From an uncultured Candidatus Saccharibacteria bacterium (GTDB lineage: Bacteria > Patescibacteriota > Minisyncoccia > Phycocordibacterales > SW-6-46-9): 45,370 nucleotides of DNA. The notes under the pieces were generated by a model. It was given only the letters and a program-made list of their open reading frames with translations, searched no databases and was not told the DNA's origin. The DNA is taken from NCBI GenBank assembly GCA_964452185.1, contig CAYVKO010000001.1:2945-48314 (forward strand), read 5' to 3'. Every line of letters begins with the position of its first letter. Positions within the stretch are counted from its first letter, which is position 1. The position numbers and the translations under genes are program-made. Positions 1 to 45,370 of the stretch are shown here, piece by piece.

Positions 1-39
1 GGCTTTGAGCAAAACCTGATAGAGATTAAACCCAGTCAT
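1..39 (-). CDS. possible 5' end of a CDS running off the window (MTGFNLYQVLLKA...)
   Basis: ATG at 39-37 on the minus strand, open to the window edge, divergent from the next gene; too short to identify. Confidence 0.3.
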   Translation of the reverse strand, partial: MTGFNLYQVLLKA

Positions 40-230
40 AAGTGAACGGATGTTGTGCTAAAGACAAAGAGGTTTCTGTCCACAAGTGTATAGAAAAGTC
101 CATCAGTAATAAAGGTGAAATACCAAACGAAAACAAAGAAAAGCTTTATTCCTTTGACACACAAGTAAATAGTTGTATAATCTGGTCAGAAATAACGCTC
201 GTTCAAAATCTCAAAACACTCCAGACAATT

Positions 231-1004
231 ATGTCAGCAAAATCGGACGACCCTCCTGTTTCTGAGCTGCTTGCAGAGCAGAAGAAAAAACATGAAAAAG
301 AAAAGGAAGACAAGGTAAGGACTCAAGAACAAGAGTTTTGCCGGATTTGGCAGCCTCTTGTTCAGGCTCCAGGCCAAGACTGGGAAGAGTTTGCTACGAA
401 GTTAGTGGCAACTGCAGTCTCGGAGAATATAGTTGGTTCTGACTACCAAGAGGATCTTTTTGAGCAGTTGATGTCTTGCGATATCAAGACTGTTTCTAAG
501 CAGCTACAATGGTCTCGAAATAAGTCTTCAAGAAGGTATCCTCGCTCGGAAGTCGAAAGTCCTGCTGATCTGATACGAAGGGAGTTATCGGTAAGGGGAA
601 TGCACGATAAGGACACTCCTGTGTACTGGAGAGTGAAAAAGCAAGAACTCCTTCACTCAGTGAAGAAAATTCTTGCTGCATCGTGGCTGCGATACTGCCA
701 TCAGGCGGACAAGGATAAGTACGTTGAGTGGATGAAAGGGTTCTTGCGAAACGGCGGCCAAATCGATTATTGGCGTGACCATGATTTGAGTGACGTGTCT
801 TTTCATTCAGTACATCCCATTCGCTCACCGGTAGTTCTTACTCCTTTCCATGGAGCTACAGCCGAAAGATTTGGGCGCTTAATTGTGCCTGAAAATGTGG
901 AGGCTGTAGGGGGCACAGGTCATATTCACGTGTATTACATGGAAGACTTCACTTGCAATCAGTCTGCGGAAATGTTCACTGACATAGAAGAGCGTATAAT
1001 GTAA
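231..1004 (+). CDS. hypothetical protein (257 aa from ATG 231)
   Basis: Long ORF (track 42..1004); ATG 231 after an AT-rich leader is the more plausible start; followed by an intrinsic terminator; no recognisable motif. Confidence 0.7.
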   Translation: MSAKSDDPPVSELLAEQKKKHEKEKEDKVRTQEQEFCRIWQPLVQAPGQDWEEFATKLVATAVSENIVGSDYQEDLFEQLMSCDIKTVSKQLQWSRNKSSRRYPRSEVESPADLIRRELSVRGMHDKDTPVYWRVKKQELLHSVKKILAASWLRYCHQADKDKYVEWMKGFLRNGGQIDYWRDHDLSDVSFHSVHPIRSPVVLTPFHGATAERFGRLIVPENVEAVGGTGHIHVYYMEDFTCNQSAEMFTDIEERIM

Positions 1005-1020
1005 CTTTCACTAAAATTTT

Positions 1021-1058
1021 CTGCCGCTTGGGTATACACTACCTAAGCGGCAGTTTTT
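1021..1058 (+). terminator. rho-independent terminator
   Basis: CTGCCGCTTGGGT-ATACACT-ACCTAAGCGGCAG followed by TTTTT. Confidence 0.85.
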
Positions 1059-1088
1059 ACTTTAGGAAGGATATGGTAGGAAGTAGCG

Positions 1089-1122
1089 TGTTATATAACA
1101 GGTAAAAGTTAGTTATATAACA
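1089..1122. promoter_or_regulatory. two palindromic GTTATATAAC boxes 22 bp apart
   Basis: TGTTATATAACA at 1089-1100 and AGTTATATAACA at 1111-1122. Confidence 0.45.
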
Positions 1123-1291
1123 GTTGGAGGCAGCACATGAGGATGTTTTTGTTTACGGACAGAGTTGATTTAGTCAGTTGCTAGCATTTTTGTTTGTAGT
1201 ATTACAGAGTTATCTTTTTACGGTGGTTATTATATCGACTAGAAGCTTCGTGTCTATGTGGAGTGTTGGTGTCAAGTAAATAGATAAGAGG

Positions 1292-1349
1292 TTATAAAAG
1301 AGGTTAAGGAGTGATACAATTAATCTACAAAAATGAGTGAAAGTAAAGG
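1292..1349 (+). repeat. 58-bp direct repeat, copy 1 (duplicate of the mazG-like promoter and first codons)
   Basis: 53/58 identical to 2935-2992 by manual alignment. Confidence 0.9.
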
Positions 1350-1462
1350 GTGGTTGTAGAAGGTGTTTTGCGAAGCCAAAAATGATCGAACTAAATTTGA
1401 AAGTGACTAACACTGGACTCCAGATGAAAGATGATGATATTGAATTTAAGATTATTTAAGAT

Positions 1463-2227
1463 ATGGTTACTGATGAATTTAAAAAAAATGTAGATGATAT
1501 CGATAGTATTTTTACAACGTCCAAACGGATAAAGAAAATTCACCAAAAGGCTTTGAAAAAAGTAAAAGATGACAAAGGCTTTATAAAATTAAGCTACAAG
1601 GTAAGGCAGAGTGTAAAAAACTTTATTGAAGCATCTAGTAAAGTGACAGAGAGTTCTATTGCAGCGTCTGAAGAAGAGAGTTGGTCAATGCTTTACTCTC
1701 AAGGTATTACCTTAATAGTTTCAGCGGCTGAGCAGCAATTAAAGACTCTTTTTGATCAATTGTTAAAGCAGAATCTTTCTGAGGTTGAAAATCTCGATAA
1801 AAAAGAAATTTCTCTTAAGAAGATACGAGAACGTAACTTTAATTTAGATCAAGAAGATTGGTTCGAGGTTATTCGTGATGAGCTTTATTCTGAAAATAAT
1901 CCTTCTGAATCACTCAATTTTCAAAATATGCAATCAATACAAGGCATTTTTGAGGGTTACTTTAATATAAATTTAGACCTAGGCGAAGACTTAAGAAAAA
2001 GACTACATAAGTATTATCAAATAAGGCATATTATTTTACATAATAATTCAAAAGTTGATCAGCGATTTTTGGATAATTTAGAAGCTGCTGATATATCGAC
2101 AGAGGGGTATAATCTAGGTGAACAGATTATTTTGAAGGAGAGTGATTATAAAGATGCTAAAGAAGCCTTTATGGATTTTTTTGAGAAACTGCAGAAAGTT
2201 GTTTTGGAGTCTGACGTAGAATATTAA
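1463..2227 (+). CDS. HEPN-domain-like protein (putative RNase)
   Basis: Helical protein with an Rx4H motif (RHIILH, in IRHIILHNNSKVD) near the C-terminus and an upstream Glu-containing helix (VSAAEQQL); AT-rich. Confidence 0.65.
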   Translation: MVTDEFKKNVDDIDSIFTTSKRIKKIHQKALKKVKDDKGFIKLSYKVRQSVKNFIEASSKVTESSIAASEEESWSMLYSQGITLIVSAAEQQLKTLFDQLLKQNLSEVENLDKKEISLKKIRERNFNLDQEDWFEVIRDELYSENNPSESLNFQNMQSIQGIFEGYFNINLDLGEDLRKRLHKYYQIRHIILHNNSKVDQRFLDNLEAADISTEGYNLGEQIILKESDYKDAKEAFMDFFEKLQKVVLESDVEY

Positions 2228-2397
2228 TATGAAGCTTAAATTCGATCTGGTCTTAGATTACCAACTTGACGCTATTCTAATCGAAAGAAGAATAGAGTGG
2301 TTTTTAATTCATATTCTACACTAGCTTTCTTTAAGGTTGACAGGTAGTCTATTAGAACTTACTTTTAAAAATGAGTTAATCAAATATATCTACAAAT

Positions 2398-2838
2398 ATG
2401 AAAAAAGTTGTAACGTCAGTCACAGTGATTTCTTTTGCTGCGTTGCTTTTTGTTCCGTTGCAGACCTTAGCTGCTGTACAGGTGGACGGATACTATCGCA
2501 GTGATGGCACGTATGTTGAACCACACTACCGATCTGATCCTGACGGTGTCGAGTCTAATAACTGGGGTACAGATGGAGTGGACGTAGATAACGACGGGTA
2601 TGGGGGAGGAGAACCGAATGATAGCTTCTACAGTTCAGGAGTTGACACTACTGATTTGTACAACGACTCCAGCTACGATACTTATGACTACAGCAATTCA
2701 TATGATTACGACTATGACTACTCTAGCTCATACGATAGTTACGATACTTATGACTATTCTAACTCGTATGACGACTATGATGCATCGTATGATTCGACAT
2801 ACGATAGTTTTGACTCAACGTACGACTACTCTTTCTAG
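2398..2838 (+). CDS. secreted protein with a VxGYYRxDGTYVxPHYR motif and a Tyr/Asp/Ser-rich repeat tail
   Basis: Signal peptide ending TLA-A; motif common in small secreted hypothetical proteins; YDTYDYSNSYD occurs twice. Confidence 0.85.
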   Translation: MKKVVTSVTVISFAALLFVPLQTLAAVQVDGYYRSDGTYVEPHYRSDPDGVESNNWGTDGVDVDNDGYGGGEPNDSFYSSGVDTTDLYNDSSYDTYDYSNSYDYDYDYSSSYDSYDTYDYSNSYDDYDASYDSTYDSFDSTYDYSF

Positions 2839-2866
2839 TTTAACTGTACTGGTTAAAGGCAAAGGT

Positions 2867-2895
2867 AAACCTCTACACATTTGTAGAGGTTTTTT
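2867..2895 (+). terminator. rho-independent terminator
   Basis: AAACCTCTACA-CATT-TGTAGAGGTTT plus T run. Confidence 0.85.
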
Positions 2896-2934
2896 AATTT
2901 CAGATGAAGGTTAAAATTTTGTATAAGAACATAA

Positions 2935-2992
2935 TTATAAAAGAAGTTAAAGAATGATATAATTAATCTACAAAAATGAGTAAAAGTAAAGG
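2935..2992 (+). repeat. 58-bp direct repeat, copy 2 (extended -10 TGaTATAAT and mazG-like start)
   Basis: 53/58 identical to 1292-1349. Confidence 0.9.
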
Positions 2993-3344
2993 ATCAAAAA
3001 AGGGGTTAGAGAAACTTACTAAATTGGTGATAGATTTTCGCAATGAACGAAATTGGAAGCAGTTTCATAACCCGAAAGATGTTGCGCTTTCTTTAGCTTT
3101 GGAGGCGGCGGAAGTTATCGAGCACTTTCAGTGGAAAGAAGAAGATGAAATTGAAGAATATATAGAAAACAATAAAGAAGAAATCGGCCATGAACTTGCC
3201 GATGTTTTTTACTGGATACTGCTTTTATCACACGATCTTGATATCAATTTGTCTGAAGCACTACAAAAGAAGATGGAAGAGAATGCTGAAAAGTATCCTG
3301 TAGATAAAGCAAAGGGGAGTCATGATAAATATACAGACTTGTAA
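2976..3344 (+). CDS. MazG-like nucleotide pyrophosphohydrolase (dCTP pyrophosphatase type)
   Basis: FRNERNWKQFHNPKD, EAAEVIEHFQW, ELADV and NAEKYP motifs. Confidence 0.92.
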   Translation: MSKSKGSKKGLEKLTKLVIDFRNERNWKQFHNPKDVALSLALEAAEVIEHFQWKEEDEIEEYIENNKEEIGHELADVFYWILLLSHDLDINLSEALQKKMEENAEKYPVDKAKGSHDKYTDL

Positions 3345-3346
3345 GT

Positions 3347-4915
3347 ATGTCAGAAATTAAAACCTACGAATTCGATACTGAGGATATTCATATGGTCAAA
3401 GATGAACCGCACGGAACTGATTGGCCGGTAGTGTATTTAATTGAAGATGGTAACGAAATATATATTGGTGAAACAGCCACTTTGTACAATCGTCTAAAAA
3501 ATCATAAGAAAAATCCTGATCGAGAGTACTTAGAAAATTTCCACTACGTTAGTGATGATGAGTTTAATAAGTCAGCCACTTTAGACATTGAGTCATGGCT
3601 AATTCAGTATATTTCCGCAGACGGAAACTACGATATTTTGAACGGAAATGGTGGCATGCAGAACCATGATTATTATGAGCGTGATTTGTACCGAGCAAAG
3701 TTCGAGAAAATTTGGGAGAAACTCCAAGACTACTCTATTGCCGACCGTGATTTAGTTCAAATTAAAAATGATGATCTTTTCAAATATTCTCCCTATAAGT
3801 CGCTGACCGATGAGCAGATTGAGATCGTAAATGAATTGTTCGAAAGCATTACCTCAGAAGATAGAACAAGTACCCATCTAATTGAAGGTGAACCTGGGAC
3901 AGGGAAGACCGTACTCGCAACGTATCTAATTAAACACCTTCAAGAGAAAGAAGAAACAAAAGATCTACAGGTTGGTTTAGTCGTTCCGATGACTTCACTT
4001 CGTCGCACGATTGAGAAAGTGTTCGTGAATACTTCTGGTCTGAGAGCTAATATGGTGCTTGGTCCAGGAGAGGTTGTTAATGCTGGATATGATGTACTAA
4101 TAGTTGATGAGGCGCACCGACTCAAACAAAGAAAAGGAATTACTAATTACGGAGCTTTCGATAATAATAATAAGGAACTTGGCTTAGGTAAAAATGGCAC
4201 GCAGCTGGATTGGATGCTGATGTGTTCAGACACCCAAATTCTACTATATGACGAAGGCCAATCAATTCGGCCAGCTGATGTAGAGAGAAAGAAGTTTAAA
4301 AATCTGCAAGCTGATTGGCATATACTTGAGAACCAAATGCGTGTTGAAGGGGGTAGAGAATACGTTCAGATGATCGATGATTTATTTGATGGCAGCCCAA
4401 GTGAGTGCGACATTTCTGGCTATGACTTTAAGATTTATGATGATATTTGCCAGATGGTTTCAGATATTAAAAAGAAAAATGAAGAAGTTGGATTGTCACG
4501 TGTGGCGGCTGGCTTTGCATGGGAATGGAAAAGCAGGCATGAATCTGAGGTGTATGATATTGAAATAGATGGTCTGCAGTTGCGGTGGAATAGCACGACA
4601 CAGAATTGGGTTAATTCTGAGAACGCTATAAATGAGGTTGGTTGTATTCATACTGTTCAAGGGTATGATCTTAACTATGCAGGAATAATAGTTGGGCCTG
4701 ATCTTAGCTACGACTCTGAAGCAGAAGAGTTCGTAGTTCAAAAAGAAAATTATCATGACAAAAAAGGGCATTATGGGGTTGAAGATTCAGAGGAACTGAA
4801 GCGGTATATCATTAATGTTTACAAAACTCTTCTTACTCGAGGTATAAAAGGCACTTATGTATATTTTTGTGATGAGAGAATAAAGAAATATTTTAAGAAT
4901 GAAATAGATATGTAG
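3347..4915 (+). CDS. GIY-YIG nuclease domain fused to a DUF2075 (Schlafen group-3-like) helicase
   Basis: N-terminal VVYLIE...IYIGET...RLKNH; Walker A GEPGTGKT; Walker B IVDEAHRL; QMRV, HTVQGYDLNY and LLTRG motifs; starts 2 nt after the mazG-like stop. Confidence 0.88.
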   Translation: MSEIKTYEFDTEDIHMVKDEPHGTDWPVVYLIEDGNEIYIGETATLYNRLKNHKKNPDREYLENFHYVSDDEFNKSATLDIESWLIQYISADGNYDILNGNGGMQNHDYYERDLYRAKFEKIWEKLQDYSIADRDLVQIKNDDLFKYSPYKSLTDEQIEIVNELFESITSEDRTSTHLIEGEPGTGKTVLATYLIKHLQEKEETKDLQVGLVVPMTSLRRTIEKVFVNTSGLRANMVLGPGEVVNAGYDVLIVDEAHRLKQRKGITNYGAFDNNNKELGLGKNGTQLDWMLMCSDTQILLYDEGQSIRPADVERKKFKNLQADWHILENQMRVEGGREYVQMIDDLFDGSPSECDISGYDFKIYDDICQMVSDIKKKNEEVGLSRVAAGFAWEWKSRHESEVYDIEIDGLQLRWNSTTQNWVNSENAINEVGCIHTVQGYDLNYAGIIVGPDLSYDSEAEEFVVQKENYHDKKGHYGVEDSEELKRYIINVYKTLLTRGIKGTYVYFCDERIKKYFKNEIDM

Positions 4916-5012
4916 AAGTATTTTTATTTATGTGTTCTCACTTTGTTTCATTTCTATCAGTGTAGCCTATAGGTGCTATAATCAAATTAAAATAAAGCAG
5001 ACGTATAAATTT

Positions 5013-6398
5013 ATGAAAAAGTGTCCACATTGCACAAAAAAGATTCAAGAAGATACGAAGCGGTGTAACTATTGCAAGCATTCGTTAGTGACTGATGCAG
5101 AATCAAGTTCAGGATTAGGTCGGGTTGCTGGGTGGATAGCAGGCACTCTCTTCACTATTTCTGCTTTTGGGGCATTTATTTCAGGAGAAATTCTGGGAGG
5201 GATTTTAGTTCTCTCTGCTGGCCTGTTGGCGTTACCTCCAGTATTCCAATTTATTTTAAGCAAATCAAAGATATCAATTTCACGACGTGCCAGTGTGGCG
5301 ATTATAGTGCTACTAGTATTAGGAGTTGGGGTAGTAGCAGATTCAGGGGAAAATTCAGACACTCCTAGTCAGTCAAGACAACTTGTTAATGACACTGTTT
5401 CTCAGGAAGATGTAGAAAATATACAGTCTACTACCTCTGAACCTGAAAAAGCAGCAACCACTTCAACATCTACAGATGAAGTAGATAAAAAAGAAACAAC
5501 ATCTAACTCAGAAGAGGAAGCCGAAGAAGAATCCAGTACTGACTCTCAAGCAGGCAATACCGAAGAGGTTGCAGACTCAACCGAAACTGAAGAAACAGAA
5601 GAGGGTAATGAAAACGAAGAGGTGGCAGGTGCTCAAGCCGAAGCCGAGACACAAAACCAAGCAACAGTAACGAGAATTGTTGACGGAGATACTGTAGAAG
5701 TGACACTTGCTGACGAAACACAAGAAACCCTTCGCCTTATAGGTATTGATACACCAGAAACAAAACACCCATCAAAACCTGTAGAATGCTTCGGTAACCA
5801 AGCAACCCAAAAGGCCCGAAGCCTTCTTTCTGAAAAACAAATAACACTTGAGTACGATGACTCTCAAGGAAGATACGATAAATACAATCGACTGCTTACT
5901 TACGCAATCCTTCCTGACGGAACCAACTTCAACAAAGCAATGATAGAACAAGGGTATGCATATGAATACACCTATAACGTGCCATACAAGTATCAAGGTA
6001 AGTTTAAGGATGCAGAACGCTCTGCACGTCTGAATGAACGTGGCTTGTGGGCACCTGATACTTGTGACGGTGAAAGAAATACCACTGAAGAAGAAAGTAC
6101 TTCTTCTGGTGATAGTTCGGAAGCTGATTCTCAGACGACTAATGACGACACTGCTTCTTCAGAGAGTGACTATTCAAGCAGCGATGAAGATCAGGATTAC
6201 GAAGAGCAGGAGAACGAGGAAGAGGGGGCTGAGCAGGAAGAATCAGGCAACTACGAGTGCTCTTATGACAAGTATAACTGCGGAGATTTTAACACCCATA
6301 ATGAAGCTCAGAGTATTTATGAAGCATGCGGAGGAACAAGTAATGACATTCATGGACTTGATGGAGACGGAGATGGGGAGGCTTGTGAATCGTTGTAA
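5013..6398 (+). CDS. membrane-anchored thermonuclease (SNase) with N-terminal zinc ribbon and C-terminal Excalibur-like Ca-binding domain
   Basis: CPHC..CNYC; about 3 TM segments; acidic linker; VDGDT, RLIGIDTPE and DKYNRLL SNase motifs; YNCGDF...LDGDGDGEACE; ATG 5013 preferred over 4932. Confidence 0.9.
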   Translation: MKKCPHCTKKIQEDTKRCNYCKHSLVTDAESSSGLGRVAGWIAGTLFTISAFGAFISGEILGGILVLSAGLLALPPVFQFILSKSKISISRRASVAIIVLLVLGVGVVADSGENSDTPSQSRQLVNDTVSQEDVENIQSTTSEPEKAATTSTSTDEVDKKETTSNSEEEAEEESSTDSQAGNTEEVADSTETEETEEGNENEEVAGAQAEAETQNQATVTRIVDGDTVEVTLADETQETLRLIGIDTPETKHPSKPVECFGNQATQKARSLLSEKQITLEYDDSQGRYDKYNRLLTYAILPDGTNFNKAMIEQGYAYEYTYNVPYKYQGKFKDAERSARLNERGLWAPDTCDGERNTTEEESTSSGDSSEADSQTTNDDTASSESDYSSSDEDQDYEEQENEEEGAEQEESGNYECSYDKYNCGDFNTHNEAQSIYEACGGTSNDIHGLDGDGDGEACESL

Positions 6399-6452
6399 AA
6401 AGAAGAAAAAGTGAAAGATGAAGATGGCTAGTATGCGATATCATAAATTTGT

Positions 6453-6917
6453 ATGGATAGCACAAAGAAAATTCTGATAACAGGCATTCCAGGTACAGGA
6501 AAAACAACAATAGGTAATTATTTAGAAGCGAACTGTGATTTTGATCACATTGATCTGGAGTCAAAGAAAGGTAAAAGACTCCTTCGGAACCTTCAACAGC
6601 TTGTCAAAGCTTTATCTAACCTGGATAAAAATACTGTCGTTACATGGGGATTTCCTCCAAGCCAGAACGGAGTAGATCTCGTAAGGGCTATCAAAAAAGA
6701 AATGGGATTCGAACTCTTCTGGTTTGAAGGTAACAGGCAAGCTGCCAGAAAGGTCTTCAACGAGCGTGGAACGGTAAGAGAGGAGTTGTTGGACAAACAA
6801 CTGAAGGGTATACAACAGTTTGAGGTAGTAGAAAAGATAGATCCAATAGTTTACTCGCCCTTTAAGGCTAATGGAGAGTTTAAGCCCAAAGAGGAGATTG
6901 TTGAGGAAATTCTTTAA
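6453..6917 (+). CDS. small P-loop (nucleoside/nucleotide kinase-like) protein
   Basis: ILITGIPGTGKTT at the N-terminus; 154 aa. Confidence 0.75.
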   Translation: MDSTKKILITGIPGTGKTTIGNYLEANCDFDHIDLESKKGKRLLRNLQQLVKALSNLDKNTVVTWGFPPSQNGVDLVRAIKKEMGFELFWFEGNRQAARKVFNERGTVREELLDKQLKGIQQFEVVEKIDPIVYSPFKANGEFKPKEEIVEEIL

Positions 6918-7077
6918 CATTTTTCAGAATCCTGAAAAATGATGGTGCGGGGGCTGATTTGTTGTCTTAAGTCATAGTACGTCGTGGTAACTCAATTCTT
7001 TTTCTAATTCATTCCAATTAATTGTTCTAAACGCTTTCAATTCCTGGAGCCGAATTGTAAAGTATGTTACAAGCAAG

Positions 7078-7125
7078 AAAAAGAATTATATAATAAGTTA
7101 TATAATCGATTATATAATTCTTTTT
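7078..7125. repeat. inverted repeat containing three RTTATATAAT boxes at a 12-bp period
   Basis: AAAAAGAATTATATAAT (7078-7094) pairs with ATTATATAATTCTTTTT (7109-7125); boxes at 7085, 7097 and 7109. Confidence 0.7.
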
Positions 7126-7220
7126 GCGGCTATTACTACAGCATAGTAGTGAATAACTGACCAATCAGCGGTGTGCTATGGTGCAGAGTGTAATCTCAAG
7201 AACCTTAAAGCAGTTTTTAC

Positions 7221-8330
7221 ATGCATCAAATCATACAGAAGTTTGCGGTATTTTCGCTTGCGTTTTTACTATCGATAGGCGGAGTACTTGTCATTACAAG
7301 CAGTAGTGCGTCTGCGCAAGGAACTTTGACGCCACGTAGTGAAATGGAAGAAACCGACAAGCGTACTGAAGATAACGACGACGAAGACATTGATGTGTCC
7401 GGAGATAATGATGAGCTTCCGGTGCCGGTCCTTTTCGGTGTGCCGGTTGATGAGATCCATTCAAGCTTTGGTGATCCGCGCGGTGGTGGGTCAAGAAGTC
7501 ATGAAGGGTTAGACATGCTGGCTCCGGCTGGCACACCGGTGGTATCGCCGACTGATGCCGAAATAGAGCGGATTGGTAGCTGGAGTGGGGCTGGGCAGTT
7601 CGTGATTACTCAGGCAGGTGGTGAAGAGTTTCGCTACTTCCATCTTGCAGACCAGGCAAGCTATCTCGATGAGGGCGAAGATATTGAGGCTGGTGATTTG
7701 ATCGGGTTTGTAGGCTCAAGTGGAAATGCTACTGCGGATACGCCGCACTTGCACTTAGAGATCCGGGATGATGGAGAGCCGATTGACCCGTATCCGCGAG
7801 TCACACAAGACTTCACTTTGGAAGAGAAGATGGACATTCTTGCAAACGTTTTTGGAGACGTGAGGGATGAAGAAGAATTGGCTGAGTTTTTAGCTGATAA
7901 GTTCGCTTCTGTGTTTACGCAGGCTAACCTGCAAAATACTGAGATACCAGAAGAAGTTGCCGAAGAGCTTCCGGAGAGCAGTACCGATACATCACTACCA
8001 AGTCGAGATCTATCCGTTGGATCCCGTGGTGCTGGTGTGACCGCGCTGCAAAGCCGGCTTATCGCTGAAGGGTTTTTGGATATTAATAACCCGACCGGTT
8101 ACTTCGGCCCGCTGACAAAAACAGCTTTAGCGGAGTATCAGCAGGCAAATGGTATCGATCCGGCTTCCGGGTACTACGGCCCGATTACCCGATCCCAGAT
8201 GACTAACGCAAGCGACTCAAATGATGCAGGCGATGATACCGAGAATATGAGTCGTGAGGATATGCTTGATCGTATCAATACCCTGCAGGAACAACTAGAT
8301 ACACTGCAAGCGCAGGTGGGAGCGCAGTAA
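7221..8330 (+). CDS. M23 metallopeptidase with C-terminal peptidoglycan-binding domain
   Basis: Signal peptide; HEGLD (HxxxD) and HLH motifs; PG_binding_1-like LSVGSRGAGVTALQ..GYFGPLT..YQ..GYYGPIT. Confidence 0.9.
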   Translation: MHQIIQKFAVFSLAFLLSIGGVLVITSSSASAQGTLTPRSEMEETDKRTEDNDDEDIDVSGDNDELPVPVLFGVPVDEIHSSFGDPRGGGSRSHEGLDMLAPAGTPVVSPTDAEIERIGSWSGAGQFVITQAGGEEFRYFHLADQASYLDEGEDIEAGDLIGFVGSSGNATADTPHLHLEIRDDGEPIDPYPRVTQDFTLEEKMDILANVFGDVRDEEELAEFLADKFASVFTQANLQNTEIPEEVAEELPESSTDTSLPSRDLSVGSRGAGVTALQSRLIAEGFLDINNPTGYFGPLTKTALAEYQQANGIDPASGYYGPITRSQMTNASDSNDAGDDTENMSREDMLDRINTLQEQLDTLQAQVGAQ

Positions 8331-8450
8331 CTTAGTGTGTAAGAGTAGATCGGTATATAACCACAGTTGTGCTTTTTGTTGAGAGATGGTTTAATAATGC
8401 CAGAAATTACATCTTAATGCTTTTTTCACAAACCGGTTGGAGGTGCTGGT

Positions 8451-9203
8451 ATGATTGGTATTCAGACTATTCTCAAAACGCTTGCAGAAACAGACTTTGA
8501 CCGAGAGAAAGCCTGGTACTTACTTTTAGCGAAGACACAGGACGCTGCGGAGAAATTTGAGGAGGGGCGGTTGTACCCTCATTTAGCTCAACTGGTGAAA
8601 GCGCACCGGAGCCTGTCGGAGGTTAGAGAGGAGTTAGAAAGAAAATATGAAGCCGTGAAGGATAAGAAGGAGGTTGTCGATATAGACTGGGAGAAGGGTG
8701 TTCTTGAACGAGAGTCAGTAAGCAATCGAGATCTTTTTGATATCAACGATGTTGAGAAAGTGGTATCAGTATTCGTATTAGTGGATGAAATGCTAGGAAG
8801 GGTCGAATCGCTCATAAAGCATGGCAAAAGTGTATTCGACGATGTGGAAGAAAAGACTGAGATTGAAACAGTCGGGATCGTCCCGTCATATCGCAAAGAA
8901 GGATACATGTTTATCCCCGACAAGGAGCTGAGTGAGCTGCATATCGAACGCTACACACTTTTTTCCGTGAGGAAGTCGGGCGAATCGTATGCAGGGCTGA
9001 AGACGAGTTCGGTCAAACAGGTTTCTATGGAGCCTGCCGGTCAATCGCTTAGCGATATAAAGCTTGACCTGCTTGAAGAACGGCAAGACTTGCCGAATCC
9101 GGCTACTTTTTACTTTGCTACTGACGCGACTGTTCCGCTTGAGGAGACCCTTCTTCCGGTAACCAAACGAATGTTTATGCGCCATCTTAAGAATGAGCCG
9201 TAG
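8451..9203 (+). CDS. hypothetical protein
   Basis: 250-aa ORF with its own terminator; no functional motif recognised. Confidence 0.8.
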   Translation: MIGIQTILKTLAETDFDREKAWYLLLAKTQDAAEKFEEGRLYPHLAQLVKAHRSLSEVREELERKYEAVKDKKEVVDIDWEKGVLERESVSNRDLFDINDVEKVVSVFVLVDEMLGRVESLIKHGKSVFDDVEEKTEIETVGIVPSYRKEGYMFIPDKELSELHIERYTLFSVRKSGESYAGLKTSSVKQVSMEPAGQSLSDIKLDLLEERQDLPNPATFYFATDATVPLEETLLPVTKRMFMRHLKNEP

Positions 9204-9217
9204 AGGTACACGCGGTT

Positions 9218-9249
9218 AACCCACCAACTTTCCGGTTGGTGGGTTTTTT
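9218..9249 (+). terminator. rho-independent terminator
   Basis: AACCCACCAAC-6 nt-GTTGGTGGGTT plus T run. Confidence 0.85.
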
Positions 9250-9337
9250 ATATTTAAGAGCAGACGGCTGCAGAGGTTGCGATGCTATAGTGTAACTAGA
9301 TTCGTACTCTTTTCTCTCATAGATATACATGCTTGTT

Positions 9338-9991
9338 ATGGCAAACGGTCCCGGTTTTGTCACGATATTTGCTGGTCCGATGTTTTCGGGTAAGTCAGGC
9401 AGTCTTATTACACAGGCAAATAGTGCTGTTCGAGCGAACAAGTCGGTCTTGGCGGTTAAGCCTAGCATTGACACTCGCGATAAGGCGCAGATTACTACCC
9501 GTCTTCATAATCCGGTTGATGACAGTAATACGAAACGATCTTTTGGAAATGCTCACTCAGTCAGCGAATCAGAACCGGATGAGCTTGAAGATCTGTTTGA
9601 AGATATGTCCCCGGATGTGTTTATTGCCGATGAGGTGCAGTTTTTTCATAAGTGGTTTGCCGACTTTATCTGGAAGCTGCAGTCAGAACAGTTGGCTGAA
9701 GTGTATATTGCTGGCCTGGACTTAAATGCTTGGGGTAAGCCGTTCGGTCACATACCGACTCTTTTGGCGATAGCTGACAGGGTCGAAAAGAAGCAGGCAG
9801 ACTGCTTTGTGTCAGACTGTGATAAAAAAGCTACGCGCACACAGCTGACTGATCCAACCATCGCCGAAAGCGATTCACCAATAGTTGTCGGCGGAAAAGA
9901 TACGTACCAAGCTCGATGCCGAAAATGCTGGAAGCACCCACGCAAGCTATCTCCACAACACCACACAAAGAACTCATCCCCAACTTCTTAG
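9338..9991 (+). CDS. tdk: thymidine kinase
   Basis: GPMFSGKS, IADEVQFF, AGLD and YQARCRKC motifs; start could be 9329 or 9338. Confidence 0.93.
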   Translation: MANGPGFVTIFAGPMFSGKSGSLITQANSAVRANKSVLAVKPSIDTRDKAQITTRLHNPVDDSNTKRSFGNAHSVSESEPDELEDLFEDMSPDVFIADEVQFFHKWFADFIWKLQSEQLAEVYIAGLDLNAWGKPFGHIPTLLAIADRVEKKQADCFVSDCDKKATRTQLTDPTIAESDSPIVVGGKDTYQARCRKCWKHPRKLSPQHHTKNSSPTS

Positions 9992-10003
9992 TTGGGGAAT
10001 TTT
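9977..10003 (+). terminator. probable terminator overlapping the tdk stop
   Basis: TCCCCAACT-TCTT-AGTTGGGGA followed by ATTTT. Confidence 0.6.
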
Positions 10004-10052
10004 ATTAGAACCCCTTACCGGCTAGGTTGCTTGCTATAATAAAAGTGAATAA

Positions 10053-10622
10053 GTGACCAATATATCGAATGCAACCTACTGGTGGATTGCCGGCGGCCTG
10101 ATGGTGGCTTTAGGTGTAATTCTTTACCTGATGGGTCAGCCGCTTATTTGTGAGTGCGGATATATAAAACTGTGGCATGGTGATCCAGTCAGTGCTCAAA
10201 ATTCTAAACACATTGCCGACTGGTACACTCCCAGTCATGTCATCCATGGCTTTCTTTTCTATTGGATTATTAACTGGCTAAAACCGGAGTGGCCGTTTGG
10301 ATTGAAGTTGGTGGTAGCAACGCTGCCGGAGGTGGCGTGGGAAATTTTTGAGAACACAGACATGATCATCGAATACTACCGGCAGAATACTGTGTCTGTC
10401 GAGTACCGCGGGGATTCAGCTCTCAATTCAGTGGCTGATGTGGCCGCTATGGTGGTTGGGTTTGGGTTGGCTGCCTGGCTGCCATGGCCGGTGGTACTTT
10501 TGGTGATACTGCTTCTTGAAGGGGTAACACTTGCCTTTATTCAAGATAACTTGATACTTAACATAGTTATGTTCATTTATCCGTTTGAATTTATCACAGA
10601 ATGGCAGTCAGCGGCAGGGTAG
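10053..10622 (+). CDS. DUF2585 (UPF0314) family membrane protein
   Basis: ICECGYIKLW, HIADWYTPSHVIHG, WEIFEN and YRGDSALNS motifs; TGCTATAAT promoter at 10032-10040. Confidence 0.9.
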   Translation: MTNISNATYWWIAGGLMVALGVILYLMGQPLICECGYIKLWHGDPVSAQNSKHIADWYTPSHVIHGFLFYWIINWLKPEWPFGLKLVVATLPEVAWEIFENTDMIIEYYRQNTVSVEYRGDSALNSVADVAAMVVGFGLAAWLPWPVVLLVILLLEGVTLAFIQDNLILNIVMFIYPFEFITEWQSAAG

Positions 10623-10638
10623 TGATACAATGTAGGTG

Positions 10639-11262
10639 ATGGAGGGTAGAAATGTAGCCGTACTAGCAGTTATCTTGGTTATTCTGGCGCTTGTTGGGGT
10701 TGGTATGTTTACTGACTCGAGTCAGGATAATCAAGAAAATAGTGCTACTAGCAGCCGTAATCAAGCATCAAATATGTCTGAAATATCTCTACAATCAAGC
10801 GCCTTCGAGGATGGAGGGTTCATCCCGGCACTTTATACGTGCGAAGGCGACAACATAAATCCACCACTCTCAATCGAGAATGTACCAGAGGGCACAAAGT
10901 CGTTTGTTCTGATAGCTGAAGATCCAGATATTCCCGAAGAGGTAAAAGAGAACATGGGTATTCAGGTATTTGATCACTGGGTGGCGTACAACATACCACC
11001 ATCCATGACCCAAATACCTGAAGACGAACCGGTCGGTACGCAAGGTCTTAATTCAAGTGAGGAGGCCGGCTACACTGGGCCGTGTCCGCCGGCTGCCTAC
11101 GAGCCGACTGAACACCGATACATATTCGAAGTTTCAGCAATCGACACCACACTTGACCATCTGTTGGAAGGAGCGACAAAGTCTGAAGTGCGCGACGCGA
11201 TGGAAGGGCACGTGCTCGGGCAGGCTGAGCTTGTCGGGCGATATGAAAAGCAGGAAGAATAA
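10639..11262 (+). CDS. YbhB/YbcL family (PEBP-like) protein with N-terminal membrane anchor
   Basis: YTCEG..NPPL, EDPD, HWVAYNIP, GYTGPCPP and HRYIF motifs. Confidence 0.92.
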   Translation: MEGRNVAVLAVILVILALVGVGMFTDSSQDNQENSATSSRNQASNMSEISLQSSAFEDGGFIPALYTCEGDNINPPLSIENVPEGTKSFVLIAEDPDIPEEVKENMGIQVFDHWVAYNIPPSMTQIPEDEPVGTQGLNSSEEAGYTGPCPPAAYEPTEHRYIFEVSAIDTTLDHLLEGATKSEVRDAMEGHVLGQAELVGRYEKQEE

Positions 11263-11265
11263 CGT

Positions 11266-11490
11266 ATGGAGCATATTAAAGTAACCGTATTTTCTGATGC
11301 TGACGAAGAGAATCTGGTAGAAAATGAAGGGAAGCTGCATGTCTATGTAAAGCAGAAAGCGCAAGATGGAAAAGCGAACGAGGCGGCAATACAGTTAGTG
11401 CGAGAATATAAGGAGGTTGATGGGCAAATACAGATTGTGTCCGGACATTCAAAACAGCAAAAAATTATGAAGGTTACTGACGATCAGTAA
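11266..11490 (+). CDS. DUF167 (YggU-like) protein
   Basis: DGKANEA and IVSGHSK motifs; 74 aa. Confidence 0.85.
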   Translation: MEHIKVTVFSDADEENLVENEGKLHVYVKQKAQDGKANEAAIQLVREYKEVDGQIQIVSGHSKQQKIMKVTDDQ

Positions 11491-11510
11491 CCATAACCCA
11501 ATGTTTTGTT

Positions 11511-11912
11511 ATGAATCTCAACACAAACCTGAAGACTAAAAACCTAGACGTAGATGAGGAGCTGAAAGAGTATTTGATAAAGCGAATAAAAAAATTTGAA
11601 AAGTTTATCGATGATGAAGACACATCGGCTATTGCAGACATTGAGCTTGGGCGGACTACTACCGATCAGCGCTCAGGGAAGATCTTCCGAGCTGAGATCA
11701 ACCTGAAAGTCGCTGGTGGATACTACCGAGCTGAAGAAGAGGCGGAGGCAATCCGGGATGCTATAGATGAAGTTAGCAATGAGATGACTCGTGAACTGCG
11801 AGATGCCAAAGAGAAAAAGCAAAGTCGAATCCGGGAGGGGGCCAGAAAGATGAAAGAGATGCTCAGAGGATGGTATAGTGGAGAAGATAATCAGAATGGT
11901 AACTCTACCTAA
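11511..11912 (+). CDS. hpf: ribosome hibernation factor (HPF/RaiA)
   Basis: N-terminal KNLDVDEELKEY..KRIKK; AEINL; AIRDAID pattern. Confidence 0.88.
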   Translation: MNLNTNLKTKNLDVDEELKEYLIKRIKKFEKFIDDEDTSAIADIELGRTTTDQRSGKIFRAEINLKVAGGYYRAEEEAEAIRDAIDEVSNEMTRELRDAKEKKQSRIREGARKMKEMLRGWYSGEDNQNGNST

Positions 11913-11923
11913 CGCTATTTACT

Positions 11924-12091
11924 ATGCGAACAAGCAGTAACTCTTCTGACCCAAAAATTTTACAAAGAATAGCCTTGATAGCACTTGTCGTGTTTGTGGG
12001 GGTAATTACGTATGCAATACACAAGACAAGCGAAACGGTTGCACAGGTTGAGGCTGACCACTATGAAATATCAGAAGAAGTAGAGGAGTAA
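11924..12091 (+). CDS. 55-aa single-pass membrane protein (not in the ORF track)
   Basis: MRTSSNSSDPKILQRIALIALVVFVGVITYAIHKTSETVAQVEADHYEISEEVEE; fills the hpf-fmt gap; one TM helix and an acidic tail. Confidence 0.65.
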   Translation: MRTSSNSSDPKILQRIALIALVVFVGVITYAIHKTSETVAQVEADHYEISEEVEE

Positions 12092-12095
12092 AGGA

Positions 12096-12968
12096 CTAAC
12101 CAGCAAAGTTTTCCTGGAACTGCTGGTAATCCATCTTTTCTTTTCCGGCGGGCTTGACTGTATCAATTACAAGCTCGCCGGCTTCTTTATGAGCGGCTGT
12201 TATTAGTACGCGCACTTTTTCACTGTCTTTATTCGTAAAAAAGTGGGCTTTCGGCCAGTTTGTGAATGCTCGTATCTTGCGGAGATTCTCATCCGGATCA
12301 TCTTCCAGGTCAATTTCTCCGTCATCTGATGAGAATTTCTCGATGTAGGTAGCTTTGTCGTGATCTTGCGGTGTAGCGGTGATATCGTCGTTTACCCACT
12401 TGGGGAGTGTATCAGCTAGAAGGCGACCGCCGGTTTTAGTAAGTGTTTCTTTAAGATCCGGGTATTGTGGTGGCCATGTATTCGTTTCAACTTCTTTTTG
12501 GGCAACGATCGGGCCGTGATCCATCTTCTCATCAAGCTCGATGATGGTAACACCGGCTTTGTCTTCATTGAGAATAGTGCCGCGGATTGGAGCTGCACCA
12601 CGCACCTTCGGAAGCAGGGATGGGTGGACATTAAGCGTATTATGCTCAGGTAGGTAAATAAGCTCGGGCGGGAGAATCTGTCCGTAAGCGATAACTACAA
12701 ATACCGGCCAGCCATTCTCAGGAGATTTTTCTTTGAGCGTGTCAATGAATTCATTATTAATAGATTCTGGTTGCAGGGTTTCGATATCTCGCTTGTGTGC
12801 CCATTTAGCTACTGGCGGTGGAGAGAGTTCTTGGCCGCGGCCGGATTTTCTGTCCGGGGCAGTGACCACTAAGGAAGGAAGAAGGTCAGCTTCCTCAAGC
12901 TTATCCAGAATATCCACCGAAAACTTTGGTGTGCCAAAAAAGGCGAATTGTATATCTTTGTTGTCCAT
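12096..12968 (-). CDS. fmt: methionyl-tRNA formyltransferase
   Basis: FFGTPKF, NVHPSLLP..RGAAPI and MDHGPI motifs. Confidence 0.96.
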   Translation of the reverse strand: MDNKDIQFAFFGTPKFSVDILDKLEEADLLPSLVVTAPDRKSGRGQELSPPPVAKWAHKRDIETLQPESINNEFIDTLKEKSPENGWPVFVVIAYGQILPPELIYLPEHNTLNVHPSLLPKVRGAAPIRGTILNEDKAGVTIIELDEKMDHGPIVAQKEVETNTWPPQYPDLKETLTKTGGRLLADTLPKWVNDDITATPQDHDKATYIEKFSSDDGEIDLEDDPDENLRKIRAFTNWPKAHFFTNKDSEKVRVLITAAHKEAGELVIDTVKPAGKEKMDYQQFQENFAG

Positions 12969-12984
12969 GTTGAAGATACAAGAA

Positions 12985-13509
12985 TTATTCTTCCGTGCGG
13001 CGTCGAGTGTCGGGGTCTATCTGACGCAAATCATTAGCCTTGTCGACGAAAAGCTTGCCGTCTAAGTGTTCAATCTCGTGTTGGAAGATTTGTGCGAGGA
13101 GTCCGCTGGCACCCATCTCGAATGTTTTGCCTGATTCATCCTGCGCCCTGACTGTGGCTTTCTCGGATCGTTCTACCTTGCCGTACACGTGGCGTACTGA
13201 AAGGCAGCCCTCGTCAATCGTGTGGGTACTCTTGGACGTGTTTACAAGCTCCGGATTAATAAAGGCTTTGTCTTCGTTGGGTACATCACCACGATCTTCA
13301 AATGCCATGTCACGCACGACGAATATGCGTACTGGTTCTCCAATCTGTGGGGCGGCAATAGCTACGCCGTCATCCGTATCAGCAAGTGCTGCCTTCATGT
13401 TGGATATTATTTTTTTGATTTTCGGGCTGTCGATAGCTTCGTCATCTACCGGCTGCGCTTTCTTTCGTAAGACTGGATCACCTTTTTGGACTATGTCTGT
13501 TTCGTTCAT
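12985..13509 (-). CDS. def: peptide deformylase
   Basis: GVAIAAPQIG, EGCLS and QHEIEHLDG motifs. Confidence 0.97.
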   Translation of the reverse strand: MNETDIVQKGDPVLRKKAQPVDDEAIDSPKIKKIISNMKAALADTDDGVAIAAPQIGEPVRIFVVRDMAFEDRGDVPNEDKAFINPELVNTSKSTHTIDEGCLSVRHVYGKVERSEKATVRAQDESGKTFEMGASGLLAQIFQHEIEHLDGKLFVDKANDLRQIDPDTRRRTEE

Positions 13510-13542
13510 ATGTACGTACTATTGTAGTATACAAATAAATTT

Positions 13543-15429
13543 CTAAAGCAAACTTTGCGGATGAGTGTCAATGGCTACAGCTGGCGGCAAGGAGCGGAGT
13601 TTTTTCGTGACGGTGTCACTTGGCCACTCATCATTATCGAAGGTCAAGAGTGCGTGAGCGACATACTTACTGTTGGACTGGCCAGGATATATCCGCGGAT
13701 CGTACTCATCGAATACTTTGCTGATTTTGCTCATGGTTTTTTTCACTCTGTTTTCTTTACCGCGAACGGTCAGCTTAAGCAGGTGAGAGAATGGCGGGTA
13801 GTTGAACCGCTCTCTTTCTTCTATCTGCCGGCGATAAAAGGAGGTAACATCGCCGGACAGACTGTCTTCAAAAAGATCGGTTTCTTCGTTGCGGGTCTGA
13901 ATGCAGAATTGGTTTTTAGTCTGCTCTCGGATCAAAAGTAGCAAGCGAAACAACTTATGCGAGATATGCAGGTCGGGCACGGCCATAATCGAGTCTGCAG
14001 TGATGATGGCGCTGGAATCTACTTTATCCTCAAGTTGGTCAAAGTAGTTTACTCCAAGTTCAGTAGTAAGCAGCACAGCCGAATCTTTTTTGTTGAAGTT
14101 TTCGTACGCTTTCTTGACCTTGGCGGGCGAGTCTGTGGTCGTGCCGTCAATCTGGATAGCCGGCAGGTTTGGTAGCTCTTCTTTGAGAATGTTGGCAATA
14201 AAATCAATACCGATGCCTAGGGCGGTAAGACGCCACCCGCCACAGTTATCACACCGGCGGGCTGAAGTCTCTATATTATCGCAGGTGCGGCAAGTGTACT
14301 TGCGAGTTCCGTCATCGTCTTCTGTCAGTACAAGAGGGTAGTTGCAGTTGTTGCATTGGACAATCTCGCCGCAATCGTTACAGACAGTGAAGGGGCGCCG
14401 ACCGCGTCTAGCGACAAAAAATAGTATTTTTTTATTTTCCTGTAAAGCATCCCGAAGTATCTGTGCAACAGGTGGGCTGAAGACTCTGACGCCGGAGGTT
14501 TGAGTATCCGGGAGTGACTTCATATCGACAAGCTCTCCGTCCGGCCCGTTGGTATAGCGAAACTGTGGAGAGTGCTCGGATCCGAGTTCGTCGTTGCGGT
14601 ACTCGTACAGTGTTTCGGTCTGCAGGACTTTGTCCGTAAGCGTACAGTCACGCTTGATGTGGTTTGCCAGATGACGGGCGAACAGGCGTTTATCAAGATA
14701 TGGACGGCTGTTCATCTTATAGCTGGTATCACCTTCTTCCAGTACGATGATCTGGCCGATGTCTTCTCGTGGTAAAGAAAGGAACGGCACGGTGCCAAGC
14801 AAGACAGTCGGCTGGTCGTCTGCCAGTGCCTGCTTCCAGTTGTCCCGGATCTGCTTGCTGGTGAGGTCGCTGTGAAAAGTGTAGACGGAAGCTTGGCCGG
14901 AAAGTTTGTTTTTAACTTCCGCAATTTTTCTGGTGGTTGGGGCGCACAAGAACACAGAAGCACCATCTTTGATTTCTGACTGTACGAGAGAATTTATGTA
15001 CTGATACCGCTTATCTTTAGAGGCTTGAATAACGTTAGCTTTCGGGGCACTGATATCCGGAATGAATATGTCAGACGATACAGAAGGGAGCTTGCTGCTG
15101 TTTTTGGTTATCGGAGCAGGTGTTAAGGCATGCAAAGCGGCACCGGTGGTAACGCCGCTAAAGCGAGCGAACGACTGTACAGCCTCAATAAAGCGAGCGA
15201 AGAATATCTGATTCCCGACTGAGTTAACTCGCTTTATCTCATAATCGGCGTCTTTCAGGACGGACTTGTACGATTTGGCTGGTGCGGTATTAATGACTAT
15301 CGCCGTGACTTCACGAGACCGAAGTGGTACAGATACGATGGTTCCGCGCATGATATCAGAGGAGGTGAAGTAGGTAAGGCGCTCTGCCCGTACCCCTTTC
15401 GTGAGTGGAAATACTTCAATGATATGCAT
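13543..15429 (-). CDS. priA: primosomal protein N' (PriA), helicase motifs degenerate
   Basis: N-terminal LTY..G.IV.VPL 3'-binding domain; RRG plus four CxxC pairs; ERERFNYPPF C-terminus; Walker A and DExH absent. Confidence 0.88.
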   Translation of the reverse strand: MHIIEVFPLTKGVRAERLTYFTSSDIMRGTIVSVPLRSREVTAIVINTAPAKSYKSVLKDADYEIKRVNSVGNQIFFARFIEAVQSFARFSGVTTGAALHALTPAPITKNSSKLPSVSSDIFIPDISAPKANVIQASKDKRYQYINSLVQSEIKDGASVFLCAPTTRKIAEVKNKLSGQASVYTFHSDLTSKQIRDNWKQALADDQPTVLLGTVPFLSLPREDIGQIIVLEEGDTSYKMNSRPYLDKRLFARHLANHIKRDCTLTDKVLQTETLYEYRNDELGSEHSPQFRYTNGPDGELVDMKSLPDTQTSGVRVFSPPVAQILRDALQENKKILFFVARRGRRPFTVCNDCGEIVQCNNCNYPLVLTEDDDGTRKYTCRTCDNIETSARRCDNCGGWRLTALGIGIDFIANILKEELPNLPAIQIDGTTTDSPAKVKKAYENFNKKDSAVLLTTELGVNYFDQLEDKVDSSAIITADSIMAVPDLHISHKLFRLLLLIREQTKNQFCIQTRNEETDLFEDSLSGDVTSFYRRQIEERERFNYPPFSHLLKLTVRGKENRVKKTMSKISKVFDEYDPRIYPGQSNSKYVAHALLTFDNDEWPSDTVTKKLRSLPPAVAIDTHPQSLL

Positions 15430-15452
15430 GACGGCTTGATTTAGTTGTCAGT

Positions 15453-16232
15453 TTACAACTCCGTGGCTGTTATACCGTTTGCTGTTTGCACTAGTGCAGT
15501 GTTTGACTGCAGTGTGAAGACCGGATTTTGAACTCCTCGTGCAACTGGTTGGAAGTTCTGTGTGCTGCCGGTTGGGTCAATTTCGATAGCGAAGACGCCG
15601 ACTCCGGTTGCGAAGATGATCGCATTATCTTGATTTGGGTAAAACTCGACTTGTGTTACCGGTGTTTCGGCGTTGTAAACACTGACACCACATGTGCCTT
15701 CGTGACAGTTAAAGTAGTCCGGTGCTGAAGACGGGTCTTGTGTCCACTGGGCGATGATGTTGGTATCGTTGTTAACAAAAACCCGAATATTCTCGTCGTC
15801 GGAAAGTATCGGAGAGCTGGACGCTGCTACCGGTGCATTTTCTGCTTCTGTTAGTGACTGGGTAAGTTCATCCGGCATTTGAGATACTCGTTGACTGGAT
15901 CGAGAAACCAAGAATGGTGCGAGCTCGACAGTTTCACCGTCAGTAATCTCTACATCCTCTTTCCAGGGCCAGTATCCGTCGGAGGCTACCAGTATTTCGT
16001 GTTCACCGTTTCCAACTTCATATGTGGCCGAGCTAGAGGTAGATTGCAGCGGATCTTCACTATTTTTGTCAACAAAGACGTTCGCCGGAACATTATTCGG
16101 CGGATTTATCTCAACAGCTCCTGTTTGGTTTGAACGTACGAAGAATAAAGCTAATAAAACAATGACGATTGCACCGCCAATCCATAAAAGTCGTTTTTGT
16201 AGGTTGCTTGATTGATCTGATTTAAATGTCAT
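15453..16232 (-). CDS. membrane-anchored protein with PEGA-like beta domain
   Basis: TM helix, then VFVD...GEHEILVASDGYWPW..V.I pattern; ATG 16232 preferred. Confidence 0.75.
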   Translation of the reverse strand: MTFKSDQSSNLQKRLLWIGGAIVIVLLALFFVRSNQTGAVEINPPNNVPANVFVDKNSEDPLQSTSSSATYEVGNGEHEILVASDGYWPWKEDVEITDGETVELAPFLVSRSSQRVSQMPDELTQSLTEAENAPVAASSSPILSDDENIRVFVNNDTNIIAQWTQDPSSAPDYFNCHEGTCGVSVYNAETPVTQVEFYPNQDNAIIFATGVGVFAIEIDPTGSTQNFQPVARGVQNPVFTLQSNTALVQTANGITATEL

Positions 16233-16307
16233 TTGCTCTATAGTGACAAAAAAAGAAAGCAATTTCAAGTAGTTGCTGACTACACAAGTGAGCGGTACCA
16301 TGAAGGT

Positions 16308-17324
16308 ATGAGTGTAGTGCCACAAGTAGCAATAGATATGGGTTCTTATTGTACTCGAGCCATGCGTTCTGGAAACCAGGAGGTTTTTGCAAATCCTTCT
16401 GTGGTGGAACGAGAGGTTGTATCTAATGAGGTTACGGCAATTGGTTCGGAAGTGCAGGTAGGCTCCGGGCAGAGCCGCAAAAAGGTGTATCCGGTACAGC
16501 GCGGGGTTTTGGCAGATTACGAAGGTGGGAAAGAACTTTCACGCTTTGCGCTTTCGCAAGTGTTGCCGTGGTGGAATGTATTTCGACCTAATGTGGTGTT
16601 GGCTCGCAGCCTGAAAGCCAGTTCAGCTGTTGTTAGGCAGACGGGGGAGGCCGTGCAGTCTGTAGGGACTCGAAAAGTTTATATGGCGAGCGTCCCGGCT
16701 CTGGCAGCTTTGGGGGTCGGAATTAGTCCAACGGATCCGTCCGGTCGGTGTGTGGTTGATATTGGAGCCGGTACGACAGAGGCGGCTATTATTTCTAGCG
16801 GGGCAGTGGTGGTTGGTGAGTCGAAATCTGTAGGCGGTAAAGATATAACTGAAGCGTTAGCTGATTATGTGCATGATCAATATGGGCTAACCACAGAAGC
16901 AAAAGCGGTTGATTCGCTTAAACACGAAGTGGGTAGTGCGCTTGAAAGAGACAAAGAAGATGCTTATGAGCTACACGGTCACGATGTGAAGACAGGAGAG
17001 CCGTCCACGGTAGAGGTTACGACTAACGAAGTAGCTCAAGCAATTCAGTCGCCTTTAGATAAGATGGCTGACACAATTACCGATGTGCTTAAGAAGACAC
17101 CTGTAAAGCTTTTGGCAGATGTAACAAAGCAAGATGTTTTGCTTACGGGTGGAACAGCTCAGCTTGAAAATATTGATACACATATCGGACGATCAATAGG
17201 TTTGTCGACCAGTGTGGCTAACAATCCGCAAACTGCTGCGGTGCGCGGCGGGCAGGAGGCGCTCTCATTTGTGGATGTGTATCAGCAGTATGTGCCGCAT
17301 CATAAAATAAACAAAACGCTATGA
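16308..17324 (+). CDS. divergent MreB/Mbl-family actin homologue
   Basis: AIDMGS, PSVV, YPVQRGVLADY, VDIGAGTTE and LTGG motifs; ATG 16308 preferred. Confidence 0.85.
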   Translation: MSVVPQVAIDMGSYCTRAMRSGNQEVFANPSVVEREVVSNEVTAIGSEVQVGSGQSRKKVYPVQRGVLADYEGGKELSRFALSQVLPWWNVFRPNVVLARSLKASSAVVRQTGEAVQSVGTRKVYMASVPALAALGVGISPTDPSGRCVVDIGAGTTEAAIISSGAVVVGESKSVGGKDITEALADYVHDQYGLTTEAKAVDSLKHEVGSALERDKEDAYELHGHDVKTGEPSTVEVTTNEVAQAIQSPLDKMADTITDVLKKTPVKLLADVTKQDVLLTGGTAQLENIDTHIGRSIGLSTSVANNPQTAAVRGGQEALSFVDVYQQYVPHHKINKTL

Positions 17325-17971
17325 TCGAACATCCGTTACATCACGCGTACTTAGCAACTGGTAAACCCACAAAGGGCATTCCTCAGCTAGTTGAGGTTTT
17401 AAAAGAAATACATCAAGACACTGATCGGTCGTTGTTGATTGACAAAGAGGTGACTGAAACCCTGAAAATAGACGTGGCACGCGAACTGAGTTCTCGAGGG
17501 CGTCAGAAGTCATCCGGGGAAGCGCGGTGTATCATTCGAGGGTTTGATCAAATTACAAAGCCGGCACAGAATGCACTTTTGAAGATTATTGAGGAACCGG
17601 CAGAAGGCGTGCACTTTTTTCTAGTAACTGCATATCCGGATCACTTGCTAGAAACTATACATTCACGAGTTGAGCGGATAGAAGTAGGGGGGCAGGAAAG
17701 TAGTGAGGAGAATATCACCAAACTGGTGGAAGAGTTCGTGGCGGCAGAAGGTGTGGCTGACCGCCTGGCGGTGGTGGATGAAATTTCAGAGCGGCCACAG
17801 TTGCGGCGATTTGTTCATGATTTAGCTAAACACTCTTTTGCTCGTAAGCATCCACGGTTCGGGAACGTGGTTGAAAAAGTTGTTGACTTCTCAAAAGATT
17901 CGGGTGCGTCTGTAAAACAACTAAAGCAATTTTTGGCGATATCAGCGAGTCGGTCGTCTACTTCGGAATAG
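17321..17971 (+). CDS. holB: DNA polymerase III delta'-like clamp-loader subunit (short)
   Basis: HHAYL, AQNALLKIIEEP and LLETIHSR motifs. Confidence 0.8.
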   Translation: MIEHPLHHAYLATGKPTKGIPQLVEVLKEIHQDTDRSLLIDKEVTETLKIDVARELSSRGRQKSSGEARCIIRGFDQITKPAQNALLKIIEEPAEGVHFFLVTAYPDHLLETIHSRVERIEVGGQESSEENITKLVEEFVAAEGVADRLAVVDEISERPQLRRFVHDLAKHSFARKHPRFGNVVEKVVDFSKDSGASVKQLKQFLAISASRSSTSE

Positions 17972-17988
17972 TTTGCTATTATAAAGAT

Positions 17989-18540
17989 ATGAGTTACGAT
18001 TTTTCATCACTAGATACAAAAATAGACGAAATTAAAACCTGGCTGGAAAATGAGCTGGGGAAAATTCGAACTGGTCGAGCCTCGGCTTCGGTGCTTAGTG
18101 ACGTGACCGTCGAATCGTACGGAACGCAAACTCCACTTGATCAGCTGGCTAGTATCGGTAATGAAGGACCGCGTACTTTGCGGGTAAATGTATATGACAA
18201 GTCGCAGATTGAAGATGTAGAGAAAGCCATCCTGAAAGAGGATCTGGGGGTTACTGTTTCTAAGGACGAAGAAGGAGTTCGGTTGTCGTTTCCAAAGTTG
18301 ACCGAAGAGAATCGTGAGAAAGCTCTAAAACGAGCGAAAGAAAAGCTTGAAGAGGCGCGTATATCTTTACGTCAAGAACGGGAAGAGATTTGGAGTGATA
18401 TCCAAGAGAAAGAATCTGAAGGCGAGATAACTGAAGACGAAAAGTTTCGCCTTAAAGATACACTCGAAGAGAAGGTGGGGGATGCGAAGCAGGATTTTGA
18501 AGACCTGCTTTCTCAAAAGGAAGAAGACCTCTCCTTGTAG
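17989..18540 (+). CDS. frr: ribosome recycling factor
   Basis: IRTGRAS, VESYG..TPL, P.LTEENR and ARISLR motifs. Confidence 0.96.
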   Translation: MSYDFSSLDTKIDEIKTWLENELGKIRTGRASASVLSDVTVESYGTQTPLDQLASIGNEGPRTLRVNVYDKSQIEDVEKAILKEDLGVTVSKDEEGVRLSFPKLTEENREKALKRAKEKLEEARISLRQEREEIWSDIQEKESEGEITEDEKFRLKDTLEEKVGDAKQDFEDLLSQKEEDLSL

Positions 18541-18558
18541 TAGTAAATTTAGCCAGTC

Positions 18559-19659
18559 GTGAATATTATTATATTTATAGCTGCATTGGCGCTTTTAATC
18601 CTGGTCCATGAGGCCGGGCATTTTTTCGTTGCAAAGTGGTCGGGGATGCGTGTTGATGAGTTTGGTTTAGGCTTTCCGCCACGAGCCGCTACATACGAGC
18701 CGGAAGGGAGTGAAACCACATACTCACTTAACTGGTTGCCGATTGGTGGTTTTGTGAAGATTTTCGGTGAAGACTTGGAGGATATAGATTCGGATCACCC
18801 AGATAAGGACAGAAGTTTTTCTTCTAAATCAACCGGTAAGCAGGTTGCAGTGTTGGTTGCTGGAGTGGTGATGAATATGATTTTGGCGTATTTGCTTCTT
18901 TCGCTTTCGTTCATGATAGGGAAGGTGGTAATGCAGGATAATGAAAGTCAGCCACTTTCAGATAAGCGGGTGATCATCACGCAGGTGCTACCTGATTCAC
19001 CAGCAGCATCGGCTGGGCTTGAACCCGGTAGCAGGTTAACTGAGCTTCAGGTTGGAACAAACACTTTATCCGGCGAGGATATTACGCCGGATGAGATTCA
19101 AGATATGGTGTCGCAAGCTACCAGCTCTCCGGTTGCTGTCACTGCATCAATGGGGGGTAGGACTAATCGAGCTACAGTTACTCCAGAAACCACAGAGGAA
19201 GGCGATCGCCAGATAGGTATAGCTATGGCAGAGGTCGGCACGCTCACGCTCGGGCCGCTTGATGCTCTCAAGCGTGGCGCACAAGCCACAGTCAACATAA
19301 CTGAGCAAACTTTGGCTGGGTTTTATGGCTTGCTTCAGGATGCGGTATCCGGCAGCACAGAAAGACTTTCACAGGTGGCCGGACCGGTAGGTATTGCTGA
19401 CTTTGTCGGAGATGCTGCAGATCGCGGCACAGCTCCATTGTTTTCTTTTGTGGCGCTTATCTCAATCAACTTAGCCATTCTAAACCTGCTTCCGGTACCG
19501 GCGCTTGATGGCGGACGCATTGTCTTCTCGCTTATTGAAGAGGTGCGCAGAAAACCGATACCGCCTCGAGTTGCACAGATTGTTAACGGTGTCGGAATGG
19601 CTCTGTTACTGCTTTTGATGATCTTGGTGACATACCAGGATATTCTGCGATTGCTATAA
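18559..19659 (+). CDS. rseP: RseP-like site-2 (M50) metalloprotease with PDZ domain
   Basis: HEAGH, PIGGFVKI, PDSPA and NLLPVPALDGG motifs. Confidence 0.93.
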   Translation: MNIIIFIAALALLILVHEAGHFFVAKWSGMRVDEFGLGFPPRAATYEPEGSETTYSLNWLPIGGFVKIFGEDLEDIDSDHPDKDRSFSSKSTGKQVAVLVAGVVMNMILAYLLLSLSFMIGKVVMQDNESQPLSDKRVIITQVLPDSPAASAGLEPGSRLTELQVGTNTLSGEDITPDEIQDMVSQATSSPVAVTASMGGRTNRATVTPETTEEGDRQIGIAMAEVGTLTLGPLDALKRGAQATVNITEQTLAGFYGLLQDAVSGSTERLSQVAGPVGIADFVGDAADRGTAPLFSFVALISINLAILNLLPVPALDGGRIVFSLIEEVRRKPIPPRVAQIVNGVGMALLLLLMILVTYQDILRLL

Positions 19660-19781
19660 CCATACTTTTTGTTGTGCGACCTTACTCGAAAAGCGGTAAT
19701 TCGTCTGCTATTATAGTCATACGTACTTGGGTGTAGAGAAGCGAGTATCTGTATGCAGATTATGAGGTAAATAATGTGTCT

Positions 19782-21038
19782 ATGCGACAGTCGAGCTTAT
19801 TTGCAAAAACAAGAAAAGAACCACCAGCTGATGAAGAGGCTAAAAATGCCAAGCTTTTAATTCAGGCTGGATTTATTCATAAAGAAATGGCAGGGGTGTA
19901 TGACTTTTTGCCGCTCGGACTTCGGGTGCGTAACAATATTGAAGAAATAATCCGTGAGGAAATGGAAGCGGTTGGTGGTCAAGAGGTAGCGCTGACAACA
20001 TTGCAAAAAAAGGAGCTGTGGGAAAAAACCGGTCGCTGGGAGGTTGCTGATGATGAGTTGTGGTTTAAAAGTGAGTTAGCCGCTGGTGGAGAGGTAGGGT
20101 TGGCATGGTCGCATGAAGACCCGTTGACAGCGCTGATGACAAAGCACGTTTCTTCTTACAAGAATCTTCCGCAAGCTGTCTACCAATTTCAGACCAAACT
20201 CCGGAATGAGCTGCGAGCAAAGTCTGGTATCATGCGCGGCCGGGAGTTTCTAATGAAGGATCTGTACTCATTTTCTAAAACCCAAGAAGAGCACGATGCT
20301 TTCTATGAAAAAATGAAGGAAGTCTATATGCGAGTATTTGATCGAGTTGGTCTCGGTGAGAATACGTACGAAACGGTAGCTGGTGGTGGAGTATTTACAA
20401 CTGGACATACGCATGAGTTTCAGACTGTAAGCGAAGTTGGTGAAGACACAATCTATCTTGATAAAGAAAAAGGACTTGCTGTAAATGAAGAGGTGATGGA
20501 TGGCGATACGCTCGCCGAGCTTGACTTATCACAGGGTGACCTTGAGGAAGTTTCAGCTATTGAGGTGGGGAATATATTTCCGTTGGGCACAAAATATTCC
20601 GACCCGCTAGATCTCACATTTACGGATGAAGACGGAAAAGATAAGCCGGTTATCATGGGGTCGTACGGAATTGGGGTGGGGCGCCTTATGGGCGCAATTG
20701 TTGAGGTTATGGCAAATGAAGATGGTCTCTTGTGGCCTGAGTCTGTAGCGCCGTTTCAGGTACACCTGATCTCAATAGGGGATAGTGAAACGGTATCTAC
20801 TAATACAAACTCTGTTTACAAAAAACTCCAAGAGGCCGGAATAGATGTTCTGTATGATGATCGAGATACACATCCGGGAGAGAAGTTTGCGGACAGTGAT
20901 CTTTTGGGAATTCCTACGCAGGTGATAGTGAGTGAGAAAACAATTGAAAAGGACGCGCTGGAAGTAACACATCAAATGCGTGAGGAAACAGAGTATCTTT
21001 CGTTGCAGAGATTAATTAATACTGTTACAAACCAATGA
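19782..21038 (+). CDS. proS: proline--tRNA ligase (short form, no editing insertion)
   Basis: MRQS, QTKLRNELR, REFLMKDLYSF, IEVGNIF.LG and MGSYGIGVGR motifs; start 19776 or 19782. Confidence 0.95.
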   Translation: MRQSSLFAKTRKEPPADEEAKNAKLLIQAGFIHKEMAGVYDFLPLGLRVRNNIEEIIREEMEAVGGQEVALTTLQKKELWEKTGRWEVADDELWFKSELAAGGEVGLAWSHEDPLTALMTKHVSSYKNLPQAVYQFQTKLRNELRAKSGIMRGREFLMKDLYSFSKTQEEHDAFYEKMKEVYMRVFDRVGLGENTYETVAGGGVFTTGHTHEFQTVSEVGEDTIYLDKEKGLAVNEEVMDGDTLAELDLSQGDLEEVSAIEVGNIFPLGTKYSDPLDLTFTDEDGKDKPVIMGSYGIGVGRLMGAIVEVMANEDGLLWPESVAPFQVHLISIGDSETVSTNTNSVYKKLQEAGIDVLYDDRDTHPGEKFADSDLLGIPTQVIVSEKTIEKDALEVTHQMREETEYLSLQRLINTVTNQ

Positions 21039-22105
21039 ATCTGTTTAAAAGTGGCGCTAACTGGTTTTATAATCGGCGGCAGATTGGTGTAGATCTAGGG
21101 AGTGCGAATGTGCGAATATCTCTGCCTCCGCACAAAAGCGTTTTGTCTCAACCATCTGTAGTGGCTCGTAATACATACTCTGATCGAATTACGGCTATTG
21201 GTTCGAAGGCGCAGGAAATGCAGGGTCGTACTCCTGAACATATTGAGTGCATATTTCCGATTGAGCACGGAGTGGTGGATGATCCGGAAGCGACGGAGGC
21301 TTTACTGTCTATGCTTCTGCATCAGCATATGACAAAAGTTGAGAAGCTGCTGGGTCGAGTGATGGTGGTTGCTGTTCCACCCTCTGTTACGGATGTATCT
21401 GTTCGGTCTGTTGGGGGTGTGTTGCAGCGTATCGGTGCTCGTCGTATAAAGGTGGTGCCGATGTCGGTGGCTGCACTGCTTGGAGTAGGTGTGTCGATTA
21501 GCGATCCGCTTGGCCAGATGGTGGTAGATGTTGGGGCTGGTAAGACTACTGCCGGAATAGTTTCAGGAGGCAAGGTTGTGTCTTCGTCCGGATCAGACAT
21601 AGGAGGTAATTCATATGATGAGAAGATAGTTGGTTATGTTGCAGAGGAGTTCGGCTTACGGATTAGTAAATTACAAGCACAAGAGATAAAACACACGTTG
21701 GCTAGTATTGGGGAGAACTTCTCTCCAGAGTCTGATGAGATGTCGGTGTACGGCCAAGACAATACTAGTGGCTTACCACGCGAGATAAGTATTTCCAAAG
21801 TCGATATCCGGGAAGCCATTACGCCATTAGTGGAAGATACTGCAGCCTTTATTAAAGACTTTTTGCAGTCGGTACCAACTGATACAGCGGCAGACGTTTA
21901 CACTCATGGGGTTCATCTAGTCGGTGGCATGGCGCAAGTGCCTGGGTTAGCCTCTTATCTGGAAGATGAGCTATCGGTAACAGTTCATAAGCATGACACA
22001 CCGGAACTAGCCGTGGTTCATGGATTGAGTCAGATAGCCAGCCGGCCGCAAGACTTGCCATCGGTCACTTCTATTCAATCATACTATGAGGACACAGCTG
22101 ATTAA
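21035..22105 (+). CDS. mreB: rod shape-determining protein MreB (divergent)
   Basis: GVDLGSAN, QPSVVA, MQGRTP, VVDVGAGKT and LVGG motifs; upstream of mreC and mrdA. Confidence 0.9.
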   Translation: MNLFKSGANWFYNRRQIGVDLGSANVRISLPPHKSVLSQPSVVARNTYSDRITAIGSKAQEMQGRTPEHIECIFPIEHGVVDDPEATEALLSMLLHQHMTKVEKLLGRVMVVAVPPSVTDVSVRSVGGVLQRIGARRIKVVPMSVAALLGVGVSISDPLGQMVVDVGAGKTTAGIVSGGKVVSSSGSDIGGNSYDEKIVGYVAEEFGLRISKLQAQEIKHTLASIGENFSPESDEMSVYGQDNTSGLPREISISKVDIREAITPLVEDTAAFIKDFLQSVPTDTAADVYTHGVHLVGGMAQVPGLASYLEDELSVTVHKHDTPELAVVHGLSQIASRPQDLPSVTSIQSYYEDTAD

Positions 22106-22784
22106 TTTACAGTACATTGCAGTCATAATACTTTTGCTGGTTATTGGTGTATTTATATGGCTGGAGGCGCCGAGTATGCAGCAAGTAGGTAACCAGTTTG
22201 TGCTGGATACTGCATTTACGCGAGCATCATCAGGTGAGGTAGCTCGGCTAAAAGCAACCAAGGCTGCGTATAATCGTCTTCGGAACGAACTGGCGGTAAC
22301 CAACCCTGATCAAAGGATGGCGACCGGAACGGTGCCGGCAGAGTTTCAGGAAGCAGCAGTGATCGGTCGGCCGCCGCAATCTCCGTATGATACGTTGATT
22401 ATCGACATAGGTAGTCAGTCTGACGTAGAGTTAGAGGCTCCAGTGTGGTGGCCACCAGGTGTGTATCTTGGAGAAGTTATTAACGTACGAGAACGTACTG
22501 CTGTGGTGCAGTTGGTATCGTCCCCTTCTGTTAATCACCAAGCGCAAATTTCTGAAGGAGTACAAGCTGAGCTTTCAGGGCAAGGGGGTGGGGCGATTCA
22601 AGCGGAGGTTGCGGACGATGTATCGGTTGCTACTGGTACGCAAGTCATTTCAGATAGATATGGTTTGCCTGTTGGTGAGGTTGCTGCGGTTGAGCCTGTC
22701 CCGGATATAGGCTTAACTCGCCTTCATATTACTCAATTGGTTCCAATGTCGGTAGTCGAATACGTGTATGTCGGAGAATTATAA
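22086..22784 (+). CDS. mreC: rod shape-determining protein MreC
   Basis: TM helix and short coiled coil; A.VI.RPPQSPYDTLIIDIG; synteny. Confidence 0.85.
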   Translation: MRTQLINLQYIAVIILLLVIGVFIWLEAPSMQQVGNQFVLDTAFTRASSGEVARLKATKAAYNRLRNELAVTNPDQRMATGTVPAEFQEAAVIGRPPQSPYDTLIIDIGSQSDVELEAPVWWPPGVYLGEVINVRERTAVVQLVSSPSVNHQAQISEGVQAELSGQGGGAIQAEVADDVSVATGTQVISDRYGLPVGEVAAVEPVPDIGLTRLHITQLVPMSVVEYVYVGEL

Positions 22785-23019
22785 CGTACTGGTTCGCGAA
22801 GTTTTTGCTGTACTGTTGTTTGCGGCCATTTTTGTGTTGCCTTGGTGGATAGTTATGTTGCTGGGTGTTGGTGGTATACTAATTTTTGATTTGTTTGTGG
22901 AGGTGCTGGTTGTGGGGTGGTACATAGATGTATTGTTTAATCCGGGTGGGGTGCCGCAGCTAACTCTCTTCTTGGCGATAACTCTTATTGTGGTAAGGGT
23001 AATAAAAGCTTATCTATAG
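22768..23019 (+). CDS. small polytopic membrane protein in the mreD position
   Basis: 83 aa, very hydrophobic, lies between mreC and mrdA. Confidence 0.65.
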   Translation: MSENYNVLVREVFAVLLFAAIFVLPWWIVMLLGVGGILIFDLFVEVLVVGWYIDVLFNPGGVPQLTLFLAITLIVVRVIKAYL

Positions 23020-24753
23020 ATGTCTATTTTTGAATACATAAAAGATGTAAAAAAACGATTTGGCAGTCAAGACAAGGCTGTTAGTACAGCGAAGTTTGAG
23101 TCAGTGTTTGTAGATGAGCAAGCACCAGTTAAAGACCCTAGCCGAGGGACAGTCTTTTGGACCTCAGCTAACGGTAAAAGGCTTCAAAACCGAATCATTA
23201 TGTTGGGGGTTGTTACTTTCTTGGTGGCCATCGTTTTTGTTGGTCAGCTTTGGCGGCTGCAAGTGACACAAGGGCAAGCTATGGCTATCGAGGGGGAGCA
23301 CAATACACTCTCGCAAACACCAGTATTTGCTCGTCGGGGTGCTATTACAGATCGTCAAGGAAAGCAATTGGCCTGGAGCGAGTCGACTAGTTCAAAACGA
23401 TACTTTACGCGTTCTTATGCTACTTCTACGGCGGGTTTGGGTCACTTGCTGGGTCATGTTAGTTACCCTAAACGTGACGATAACGGCAACTTTTACCGGA
23501 CAGAGGTTGAAGGTCAGGAAGGGGTAGAGGCAAGCTTGCAAGATAGGTTGGCGGCTGATACAGGAGCTAAGATAGTTGAAACTAATGCTTTAGGGGAAGT
23601 GACTTCAGAAAGTACAGTAGCTAACCCGCAAGCAGGAGATAACATTGAACTTACCGTAGATGCTGGTGTGCAACAGAAATTATTCTCGCTAATTAAAGAG
23701 ACCGCCACGGATCGAGGGTTTGCTGGTGGTGCCGGAGTACTCATGGATGTTCATTCTGGTGAGTTACTGGCAGCGACAAGTTACCCGGAGTTCGATCCGG
23801 CTAAGCTAACAGATGGTGAAAGAGGGTATGTTAAATCACTCACCAAAAACAACACCCGTCCGTTTCTTAATCGGGTAAGTGCTGGCCGGTTTACTCCTGG
23901 CTCGATCGTAAAGCCCTTTATGGCGCTGGCAGCTTTAGAGGAGGGAGTGATAACGCCACGAACGGAGATTGTTAGCACTGGCCAACTACGGATAGAGAAC
24001 CCGTATGAGGAGGATACATATACCATTTTCGAGGACTGGGATGCGCACGGGGCTGTTAATATGCGCGAAGCACTGGCTGTATCATCTAATGTGTATTTTT
24101 ATCAGATTGGAGGCGGACACGAAGACCAGCCTGGATTAGGAATTGATAATATTTCTCGTTACAGTCATGCATTTGGTTTAGGTGAAGAAACCGGAATAGA
24201 GGAGTTTTCAGAAGAGGAGGGAGTAATACCAACCCCTGAATGGAAGCGGGCAAACTTTGATGGTGAGCCGTGGCGGCTTGGTGATACATACAATACGGCA
24301 ATAGGTCAGTACGGATACCAGGTAACACCACTGCAGATGGTCCGGGCTGTGTCAGGTATAGCTACAGATGGTATACTGCCTAAGCCGGTTTTGCAGCGTG
24401 ACGCACAAACCCAGCAGGAATCTGTCTCGGAGTCAATCAATTCGGAACACTATCAAGTCGTTCGTGAAGGGATGCGTCGAGCTGTTACGGACGGCACAGC
24501 TTCGGGTCTTGATGCTGGTTTTGTGGAAATAGCTGCCAAGACAGGTACTGCAGAACTTGGAGGCAAGGAGGCTGGAGTTAACTCGTGGGTAATAGGATTT
24601 TTCCCGTATGATAACCCTCGATTTGCTTTCACGGTAGTGATGGCTGACGGCCCTCGGTCTAACGTGATTGGTGGAGTGTATGTGATGCGGCGGTTGGTTA
24701 ATTGGATGCAGCAAAACCGCTCGTCGTATCTTCAACCTGCGTCTAGTGAGTAG
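23020..24753 (+). CDS. mrdA: penicillin-binding protein 2 (class B transpeptidase)
   Basis: RGAITDR; SIVK (SxxK), SSN (SxN) and KTGT motifs. Confidence 0.92.
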   Translation: MSIFEYIKDVKKRFGSQDKAVSTAKFESVFVDEQAPVKDPSRGTVFWTSANGKRLQNRIIMLGVVTFLVAIVFVGQLWRLQVTQGQAMAIEGEHNTLSQTPVFARRGAITDRQGKQLAWSESTSSKRYFTRSYATSTAGLGHLLGHVSYPKRDDNGNFYRTEVEGQEGVEASLQDRLAADTGAKIVETNALGEVTSESTVANPQAGDNIELTVDAGVQQKLFSLIKETATDRGFAGGAGVLMDVHSGELLAATSYPEFDPAKLTDGERGYVKSLTKNNTRPFLNRVSAGRFTPGSIVKPFMALAALEEGVITPRTEIVSTGQLRIENPYEEDTYTIFEDWDAHGAVNMREALAVSSNVYFYQIGGGHEDQPGLGIDNISRYSHAFGLGEETGIEEFSEEEGVIPTPEWKRANFDGEPWRLGDTYNTAIGQYGYQVTPLQMVRAVSGIATDGILPKPVLQRDAQTQQESVSESINSEHYQVVREGMRRAVTDGTASGLDAGFVEIAAKTGTAELGGKEAGVNSWVIGFFPYDNPRFAFTVVMADGPRSNVIGGVYVMRRLVNWMQQNRSSYLQPASSE

Positions 24754-24840
24754 AGACTACTTTCGTCATACTTGTCAACAAAAGTTTTGTATATCATACG
24801 TCATACTTAATAATGTTTATGGTTAACAAACTGAATTCAA

Positions 24841-25314
24841 ATGACTGAAAAAGATCAAAAAAAATACATCACAAAAGAAAAGCGAGAAGAACTTAAAGAG
24901 GAACTTGACCATTTAACTAACACTCGCCGAGGAGAAATAGCGAAAGAGATAGAACGAGCTAAGGAAATGGGGGACTTATCTGAAAATGCAGAGTATCAAC
25001 AGGCGAGAGCAGACCAAGCCAATCTTGAAGGTCGTATTTCCGAAATAAAAGAAATACTTAAAACAGCAGAAATAGTAGAGCATAAAAATTCTGGCGTTGT
25101 TGAGGTAGGCTCTTCAGTAACAGTCAGAAAAAAACACAGCTCAAAAGAAACTACGTATCACATCGTTGGTTCCGAGGAAACTAATATGGAAACAGGCCAT
25201 ATATCTCATACATCACCGCTTGGCGAAGCGTTAATGGGACACGGTCCGGGCGATACAGTTGAACTTGAAACGCCAGGAGGTGAGGTTGTCTATCACATAG
25301 AGGATGTGGAATAA
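24841..25314 (+). CDS. greA: transcription elongation factor GreA
   Basis: GDLSENAEY and IS..SPLGEAL motifs. Confidence 0.97.
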   Translation: MTEKDQKKYITKEKREELKEELDHLTNTRRGEIAKEIERAKEMGDLSENAEYQQARADQANLEGRISEIKEILKTAEIVEHKNSGVVEVGSSVTVRKKHSSKETTYHIVGSEETNMETGHISHTSPLGEALMGHGPGDTVELETPGGEVVYHIEDVE

Positions 25315-25346
25315 AAAGTGGTAAAAGTGCGTTATAATAACTACAT

Positions 25347-26810
25347 ATGGCATCAATAGAAGAGCTTCGAAAAGAGCGTCAAAATAAACGTCGTCTTATC
25401 GAGGACGCCGGCAAGGATGTGTATCCGATTTCAACTCAGCGTACACACTCTGTTGAGCAGATCACCCAAGACTTTTCAGGCTTTTCGGATGCAGGTGAGT
25501 TACTTTGGATAGCAGGCCGTATTCTCTCTGTTCGGGAGCACGGCAGCGTTGTATTTTTTGATATCTTTGATGGTACAGACGAAATACAAGTGGTTTTAAA
25601 GGAGGATGAAGTAGAGCCAGAAGCAGATTTTGAACTTTTTGTAGATGCTGTAGATATAGGTGATTTTGTGGAAGTTAAAGGAGTGCCGGATACCACAAGA
25701 ACAGGCCAAGAATCCATAATGGCAAGTCAGTGGGATATGTTGGCAAAGGCGATTCGACCTATACCTACTCAGTGGGATGGCCTTGAAGATACAGAAACTC
25801 GTTTACGAAAACGGTATATAGATATACTGATGAATGATGAAGCTCGAGATTTGGTTGAGAAACGTAGTCAGTTTTGGAGGGCTATCAGAGAGTTTATGGA
25901 GGAGTCTGACTTTCTTGAAGTGCAAACACCAATATTGGAAACTACTCCAGGTGGGGCTGATGCTAGGGCGTTTAAGTCTCACCACAATGCGTTAGATATG
26001 GATGTGTACCTGCGGATTTCAGCTGGTGAGTTGTGGCAAAAGCGGCTTTTGGTGGCTGGATTTGAAAAGGTGTTCGAAGTCGGGCGGGTGTTTAGAAATG
26101 AGGGAATTTCAGCCGAACATGCCCAAGATTATATGCAAATGGAGTTTTACTGGGCATACGCAGATCATGAGGACGGCATGGAATTTACTCGTGATCTGTA
26201 CCGGCACATAGCTAAAGAAACGTTTGACACCCTTACTTTCTCCATTCGAGGACATGAAGTTGACTTAGGTAAGGAATGGCAGCGTATTGACTATGTAGAC
26301 ACTGTTAAGGAAAAGATGGGGGTTGATATAAAAAATGCTTCACTAGAAGAGGTAAAGCAAGCATTGGATGAGAATGGAATAAACTACGATGAAGATATTA
26401 ATAAGGTTCGGGCTGTCGATATATTATGGAAGCGTTGCCGTAAGCAGATATCTGGCCCAGGTTTTCTTGTTAATGTACCAAAAAGTCTCTCTCCGCTGGC
26501 TAAAACCAGTGATGAAGATGAATCTACTGTTGCACAGTTTCAACCTATTATAGCCGGTAGCGAGGTTGGTAAAGGCTACAGTGAGTTAAATGATCCGCGA
26601 GAGCAAGCCAAGCGATTTGAGAAACAAGAAGAGCTCAGGAAGGAAGGTGACGAAGAGGCGCAGCGATTCGATCATGATTTTGTAGAGGCGTTGGAACATG
26701 GAATGCCTCCTGCTTGCGGTTTTGGAGTTAGTGAACGACTATTTGCTTTCTTGATGGATCTACCTATTCGAGAAGCACAGATATTTCCACTGCTTAAGCC
26801 CAAGGAGTAA
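25347..26810 (+). CDS. lysS: lysine--tRNA ligase (class II)
   Basis: OB fold; GGADARAF, FRNEG, YSELNDP and GMPPACGFG motifs. Confidence 0.97.
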   Translation: MASIEELRKERQNKRRLIEDAGKDVYPISTQRTHSVEQITQDFSGFSDAGELLWIAGRILSVREHGSVVFFDIFDGTDEIQVVLKEDEVEPEADFELFVDAVDIGDFVEVKGVPDTTRTGQESIMASQWDMLAKAIRPIPTQWDGLEDTETRLRKRYIDILMNDEARDLVEKRSQFWRAIREFMEESDFLEVQTPILETTPGGADARAFKSHHNALDMDVYLRISAGELWQKRLLVAGFEKVFEVGRVFRNEGISAEHAQDYMQMEFYWAYADHEDGMEFTRDLYRHIAKETFDTLTFSIRGHEVDLGKEWQRIDYVDTVKEKMGVDIKNASLEEVKQALDENGINYDEDINKVRAVDILWKRCRKQISGPGFLVNVPKSLSPLAKTSDEDESTVAQFQPIIAGSEVGKGYSELNDPREQAKRFEKQEELRKEGDEEAQRFDHDFVEALEHGMPPACGFGVSERLFAFLMDLPIREAQIFPLLKPKE

Positions 26811-26853
26811 AACTTTTTAGGTTTTGTCGTATATATGTCACTTACAAAAAGAC

Positions 26854-26887
26854 ATTATTAAAAGACAAAAACTTGTCTTTTAATAAT
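26854..26887. repeat. 15-bp perfect AT-rich inverted repeat
   Basis: ATTATTAAAAGACAA-AAAC-TTGTCTTTTAATAAT. Confidence 0.8.
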
Positions 26888-26947
26888 TCATTGTGTTGTC
26901 GCTTGCTTGTCTAAAGTGTAAATAAAAGACATCAAGGTATGTCCTTT

Positions 26948-26976
26948 ACAGCCGCTTGTTCTAAGCGGCTGTTTTT
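26948..26976 (+). terminator. rho-independent terminator
   Basis: ACAGCCGCTT-GTTCT-AAGCGGCTGT plus TTTT. Confidence 0.75.
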
Positions 26977-27063
26977 ACTTGACTGAGGGGCTAATACGAG
27001 TATTATTTCAGTACACAAGTAGATAGATTTAGCAATCATAATAATACTCCCAAACGCAAATAT

Positions 27064-28470
27064 ATGTCCCACATCACACACACAGAAACAGAGAGCGAAT
27101 CTTCGACTAGCACAACAAGTTGGGTGCTGGCACTTTCGGCGTTGCTTGTTACAGCTGTCGTGGTGGTGTTTGGGGGTAGTATTAAGACGTTTGCGCAACA
27201 AGCATATGGTCAGTATGCAGACTCCTCTCGTATAAGTGCAGATCTTAATGAATCATATTTTTACGACACTGCAAACAATAACGACAATGTAGACGGCGAT
27301 CTTGATGAGGAAGGTGAGCGTTTGGCGCAAGAATCAATGCTTTCACAAAATAATACTGAGGATGAAACATCAGATGATTCGGAGCCTACAACTACCGACA
27401 ACAATAATAACGAAACAGAAGATGCTGATGACGATGAGGCAACTGAGGAAGCTGAGACCACTGACAGTACCACTACCGAATCAGAGCAGTGTAGTCCATT
27501 CTTAACAGAAGACTTGCGTATTGACTTTAATAATGATTCAGATGAGGTTCGTAAGTTGCAGACTTTCTTGAGTACACATGCTGGCTATGACTACGTTCCA
27601 CGTTCCGGTACTTTTGGATCTGAAACTCTTCGTGCTGTTCAAGCATTCCAATCTCGTCACGCTGGAGATGTTCTTGAGCCGTGGGGTTACAGAAGTGATG
27701 AAGCAACAGGATATGTATACATTACTACACGACAGAAAATAAATGAGATTTACTGTGAGGAGGAAAATAATCTAGATGGTGAGTTTACACTTAGCGAAAC
27801 CGAGCAGGAAGAAATTGAACAGTATCGACAAAAAATGAATCAGTGGCGTGAACAAGGGGCTGACTTAGACACTCCGCAGTACCTTGAAAATTACTATGGT
27901 ACACAAAACCAAGATACAAGTGCGGTAAATCAGTCCGACACTCCTCAAGAAGATGAAGACCAGGCTCAGGAACAAGATCAAGGCCAAGGCAGTGAAGCTA
28001 CCTCTTCGGAGTCTGCAGCTGCTGAAACAGGAGCTGACAGCGCAACCACTACTGCTACTAGCGCCACAACTACCCAGGAGGAACCAAGTCTTTTCGAGCA
28101 ATTCATTAACTTCTTTACGGGAGATGATGAAGAAGGTGCAACCAGCACTGAAAACGCCACAACCAGCGAAGAGGATACAGCCACTAGCTCTGATGATACA
28201 GAAACGGAAGCCACAACTACTACGGAAGATGGGACTTCCGGCACTAATACCGCAACATCGGCTACAGGGTCTGTAGCGGTTGGCAGCATTGATCAAATGG
28301 CTGCAGGCGTTTATAACGGCATAAACACAGCCTTTAACTTCCTCCTGTCTCCAACCTTTCTTTTGATACTTCTTGGAGTGTTGGTACTACTGCTCGTGAT
28401 TACTCTTCTGTCAGGAACTAAAGAAGAAGAAATGGAACAACAAGATTCGGTACAAGCAGAGCAGGCGTAA
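27064..28470 (+). CDS. acidic surface protein with peptidoglycan-binding-like domain and N- and C-terminal TM segments
   Basis: EVRKLQTFL..GTFGSETLRAVQAFQ..ATGYVYITTR..IN; T/S/E/D-rich linkers. Confidence 0.82.
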   Translation: MSHITHTETESESSTSTTSWVLALSALLVTAVVVVFGGSIKTFAQQAYGQYADSSRISADLNESYFYDTANNNDNVDGDLDEEGERLAQESMLSQNNTEDETSDDSEPTTTDNNNNETEDADDDEATEEAETTDSTTTESEQCSPFLTEDLRIDFNNDSDEVRKLQTFLSTHAGYDYVPRSGTFGSETLRAVQAFQSRHAGDVLEPWGYRSDEATGYVYITTRQKINEIYCEEENNLDGEFTLSETEQEEIEQYRQKMNQWREQGADLDTPQYLENYYGTQNQDTSAVNQSDTPQEDEDQAQEQDQGQGSEATSSESAAAETGADSATTTATSATTTQEEPSLFEQFINFFTGDDEEGATSTENATTSEEDTATSSDDTETEATTTTEDGTSGTNTATSATGSVAVGSIDQMAAGVYNGINTAFNFLLSPTFLLILLGVLVLLLVITLLSGTKEEEMEQQDSVQAEQA

Positions 28471-28578
28471 CTTGGTTGAAGATAGGAAAAAACTCCTCTA
28501 ATTTTTAGTAAAGTTAAAAAGCGGTACAAACCTTTCCACATAATTTTTAGGCAGTACGGTATACTATAAATGTCGTAC

Positions 28579-29118
28579 ATGTCATTTGCTCATCCGCGAA
28601 AAAATATTTCTCAGTTCGGTCTCTCTGAAGGTGACCGAGTAGCTGATCTTGGCGCCGGTGCCGGCCATTATACGATTGAGGCTGGTAAAAAAGTGGGTGA
28701 AAATGGGCAAGTGTATGCTATTGAAATACAAAAGAAGCTAGTATCAAAAGTAGAAAGTGAAGCCAAGGAGGCAGGTCTTTCTAATGTAGAGGTGATATGG
28801 AGTGACCTGGAAGAGGTTGGGGGTAGTACGCTCAAGGACGAAATAATGGATGCAGTTATTGTTTCTAATGTGCTGTTTCAGATTACTAACAAATCAACAG
28901 TATTACAGGAAGCTAAACGCATTCTTAAGCCCGGAGGAAGGCTACTTCTTGTTGATTGGAGCGAGGCTCACGGAGGTGTTGGTCCTACACCTGATCATGT
29001 CGTTTCAGAGTCTGAAGCTAGAGAGTTATGTGAAAAGGCTGGCTTTGCTGCTCGACAGGTCATTTCTCCCGGCGCTCATCACTACGGTGTAATTTTTCAG
29101 AAACCTGATACAGAATAA
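28579..29118 (+). CDS. class I SAM-dependent methyltransferase
   Basis: VADLGAGAG and RILKPGGRL..VDW motifs; start 28570 or 28579. Confidence 0.92.
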   Translation: MSFAHPRKNISQFGLSEGDRVADLGAGAGHYTIEAGKKVGENGQVYAIEIQKKLVSKVESEAKEAGLSNVEVIWSDLEEVGGSTLKDEIMDAVIVSNVLFQITNKSTVLQEAKRILKPGGRLLLVDWSEAHGGVGPTPDHVVSESEARELCEKAGFAARQVISPGAHHYGVIFQKPDTE

Positions 29119-30431
29119 TGAATGATTTCAGTACATTTCAGGCTATCTTTTTGGCCTTGTTTATAGTTTTTGCTGTTGCCGGAGTTGCTGTTTTTGCTAC
29201 TGGCCAGTTGACGCAAACACCTAGTGATCAAGCCCCTGTATCTTTTGAGATTTGGGGGACGATTGACAAGAATTCATTTAATGAAGTGATGGAGGCTGGT
29301 GGTGTAACTGATAATGAAAGTATTAGTACCTCATACACTAACGTAGATGGTTCTAATTTCCACTCACGACTAGTTAATGCATTAGCGCGAGGCGAAGGGC
29401 CTGATGTTGTACTTGTTCCTCATACGCGCTTGTTAGAGCTTCAAGACTTCTTGGCCACAGTTGGGTCGGATTTTTATTCTGATCGGCAGTTCAGAGATAC
29501 TTTTGTTGAAGGTAGTGAAATATTCTTGCAACCAAATGGGATAGCTGCATTACCTTTTGCTATGGATCCAATGGTAATGTACTGGAATCGCGATCTTTTA
29601 TCTAATGCTGGATTTGTTTCTCCGCCTGAGTATTGGGGAGACGTGTCGGAGTATGTAAATAGAATTACAGAAGTGGATGAAGTCGGCGACATCAACCGAT
29701 CAGCTATAGCTTTAGGCACAAGCCAAAACATACCCAGTACCAAAGCTATTTTGTCTTCGTTAATTATGGAGGCTGGTAATCCAATTGTGCGCCAATCTTC
29801 AGACAACACTTACTCAAGTGTACTTTCTCAAAATTCTGATCAGTCATCATCTCCAGCCGGAGCAGCACTACGGCTGTACACGCAGTACGCTGATCCTGTG
29901 AACGAATCTTACACCTGGAATAGTTCACTCCCTTCAGCTCGCCGAGCTTTTACTTCTGGTCAGGTGGCTATGTACTTTGATAACGGACGTGCTATAGATG
30001 ACATTCGAGCCCAAAATCCCAATCTAAATTTTGATGTTGCTAATATTCCGCAACGCCAAGGTGCTGAAAACAAACGGACTTTTGCAACGATGTATGGATT
30101 CTCTATTTTGAATGATGCATCCAATAAAACAGCTATATTTTCGGCATTGCAACGAATGACAAATTCGACAGTAGCTAACGCTATGGTTGATCAAACAAAC
30201 CTAACTCCGATCAGAAAAGATATAATTGCGGAAGGCCAACCAGATGACCCTCACCAAAGTGCACTTTTTGATGCTGCAGTAATAGCGAGAGGGTGGTATG
30301 ATCCTGACCCTGAAGAAACCGAAAGTATTTTTGAGGAAATGGTTCAAGGGGTTACATCCGGTCGGCAGAGTGTTTCAGGGGCGGTGGGGGATGCTAACGA
30401 TCGCATAAATGCCCTACTAGAAGGTATGTAA
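29118..30431 (+). CDS. membrane-anchored extracellular solute-binding protein (sugar-binding family 1-like)
   Basis: GEGPDV, ALPFAMD...YWNRDL and FTSGQVAMY motifs. Confidence 0.88.
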   Translation: MNDFSTFQAIFLALFIVFAVAGVAVFATGQLTQTPSDQAPVSFEIWGTIDKNSFNEVMEAGGVTDNESISTSYTNVDGSNFHSRLVNALARGEGPDVVLVPHTRLLELQDFLATVGSDFYSDRQFRDTFVEGSEIFLQPNGIAALPFAMDPMVMYWNRDLLSNAGFVSPPEYWGDVSEYVNRITEVDEVGDINRSAIALGTSQNIPSTKAILSSLIMEAGNPIVRQSSDNTYSSVLSQNSDQSSSPAGAALRLYTQYADPVNESYTWNSSLPSARRAFTSGQVAMYFDNGRAIDDIRAQNPNLNFDVANIPQRQGAENKRTFATMYGFSILNDASNKTAIFSALQRMTNSTVANAMVDQTNLTPIRKDIIAEGQPDDPHQSALFDAAVIARGWYDPDPEETESIFEEMVQGVTSGRQSVSGAVGDANDRINALLEGM

Positions 30432-30440
30432 CGCATAATT

Positions 30441-30863
30441 ATGAAGATATTAAATACGTACACTAGTTTTTTTTATGGCATTTTTTACTCTCTGTTAGTT
30501 TTCTTGCTGCCGGTAGTTGTTCATGCTCAGGGCGGGGTGGTTCCATGCGGAGGGCCGGATTGCGGTTATGATGATTTCATGGTTCTTATAAATAATGTTA
30601 TTGAAACACTGATAGGAATCGCGGTTGCTGTTTCGGCGCTCTTGTTTATGTATGCAGGATTTTTGTATCTTACTGCCGGTGGGAACGAAAATCAGGCTGA
30701 TCGGGCTAAAGATATATTTGGTAACGTAGCCATTGGCTTTGGTATTATATTAGTGGCGTGGCTTGTTGTGAGTATGATAGTGGGATTATTAACTTCGTGT
30801 GACTGGCGGGCAGAAAACAGGGACATAATACCTATTACTTTGGAGACGGAAGACTGCGGCTAG
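30441..30863 (+). CDS. VirB2/TrbC-like pilin 1
   Basis: Signal ending VHA-Q; VPC..C; YAGFLYLTAGG..AK helical hairpin. Confidence 0.85.
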   Translation: MKILNTYTSFFYGIFYSLLVFLLPVVVHAQGGVVPCGGPDCGYDDFMVLINNVIETLIGIAVAVSALLFMYAGFLYLTAGGNENQADRAKDIFGNVAIGFGIILVAWLVVSMIVGLLTSCDWRAENRDIIPITLETEDCG

Positions 30864-30880
30864 AATAAGCATCAAAATAA

Positions 30881-31261
30881 ATGAAACATATATACACCTA
30901 CATAACTCTTTGGTTGTTAACTGCGTTACTTTCAGTACCTGCAACCACTCAAGCTCAGTGCACAGGCCCTGGTGGTAATCCTGTAATATGTAATCCGCTT
31001 AATTCAAGCGATGTAACAGGCCTTATTTCTGATATCATCAGTGCTGTACTTATTCTCTCTGTACCGGTAATTGTGCTTTTTATCATTTATGCCGGCTTCC
31101 TTTTTGTAACGGCTGGCGGTGATGAGCGGCAGATCGAGACTGCGAAAAAAACTGCTTTATACACAGTTATAGGAGCGGCTATAATACTTGGTGCGGAACT
31201 TATTTCAACCATTCTTGCACAAACTGCAGTTAATCTAGGTGCCGACATATCGACTGACTAG
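30881..31261 (+). CDS. VirB2/TrbC-like pilin 2
   Basis: NPL; IIYAGFLFVTAGGD..AKK..IG motif. Confidence 0.87.
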   Translation: MKHIYTYITLWLLTALLSVPATTQAQCTGPGGNPVICNPLNSSDVTGLISDIISAVLILSVPVIVLFIIYAGFLFVTAGGDERQIETAKKTALYTVIGAAIILGAELISTILAQTAVNLGADISTD

Positions 31262-31273
31262 TAAAAGTACGCT

Positions 31274-31624
31274 ATGCCAAAAAAATTAAAATTAAATAGT
31301 TCTTATCTCTACTTTTCTACGCTTTTGCATTTGTTACTGATTTTGGGGGTTTGGGGAGTACCTCTTACAGCTTCAGCACAACAGGATTTTAAATCAGTAG
31401 TTGGAGACATCACTGATATTCTCTTATCACTCGTACCTTTGCTATCCAGCGTGGCTTTATTGCTGTTTTTCTGGGGGATGGCTGACTACATATTTCGAGC
31501 CGGGAATGAACGAGCAACTGAAGATGGTCGGCAGCGAATGATCTGGGGGATTGTGGGATTATTCTCGATTGCAGCGGTGTGGGGGATAATCAGATTAGTG
31601 GGAGGTACTTTTGCTTTGATTTAA
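31274..31624 (+). CDS. VirB2/TrbC-like pilin 3
   Basis: FFWG..YIF..G..RMIWGIVGLF..VWGII motif. Confidence 0.85.
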   Translation: MPKKLKLNSSYLYFSTLLHLLLILGVWGVPLTASAQQDFKSVVGDITDILLSLVPLLSSVALLLFFWGMADYIFRAGNERATEDGRQRMIWGIVGLFSIAAVWGIIRLVGGTFALI

Positions 31625-31705
31625 TTAAAAGTTGTATCCACATTCTATAATTGCGAATTTTTTAATTGTGATATACGATAATAAGTACAATAGTTAACAT
31701 CTTAT

Positions 31706-32086
31706 ATGACGTTAATTCGACGACAATTACAACTATTCTCTCTTTTTGCTCTTGTTGTTGTAGGTATACCTGAAGTGGCAATCGCCCAAGAAGGTAACTT
31801 GAATACGTTGATAAGCTCACTGAATGATATAGTGCAGCAACTTATCCCGTTGGTTGCTAGCATGGCTCTTCTGGGGTTTTTCTACGGTCTTGCAAAATAC
31901 ATATTTAATGCCGGAGATGAAGAGGCGCAAGATCAAGGGAAGCGGGTCATGATTGGTGGAATTATAGCGCTGTTCTTGATAGCCTCCATAGGCGGTATAA
32001 TCGACTTTATAGGTAACGCTCTAGGAATTCCAACCAGTGGAGGAGAGATCACGCCTCCTACAATTAATACTGGTGGGGGAGGATAA
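31706..32086 (+). CDS. VirB2/TrbC-like pilin 4
   Basis: FFYGLAKYIF..GKRVMIGGIIALF motif. Confidence 0.85.
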   Translation: MTLIRRQLQLFSLFALVVVGIPEVAIAQEGNLNTLISSLNDIVQQLIPLVASMALLGFFYGLAKYIFNAGDEEAQDQGKRVMIGGIIALFLIASIGGIIDFIGNALGIPTSGGEITPPTINTGGGG

Positions 32087-32143
32087 GTTACCTCAAGCCA
32101 GTAATGTTATTCACTAAGTTAAATTAGCTTACTAATCATCATT

Positions 32144-32512
32144 ATGAACAAGTATTTAACGAGATTGTTAGTACCATCGGTGGCTTTTCTGCTTCCGGCA
32201 GTTACTTTTGCTCAAAATCTAGGAAACATTGAGGGTATTGTTGAGGGATTGAGGAATGTGGTAAATACTCTCATTCCGATCGCAGCGGCTCTAGCTCTTC
32301 TAGCTTTCTTCTATGGGCTTGCGAAATACATCTTCCAAGCAGATGACGAAGAGGCGCAAGACAGAGGGAAGCGTATTATGATCGGCGGTATCATAGCTCT
32401 CTTTTTGATTGCTGCTATAGGAGGTATTATTCAATTTATCGGTGAGGCTCTAGGTATTGACACTGACGGTACGAATATCGACCCTACAGGCATTGATACC
32501 GGAGATAACTAA
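32144..32512 (+). CDS. VirB2/TrbC-like pilin 5 (close paralogue of pilin 4)
   Basis: 51 of 63 core residues identical to pilin 4 by manual count. Confidence 0.85.
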   Translation: MNKYLTRLLVPSVAFLLPAVTFAQNLGNIEGIVEGLRNVVNTLIPIAAALALLAFFYGLAKYIFQADDEEAQDRGKRIMIGGIIALFLIAAIGGIIQFIGEALGIDTDGTNIDPTGIDTGDN

Positions 32513-32616
32513 TAGCTTCAAGGTTTTCTGCCTTAATGTAACTCTCCTTTTAAGGGAGGCGACACAACTTAAGTTACCGAGATTATCAAGCACTGATATT
32601 TACTGATTGTGCGCTC

Positions 32617-32895
32617 ATGGAAACAACGGCACAAAATATAGTTGCGAATGTATCGACAGAAATTATTAACCCGCTTATCATGCTGTTGTTTGCAGCGGCA
32701 TTAGTGTACTTCATTTACGGAGTTGTGCAATTCATAGCTAATGCAGATAATGAGCAGGCACGCCAGAAAGGCAAACGGCACTTGATGTATGCAATCCTCG
32801 GACTGGTCATTATGGCCGGTGTTTGGGGTATTCTCCAGCTAGTGATTAACACTCTCAACGTAACTCCCCCAAGTGGATATGAACAATTGAATTAA
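32617..32895 (+). CDS. VirB2/TrbC-like pilin 6 (no obvious signal peptide)
   Basis: IINPLI..FIYGVVQFI..GKRHLMYAILGL..VWGI motif. Confidence 0.83.
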   Translation: METTAQNIVANVSTEIINPLIMLLFAAALVYFIYGVVQFIANADNEQARQKGKRHLMYAILGLVIMAGVWGILQLVINTLNVTPPSGYEQLN

Positions 32896-32934
32896 GTGTT
32901 GAACAATTAAAAAGTGCAGGGCATACACACCAAG

Positions 32935-32962
32935 ACAAAAAGCGCCTTATGGCGCTTTTTGT
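32935..32962. terminator. bidirectional rho-independent terminator
   Basis: ACAAAAAGCGCC-TTAT-GGCGCTTTTTGT between the convergent pilin and tRNA units. Confidence 0.88.
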
Positions 32963-33119
32963 TATTTGAGGGAGTAGTTATGTTTTTGTTGAAGCAAAAA
33001 CCTCTATTGCTACAGCTCGTGATTTGTCCTTTGCTCCACTTACAGAAACACCACGTGCTTTCAAGATCTGGTATTACGTGTGGTGAGCGTACGTTCTCTA
33101 CATTACGCACTTATACTTG

Positions 33120-33202
33120 TGCTGGGGGCGGGAGTTGAACCCGCACGCCTTTGCGGCATATGGTCCTAAACCATACGTGTCTACCAATTCCACCACCCCA
33201 GC
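33120..33202 (-). tRNA. tRNA-Leu(UAG)
   Basis: Cloverleaf GCTGGGG.../...CCCCAGCA; anticodon arm TATGG-TTTAGGA-CCATA; long variable arm. Confidence 0.95.
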
Positions 33203-33291
33203 AAATCTTTCACTAAAACGTATGATATCAGATTTCTAACAGGGAATAAATACTCGTACAGGTTATTTAAGCCTAATGAATCTTGTTCTTG

Positions 33292-33474
33292 TGTCCGTCC
33301 GGTTTATCCTGAGCCTGTCGAAGGGCAGGATTTGGCTGCGGTCGATCGAAGTTCGCCTCTGGCCGCACCTTGTTCGTCGTGCTCGCATACTGTGCGTGAC
33401 ATAACTCCGGTGTTCAAATTTATACAGACATGCAGAAATGCATACCTTCTTCTGAACAACTTAACGAGTAAAGA
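33292..33474 (-). mobile_element. tRNA-Lys-anchored short structured element ending in a copy of the tRNA 3' end
   Basis: CAAATCCTGC|CGGACGGACA copy (33334-33325 and 33301-33292) of 33494-33475; 140-nt spacer with hairpins; mobility inferred. Confidence 0.6.
33302..33324 (-). repeat. 23-nt REP-like unit CCTTCGACAGGCTCAGGATAAAC inserted in the tRNA 3' copy
   Basis: Removing these 23 nt restores an exact 20-nt match to the tRNA-Lys 3' end. Confidence 0.85.
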
Positions 33475-33476
33475 TG

Positions 33477-33550
33477 TCCGTCCGGCAGGATTTGAACCTG
33501 CGGCCGTCTGCTTAAGAGGCAGCTGCTCTACCAAGCTGAGCTACGGACGG
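33477..33550 (-). tRNA. tRNA-Lys(CUU)
   Basis: Acceptor stem CCGTCCG/CGGACGG-A; TAGCTCAGCTTGGTAGAGC D-arm; loop CT-CTT-AA; GGTTCAAATCC. Confidence 0.93.
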
Positions 33551-33619
33551 GAATCACTCCCTAAAGCACGCAACAGTTTGCGTGCTCCTCGAATAAGTCT
33601 GCTAACTTATTTAAGGTAG

Positions 33620-33704
33620 TGCCCGGGGTGGGACTCGAACCCACAACCACAGTTCGTGGTACGGATTTTAAGTCCGCTGTGTATACCAATTCCACCACCC
33701 AGGC
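33620..33704 (-). tRNA. tRNA-Leu(UAA)
   Basis: GCCTGGG/CCCGGGC-A; GCGGA-CTTAAAA-TCCGT; long variable arm. Confidence 0.95.
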
Positions 33705-33830
33705 ATATAAAAAACACTCTTAAAAATTACCTTACTCAAGCACCAGCCCGGTTAGTGGTTAGTTCAATTCGTTGTTGTTTGGTCCGGGCGCGCATACCTC
33801 ATTATACTGAAATAAAACCCAGAATAAAGG

Positions 33831-33905
33831 AGGCCTGGATCGGATTTGCACCGACGGATAGAGGTTTTGCAGACCCCTGCGTTAGACTAACTTCGCCACC
33901 AGGCC
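33831..33905 (-). tRNA. tRNA-Cys(GCA)
   Basis: GGCCTGG/CCAGGCC-T (U73); GGGGT-CTGCAAA-ACCTC; T-loop TGCAAAT. Confidence 0.92.
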
Positions 33906-33915
33906 TAAATGTACT

Positions 33916-34245
33916 CTACAACTCAGAAAGAGCATCGTCAATTTGTTGGCGCTTTTTTTCATTGGCATCAATTTCTAGCTTAACTTCAGGCACTTTTCGC
34001 CACGATATCGCATCACCAATTGTTTTACGCAGGTTTGATTGATGACCTTTTAGATTCTTGAAGTCGGATACCAGATTATCATCCGGAAGGATAGTGACGA
34101 ATATCGTTAGTTGAGATAACTTTTGATTAGCCTCGACCCGAGTAACGGTGACAAGTTTTGACGTGGGGCCGTGAGCAGAAAAGTACTTGCCGGCTACTTT
34201 CCGGATGGTTTTTTCAATTTTTTGTCGACGATCTTCATTGGCCAT
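33916..34245 (-). CDS. rbfA: ribosome-binding factor A
   Basis: VTVTRVE and RKVPEVKL.ID motifs; directly downstream of infB. Confidence 0.88.
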   Translation of the reverse strand: MANEDRRQKIEKTIRKVAGKYFSAHGPTSKLVTVTRVEANQKLSQLTIFVTILPDDNLVSDFKNLKGHQSNLRKTIGDAISWRKVPEVKLEIDANEKKRQQIDDALSEL

Positions 34246-34265
34246 ACACGAAAAGCGTTAACAGA

Positions 34266-35765
34266 TTATGACTCAACCATTTCAAATGATTCGATAACAT
34301 CCCCTGGTGCAATAGTGACTCGACTCTCGATATTAGCGCCAAACTCATGGCCGCTTTCTACCTTGTCTGTGGCTGCTCGCTGTTGCTGAAGCTCGACTAT
34401 TTCACCGTCGGCTATTTTAGTTTCATTGCGGATTACTGATACACCGGCACTACTGGTGATTGTTCCGTCAAAGACTTTTCCTCCAATTACTTGCATATCC
34501 TTCTTGCTACTGAAAGTTTTGAGTACTTTTGCTCGTCCGCGCACAACTCGAGTGGTGATGGTGGGGGTACGCTCTTCAACGGCTTCTTTTAACCATTCAA
34601 CTAACTCGTAGATAACAGAACCTGTTTTTACTGCAACATCTCGCCGTTTAGCTGTTTGTTTTGCAGCTTGAGAGACGGAAACATTAAACCCAACGACAAT
34701 CGAAGATACGTCGTTAGAGGCAACTGCTCGGATGTCATCCTCAGTGATATCGCCAACTCCGGTGTGGACAATATCCAGAGCGGCACGATCGCTATGCAGC
34801 TTTTTTAGTTCATGCGTAATAGCATCAACGGTGCCCGAGACATCAGTTTTTACCACTACAGGAATAGTAAAGGCGTCGTACGACTGACGTGCTCCTTGCG
34901 AACCTGATCTCTCTTTTGATTTTTTATACTGCTCAGCAGCTTCACGAGCAGCCTTCTTGTCTTTAAGGGACTCAAACTTGGCTCCAACCTTCGGCTGCTC
35001 GTCAAACCCAACAACCAGTACTGGTGTGCTGGCTTGCGCCTTTTCTATACTTTTGCCTTTAAAGTTCTCAAAAATTCGTACCGGAGCAATACACCCTTCA
35101 GCATGAACATACATACCCGTTTCTAAAGATCCGTCAGTAATTACAAGAGTAGCTTGTGTACCGCGCTGGGCATCAACGGAGGATTCTATGACTGTTCCGC
35201 TTGCATTAGTTTGAGGGTCAGTGGTAAGTTCGTTAAGTTTTGCGGTCAGAGTCAGAAGGTCTAAAAGTTCTTCTATATTTTCTCCGGTCTTAGCTGATAT
35301 TTCAACGTACGATATATCACCTCCAAAACCTTCTACGTAAACTTCGGATTCCGCCAGCTCTTGTATAACGGCGTCTACATCAGCTTCTGGTTTATCTATC
35401 TTATTTATGGCTACAATAAACGGTATTTCTTGCTCTTTAATTTCCTTAATTGTTTCTTTGGTTTGTTCTTGCACTCCGTCATCAGCTGCTACTACAAGGA
35501 CTCCTATGTCAGCAACTGTAGCGCCTCGTTCGCGCATAGCGATAAAGGCTTCATGGCCTGGAGTATCAAGAAAGGTCATCTTGGTACTACCTTCTTCACC
35601 TTCGTGCGTTATTTCGTACGCAGACAGGTGTTGGGTGATTCCACCTGCTTCACTGGCTGCCGTGTTGCTTTTGCGGATATAATCCAGCAGTGTTGATTTG
35701 CCGTGATCGATATGACCCATTACAGCAATAACCGGCGGTCGAGTTGTTGAGTTTTCTTTAGACAT
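34266..35765 (-). CDS. infB: translation initiation factor IF-2 (lacking the N-terminal extension)
   Basis: [34 protein letters not shown] and NKID motifs; ATG 35765 preferred. Confidence 0.97.
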
Positions 35766-35856
35766 AGATTTGACACTGCAAATAGTACCGTAAATAAGTG
35801 TACAATAAAAGCGTTGTCTGGCAGGATCCACTTATTTCCGTTACATTAGTAGGTGC

Positions 35857-37014
35857 ATGAAAGAAAAAGATACAAGCCGCATATATCTTGATTACGCCGC
35901 TTCGACTCCGGTTCGGGATGAGGTGTTGTCGGCAATGGAGGCATACTGGCAGCAAGTTTTTGCTAATCCGCAAGCTACTATTCACACCCCCGGAAGAGAG
36001 GCCAGGAAAGCTGTATCGGAATCGCGAGAACGTATAAGTTCAATCCTTGGTGTACAGGCTTCAGAAATTGTGTTTACTTCTGGGGCTACTGAGGCAAATT
36101 CTTTAGCTATTTTAGGAAGTATGAAGTCGGCCCGAGATCGTATAGAGGAACCTTCAGTTCTTGTTAATGAGATATCTCACGGGTCAGTAACTCAGATCAA
36201 CCAAGATAAGTTTAATGTAGATACAGTACCTGTAGATTCATCAGGACGAATGAATACTGAGGCGTTAGAATCGTTGGTAGATCCAAACACAGCACTGGTA
36301 TCGTGTGAGTATGTAAACAATGAAATTGGAACCATTCAGCCAGTCAGGCAAGTAAGTAAGGCGGCATCCGGAGATGATCTGTACCCGTTAGTTCACACAG
36401 ATGCTAGCCAAGCTCCGGTATTTCTGCCTTTAAACCCTGAACGGCTGGGTGTAGATATGATGACGATCAACGGGCAAAAAATGTATGGCCCAAAAGGTGT
36501 CGGGGTGTTGTGGGTAAAAAGTGGCACTCCGGTACAATCATTGCTTATAAATGACTCTAAAGAACATGTAGGTGATTACCAGGGTGTTCGTCCAGGCACA
36601 CCGCCGGTACCGCTTATAGTGGGTATGGCTCAAGCGCTTGAGTGGGCGCAAAATCATTACGAAAAACACCGAGAGCAAATTACAGCAGTCCGAGATTACG
36701 GCATACGCCAACTTAATGACACCTTTAGTGAAATTCGCATTAACGGAAGTCGTGATCATCGAGTGGCTAACAATATTAGCGTGTCCTTTCTAGGTGTAGA
36801 TCATGATTATTTGGCTACTAAGCTTGACCGGGAGGGAATTGCCTGTGCGACCACTAGTGCTTGTCAGTCAGGGTCTGGTAAGTCTTCGGTGGTGGCTAGA
36901 ATTGAAAATCAAACACAGCAAGCGCTTCGGTTTTCGCTTGGTATACACACAACACAATCCGATATGGACACGCTTGTAAATACTCTCCGCGGTTGCTTGG
37001 ATGGTGCAAGTTAG
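35857..37014 (+). CDS. iscS: cysteine desulfurase (IscS/NifS type)
   Basis: YLDYAASTP, FTSGATEAN, HTDASQ, QKMYGPKG (PLP Lys) and SAC (catalytic Cys). Confidence 0.92.
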   Translation: MKEKDTSRIYLDYAASTPVRDEVLSAMEAYWQQVFANPQATIHTPGREARKAVSESRERISSILGVQASEIVFTSGATEANSLAILGSMKSARDRIEEPSVLVNEISHGSVTQINQDKFNVDTVPVDSSGRMNTEALESLVDPNTALVSCEYVNNEIGTIQPVRQVSKAASGDDLYPLVHTDASQAPVFLPLNPERLGVDMMTINGQKMYGPKGVGVLWVKSGTPVQSLLINDSKEHVGDYQGVRPGTPPVPLIVGMAQALEWAQNHYEKHREQITAVRDYGIRQLNDTFSEIRINGSRDHRVANNISVSFLGVDHDYLATKLDREGIACATTSACQSGSGKSSVVARIENQTQQALRFSLGIHTTQSDMDTLVNTLRGCLDGAS

Positions 37015-37055
37015 ATTCTTTATAAATACTGTTGGTGGTATAATCTAAACCAGAA

Positions 37056-37787
37056 ATGAACAACTTTTCTAGAACACAACTCGTAATGCTGTTTGTGGCT
37101 ATTTTGGCGGTATTAGTCATCGTGGGTGTGCTGGTGATAGGCGAATCATCGGATTCGCAGCCAGCAACAGACCCTACAAGCACAACTACGCCTCAGCAGG
37201 AAGAGTCTGTTTCTGACAGTAATACACCTACGTCGTCAGATGCTACTTCATCAGCAACCGATACTCCAACTACCACGGACACAGCCTCATTACCAACCCA
37301 AAGCGAGGTGTTAACGGCAAGTGTGGATGCGGTAGCTCGAGTTACAGCCCCGGAAATGTCTCCGCAAGCCGGTGTTTTATTGAATATTCGTGGCCAAAAT
37401 AAAATGATTGTTCCGGCTTCAAATCCGTCCAACTCGGCCGAAGGATTGTTTGAAGATGGGGTGGTAGTTAGCCTTAGTCTAGACCCCAACCAATCAGATG
37501 ATGAGTTTTCAGTGTACCGAGTAGGTCAAGCAAGCGGGTCTTTGTCCCCACTAACTGCAAGAGAATATCAGTCAGAAACCGGGGAAGAAATGTACGTAGT
37601 TCCGTTATCGGGTCAACCGCAAATATTTCAAACAACGGTTAGTGCAGTGAGTGAATCAGGGGTTCAGATTGAGTCCAATAATCTTCCGGCTGGCAGCCTA
37701 CTTTTAAACACTCAAGCGGAAGTAGTAGGGCTTTTCAGCACAAACGGTGGTATATTCCCTCCTATATCTTCTCTAATGGCTAATTAG
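37056..37787 (+). CDS. membrane-anchored protein with degenerate trypsin-like fold
   Basis: TM helix, S/T-rich linker; C-terminal PAGSLLLNTQAEVVGL resembles GNSGGPLLNxxGEVVGI. Confidence 0.6.
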   Translation: MNNFSRTQLVMLFVAILAVLVIVGVLVIGESSDSQPATDPTSTTTPQQEESVSDSNTPTSSDATSSATDTPTTTDTASLPTQSEVLTASVDAVARVTAPEMSPQAGVLLNIRGQNKMIVPASNPSNSAEGLFEDGVVVSLSLDPNQSDDEFSVYRVGQASGSLSPLTAREYQSETGEEMYVVPLSGQPQIFQTTVSAVSESGVQIESNNLPAGSLLLNTQAEVVGLFSTNGGIFPPISSLMAN

Positions 37788-37892
37788 AGGGCTAATTTAC
37801 TCCATTGAAAAAGCCATTTAGGTACGCTAAAATATACGTAACTGCATAGCAGCCACAGTACCCTGAAAATATCAGATAAGATACCAACACAT

Positions 37893-40655
37893 ATGGCAAA
37901 TCCAACATCCAACAACAATGACGGGCAACCACCCTTCAATCGATTCACTGCCAAAGCTCGCGAAGCTATTCGCCGAGCACATGAGTTGGCAGTCGAGCGC
38001 GATCAAAATCACGTAAATCCCAACCATCTCCTGGCTGCGTTGATTCAGCAGGATGAAAGTATTGTTTACTCTATCCTTGAAAAGCTCGAAATCGAAATTC
38101 CGCACTTATCTGATGCTGTTATGGGCACTCTTGATGACCCGACAGGCGGCGACGTGGCTTCATCTTCATCTCCGGCATATCAAATTTACTTAACTCCAGA
38201 GTTAGCCAAAACACTTGAAGCATCAACGCGAATAGCTCAGAATCTTTCTGATGAATTTGTTTCAACAGAACATCTGTTCTTGTCAGTGCTCTCAAACGAT
38301 TCTGACGCAAAGGAAATTCTTCAAGAGTTTGGTATCAAGAAGGATGACGTAATGAAAGTGCTCAAAAAGTTGCGAGAAGATGGCGACACACCATCAAAAC
38401 GCTCTCCTCAAAATCGATCACTAAAGAAGTATACAAGAAGCCTTACTGAAATGGCTCGAGAGAATGAACTTGATCCGGTTATTGGTCGTGATCAAGAAGT
38501 GAACCGAATTATTCAAATTCTTTCTCGACGTACAAAGAACAACCCTATCCTTATCGGTGAAGCGGGGGTTGGAAAAACAGCTATAGCTGAAGGCTTGGCT
38601 CAACGAATGGCCAAAGGAGATGTGCCAGAATCTTTGGAGGAAAAAGAGTTAGTGTCCCTAGACCTTGGTTCGCTTATTGCTGGCACAAAATATCGAGGAG
38701 AATTTGAGCAGCGTCTAAAGAAAATTATGAAAGAGATAGAAAACTCTGAAGGGGATGTAATTATGTTTGTTGATGAAATTCATACGATTGTAGGAGCAGG
38801 TGCTGCTGAAGGAGCTATGGATGCATCCAATATGCTTAAACCTGCACTAGCTCGAGGAAAACTCCGTGCTATTGGTGCGACAACTTTAAATGAGTACCAA
38901 AAACATATAGAAAAAGACCCAGCTCTTACTCGGCGCTTCCAGCCGGTTCACGTAGAAGAGCCGTCTATAGAGGATACTGTGGCTATCCTTCGTGGTCTTA
39001 AAGAGAAATACGAACTCTTCCATGGTGTAAAAATTCTTGATGAAGCCGTTGTAGCTGCAGCTGACCTTTCAAGCCGATATATTGCAGATCGATTCTTGCC
39101 AGACAAGGCGGTAGACTTGATTGACGAAGCGTGTTCTGCGCTACGAATGGAGCTTGAAGATAAACCTAAAGAGCTTGAAGAGGCACATCGTAAGATTACT
39201 CGCCTGGAAATCGAAAAAGAGGCTCTTACAAAAGAGGTATCTGATGAAGAAGACCCTGATGAAGAAGTAGTGGAGAGAATTGATGATATAGATAGAAAAA
39301 TTGCTGAACTCAAAGAGGAAACTTCCGAGCTTGAACTTAAGTGGAGAAATGAAAAAGAGACGCTTAATGCTATTAAGGATCTTAAGCAAAAAATTGAAAA
39401 ACTTCGTGTTGAGGCTGAAAATACTGAAGCAGAGGCTGACCTTGGGCGAGCAGCTGAAATCCGCTATGGAGAGATGCCTCGACTAAAAGAGGAGTTGGAA
39501 GAGAAGCAAGAACGTCTTAAGGAGCTCCAATCTAATCGGCGTATTCTAAAAGAGGAGGTAACAGAACGTGATGTTGCTGAAGTGGTATCAGACTGGACAG
39601 GAATTCCGGTTAGTCGGATGCTTGAAGAGGAAGCTGAAAAACTATCCCGAATGGAGGAAACACTACAAGAGCGAGTGGTTGGTCAAGACGAGGCTGTAGA
39701 GAAGATATCTAACGCAGTAAAACGATCTCGGGTTGGTATTGCTGATCCGGAACGACCAATCGGTTCCTTTATGTTCCTTGGTCCAACTGGTGTTGGCAAA
39801 ACTGAGCTAACAAAGACGCTTGCTGAATTCATGTTTGATGATGAAGAGGCGCTCATTCGAGTAGATATGTCTGAGTATATGGAGCGTCACTCTGTCTCCA
39901 AGATGGTTGGTGCTCCGGCCGGATACGTGGGGCACGATGAATCAGGTAACCTCACTGAGAAAGTACGTCACCGTCCATACTCCGTCATTCTCTTTGATGA
40001 AATCGAAAAAGCACACCCTGATGTATTCAACATCCTGCTTCAGGTACTGGACAATGGTCACTTGACCGACTCAAAAGGGAGGAAGGTCAACTTCAAGAAC
40101 ACAATAATTGTACTTACTTCAAATGTGGGTGCTCAACACATCGACAAGATGAAGACGCTCGGATTTAGCCAAGGCGATGAAATGGATGAATATGAACAGG
40201 CTAAGGATAAAGTGCGTGACGAACTAAAAGATGAATTCCGCCCTGAGTTCTTAAACCGCTTAGATGACGTTATCATCTTCAACGTACTATCTGAAGAAGC
40301 GGTTCGTGAAATTGTAAGCATTCAGATGGAAGAAGTTCTTGAGCGTCTAGAAAAGAAGGATCTTACGCTCGAAATTGCTGATCCAGTTTACGACTATCTG
40401 GCTGAGGAAGGATATAATCCTCAGTACGGAGCTCGACCACTCAACCGAGTTATCCAAAACCAGATACTCACACCTGTAGCTAACTTGATGGTAGAACGAG
40501 GTGTGTTTGAGGGTGGTGAGGTACGAGTAGAAATGGAGGATGGAGAACTAAACTTTGAGGTGACCAAAAAAGGAGAAGCTCCACCTCTCGAAGAAGCTAT
40601 TCCTGAGGCTTCAGACCTCAAAGAGCCAGCCGAACCAGCAGGAGCTACCACTTAA
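37893..40655 (+). CDS. clpB: ATP-dependent chaperone ClpB
   Basis: Clp N repeats; GEAGVGKT and GPTGVGKT Walker A motifs; long coiled-coil M domain (AAEIRYG); YGARPL. Confidence 0.95.
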
Positions 40656-40696
40656 GCTCATCAAATAAAAAGACAATTCAAACTAATTAAAGCTTT

Positions 40697-40723
40697 AAGC
40701 AGCGGTTAATTTCCGTTGCTTTT
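40697..40723 (+). terminator. probable rho-independent terminator
   Basis: AAGCAGCGG-7 nt-CCGTTGCTT-TT. Confidence 0.7.
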
Positions 40724-40766
40724 ATATTGCGAAACACGGTCAATCTTGCTATTATTTTACGTGGTT

Positions 40767-40850
40767 GCGTCGGTACCGAAGTGGTCAAACGGGGCAGACT
40801 GTAAATCTGCTGGCTTTATGCCTTCGTAGGTTCAAGTCCTACCCGGCGCA
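40767..40850 (+). tRNA. tRNA-Tyr(GUA)
   Basis: GCGTCGG/CCGGCGC-A; GCAGA-CTGTAAA-TCTGC; long variable arm; TGCTATTAT promoter upstream. Confidence 0.95.
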
Positions 40851-40852
40851 CA

Positions 40853-41034
40853 GCCTACAGACCTTATTAAGATTAAGCGAAGCTGGAGAACATGCATTTA
40901 TGCATGTTCATGTGGACTTGAAAGCCGCAGACATATCTGAGTTTCAGCTATGCTGAAGGCGAAGATGTCGAGGTGGGGTCGAGAAAAATTCTCGTCAGAG
41001 AATTTATTCGTGACCAAGTCCTACCCGGCGCACA
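40853..41034 (+). mobile_element. tRNA-Tyr-anchored short structured element ending in a copy of the tRNA 3' end
   Basis: CAAGTCCTACCCGGCGCACA at 40833-40852 is repeated exactly at 41015-41034; 162-nt spacer with three hairpins; mobility inferred. Confidence 0.65.
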
Positions 41035-41101
41035 CTTCAACAGATTCAGTGCGAACACCTCGACAAACTCAGTGTAAAAACTTCGGCTAGTTCGGTGTGG
41101 G
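41033..41101 (+). repeat. three degenerate tandem REP-like units, 23-bp period
   Basis: CACTTCAACAGATTCAGTG (41033), CACCTCGACAAACTCAGTG (41056), AACTTCGGCTAGTTCGGTG (41079). Confidence 0.75.
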
Positions 41102-41151
41102 TAGTGTTAACTCCTGAAGAATTCGGCATTTTTGCTATACTTCAACTGGTT

Positions 41152-41223
41152 GGGCCCATAGTTTAACTGGCAAAATGGCGGTCTCCAAAACCGCAGCTTG
41201 AGGTTCAAATCCTCATGGGCCCG
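41152..41223 (+). tRNA. tRNA-Trp(CCA)
   Basis: GGGCCCA/TGGGCCC-G; GCGGT-CTCCAAA-ACCGC; GGTTCAAATCC; TGCTATACT promoter upstream. Confidence 0.95.
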
Positions 41224-41324
41224 CAGCGAACAAGAGCGTGAAAATACCGTTATTGTAAAATCGCAATGTCAATATATACTGTACCTAGTAACCGTCGATC
41301 TTTCCTAATTTATGAGGTGCCATT

Positions 41325-41552
41325 ATGGAACCCAATCGAGAAGACGGTTTCCTGGTTCGAGTAATTCCAACCAAAACCGGCTTGCCTGACACTGAAACTG
41401 CTGAAGATTTAGAGAGTGCGAAAGAAACAGCTGTTCGAATTTACAAGGGCAGACACAAGAAGGGCGTATCGTACGCTCATATTTACTCTGACGGTAAGAG
41501 AGTCTTCCGGGCTCAAATCAAGAAAGGAAATCTAAAAGAAATAAGCACCTAA
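41325..41552 (+). CDS. small hypothetical protein (75 aa)
   Basis: GAGGT Shine-Dalgarno-like sequence upstream; ends at a terminator hairpin. Confidence 0.65.
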   Translation: MEPNREDGFLVRVIPTKTGLPDTETAEDLESAKETAVRIYKGRHKKGVSYAHIYSDGKRVFRAQIKKGNLKEIST

Positions 41553-42484
41553 ACACCCACCGATTTAGCTGTGGGTGTTTTTTTGTTGGTAAAGTCGTTA
41601 ACTACATCCATGATTTTGTTGGTTTCGTCAGGGTTAAACCAACGTATGCGCTCATCTTTTTGAAACCAGGTACGTTGGCGTTTAGCGTACTGCCAGTCAC
41701 CTTGCACGATTCTTTCAAATAAAGACTCTTTATCAATCTTTTTTTCTAGATAGTCAGCAAGATGTTTATATTCAAGTCCAAGTTCTCGCATACGATCTAA
41801 GGATAACCCGTCGCTGTGTAGTTTTTTGGCTTCTGAAACCATTCCTTGGTCAAACCGTTCTTTTGTGCGTTTAATAATATTTTGTTTCAACTTTTTGTCT
41901 GGCAGTTGGAGACCGATTTGCAGGGTGTCAAAGCGCTCTCTTTTTTCTAGTTTTGGTACTTTTCCAAGTGCTTCTACGATCTCTAAAGCGCGAATGAGCC
42001 GGCGTGGGTTATTTTCGTCAATTTCTTCAGCCCGCCTCGGGTCTTTCTTTTGCAGTTCGGCAAACAAGTCCGCTGTGCTTCGTTCTCGTAACTTTTCTCG
42101 GAGTGTCTCGTTAGGTGGAACATCAGGGAAAACTAAATCGTCAATAACTGCCTGAATGTAGAAACCTGAGCCCCCACAAAGAATTGGCAATTTATTTCGT
42201 TCATGAGTTTTTTGAATGCGTTTATCAGCCAACTCTTTGTAGTTGTATACACTAAACTCCTCATCAGGGTCTGCTACATTCAGCAGGTGATGAGGAACAC
42301 CTTGCATTTGTTCTTGTGTTATTTTACCTGTTGCTATATTGAGTCTGCGGTACACTTGCCGACTGTCAGCGGAAATAACTTCACCATCTTTTTTTCGTCC
42401 TATCTTTACAGACAAAGAGCTTTTTCCTACAGCTGTAGGGCCGACAATAGCAAGCAGCTGTTTTTTGTTGTTTGACGAACTCAT
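41549..42484 (-). CDS. miaA: tRNA dimethylallyltransferase
   Basis: GPTAVGKS, SADSRQVY, PHHL, GGSGFY and YAKRQRTWF motifs. Confidence 0.97.
   Translation of the reverse strand: MSSSNNKKQLLAIVGPTAVGKSSLSVKIGRKKDGEVISADSRQVYRRLNIATGKITQEQMQGVPHHLLNVADPDEEFSVYNYKELADKRIQKTHERNKLPILCGGSGFYIQAVIDDLVFPDVPPNETLREKLRERSTADLFAELQKKDPRRAEEIDENNPRRLIRALEIVEALGKVPKLEKRERFDTLQIGLQLPDKKLKQNIIKRTKERFDQGMVSEAKKLHSDGLSLDRMRELGLEYKHLADYLEKKIDKESLFERIVQGDWQYAKRQRTWFQKDERIRWFNPDETNKIMDVVNDFTNKKTPTAKSVGV
41551..41584 (+). terminator. terminator hairpin between convergent genes
   Basis: AAACACCCAC-10 nt-GTGGGTGTTT plus TTTT, overlapping the last codons of miaA. Confidence 0.75.
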
Positions 42485-42495
42485 AGTGTTAGCGC

Positions 42496-44022
42496 TTAAA
42501 TTCCGCTAATGATTTCAATATCAGCTCCGATGGAGTTTAGGCGGTTAGCTACGTCTTCATACCCACGGTGAATGGAGTGAACGTTTCGTAGAATTGACTG
42601 ACCGTCGGCTGCTAGCATAGCTATGAGGATGATCATTGAAGGTCGAAGTGCTGGAGGGCAAACAATCTGAGCTGCTTCCAGCTCGGTCGGGCCGTCAATG
42701 AAGACACGATGCGGGTCAGCCAGTTTAATCTCTGCACCCAAACGGTTCAGTTCAGTAAAGTAGATGGCGCGGTTCTCCCACATCCAGTCGAGAATGTTGG
42801 TTGTGCCTTTGGCTTTCGTTGCAATAGGCACAAAGAAAGGAAGGTTGTCCGTGTTAATGCCCGGATAGGGAAGGGCATGTAACTTAACGTTAAGAGCATG
42901 CAAGTCAGACGGGTGGATAGTAAGGTCCACCAAGTCTGTCCGTCCGTTTTTGCTTTTATAACTATCACTCCTGTCAATTTCTGCTCCCATTGACTCTAGC
43001 TTTAAAAGCTCAAGTTTCAGAAAGTCAATCGGGCAACGGGTTATCGTTAGCTTGGAATTCGTTGTGAGTGCTGCGCTGATAAACATCATTGACTCAATTG
43101 GATCCTCGCTGTTGTGGTGTTCTACGTCTTTCTCTATTGATTCTGTTCCGTGTATCGTAAGCTGATGTGTACCGATACCTTCAATTTCTACTCCTAGTTC
43201 TTCAAGAAAGAAACAGACATCCTGTACCTGGTAGTTTGGGGTAGCGAAGGACACAGTGGTAGTTCCAGGGCTCAAAGCCGCACACAAGAGCGCATTAATA
43301 GTAGCTGTATCGCTTGCTTCATACATTACTATCTCTTCTTCGGGGGTGTGCATGTTACCGGCTTTGATCTCGTAGTGATCTTCTTTGGTTGTGATTTCCA
43401 TCCCGAAAGACTCGAATACGTGATCATGGGCTGAGGTAGTGCGTTCTCCCATTTTGCACCCGCCGGCGTGTGGGATATTAAAAGTGTCTTTCTTGTGGGC
43501 AAGTGGTCCGATCATCATCAGTACAGACCGAGTTTTTCGAGCTGTTTGGTCGTCCATGTTACTCAAGTCGAAGGTTTCCGGTGGCTGAATTCGTAGGGAG
43601 TTAGTGTCTACCCACTCGACTTCAACATTGATGCTTTCGAGTATATCGATAATTCGATACACTGCTTCAATTTTGGCTATTCCGTGCAGAGTTGTCGTGC
43701 CTTTATTTAATAAAGCGGCACACATCAAAGCCACTGATCCGTTTTTGGAGGTATTGGTTTCTATCTCTCCGGATAGCTTTGCAGGTCCGTTAATTTTAAA
43801 GTCCAAAGATTCGTCAGATAGCGAAAGAACTCGACGATTCAGGGCTTCGCTAATCGTGTCCAGTTTATTTGTGGTAAGGTTTTGTTTACCGGCTTCAATA
43901 CGAGCTACGGCACTTTGAGAGGTGTCTAATACTTCAGAAAATTCTTTCTGAGTTAGCCCGCGTCGTTGACGTAGTTTTTTTATGAAGTGACCAATTTTTT
44001 TCTGTGAAGTTTCTTTATTCAT
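42496..44022 (-). CDS. murA: UDP-N-acetylglucosamine 1-carboxyvinyltransferase with N-terminal XRE helix-turn-helix
   Basis: LRQRRGLTQKEFSEVLDTSQSAVARIEAG HTH; SKN (Lys22 equivalent), GGCKMGER (Cys115 equivalent), PYPGINTD, WENR and RGYE motifs. Confidence 0.94.
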   Translation of the reverse strand: MNKETSQKKIGHFIKKLRQRRGLTQKEFSEVLDTSQSAVARIEAGKQNLTTNKLDTISEALNRRVLSLSDESLDFKINGPAKLSGEIETNTSKNGSVALMCAALLNKGTTTLHGIAKIEAVYRIIDILESINVEVEWVDTNSLRIQPPETFDLSNMDDQTARKTRSVLMMIGPLAHKKDTFNIPHAGGCKMGERTTSAHDHVFESFGMEITTKEDHYEIKAGNMHTPEEEIVMYEASDTATINALLCAALSPGTTTVSFATPNYQVQDVCFFLEELGVEIEGIGTHQLTIHGTESIEKDVEHHNSEDPIESMMFISAALTTNSKLTITRCPIDFLKLELLKLESMGAEIDRSDSYKSKNGRTDLVDLTIHPSDLHALNVKLHALPYPGINTDNLPFFVPIATKAKGTTNILDWMWENRAIYFTELNRLGAEIKLADPHRVFIDGPTELEAAQIVCPPALRPSMIILIAMLAADGQSILRNVHSIHRGYEDVANRLNSIGADIEIISGI

Positions 44023-44047
44023 GATATTTGTGATTATTCACAACTAA

Positions 44048-44067
44048 ATATATCATATGTGATATAT
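44048..44067. promoter_or_regulatory. candidate operator between divergent murA and murB
   Basis: ATATATCA-TATG-TGATATAT perfect 8-bp arms, overlapping TATAAT at 44065-44070. Confidence 0.6.
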
Positions 44068-44079
44068 AATGTTATACAC

Positions 44080-45102
44080 ATGAGTAAATCAACACCCAAA
44101 TCGAATGCTTCTCTTAATAAATATTCCAAATTTGGTATAGGAGGTACGGCAAAACACTTTGCGAAATTAACTAAAAAGAATGATGTGTCTGGCCTGAGTG
44201 ACTTTGCCCGCAAAAAAGACGTACCGCTTACGGTAATCGGTGAAGGTTCAAATACTGTTTTTTCTGGAGCCAAAATAAATCGTTTGATTGTAAAAAATGA
44301 GCTGAAGGGCGTGGATGCGTACAAGGAAGGTGGCAGTGTGAAAGTAAAAATACAGGCGGGTGAGAACTGGGATGATGTTGTCTCATGGTCTGTTCGGAAC
44401 GGCTTTTCTGGTTTGGAAGCTTTGAGTGCAATACCTGGCTCTGTAGGAGCTGCACCGATACAGAATATCGGGGCCTATGGGAGCCAACTATCTGATGTGC
44501 TTTCACAGCTGGAAGTATTTGATACGAAGACAGATAGCTTTGCTGCGTTGTCTTGTGATCAGTGTGAGTTCGGGTACCGTACCAGCCGTTTTAAGCGCGA
44601 ACCGGGCCGATTTGTAGTGCTTTCGATTACTTTAAATTTGTCTACTAAAGATCCGGAAATGCCGGACTATGAGGATGTAAAAACATACTTTGAAAAAAGA
44701 GGAGTAGAACAACCAACCTTGAACCAAATCAGAGAAGCGATTGTGGAAATTCGATGGGGTAAGCTTCCAAGGCCAACCGAGACCCCTAATTTGGGATCCT
44801 TTTTTAAGAACCCGGTAGTTTCGCGTGATTTTTTTGAAGATGATTTATCTGAGTTTTCCGATATGCCTTACTACGAGTTAGAGAAAGGTATAAAAATACC
44901 GGCCGGGTGGCTTATTGAAGAAGTCGGGTTAAAAGGGAAAGAGTTTGGGTCTGTAGGTGTATATAAAGAAAATGCGCTGGTGTTGGTTAGTAAACAAAGA
45001 GCAGACTTCGCTGATCTGGCAAAAGCAATAGGAGAGATTCGCCACCGAGTTCACAATCAGTTTGGCATTGAACTAGAGCGAGAGCCGCAGATTCTGTGCT
45101 AA
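44080..45102 (+). CDS. murB: UDP-N-acetylmuramate dehydrogenase
   Basis: IGEGSN, IPGSVGAAPIQNIGAYG, FGYRTS.FK, GSFFKNP and LEREP motifs; ATG 44080 preferred. Confidence 0.96.
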   Translation: MSKSTPKSNASLNKYSKFGIGGTAKHFAKLTKKNDVSGLSDFARKKDVPLTVIGEGSNTVFSGAKINRLIVKNELKGVDAYKEGGSVKVKIQAGENWDDVVSWSVRNGFSGLEALSAIPGSVGAAPIQNIGAYGSQLSDVLSQLEVFDTKTDSFAALSCDQCEFGYRTSRFKREPGRFVVLSITLNLSTKDPEMPDYEDVKTYFEKRGVEQPTLNQIREAIVEIRWGKLPRPTETPNLGSFFKNPVVSRDFFEDDLSEFSDMPYYELEKGIKIPAGWLIEEVGLKGKEFGSVGVYKENALVLVSKQRADFADLAKAIGEIRHRVHNQFGIELEREPQILC

Positions 45103-45132
45103 ATATTGTAAGCAAAACAGCCCACACATCCG

Positions 45133-45182
45133 TCTGTTATATAACAGATTAGGGAAAATTATATAATATATTATATAATTTT
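45133..45182. repeat. 16-bp and 28-bp perfect palindromes carrying three RTTATATAAY boxes
   Basis: TCTGTTATATAACAGA (45133-45148) and AAAATTATATAATATATTATATAATTTT (45155-45182). Confidence 0.75.
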
Positions 45183-45229
45183 TTCTATACAGAAAGTATA
45201 CACGTTTTGCTACAAAGTGCTGAGAGTTG

Positions 45230-45311
45230 TGCCGGAGGTGGGAGTCGAACCCACACGCCGTAAGGCACACGATTTTGAGTCGTGCACGTCTACCAGTTCC
45301 GTCACTCCGGC
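45230..45311 (-). tRNA. tRNA-Leu(CAA)
   Basis: GCCGGAG/CTCCGGC-A; CACGA-CTCAAAA-TCGTG; long variable arm. Confidence 0.95.
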
Positions 45312-45370
45312 TTACAGTCATAGATTACCCGTATTAGACGGAATTATCAACATGATTGAAAAGCTTCTTC

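Follow-up and report, generated by a model that had tools for sequence, protein, structure and literature searches.

Small ORF-less folded elements closed by copies of tRNA 3′ ends in a Saccharibacteria genome and its relatives

The spacers downstream of tRNA-Lys and tRNA-Tyr in the DNA analyzed here (a stretch of 45,370 nt, hereafter the window) belong to a large family of small, strongly folded elements that lack open reading frames (ORFs) and are apparently undescribed. The comparisons below support an architecture shared at many different tRNAs. We give an even chance to the reading that the spacers are ORF-less insertion elements of 130–190 nt inside the 3′ ends of highly conserved genes.

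Results

Two elements in the window

In the following list, copy A is the 3′ segment of the intact tRNA, copy B is its repeat at the far end of the element, and R1 is a covariance model built from six spacers of the window's own genome (G000). Window coordinates are genome coordinates minus 2944.

33476–33550, minus strand: intact tRNA-Lys(CTT) (ARAGORN; Rfam tRNA, 67.5 bits), C56 to A75 being copy A
33292–33475, minus strand: Lys element, a degenerate member (sequence and R1 match), beginning with a linker
33443–33430, minus strand: hairpin H1 of the Lys element
33419–33413, minus strand: anti-T strand of the Lys element
33411–33335, minus strand: core of the Lys element, followed by a displaced copy B
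33334–33324 and 33300–33292, minus strand: the two parts of Lys copy B (11 nt and 9 nt)
33301–33323, minus strand: 23-nt insertion with the CTTCGACAGGCTCAGG motif, breaking Lys copy B at the T-stem/acceptor junction
32973–33061, minus strand: possible further core remnant 3′ of tRNA-Leu(TAG) (R1, G000:C1:35917-36005, E 0.56, not significant)
40767–40851, plus strand: intact tRNA-Tyr(GTA) (ARAGORN; Rfam tRNA, 58.5 bits), C56–A75 being copy A
40853–40887, plus strand: left linker of the Tyr element (sequence and complementarity scoring)
40888–40909, plus strand: Tyr hairpin H1, 9-bp stem and TTTA loop (RNAalifold and pair counts)
40914–40922, plus strand: Tyr anti-T strand GGACTTGAA, pairing with tRNA positions 54–62; 5′ strand of the closing helix P1
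40923–41014, plus strand: Tyr core, a three-way junction with arms P2/P3/H2 and H3 (alignments A2/A3/A4, model R1)
41015–41034, plus strand: Tyr copy B, an exact 20-nt repeat of C56–A75 (longest common stretch 20); 3′ strand of P1

R1 matched the Tyr element at 40884–41034 (E 7e-39) and the Lys element at 33316–33451 (G000:C1:36260-36395, E 1.1e-6). That a single model matches both bears out the internal order proposed in the preliminary description, namely H1, an anti-T strand ending TTGAA, CCGSAG, a hairpin, RAGGTG, a hairpin and the tRNA copy. The same description had the 162-nt Tyr spacer (40853–41014) closed by a 20-nt copy running from C56 to A75, and this copy is exact at 41015–41034; immediately 5′ of it the core ends in GTGAC. 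A weak anti-acceptor segment in the Tyr linker (~40877–40886) offers only 5 of 9 possible pairs. The Lys copy, by contrast, had been taken for a contiguous 20-mer and is not one, as 23 unrelated nt separate its 11-nt and 9-nt parts. The CTTCGACAGGCTCAGG motif of this insertion also occurs on contig C6, directly 3′ of both tRNA-Ser(CGA) and its copy, and on contig C23.

The small ORFs over both spacers gave no Pfam match, in agreement with the earlier statement that no credible ORF is present. Between the two loci lie genes for IF-2, a class-V aminotransferase and ClpB, along with a 243-aa ORF that could not be assigned. At the window loci, no terminator-like site was found between tRNA and element, and promoter-like sites occurred only upstream of the tRNA clusters; counts of both kinds of site did not exceed those in shuffles and are thus weak evidence of co-transcription.

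An abundant family with a fixed junction

Searching the 610-kb genome for exact matches of at least 11 nt from the last 22 nt of each tRNA, we found a copy of the tRNA's own 3′ end 103–352 nt downstream of 15 of the 37 tRNAs; by our arithmetic, chance would supply ~0.002 such 11-mers per tRNA. R1 matched 13 places in this genome, consistent with the earlier proposal of one architecture at different tRNAs. The scan extended to other Patescibacteria: matches were present in 52 of the order's 61 genomes, with as many as 44 in a single genome, 51 of 121 in a class sample and 8 of 141 in a phylum sample, and none were found in 9 of the 61 order genomes, most of them at least 92% complete, or in 70 of the 121 class-sample genomes. 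In the 100%-complete genome with 44 R1 places, 27 of 43 tRNAs have a same-strand match starting within 250 nt downstream.

Rfam 15, whose test here covered group I/II introns, self-cleaving ribozymes, HEARO, tmRNA and YrlA, returned only tRNAs above the gathering score in the window and nothing over the spacers at E up to 10. Eight further element loci likewise gave no spacer-covering match at E up to 1, so the first impression that this is not a recognized class held up against Rfam.

The elements are 130–190 nt long, carry no ORF and share one order, in which the gene end is followed by a linker, an antisense arm that can pair with that end and that H1 usually splits, the core, and the gene-end copy. 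They always lie on the tRNA strand, directly downstream. A same-strand tRNA or tmRNA was found within 700 nt upstream of 96 of the 111 distinct R1 matches analyzed, and 58 of these close with a perfect repeat of 9 nt or more. Among the 58 scorable cases, the copy starts at T-loop C56 in 41, in line with the fixed start given in the preliminary description, and ends between N73 and N73+4 in 34. Their position is nearly always T-loop 55/56 of tRNA and tmRNA genes and rarely the last 17–70 nt of protein genes, where the repeat (17–70 nt) reaches the host gene end. The host gene survives because its 3′ end is present twice: copy A upstream completes the gene, and copy B lies downstream of the element. 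At many loci copy B is truncated or interrupted.

Fold and antisense arm

Compensatory changes, sought as the preliminary description had proposed, were found at all 47 modelled pairs among 111 distinct copies, including 9 of 9 pairs in H1. These pair counts are inflated by the fitting of alignments A3 and A4 to the model structure, and related genomes are not independent samples. The modelled pairs were paired in 95.0% of cells, compared with 36–47% when partners were slid. G-U cells numbered 315 and A-C cells 67; the tRNA-sense strand is therefore the folding strand. The conserved G-U pairs of the core point to RNA, not DNA.

Each arm can pair with the T-loop, T-stem and acceptor 3′ strand of its own tRNA and covaries with that tRNA, as do the P1 pairs. 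On the gene's sense strand, arm and copy B pair with each other and close the three-way-junction core, which ends in GUGAC. For the anti-acceptor part of the arm, mean best complementarity was 6.92 of 9, versus 6.05 ± 0.09 when acceptor sequences were permuted among elements (200 permutations, maximum 6.33). Arms evolve faster than cores: at three tRNA-Leu loci in genome G039 the cores are 97–99% identical, and two of the three arms match the tRNA beside them. Directly 3′ of tRNA-Arg(TCG) in G039 lies a perfect palindrome of 23 nt, its centre 2 nt long, which fits an origin by template switching. A tRNA-like or tmRNA-like RNA with a free 3′ end and a T-loop was rejected, as N73-C74 and T-loop positions 56–60 are both engaged in pairing with the arm.

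Insertion-like behavior

Loci with and without the element are found within the genus, a comparison that the preliminary description had called for. The tRNA-Trp locus is filled in G001, a genome of the same genus, and empty in G000. At tRNA-Asp, G001 has an R1 element, which together with copy B stands between the tRNA and a terminator/type-B module; in G000 this module directly follows the tRNA. Tandem elements, each closed by the same copy, occur behind tmRNA and tRNA-Leu, some elements are nested inside copies of other elements, and orphan copies are also present. The same core is found at the 3′ ends of two protein genes, rplL, with a 17-nt repeat of the gene end, and topA (the topoisomerase zinc-ribbon gene), with a repeat of at least 34 nt; in both, a short arm is complementary to the repeat start. 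Presence and absence within a genus, tandem and nested copies, and the tmRNA, rplL and topA targets favor a non-autonomous insertion element over integrase scars.

Among own-genome cores, no pair at different tRNAs is more than 88% identical; no recent jump is therefore seen there. At read level no empty/filled pair was seen; in run X4 a single contig connects 40852 with 41103, an imprecise skip at low depth. A special variant of the element follows tRNA-Lys in five families, which could reflect long vertical retention under selection.

Candidate mobility enzymes

Reverse transcriptase (RVT_1), the TnpB zinc ribbon (PF07282) and the Y1 transposase (PF01797) were not found in the window's own genome, which is 86% complete. 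Across the order, RVT_1 occurs in 25 of 61 genomes; it was also absent from the R1-rich genomes G039, G004, G055 and G001; with no match in these four or in the own genome, a SINE-like or retron-like retroelement was rejected. The sole Phage_integrase match in the own genome is an Xer-like tyrosine recombinase on a contig other than that of the window.

Genes of 83 aa encoding GIY-YIG proteins were found in 48 of 61 order genomes, presence and absence resting on one query. Considering the best-scoring locus per genome (n = 30), 6 follow a tRNA or tmRNA on the same strand at a distance of at most 700 nt, and about 11 more directly abut a tRNA or tmRNA 5′ end. One GIY-YIG gene of the own genome sits between tRNA-Met and a copy of the tRNA-Met 3′ end. 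The GIY-YIG elements mostly duplicate the 5′ part of the tRNA, and their junctions differ from those of R1. Eight genomes (G010, G030, G034, G038, G040, G046, G053 and G059) have R1 and no GIY-YIG match.

Discussion

Comparison with known systems

Integrative elements and prophages insert in the 3′ ends of tRNA or icd-type protein genes and carry a replacement gene end. Like R1 elements, they leave a direct repeat of the 3′ segment from the T-loop, keep the gene intact and also use tmRNA; R1 elements differ in measuring only 130–190 nt without an integrase or any ORF, in their conserved folded core, in an arm complementary to the repeat, and in occupying dozens of different tRNAs per genome.

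The ends of other mobile elements encode guide RNAs, namely the omega/reRNA of TnpB-IscB and the bridge or seek RNA of IS110/IS1111. These resemble R1 in a structured scaffold of ~100–150 nt followed by ~20 nt identical to the flanking target, and in a second segment complementary to the target. R1, however, has no adjacent nuclease or recombinase gene, its 'guide' is paired in cis with the arm, and Rfam gave no match. A TnpB guide RNA was rejected on the lack of PF07282 in the 86%-complete own genome, and at the loci themselves no ORF lies beside the elements where an IS110 bridge RNA would have its adjacent DEDD gene.

Integron attC and CTX-phage attP(+) are folded single-strand recombination sites. 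In these, as in R1, one strand folds into an intramolecular duplex that restores the partner site, structure is kept more than sequence, and the units are non-autonomous. Such a duplex is present in R1, but the own genome has no integron integrase, only the Xer-like recombinase, and R1 has a three-way-junction core whose conserved G-U pairs point to RNA.

MITEs and the REP/PATE elements of the IS200/IS605 family are, like R1, small, ORF-less, hairpin-rich and multicopy. The inverted 'ends' of R1 are instead copied from the target and differ per locus, and its repeat of 17–70 nt extends to the host gene end. A MITE was rejected because the arms are not terminal inverted repeats owned by the element but vary from locus to locus in step with the gene end to which they are complementary; an IS200/IS605 PATE or REP was rejected given these long repeats and the lack of Y1 in the own genome.

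Free-standing GIY-YIG homing endonuclease genes, such as segB of phage T4 (PMC2330249), lie in tRNA clusters and, like the insertion elements proposed here, are selfish DNA among tRNA genes. The small GIY-YIG genes in the present genomes likewise duplicate part of the invaded tRNA. R1 is unlike them in lacking an ORF and in combining the C56 junction with a 3′ repeat, where theirs is mostly of the 5′ part.

Proposed explanation and alternatives

If the spacers are insertion elements, each would be transcribed together with its tRNA, and its fold would work as RNA. Spread without a gene of its own could use the conserved tRNA and copy B as portable homology for recombination, or proceed by replication template switching at the universal T-loop; an enzyme might otherwise be supplied in trans. 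The match between arm and copy may be maintained by template-switch correction of near-palindromes.

A bolder version, which we consider unlikely, makes the arm a programmable guide. The element in single-stranded form (RNA or DNA) would pair from about −2 to about +20 across the future junction and direct its own insertion by host or trans enzymes, the arm being re-copied per target. The universal T-loop would then be the ancestral address, which would explain hits on every tRNA, on tmRNA and occasionally on other conserved genes. This would amount to a mobile element that is guided by nucleic acid and lacks an enzyme gene of its own.

A host-useful cis-acting RNA, a module in the tRNA precursor that serves the cell, is a minority possibility in our estimate. 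It could act in 3′-end processing or release, transcription termination or precursor protection, or as a switch, the arm pairing either with the 3′ half of its tRNA or with copy B as a decoy. The constant placement directly downstream on the tRNA strand, the window spacers free of promoter- or terminator-like sites between tRNA and element, the occupation of 27 of 43 tRNAs in a complete genome and the tRNA-Lys variant kept in five families would all suit such a role, as would a fold with G-U pairs kept across order and class. However, 9 of 61 order genomes and 70 of 121 class-sample genomes have no R1 match, two genomes of one genus carry the element at different tRNAs, copies B are truncated or interrupted, and the element also occurs in tandem arrays, as orphan copies and at protein-gene ends with the same repeat logic. 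The preliminary description's tRNA-trailer RNA module is made less likely by the same core at the rplL and topA ends with duplicated gene ends.

Several observations weigh against insertion. A class-wide fold with conserved G-U pairs is also expected of a host-useful RNA, and in one genome most tRNAs hold an element. The search of the 86%-complete own genome for mobility enzymes, which gave only the Xer-like recombinase, the lack of a recent jump or a read-level empty/filled pair, and the recurrent variant behind tRNA-Lys count on the same side.

We are more doubtful of guide-directed integration with an enzyme in trans, the idea of the preliminary description, in which the arm of a single-stranded element pairs across the insertion point and a nuclease or recombinase acting in trans, perhaps a small GIY-YIG protein or the Xer-like recombinase, inserts it. 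The arm is indeed complementary to the intact target from 1–2 nt upstream to ~20 nt downstream of the junction, both at tRNAs, where GAA faces T54-T55-C56, and at the protein-gene targets rplL and topA, and arm and copy B recreate a duplex copy of the target. GIY-YIG genes in 48 of 61 order genomes, many near a tRNA or tmRNA, and the one between tRNA-Met and its 3′-end copy might provide an enzyme. Yet eight genomes have R1 without a match to the GIY-YIG query used, and GIY-YIG elements mostly repeat the tRNA 5′ part at other junctions. Moreover, a 20-nt arm specific to one tRNA cannot pre-exist by chance, so an added re-templating step is needed, which counts against this mechanism.

A T-loop intron, self-splicing or protein-spliced, with tRNA positions 1–55, the intron and copy B as the real gene, is highly improbable. 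The arm resembles an internal guide sequence pairing on both sides of position 55/56, and in one tRNA-Asn-like gene (G000:C2:59886-60052) the 5′ part is complete and the core occupies the T-loop. Against this, a complete tRNA lies upstream of every element, and since copy B is often truncated or split, splicing cannot be needed; for TTCAAAT-type loops the joined flanks cannot restore the T-loop, no Rfam intron matched, and the protein-gene targets are rescued by duplication, not splicing.

T-loop-type integrase sites give direct repeats of the tRNA 3′ segment starting in the T-loop, as seen here at C56 in 41 of 58 cases, but scars (attL/attR remnants) of deleted integrase-driven islands are hardly credible, in line with the preliminary description, as one folded, homologous interior recurs at hundreds of loci and many tRNAs (a single R1 model fits 13 in the own genome), the repeats lie only 130–190 nt apart at 15 tRNAs of one genome, no integrase lies by the repeats, the only tyrosine recombinase is Xer-like, and the genes between the window loci are housekeeping genes.

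Implications

If the proposed explanation is correct, a whole class of bacteria with very small genomes carries up to ~40 copies per genome of an unlisted folded element, with copies at most tRNA genes. The catalogue of RNA or structured-DNA families would gain a new and abundant member. Selfish DNA would also be seen to occupy essential genes harmlessly by a new route, in which the element duplicates the end of the gene and pairs with it. For annotation, the elements are a visible share of the non-coding DNA in such genomes, and their tRNA-end repeats can be mistaken for island borders. They offer a concrete system for asking whether base-pairing alone can address insertions.

Two tRNA-anchored elements in the window

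Two tRNA genes of the window, each called by both ARAGORN and Rfam, are followed by a spacer and then by a repeat of their own 3' end. Hereafter, copy A denotes the gene's own 3' end and copy B its repeat downstream of the element.

33476-33550, minus strand: tRNA-Lys(CTT)
33334-33324, minus strand: Lys copy B, first piece (11 nt)
33323-33301, minus strand: foreign sequence interrupting Lys copy B (23 nt)
33300-33292, minus strand: Lys copy B, second piece (9 nt)
40767-40851, plus strand: tRNA-Tyr(GTA)
41015-41034, plus strand: Tyr copy B (20 nt)

At tRNA-Tyr, a 162-nt spacer leads to an exact 20-nt repeat that begins at T-loop C56 and ends two letters beyond the discriminator, as stated in the preliminary description. 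The Lys repeat, described there as equally contiguous, does begin at C56, after 141 nt, but is broken into 11 nt, 23 foreign nt and 9 nt. Apart from this split the description was correct: the internal order of motifs given for both spacers is real, and neither holds a credible ORF, the small ORFs across them having no Pfam match. The genes separating the two loci encode IF-2, a class-V aminotransferase, an unassigned ORF and ClpB. Because housekeeping-type genes (IF-2, aminotransferase, ClpB) thus lie between them, the Lys and Tyr loci are independent and not two ends of one island.

A short motif (CTTCGACAGGCTCAGG...) recurs both immediately 3' of tRNA ends and, within copies B, at the T-stem/acceptor junction, with 8 matches in the own genome (G000; up to 3 mismatches) versus 0-4 in shuffles. 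Its sites are as follows.

Window 33301-33323, minus strand
G000 C6:11019-11034
G000 C6:11212-11227
G000 C23:3844-3859
L023 and L049, loci of G001, a relative of the same genus

One contig from the soil-metagenome run X4 (depth 5, 80% likeness setting) skips 250 nt at window 40852-41103, including the Tyr element, connecting the tRNA-Tyr end with a position 49 nt short of tRNA-Trp; another organism may be its source. This was the only relevant joint among the contigs of four soil-metagenome runs, and as an empty Tyr site it was rejected as too imprecise.

A structured family in the own genome

Across the own genome (610 kb, 25 contigs, 37 tRNAs, 86% complete), 15 of the 37 tRNAs are followed, 103-352 nt downstream, by an exact repeat of 11 nt or more from their last 22 nt. 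Six of the spacers (Tyr, Gln, Ala-GGC, Ser-CGA, Arg-GCG and Ser-GCT) could be aligned over ~150 nt, and RNAalifold gave 47 pairs for this alignment, 24 of them with compensatory changes. The covariance model made from these six, R1 (also our name for the element type that it finds), matched 13 places in the own genome at E up to 1. Among them are the two elements of the window, the spacers of Arg-TCT, Arg-CCT and Leu-GAG and, outside the window, a gene resembling tRNA-Asn:

G000:C2:59886-60052: tRNA-Asn(GTT)-like gene with an R1 core inside its T-loop

This gene keeps an intact acceptor 5' strand and intact D and anticodon arms, has one acceptor mismatch, and is 1.4 kb distant from an intact tRNA-Asn.

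A second, ORF-less core, type B, occupies four more tRNAs of the own genome (Glu-TTC, Ser-TGA, Asp and Pro) within the same outer layout as R1, namely anti-T strand, core and tRNA-end copy. Its right junction reads ...GTGAAATTC followed by the tRNA from about position 61. Seven type B elements were aligned and proved too heterogeneous for a covariance model.

Type B elements of G000 (loci L005, L008, L014, L016):
C6:10565-10697
C7:15278-15408
C10:13030-13170
C18:732-860
Further type B loci: L091, L067, L055

Most tRNA genes of the own genome lack an encoded CCA, yet have C-A directly 3' of the discriminator, and the repeats usually take in this C-A. ARAGORN also called a tRNA with a four-letter anticodon (gaaa) at G000 C3:45213-45286 and, in the relative G039, one with anticodon TTA ('Stop') at L100:702-775, whose acceptor end is that of tRNA-Lys.

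Fold, antisense arm and junctions

On the tRNA strand, an R1 element reads as follows from 5' to 3', the arm being the strand antisense to the gene end and H1 the hairpin that splits it.

Copy A, the intact gene end; then a linker, often with a shared motif
Arm antisense to C74 down to position 66; then hairpin H1
Arm antisense to position 65 down to T54; then a purine-rich joiner
Three-way-junction core (P2/P3/H2 and H3 with a GUCA-type loop) with a final GUGAC; then copy B

Over 111 distinct R1 matches from the loci examined, 95.0% of cells are paired, versus 36-47% with the 3' partners slid, and the covariation check was positive, with both-side changes at 47 of 47 pairs (45 of 47 in a 50-sequence set); these figures lean high, as the alignments were fitted to the model and the genomes are related. 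Because G-U cells (315) outnumber A-C cells (67), the tRNA-sense strand is the folded one, and one pair is G-U in 79 of the 111 sequences. The fold would most simply exist as RNA. Since the arm pairs with the discriminator, C74 and T-loop positions 56-60, the folded element forms a double-stranded copy of the gene end, with no free-tailed tRNA-like acceptor. An aminoacylatable tRNA-like minihelix was ruled out, N73-C74 being paired with the arm, and a kink-turn was, by eye, a poor fit to the GNA/GA internal loop.

A same-strand tRNA or tmRNA lies within 700 nt upstream of 96 of the 111 matches. The common duplication start noted at the two window loci extends to the family: 58 elements end with an exact copy 9 nt or longer, and of these copies 41 start at C56, 34 end between N73 and N73+4 and 9 extend deeper into the trailer. 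Many copies B are truncated or interrupted. The anti-acceptor arm is a genuine feature, the best linker complementarity to positions 66-74 averaging 6.92 of 9 (at least 7 in 44 of 63 elements), compared with 6.05 ± 0.09 when acceptors are permuted among elements (200 permutations, maximum 6.33).

Promoter-like sites near the window loci lie only upstream of tRNA clusters (before tRNA-Cys and before tRNA-Tyr), and no terminator-like site was found in the window between tRNA, element and next tRNA; the counts of both kinds of site are not above those in shuffles. This arrangement is a weak hint that tRNA and element may be co-transcribed. Among sequencing runs, none of RNA was found to contain the sequence. 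That R1 is a host-useful form of the tRNA-trailer RNA module also considered in the preliminary description seems unlikely to us; the differences in occupied sites from genome to genome and the elements in protein-gene ends, set out below, count against this reading.

Distribution and database comparison

R1 matches were found in 52 of the 61 genomes of the order (the own genome included), more than 500 in all. The proposal of a non-autonomous element family addressing many tRNAs is largely borne out. Matches also occur in 51 of 121 sampled genomes of the class and in 8 of 141 of the phylum (the own genome included). The relative G039 (100% complete, 0.8 Mb) has 44 matches and 43 tRNAs; 33 of the 44 follow a tRNA or tmRNA at no more than 700 nt, and 27 tRNAs have a same-strand match starting at most 250 nt downstream, a second tRNA intervening in two cases.

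An Rfam search of the elements matched no family, in agreement with the earlier impression that they represent no described class, and identity with a known self-cleaving ribozyme or group I intron was dropped on this result. The Tyr spacer had no blastn match in a phage or a plasmid collection, a scan of viral contigs for the core pattern returned nothing, and full-text literature searches brought up no account of repeated tRNA ends around a folded spacer in such bacteria. R1 could be placed in none of the known families considered.

Occupied and empty sites

The occupied tRNAs vary inside one genus. The Trp, Thr, Val, Leu-TAA, Met and tmRNA sites are filled in G001 and element-free in G000. 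At tRNA-Asp, G001 has an R1 element and copy B between the tRNA and a terminator/type-B module, which in G000 lies directly 3' of the tRNA with no R1 element between. Tandem R1 elements, each closed by an identical copy, stand behind tmRNA (in the relative G006) and behind tRNA-Leu, Lys and Asn (G039), and R1 elements are nested within copies of type B elements.

Two orphan R1 matches in G039 lie in protein-gene ends:

L105:401-694: rplL element, 17 nt from the gene end, the whole unit tandemly repeated
L095:3620-3758: element of a topoisomerase zinc-ribbon gene, about 70 nt from the gene end

In both, GUGAC is followed by a repeat of the gene end. Each element has a 6-9-nt arm complementary to the first letters of this repeat, and in the intact upstream copy the complementarity extends 1-2 nt further. 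These two cases are decisive for generality beyond tRNAs. The rule is therefore insertion close to a conserved gene's end together with duplication of this end, tRNAs being the usual but not the sole address.

Arms and their targets

The three tRNA-Leu loci of G039 have cores 97-99% identical. At Leu-TAG and Leu-TAA the arm matches the local tRNA, with four differences between the two arms; at Leu-GAG the arm is still of the Leu-TAG type and copy B matches Leu-GAG. Because these arms differ on near-identical cores, arms turn over faster than cores. Base-pairing arms of this kind might suggest a guide-directed mechanism, which we nonetheless regard as improbable. At tRNA-Arg(TCG) of G039, where copy B has decayed, the arm makes a perfect palindrome of 23 nt (centre 2 nt) with the tRNA end and trailer; other variants have the tRNA terminator hairpin at the centre of the palindrome, in place of H1. 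Template switching at hairpins and templated correction of near-palindromes are known mutational processes, and the arm and palindrome patterns suggest that they may keep the arms matched.

Candidate enzymes and GIY-YIG insertions

No match to reverse transcriptase (RVT_1), TnpB zinc-ribbon or Y1-transposase was found in the own genome (86% complete). Its one tyrosine recombinase best matches the XerC/XerD models, under their cut-offs. RVT_1 was found in 25 of the 61 genomes of the order and not in the R1-rich G039, G004, G055 and G001. A single R1 match, in G024 (C2:77741-77884), lies ~150 nt from a reverse-transcriptase gene (C2:78035-78640).

In the own genome, the initiator tRNA-Met is followed by an 83-aa GIY-YIG gene and a tRNA-end copy, with the type B right junction GTGAAATTC. 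Small (about 80-aa) GIY-YIG genes occur, in association with tRNAs, in 48 of the 61 genomes, with a maximum of 10 per genome.

Own genome: L013:188-436 (C10:7427-7675)
Relatives: L069, L073, L076, L079, L085, L091, L072, L088, L068, L092

Many adjoin the 5' end of an intact tRNA, and the ORF is preceded by a broken second copy of the tRNA 5' part, sometimes with the leader, in which a GC-rich palindrome interrupts the D or anticodon loop. Unlike R1, these insertions mostly duplicate the tRNA 5' part, and eight R1-positive genomes have no GIY-YIG match with this query. The small GIY-YIG genes are tRNA-associated insertions in their own right. An apparent core fragment behind a GIY-YIG gene on contig C14 proved to be the start of a Rossmann-type gene.

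R1 elements would spread via recombination or template switching on conserved tRNA sequence or, alternatively, by a putative enzyme supplied elsewhere. With confidence and doubt evenly balanced, we read R1 as a selfish, ORF-less, structured insertion element, whose duplication of the gene end would preserve the host gene.
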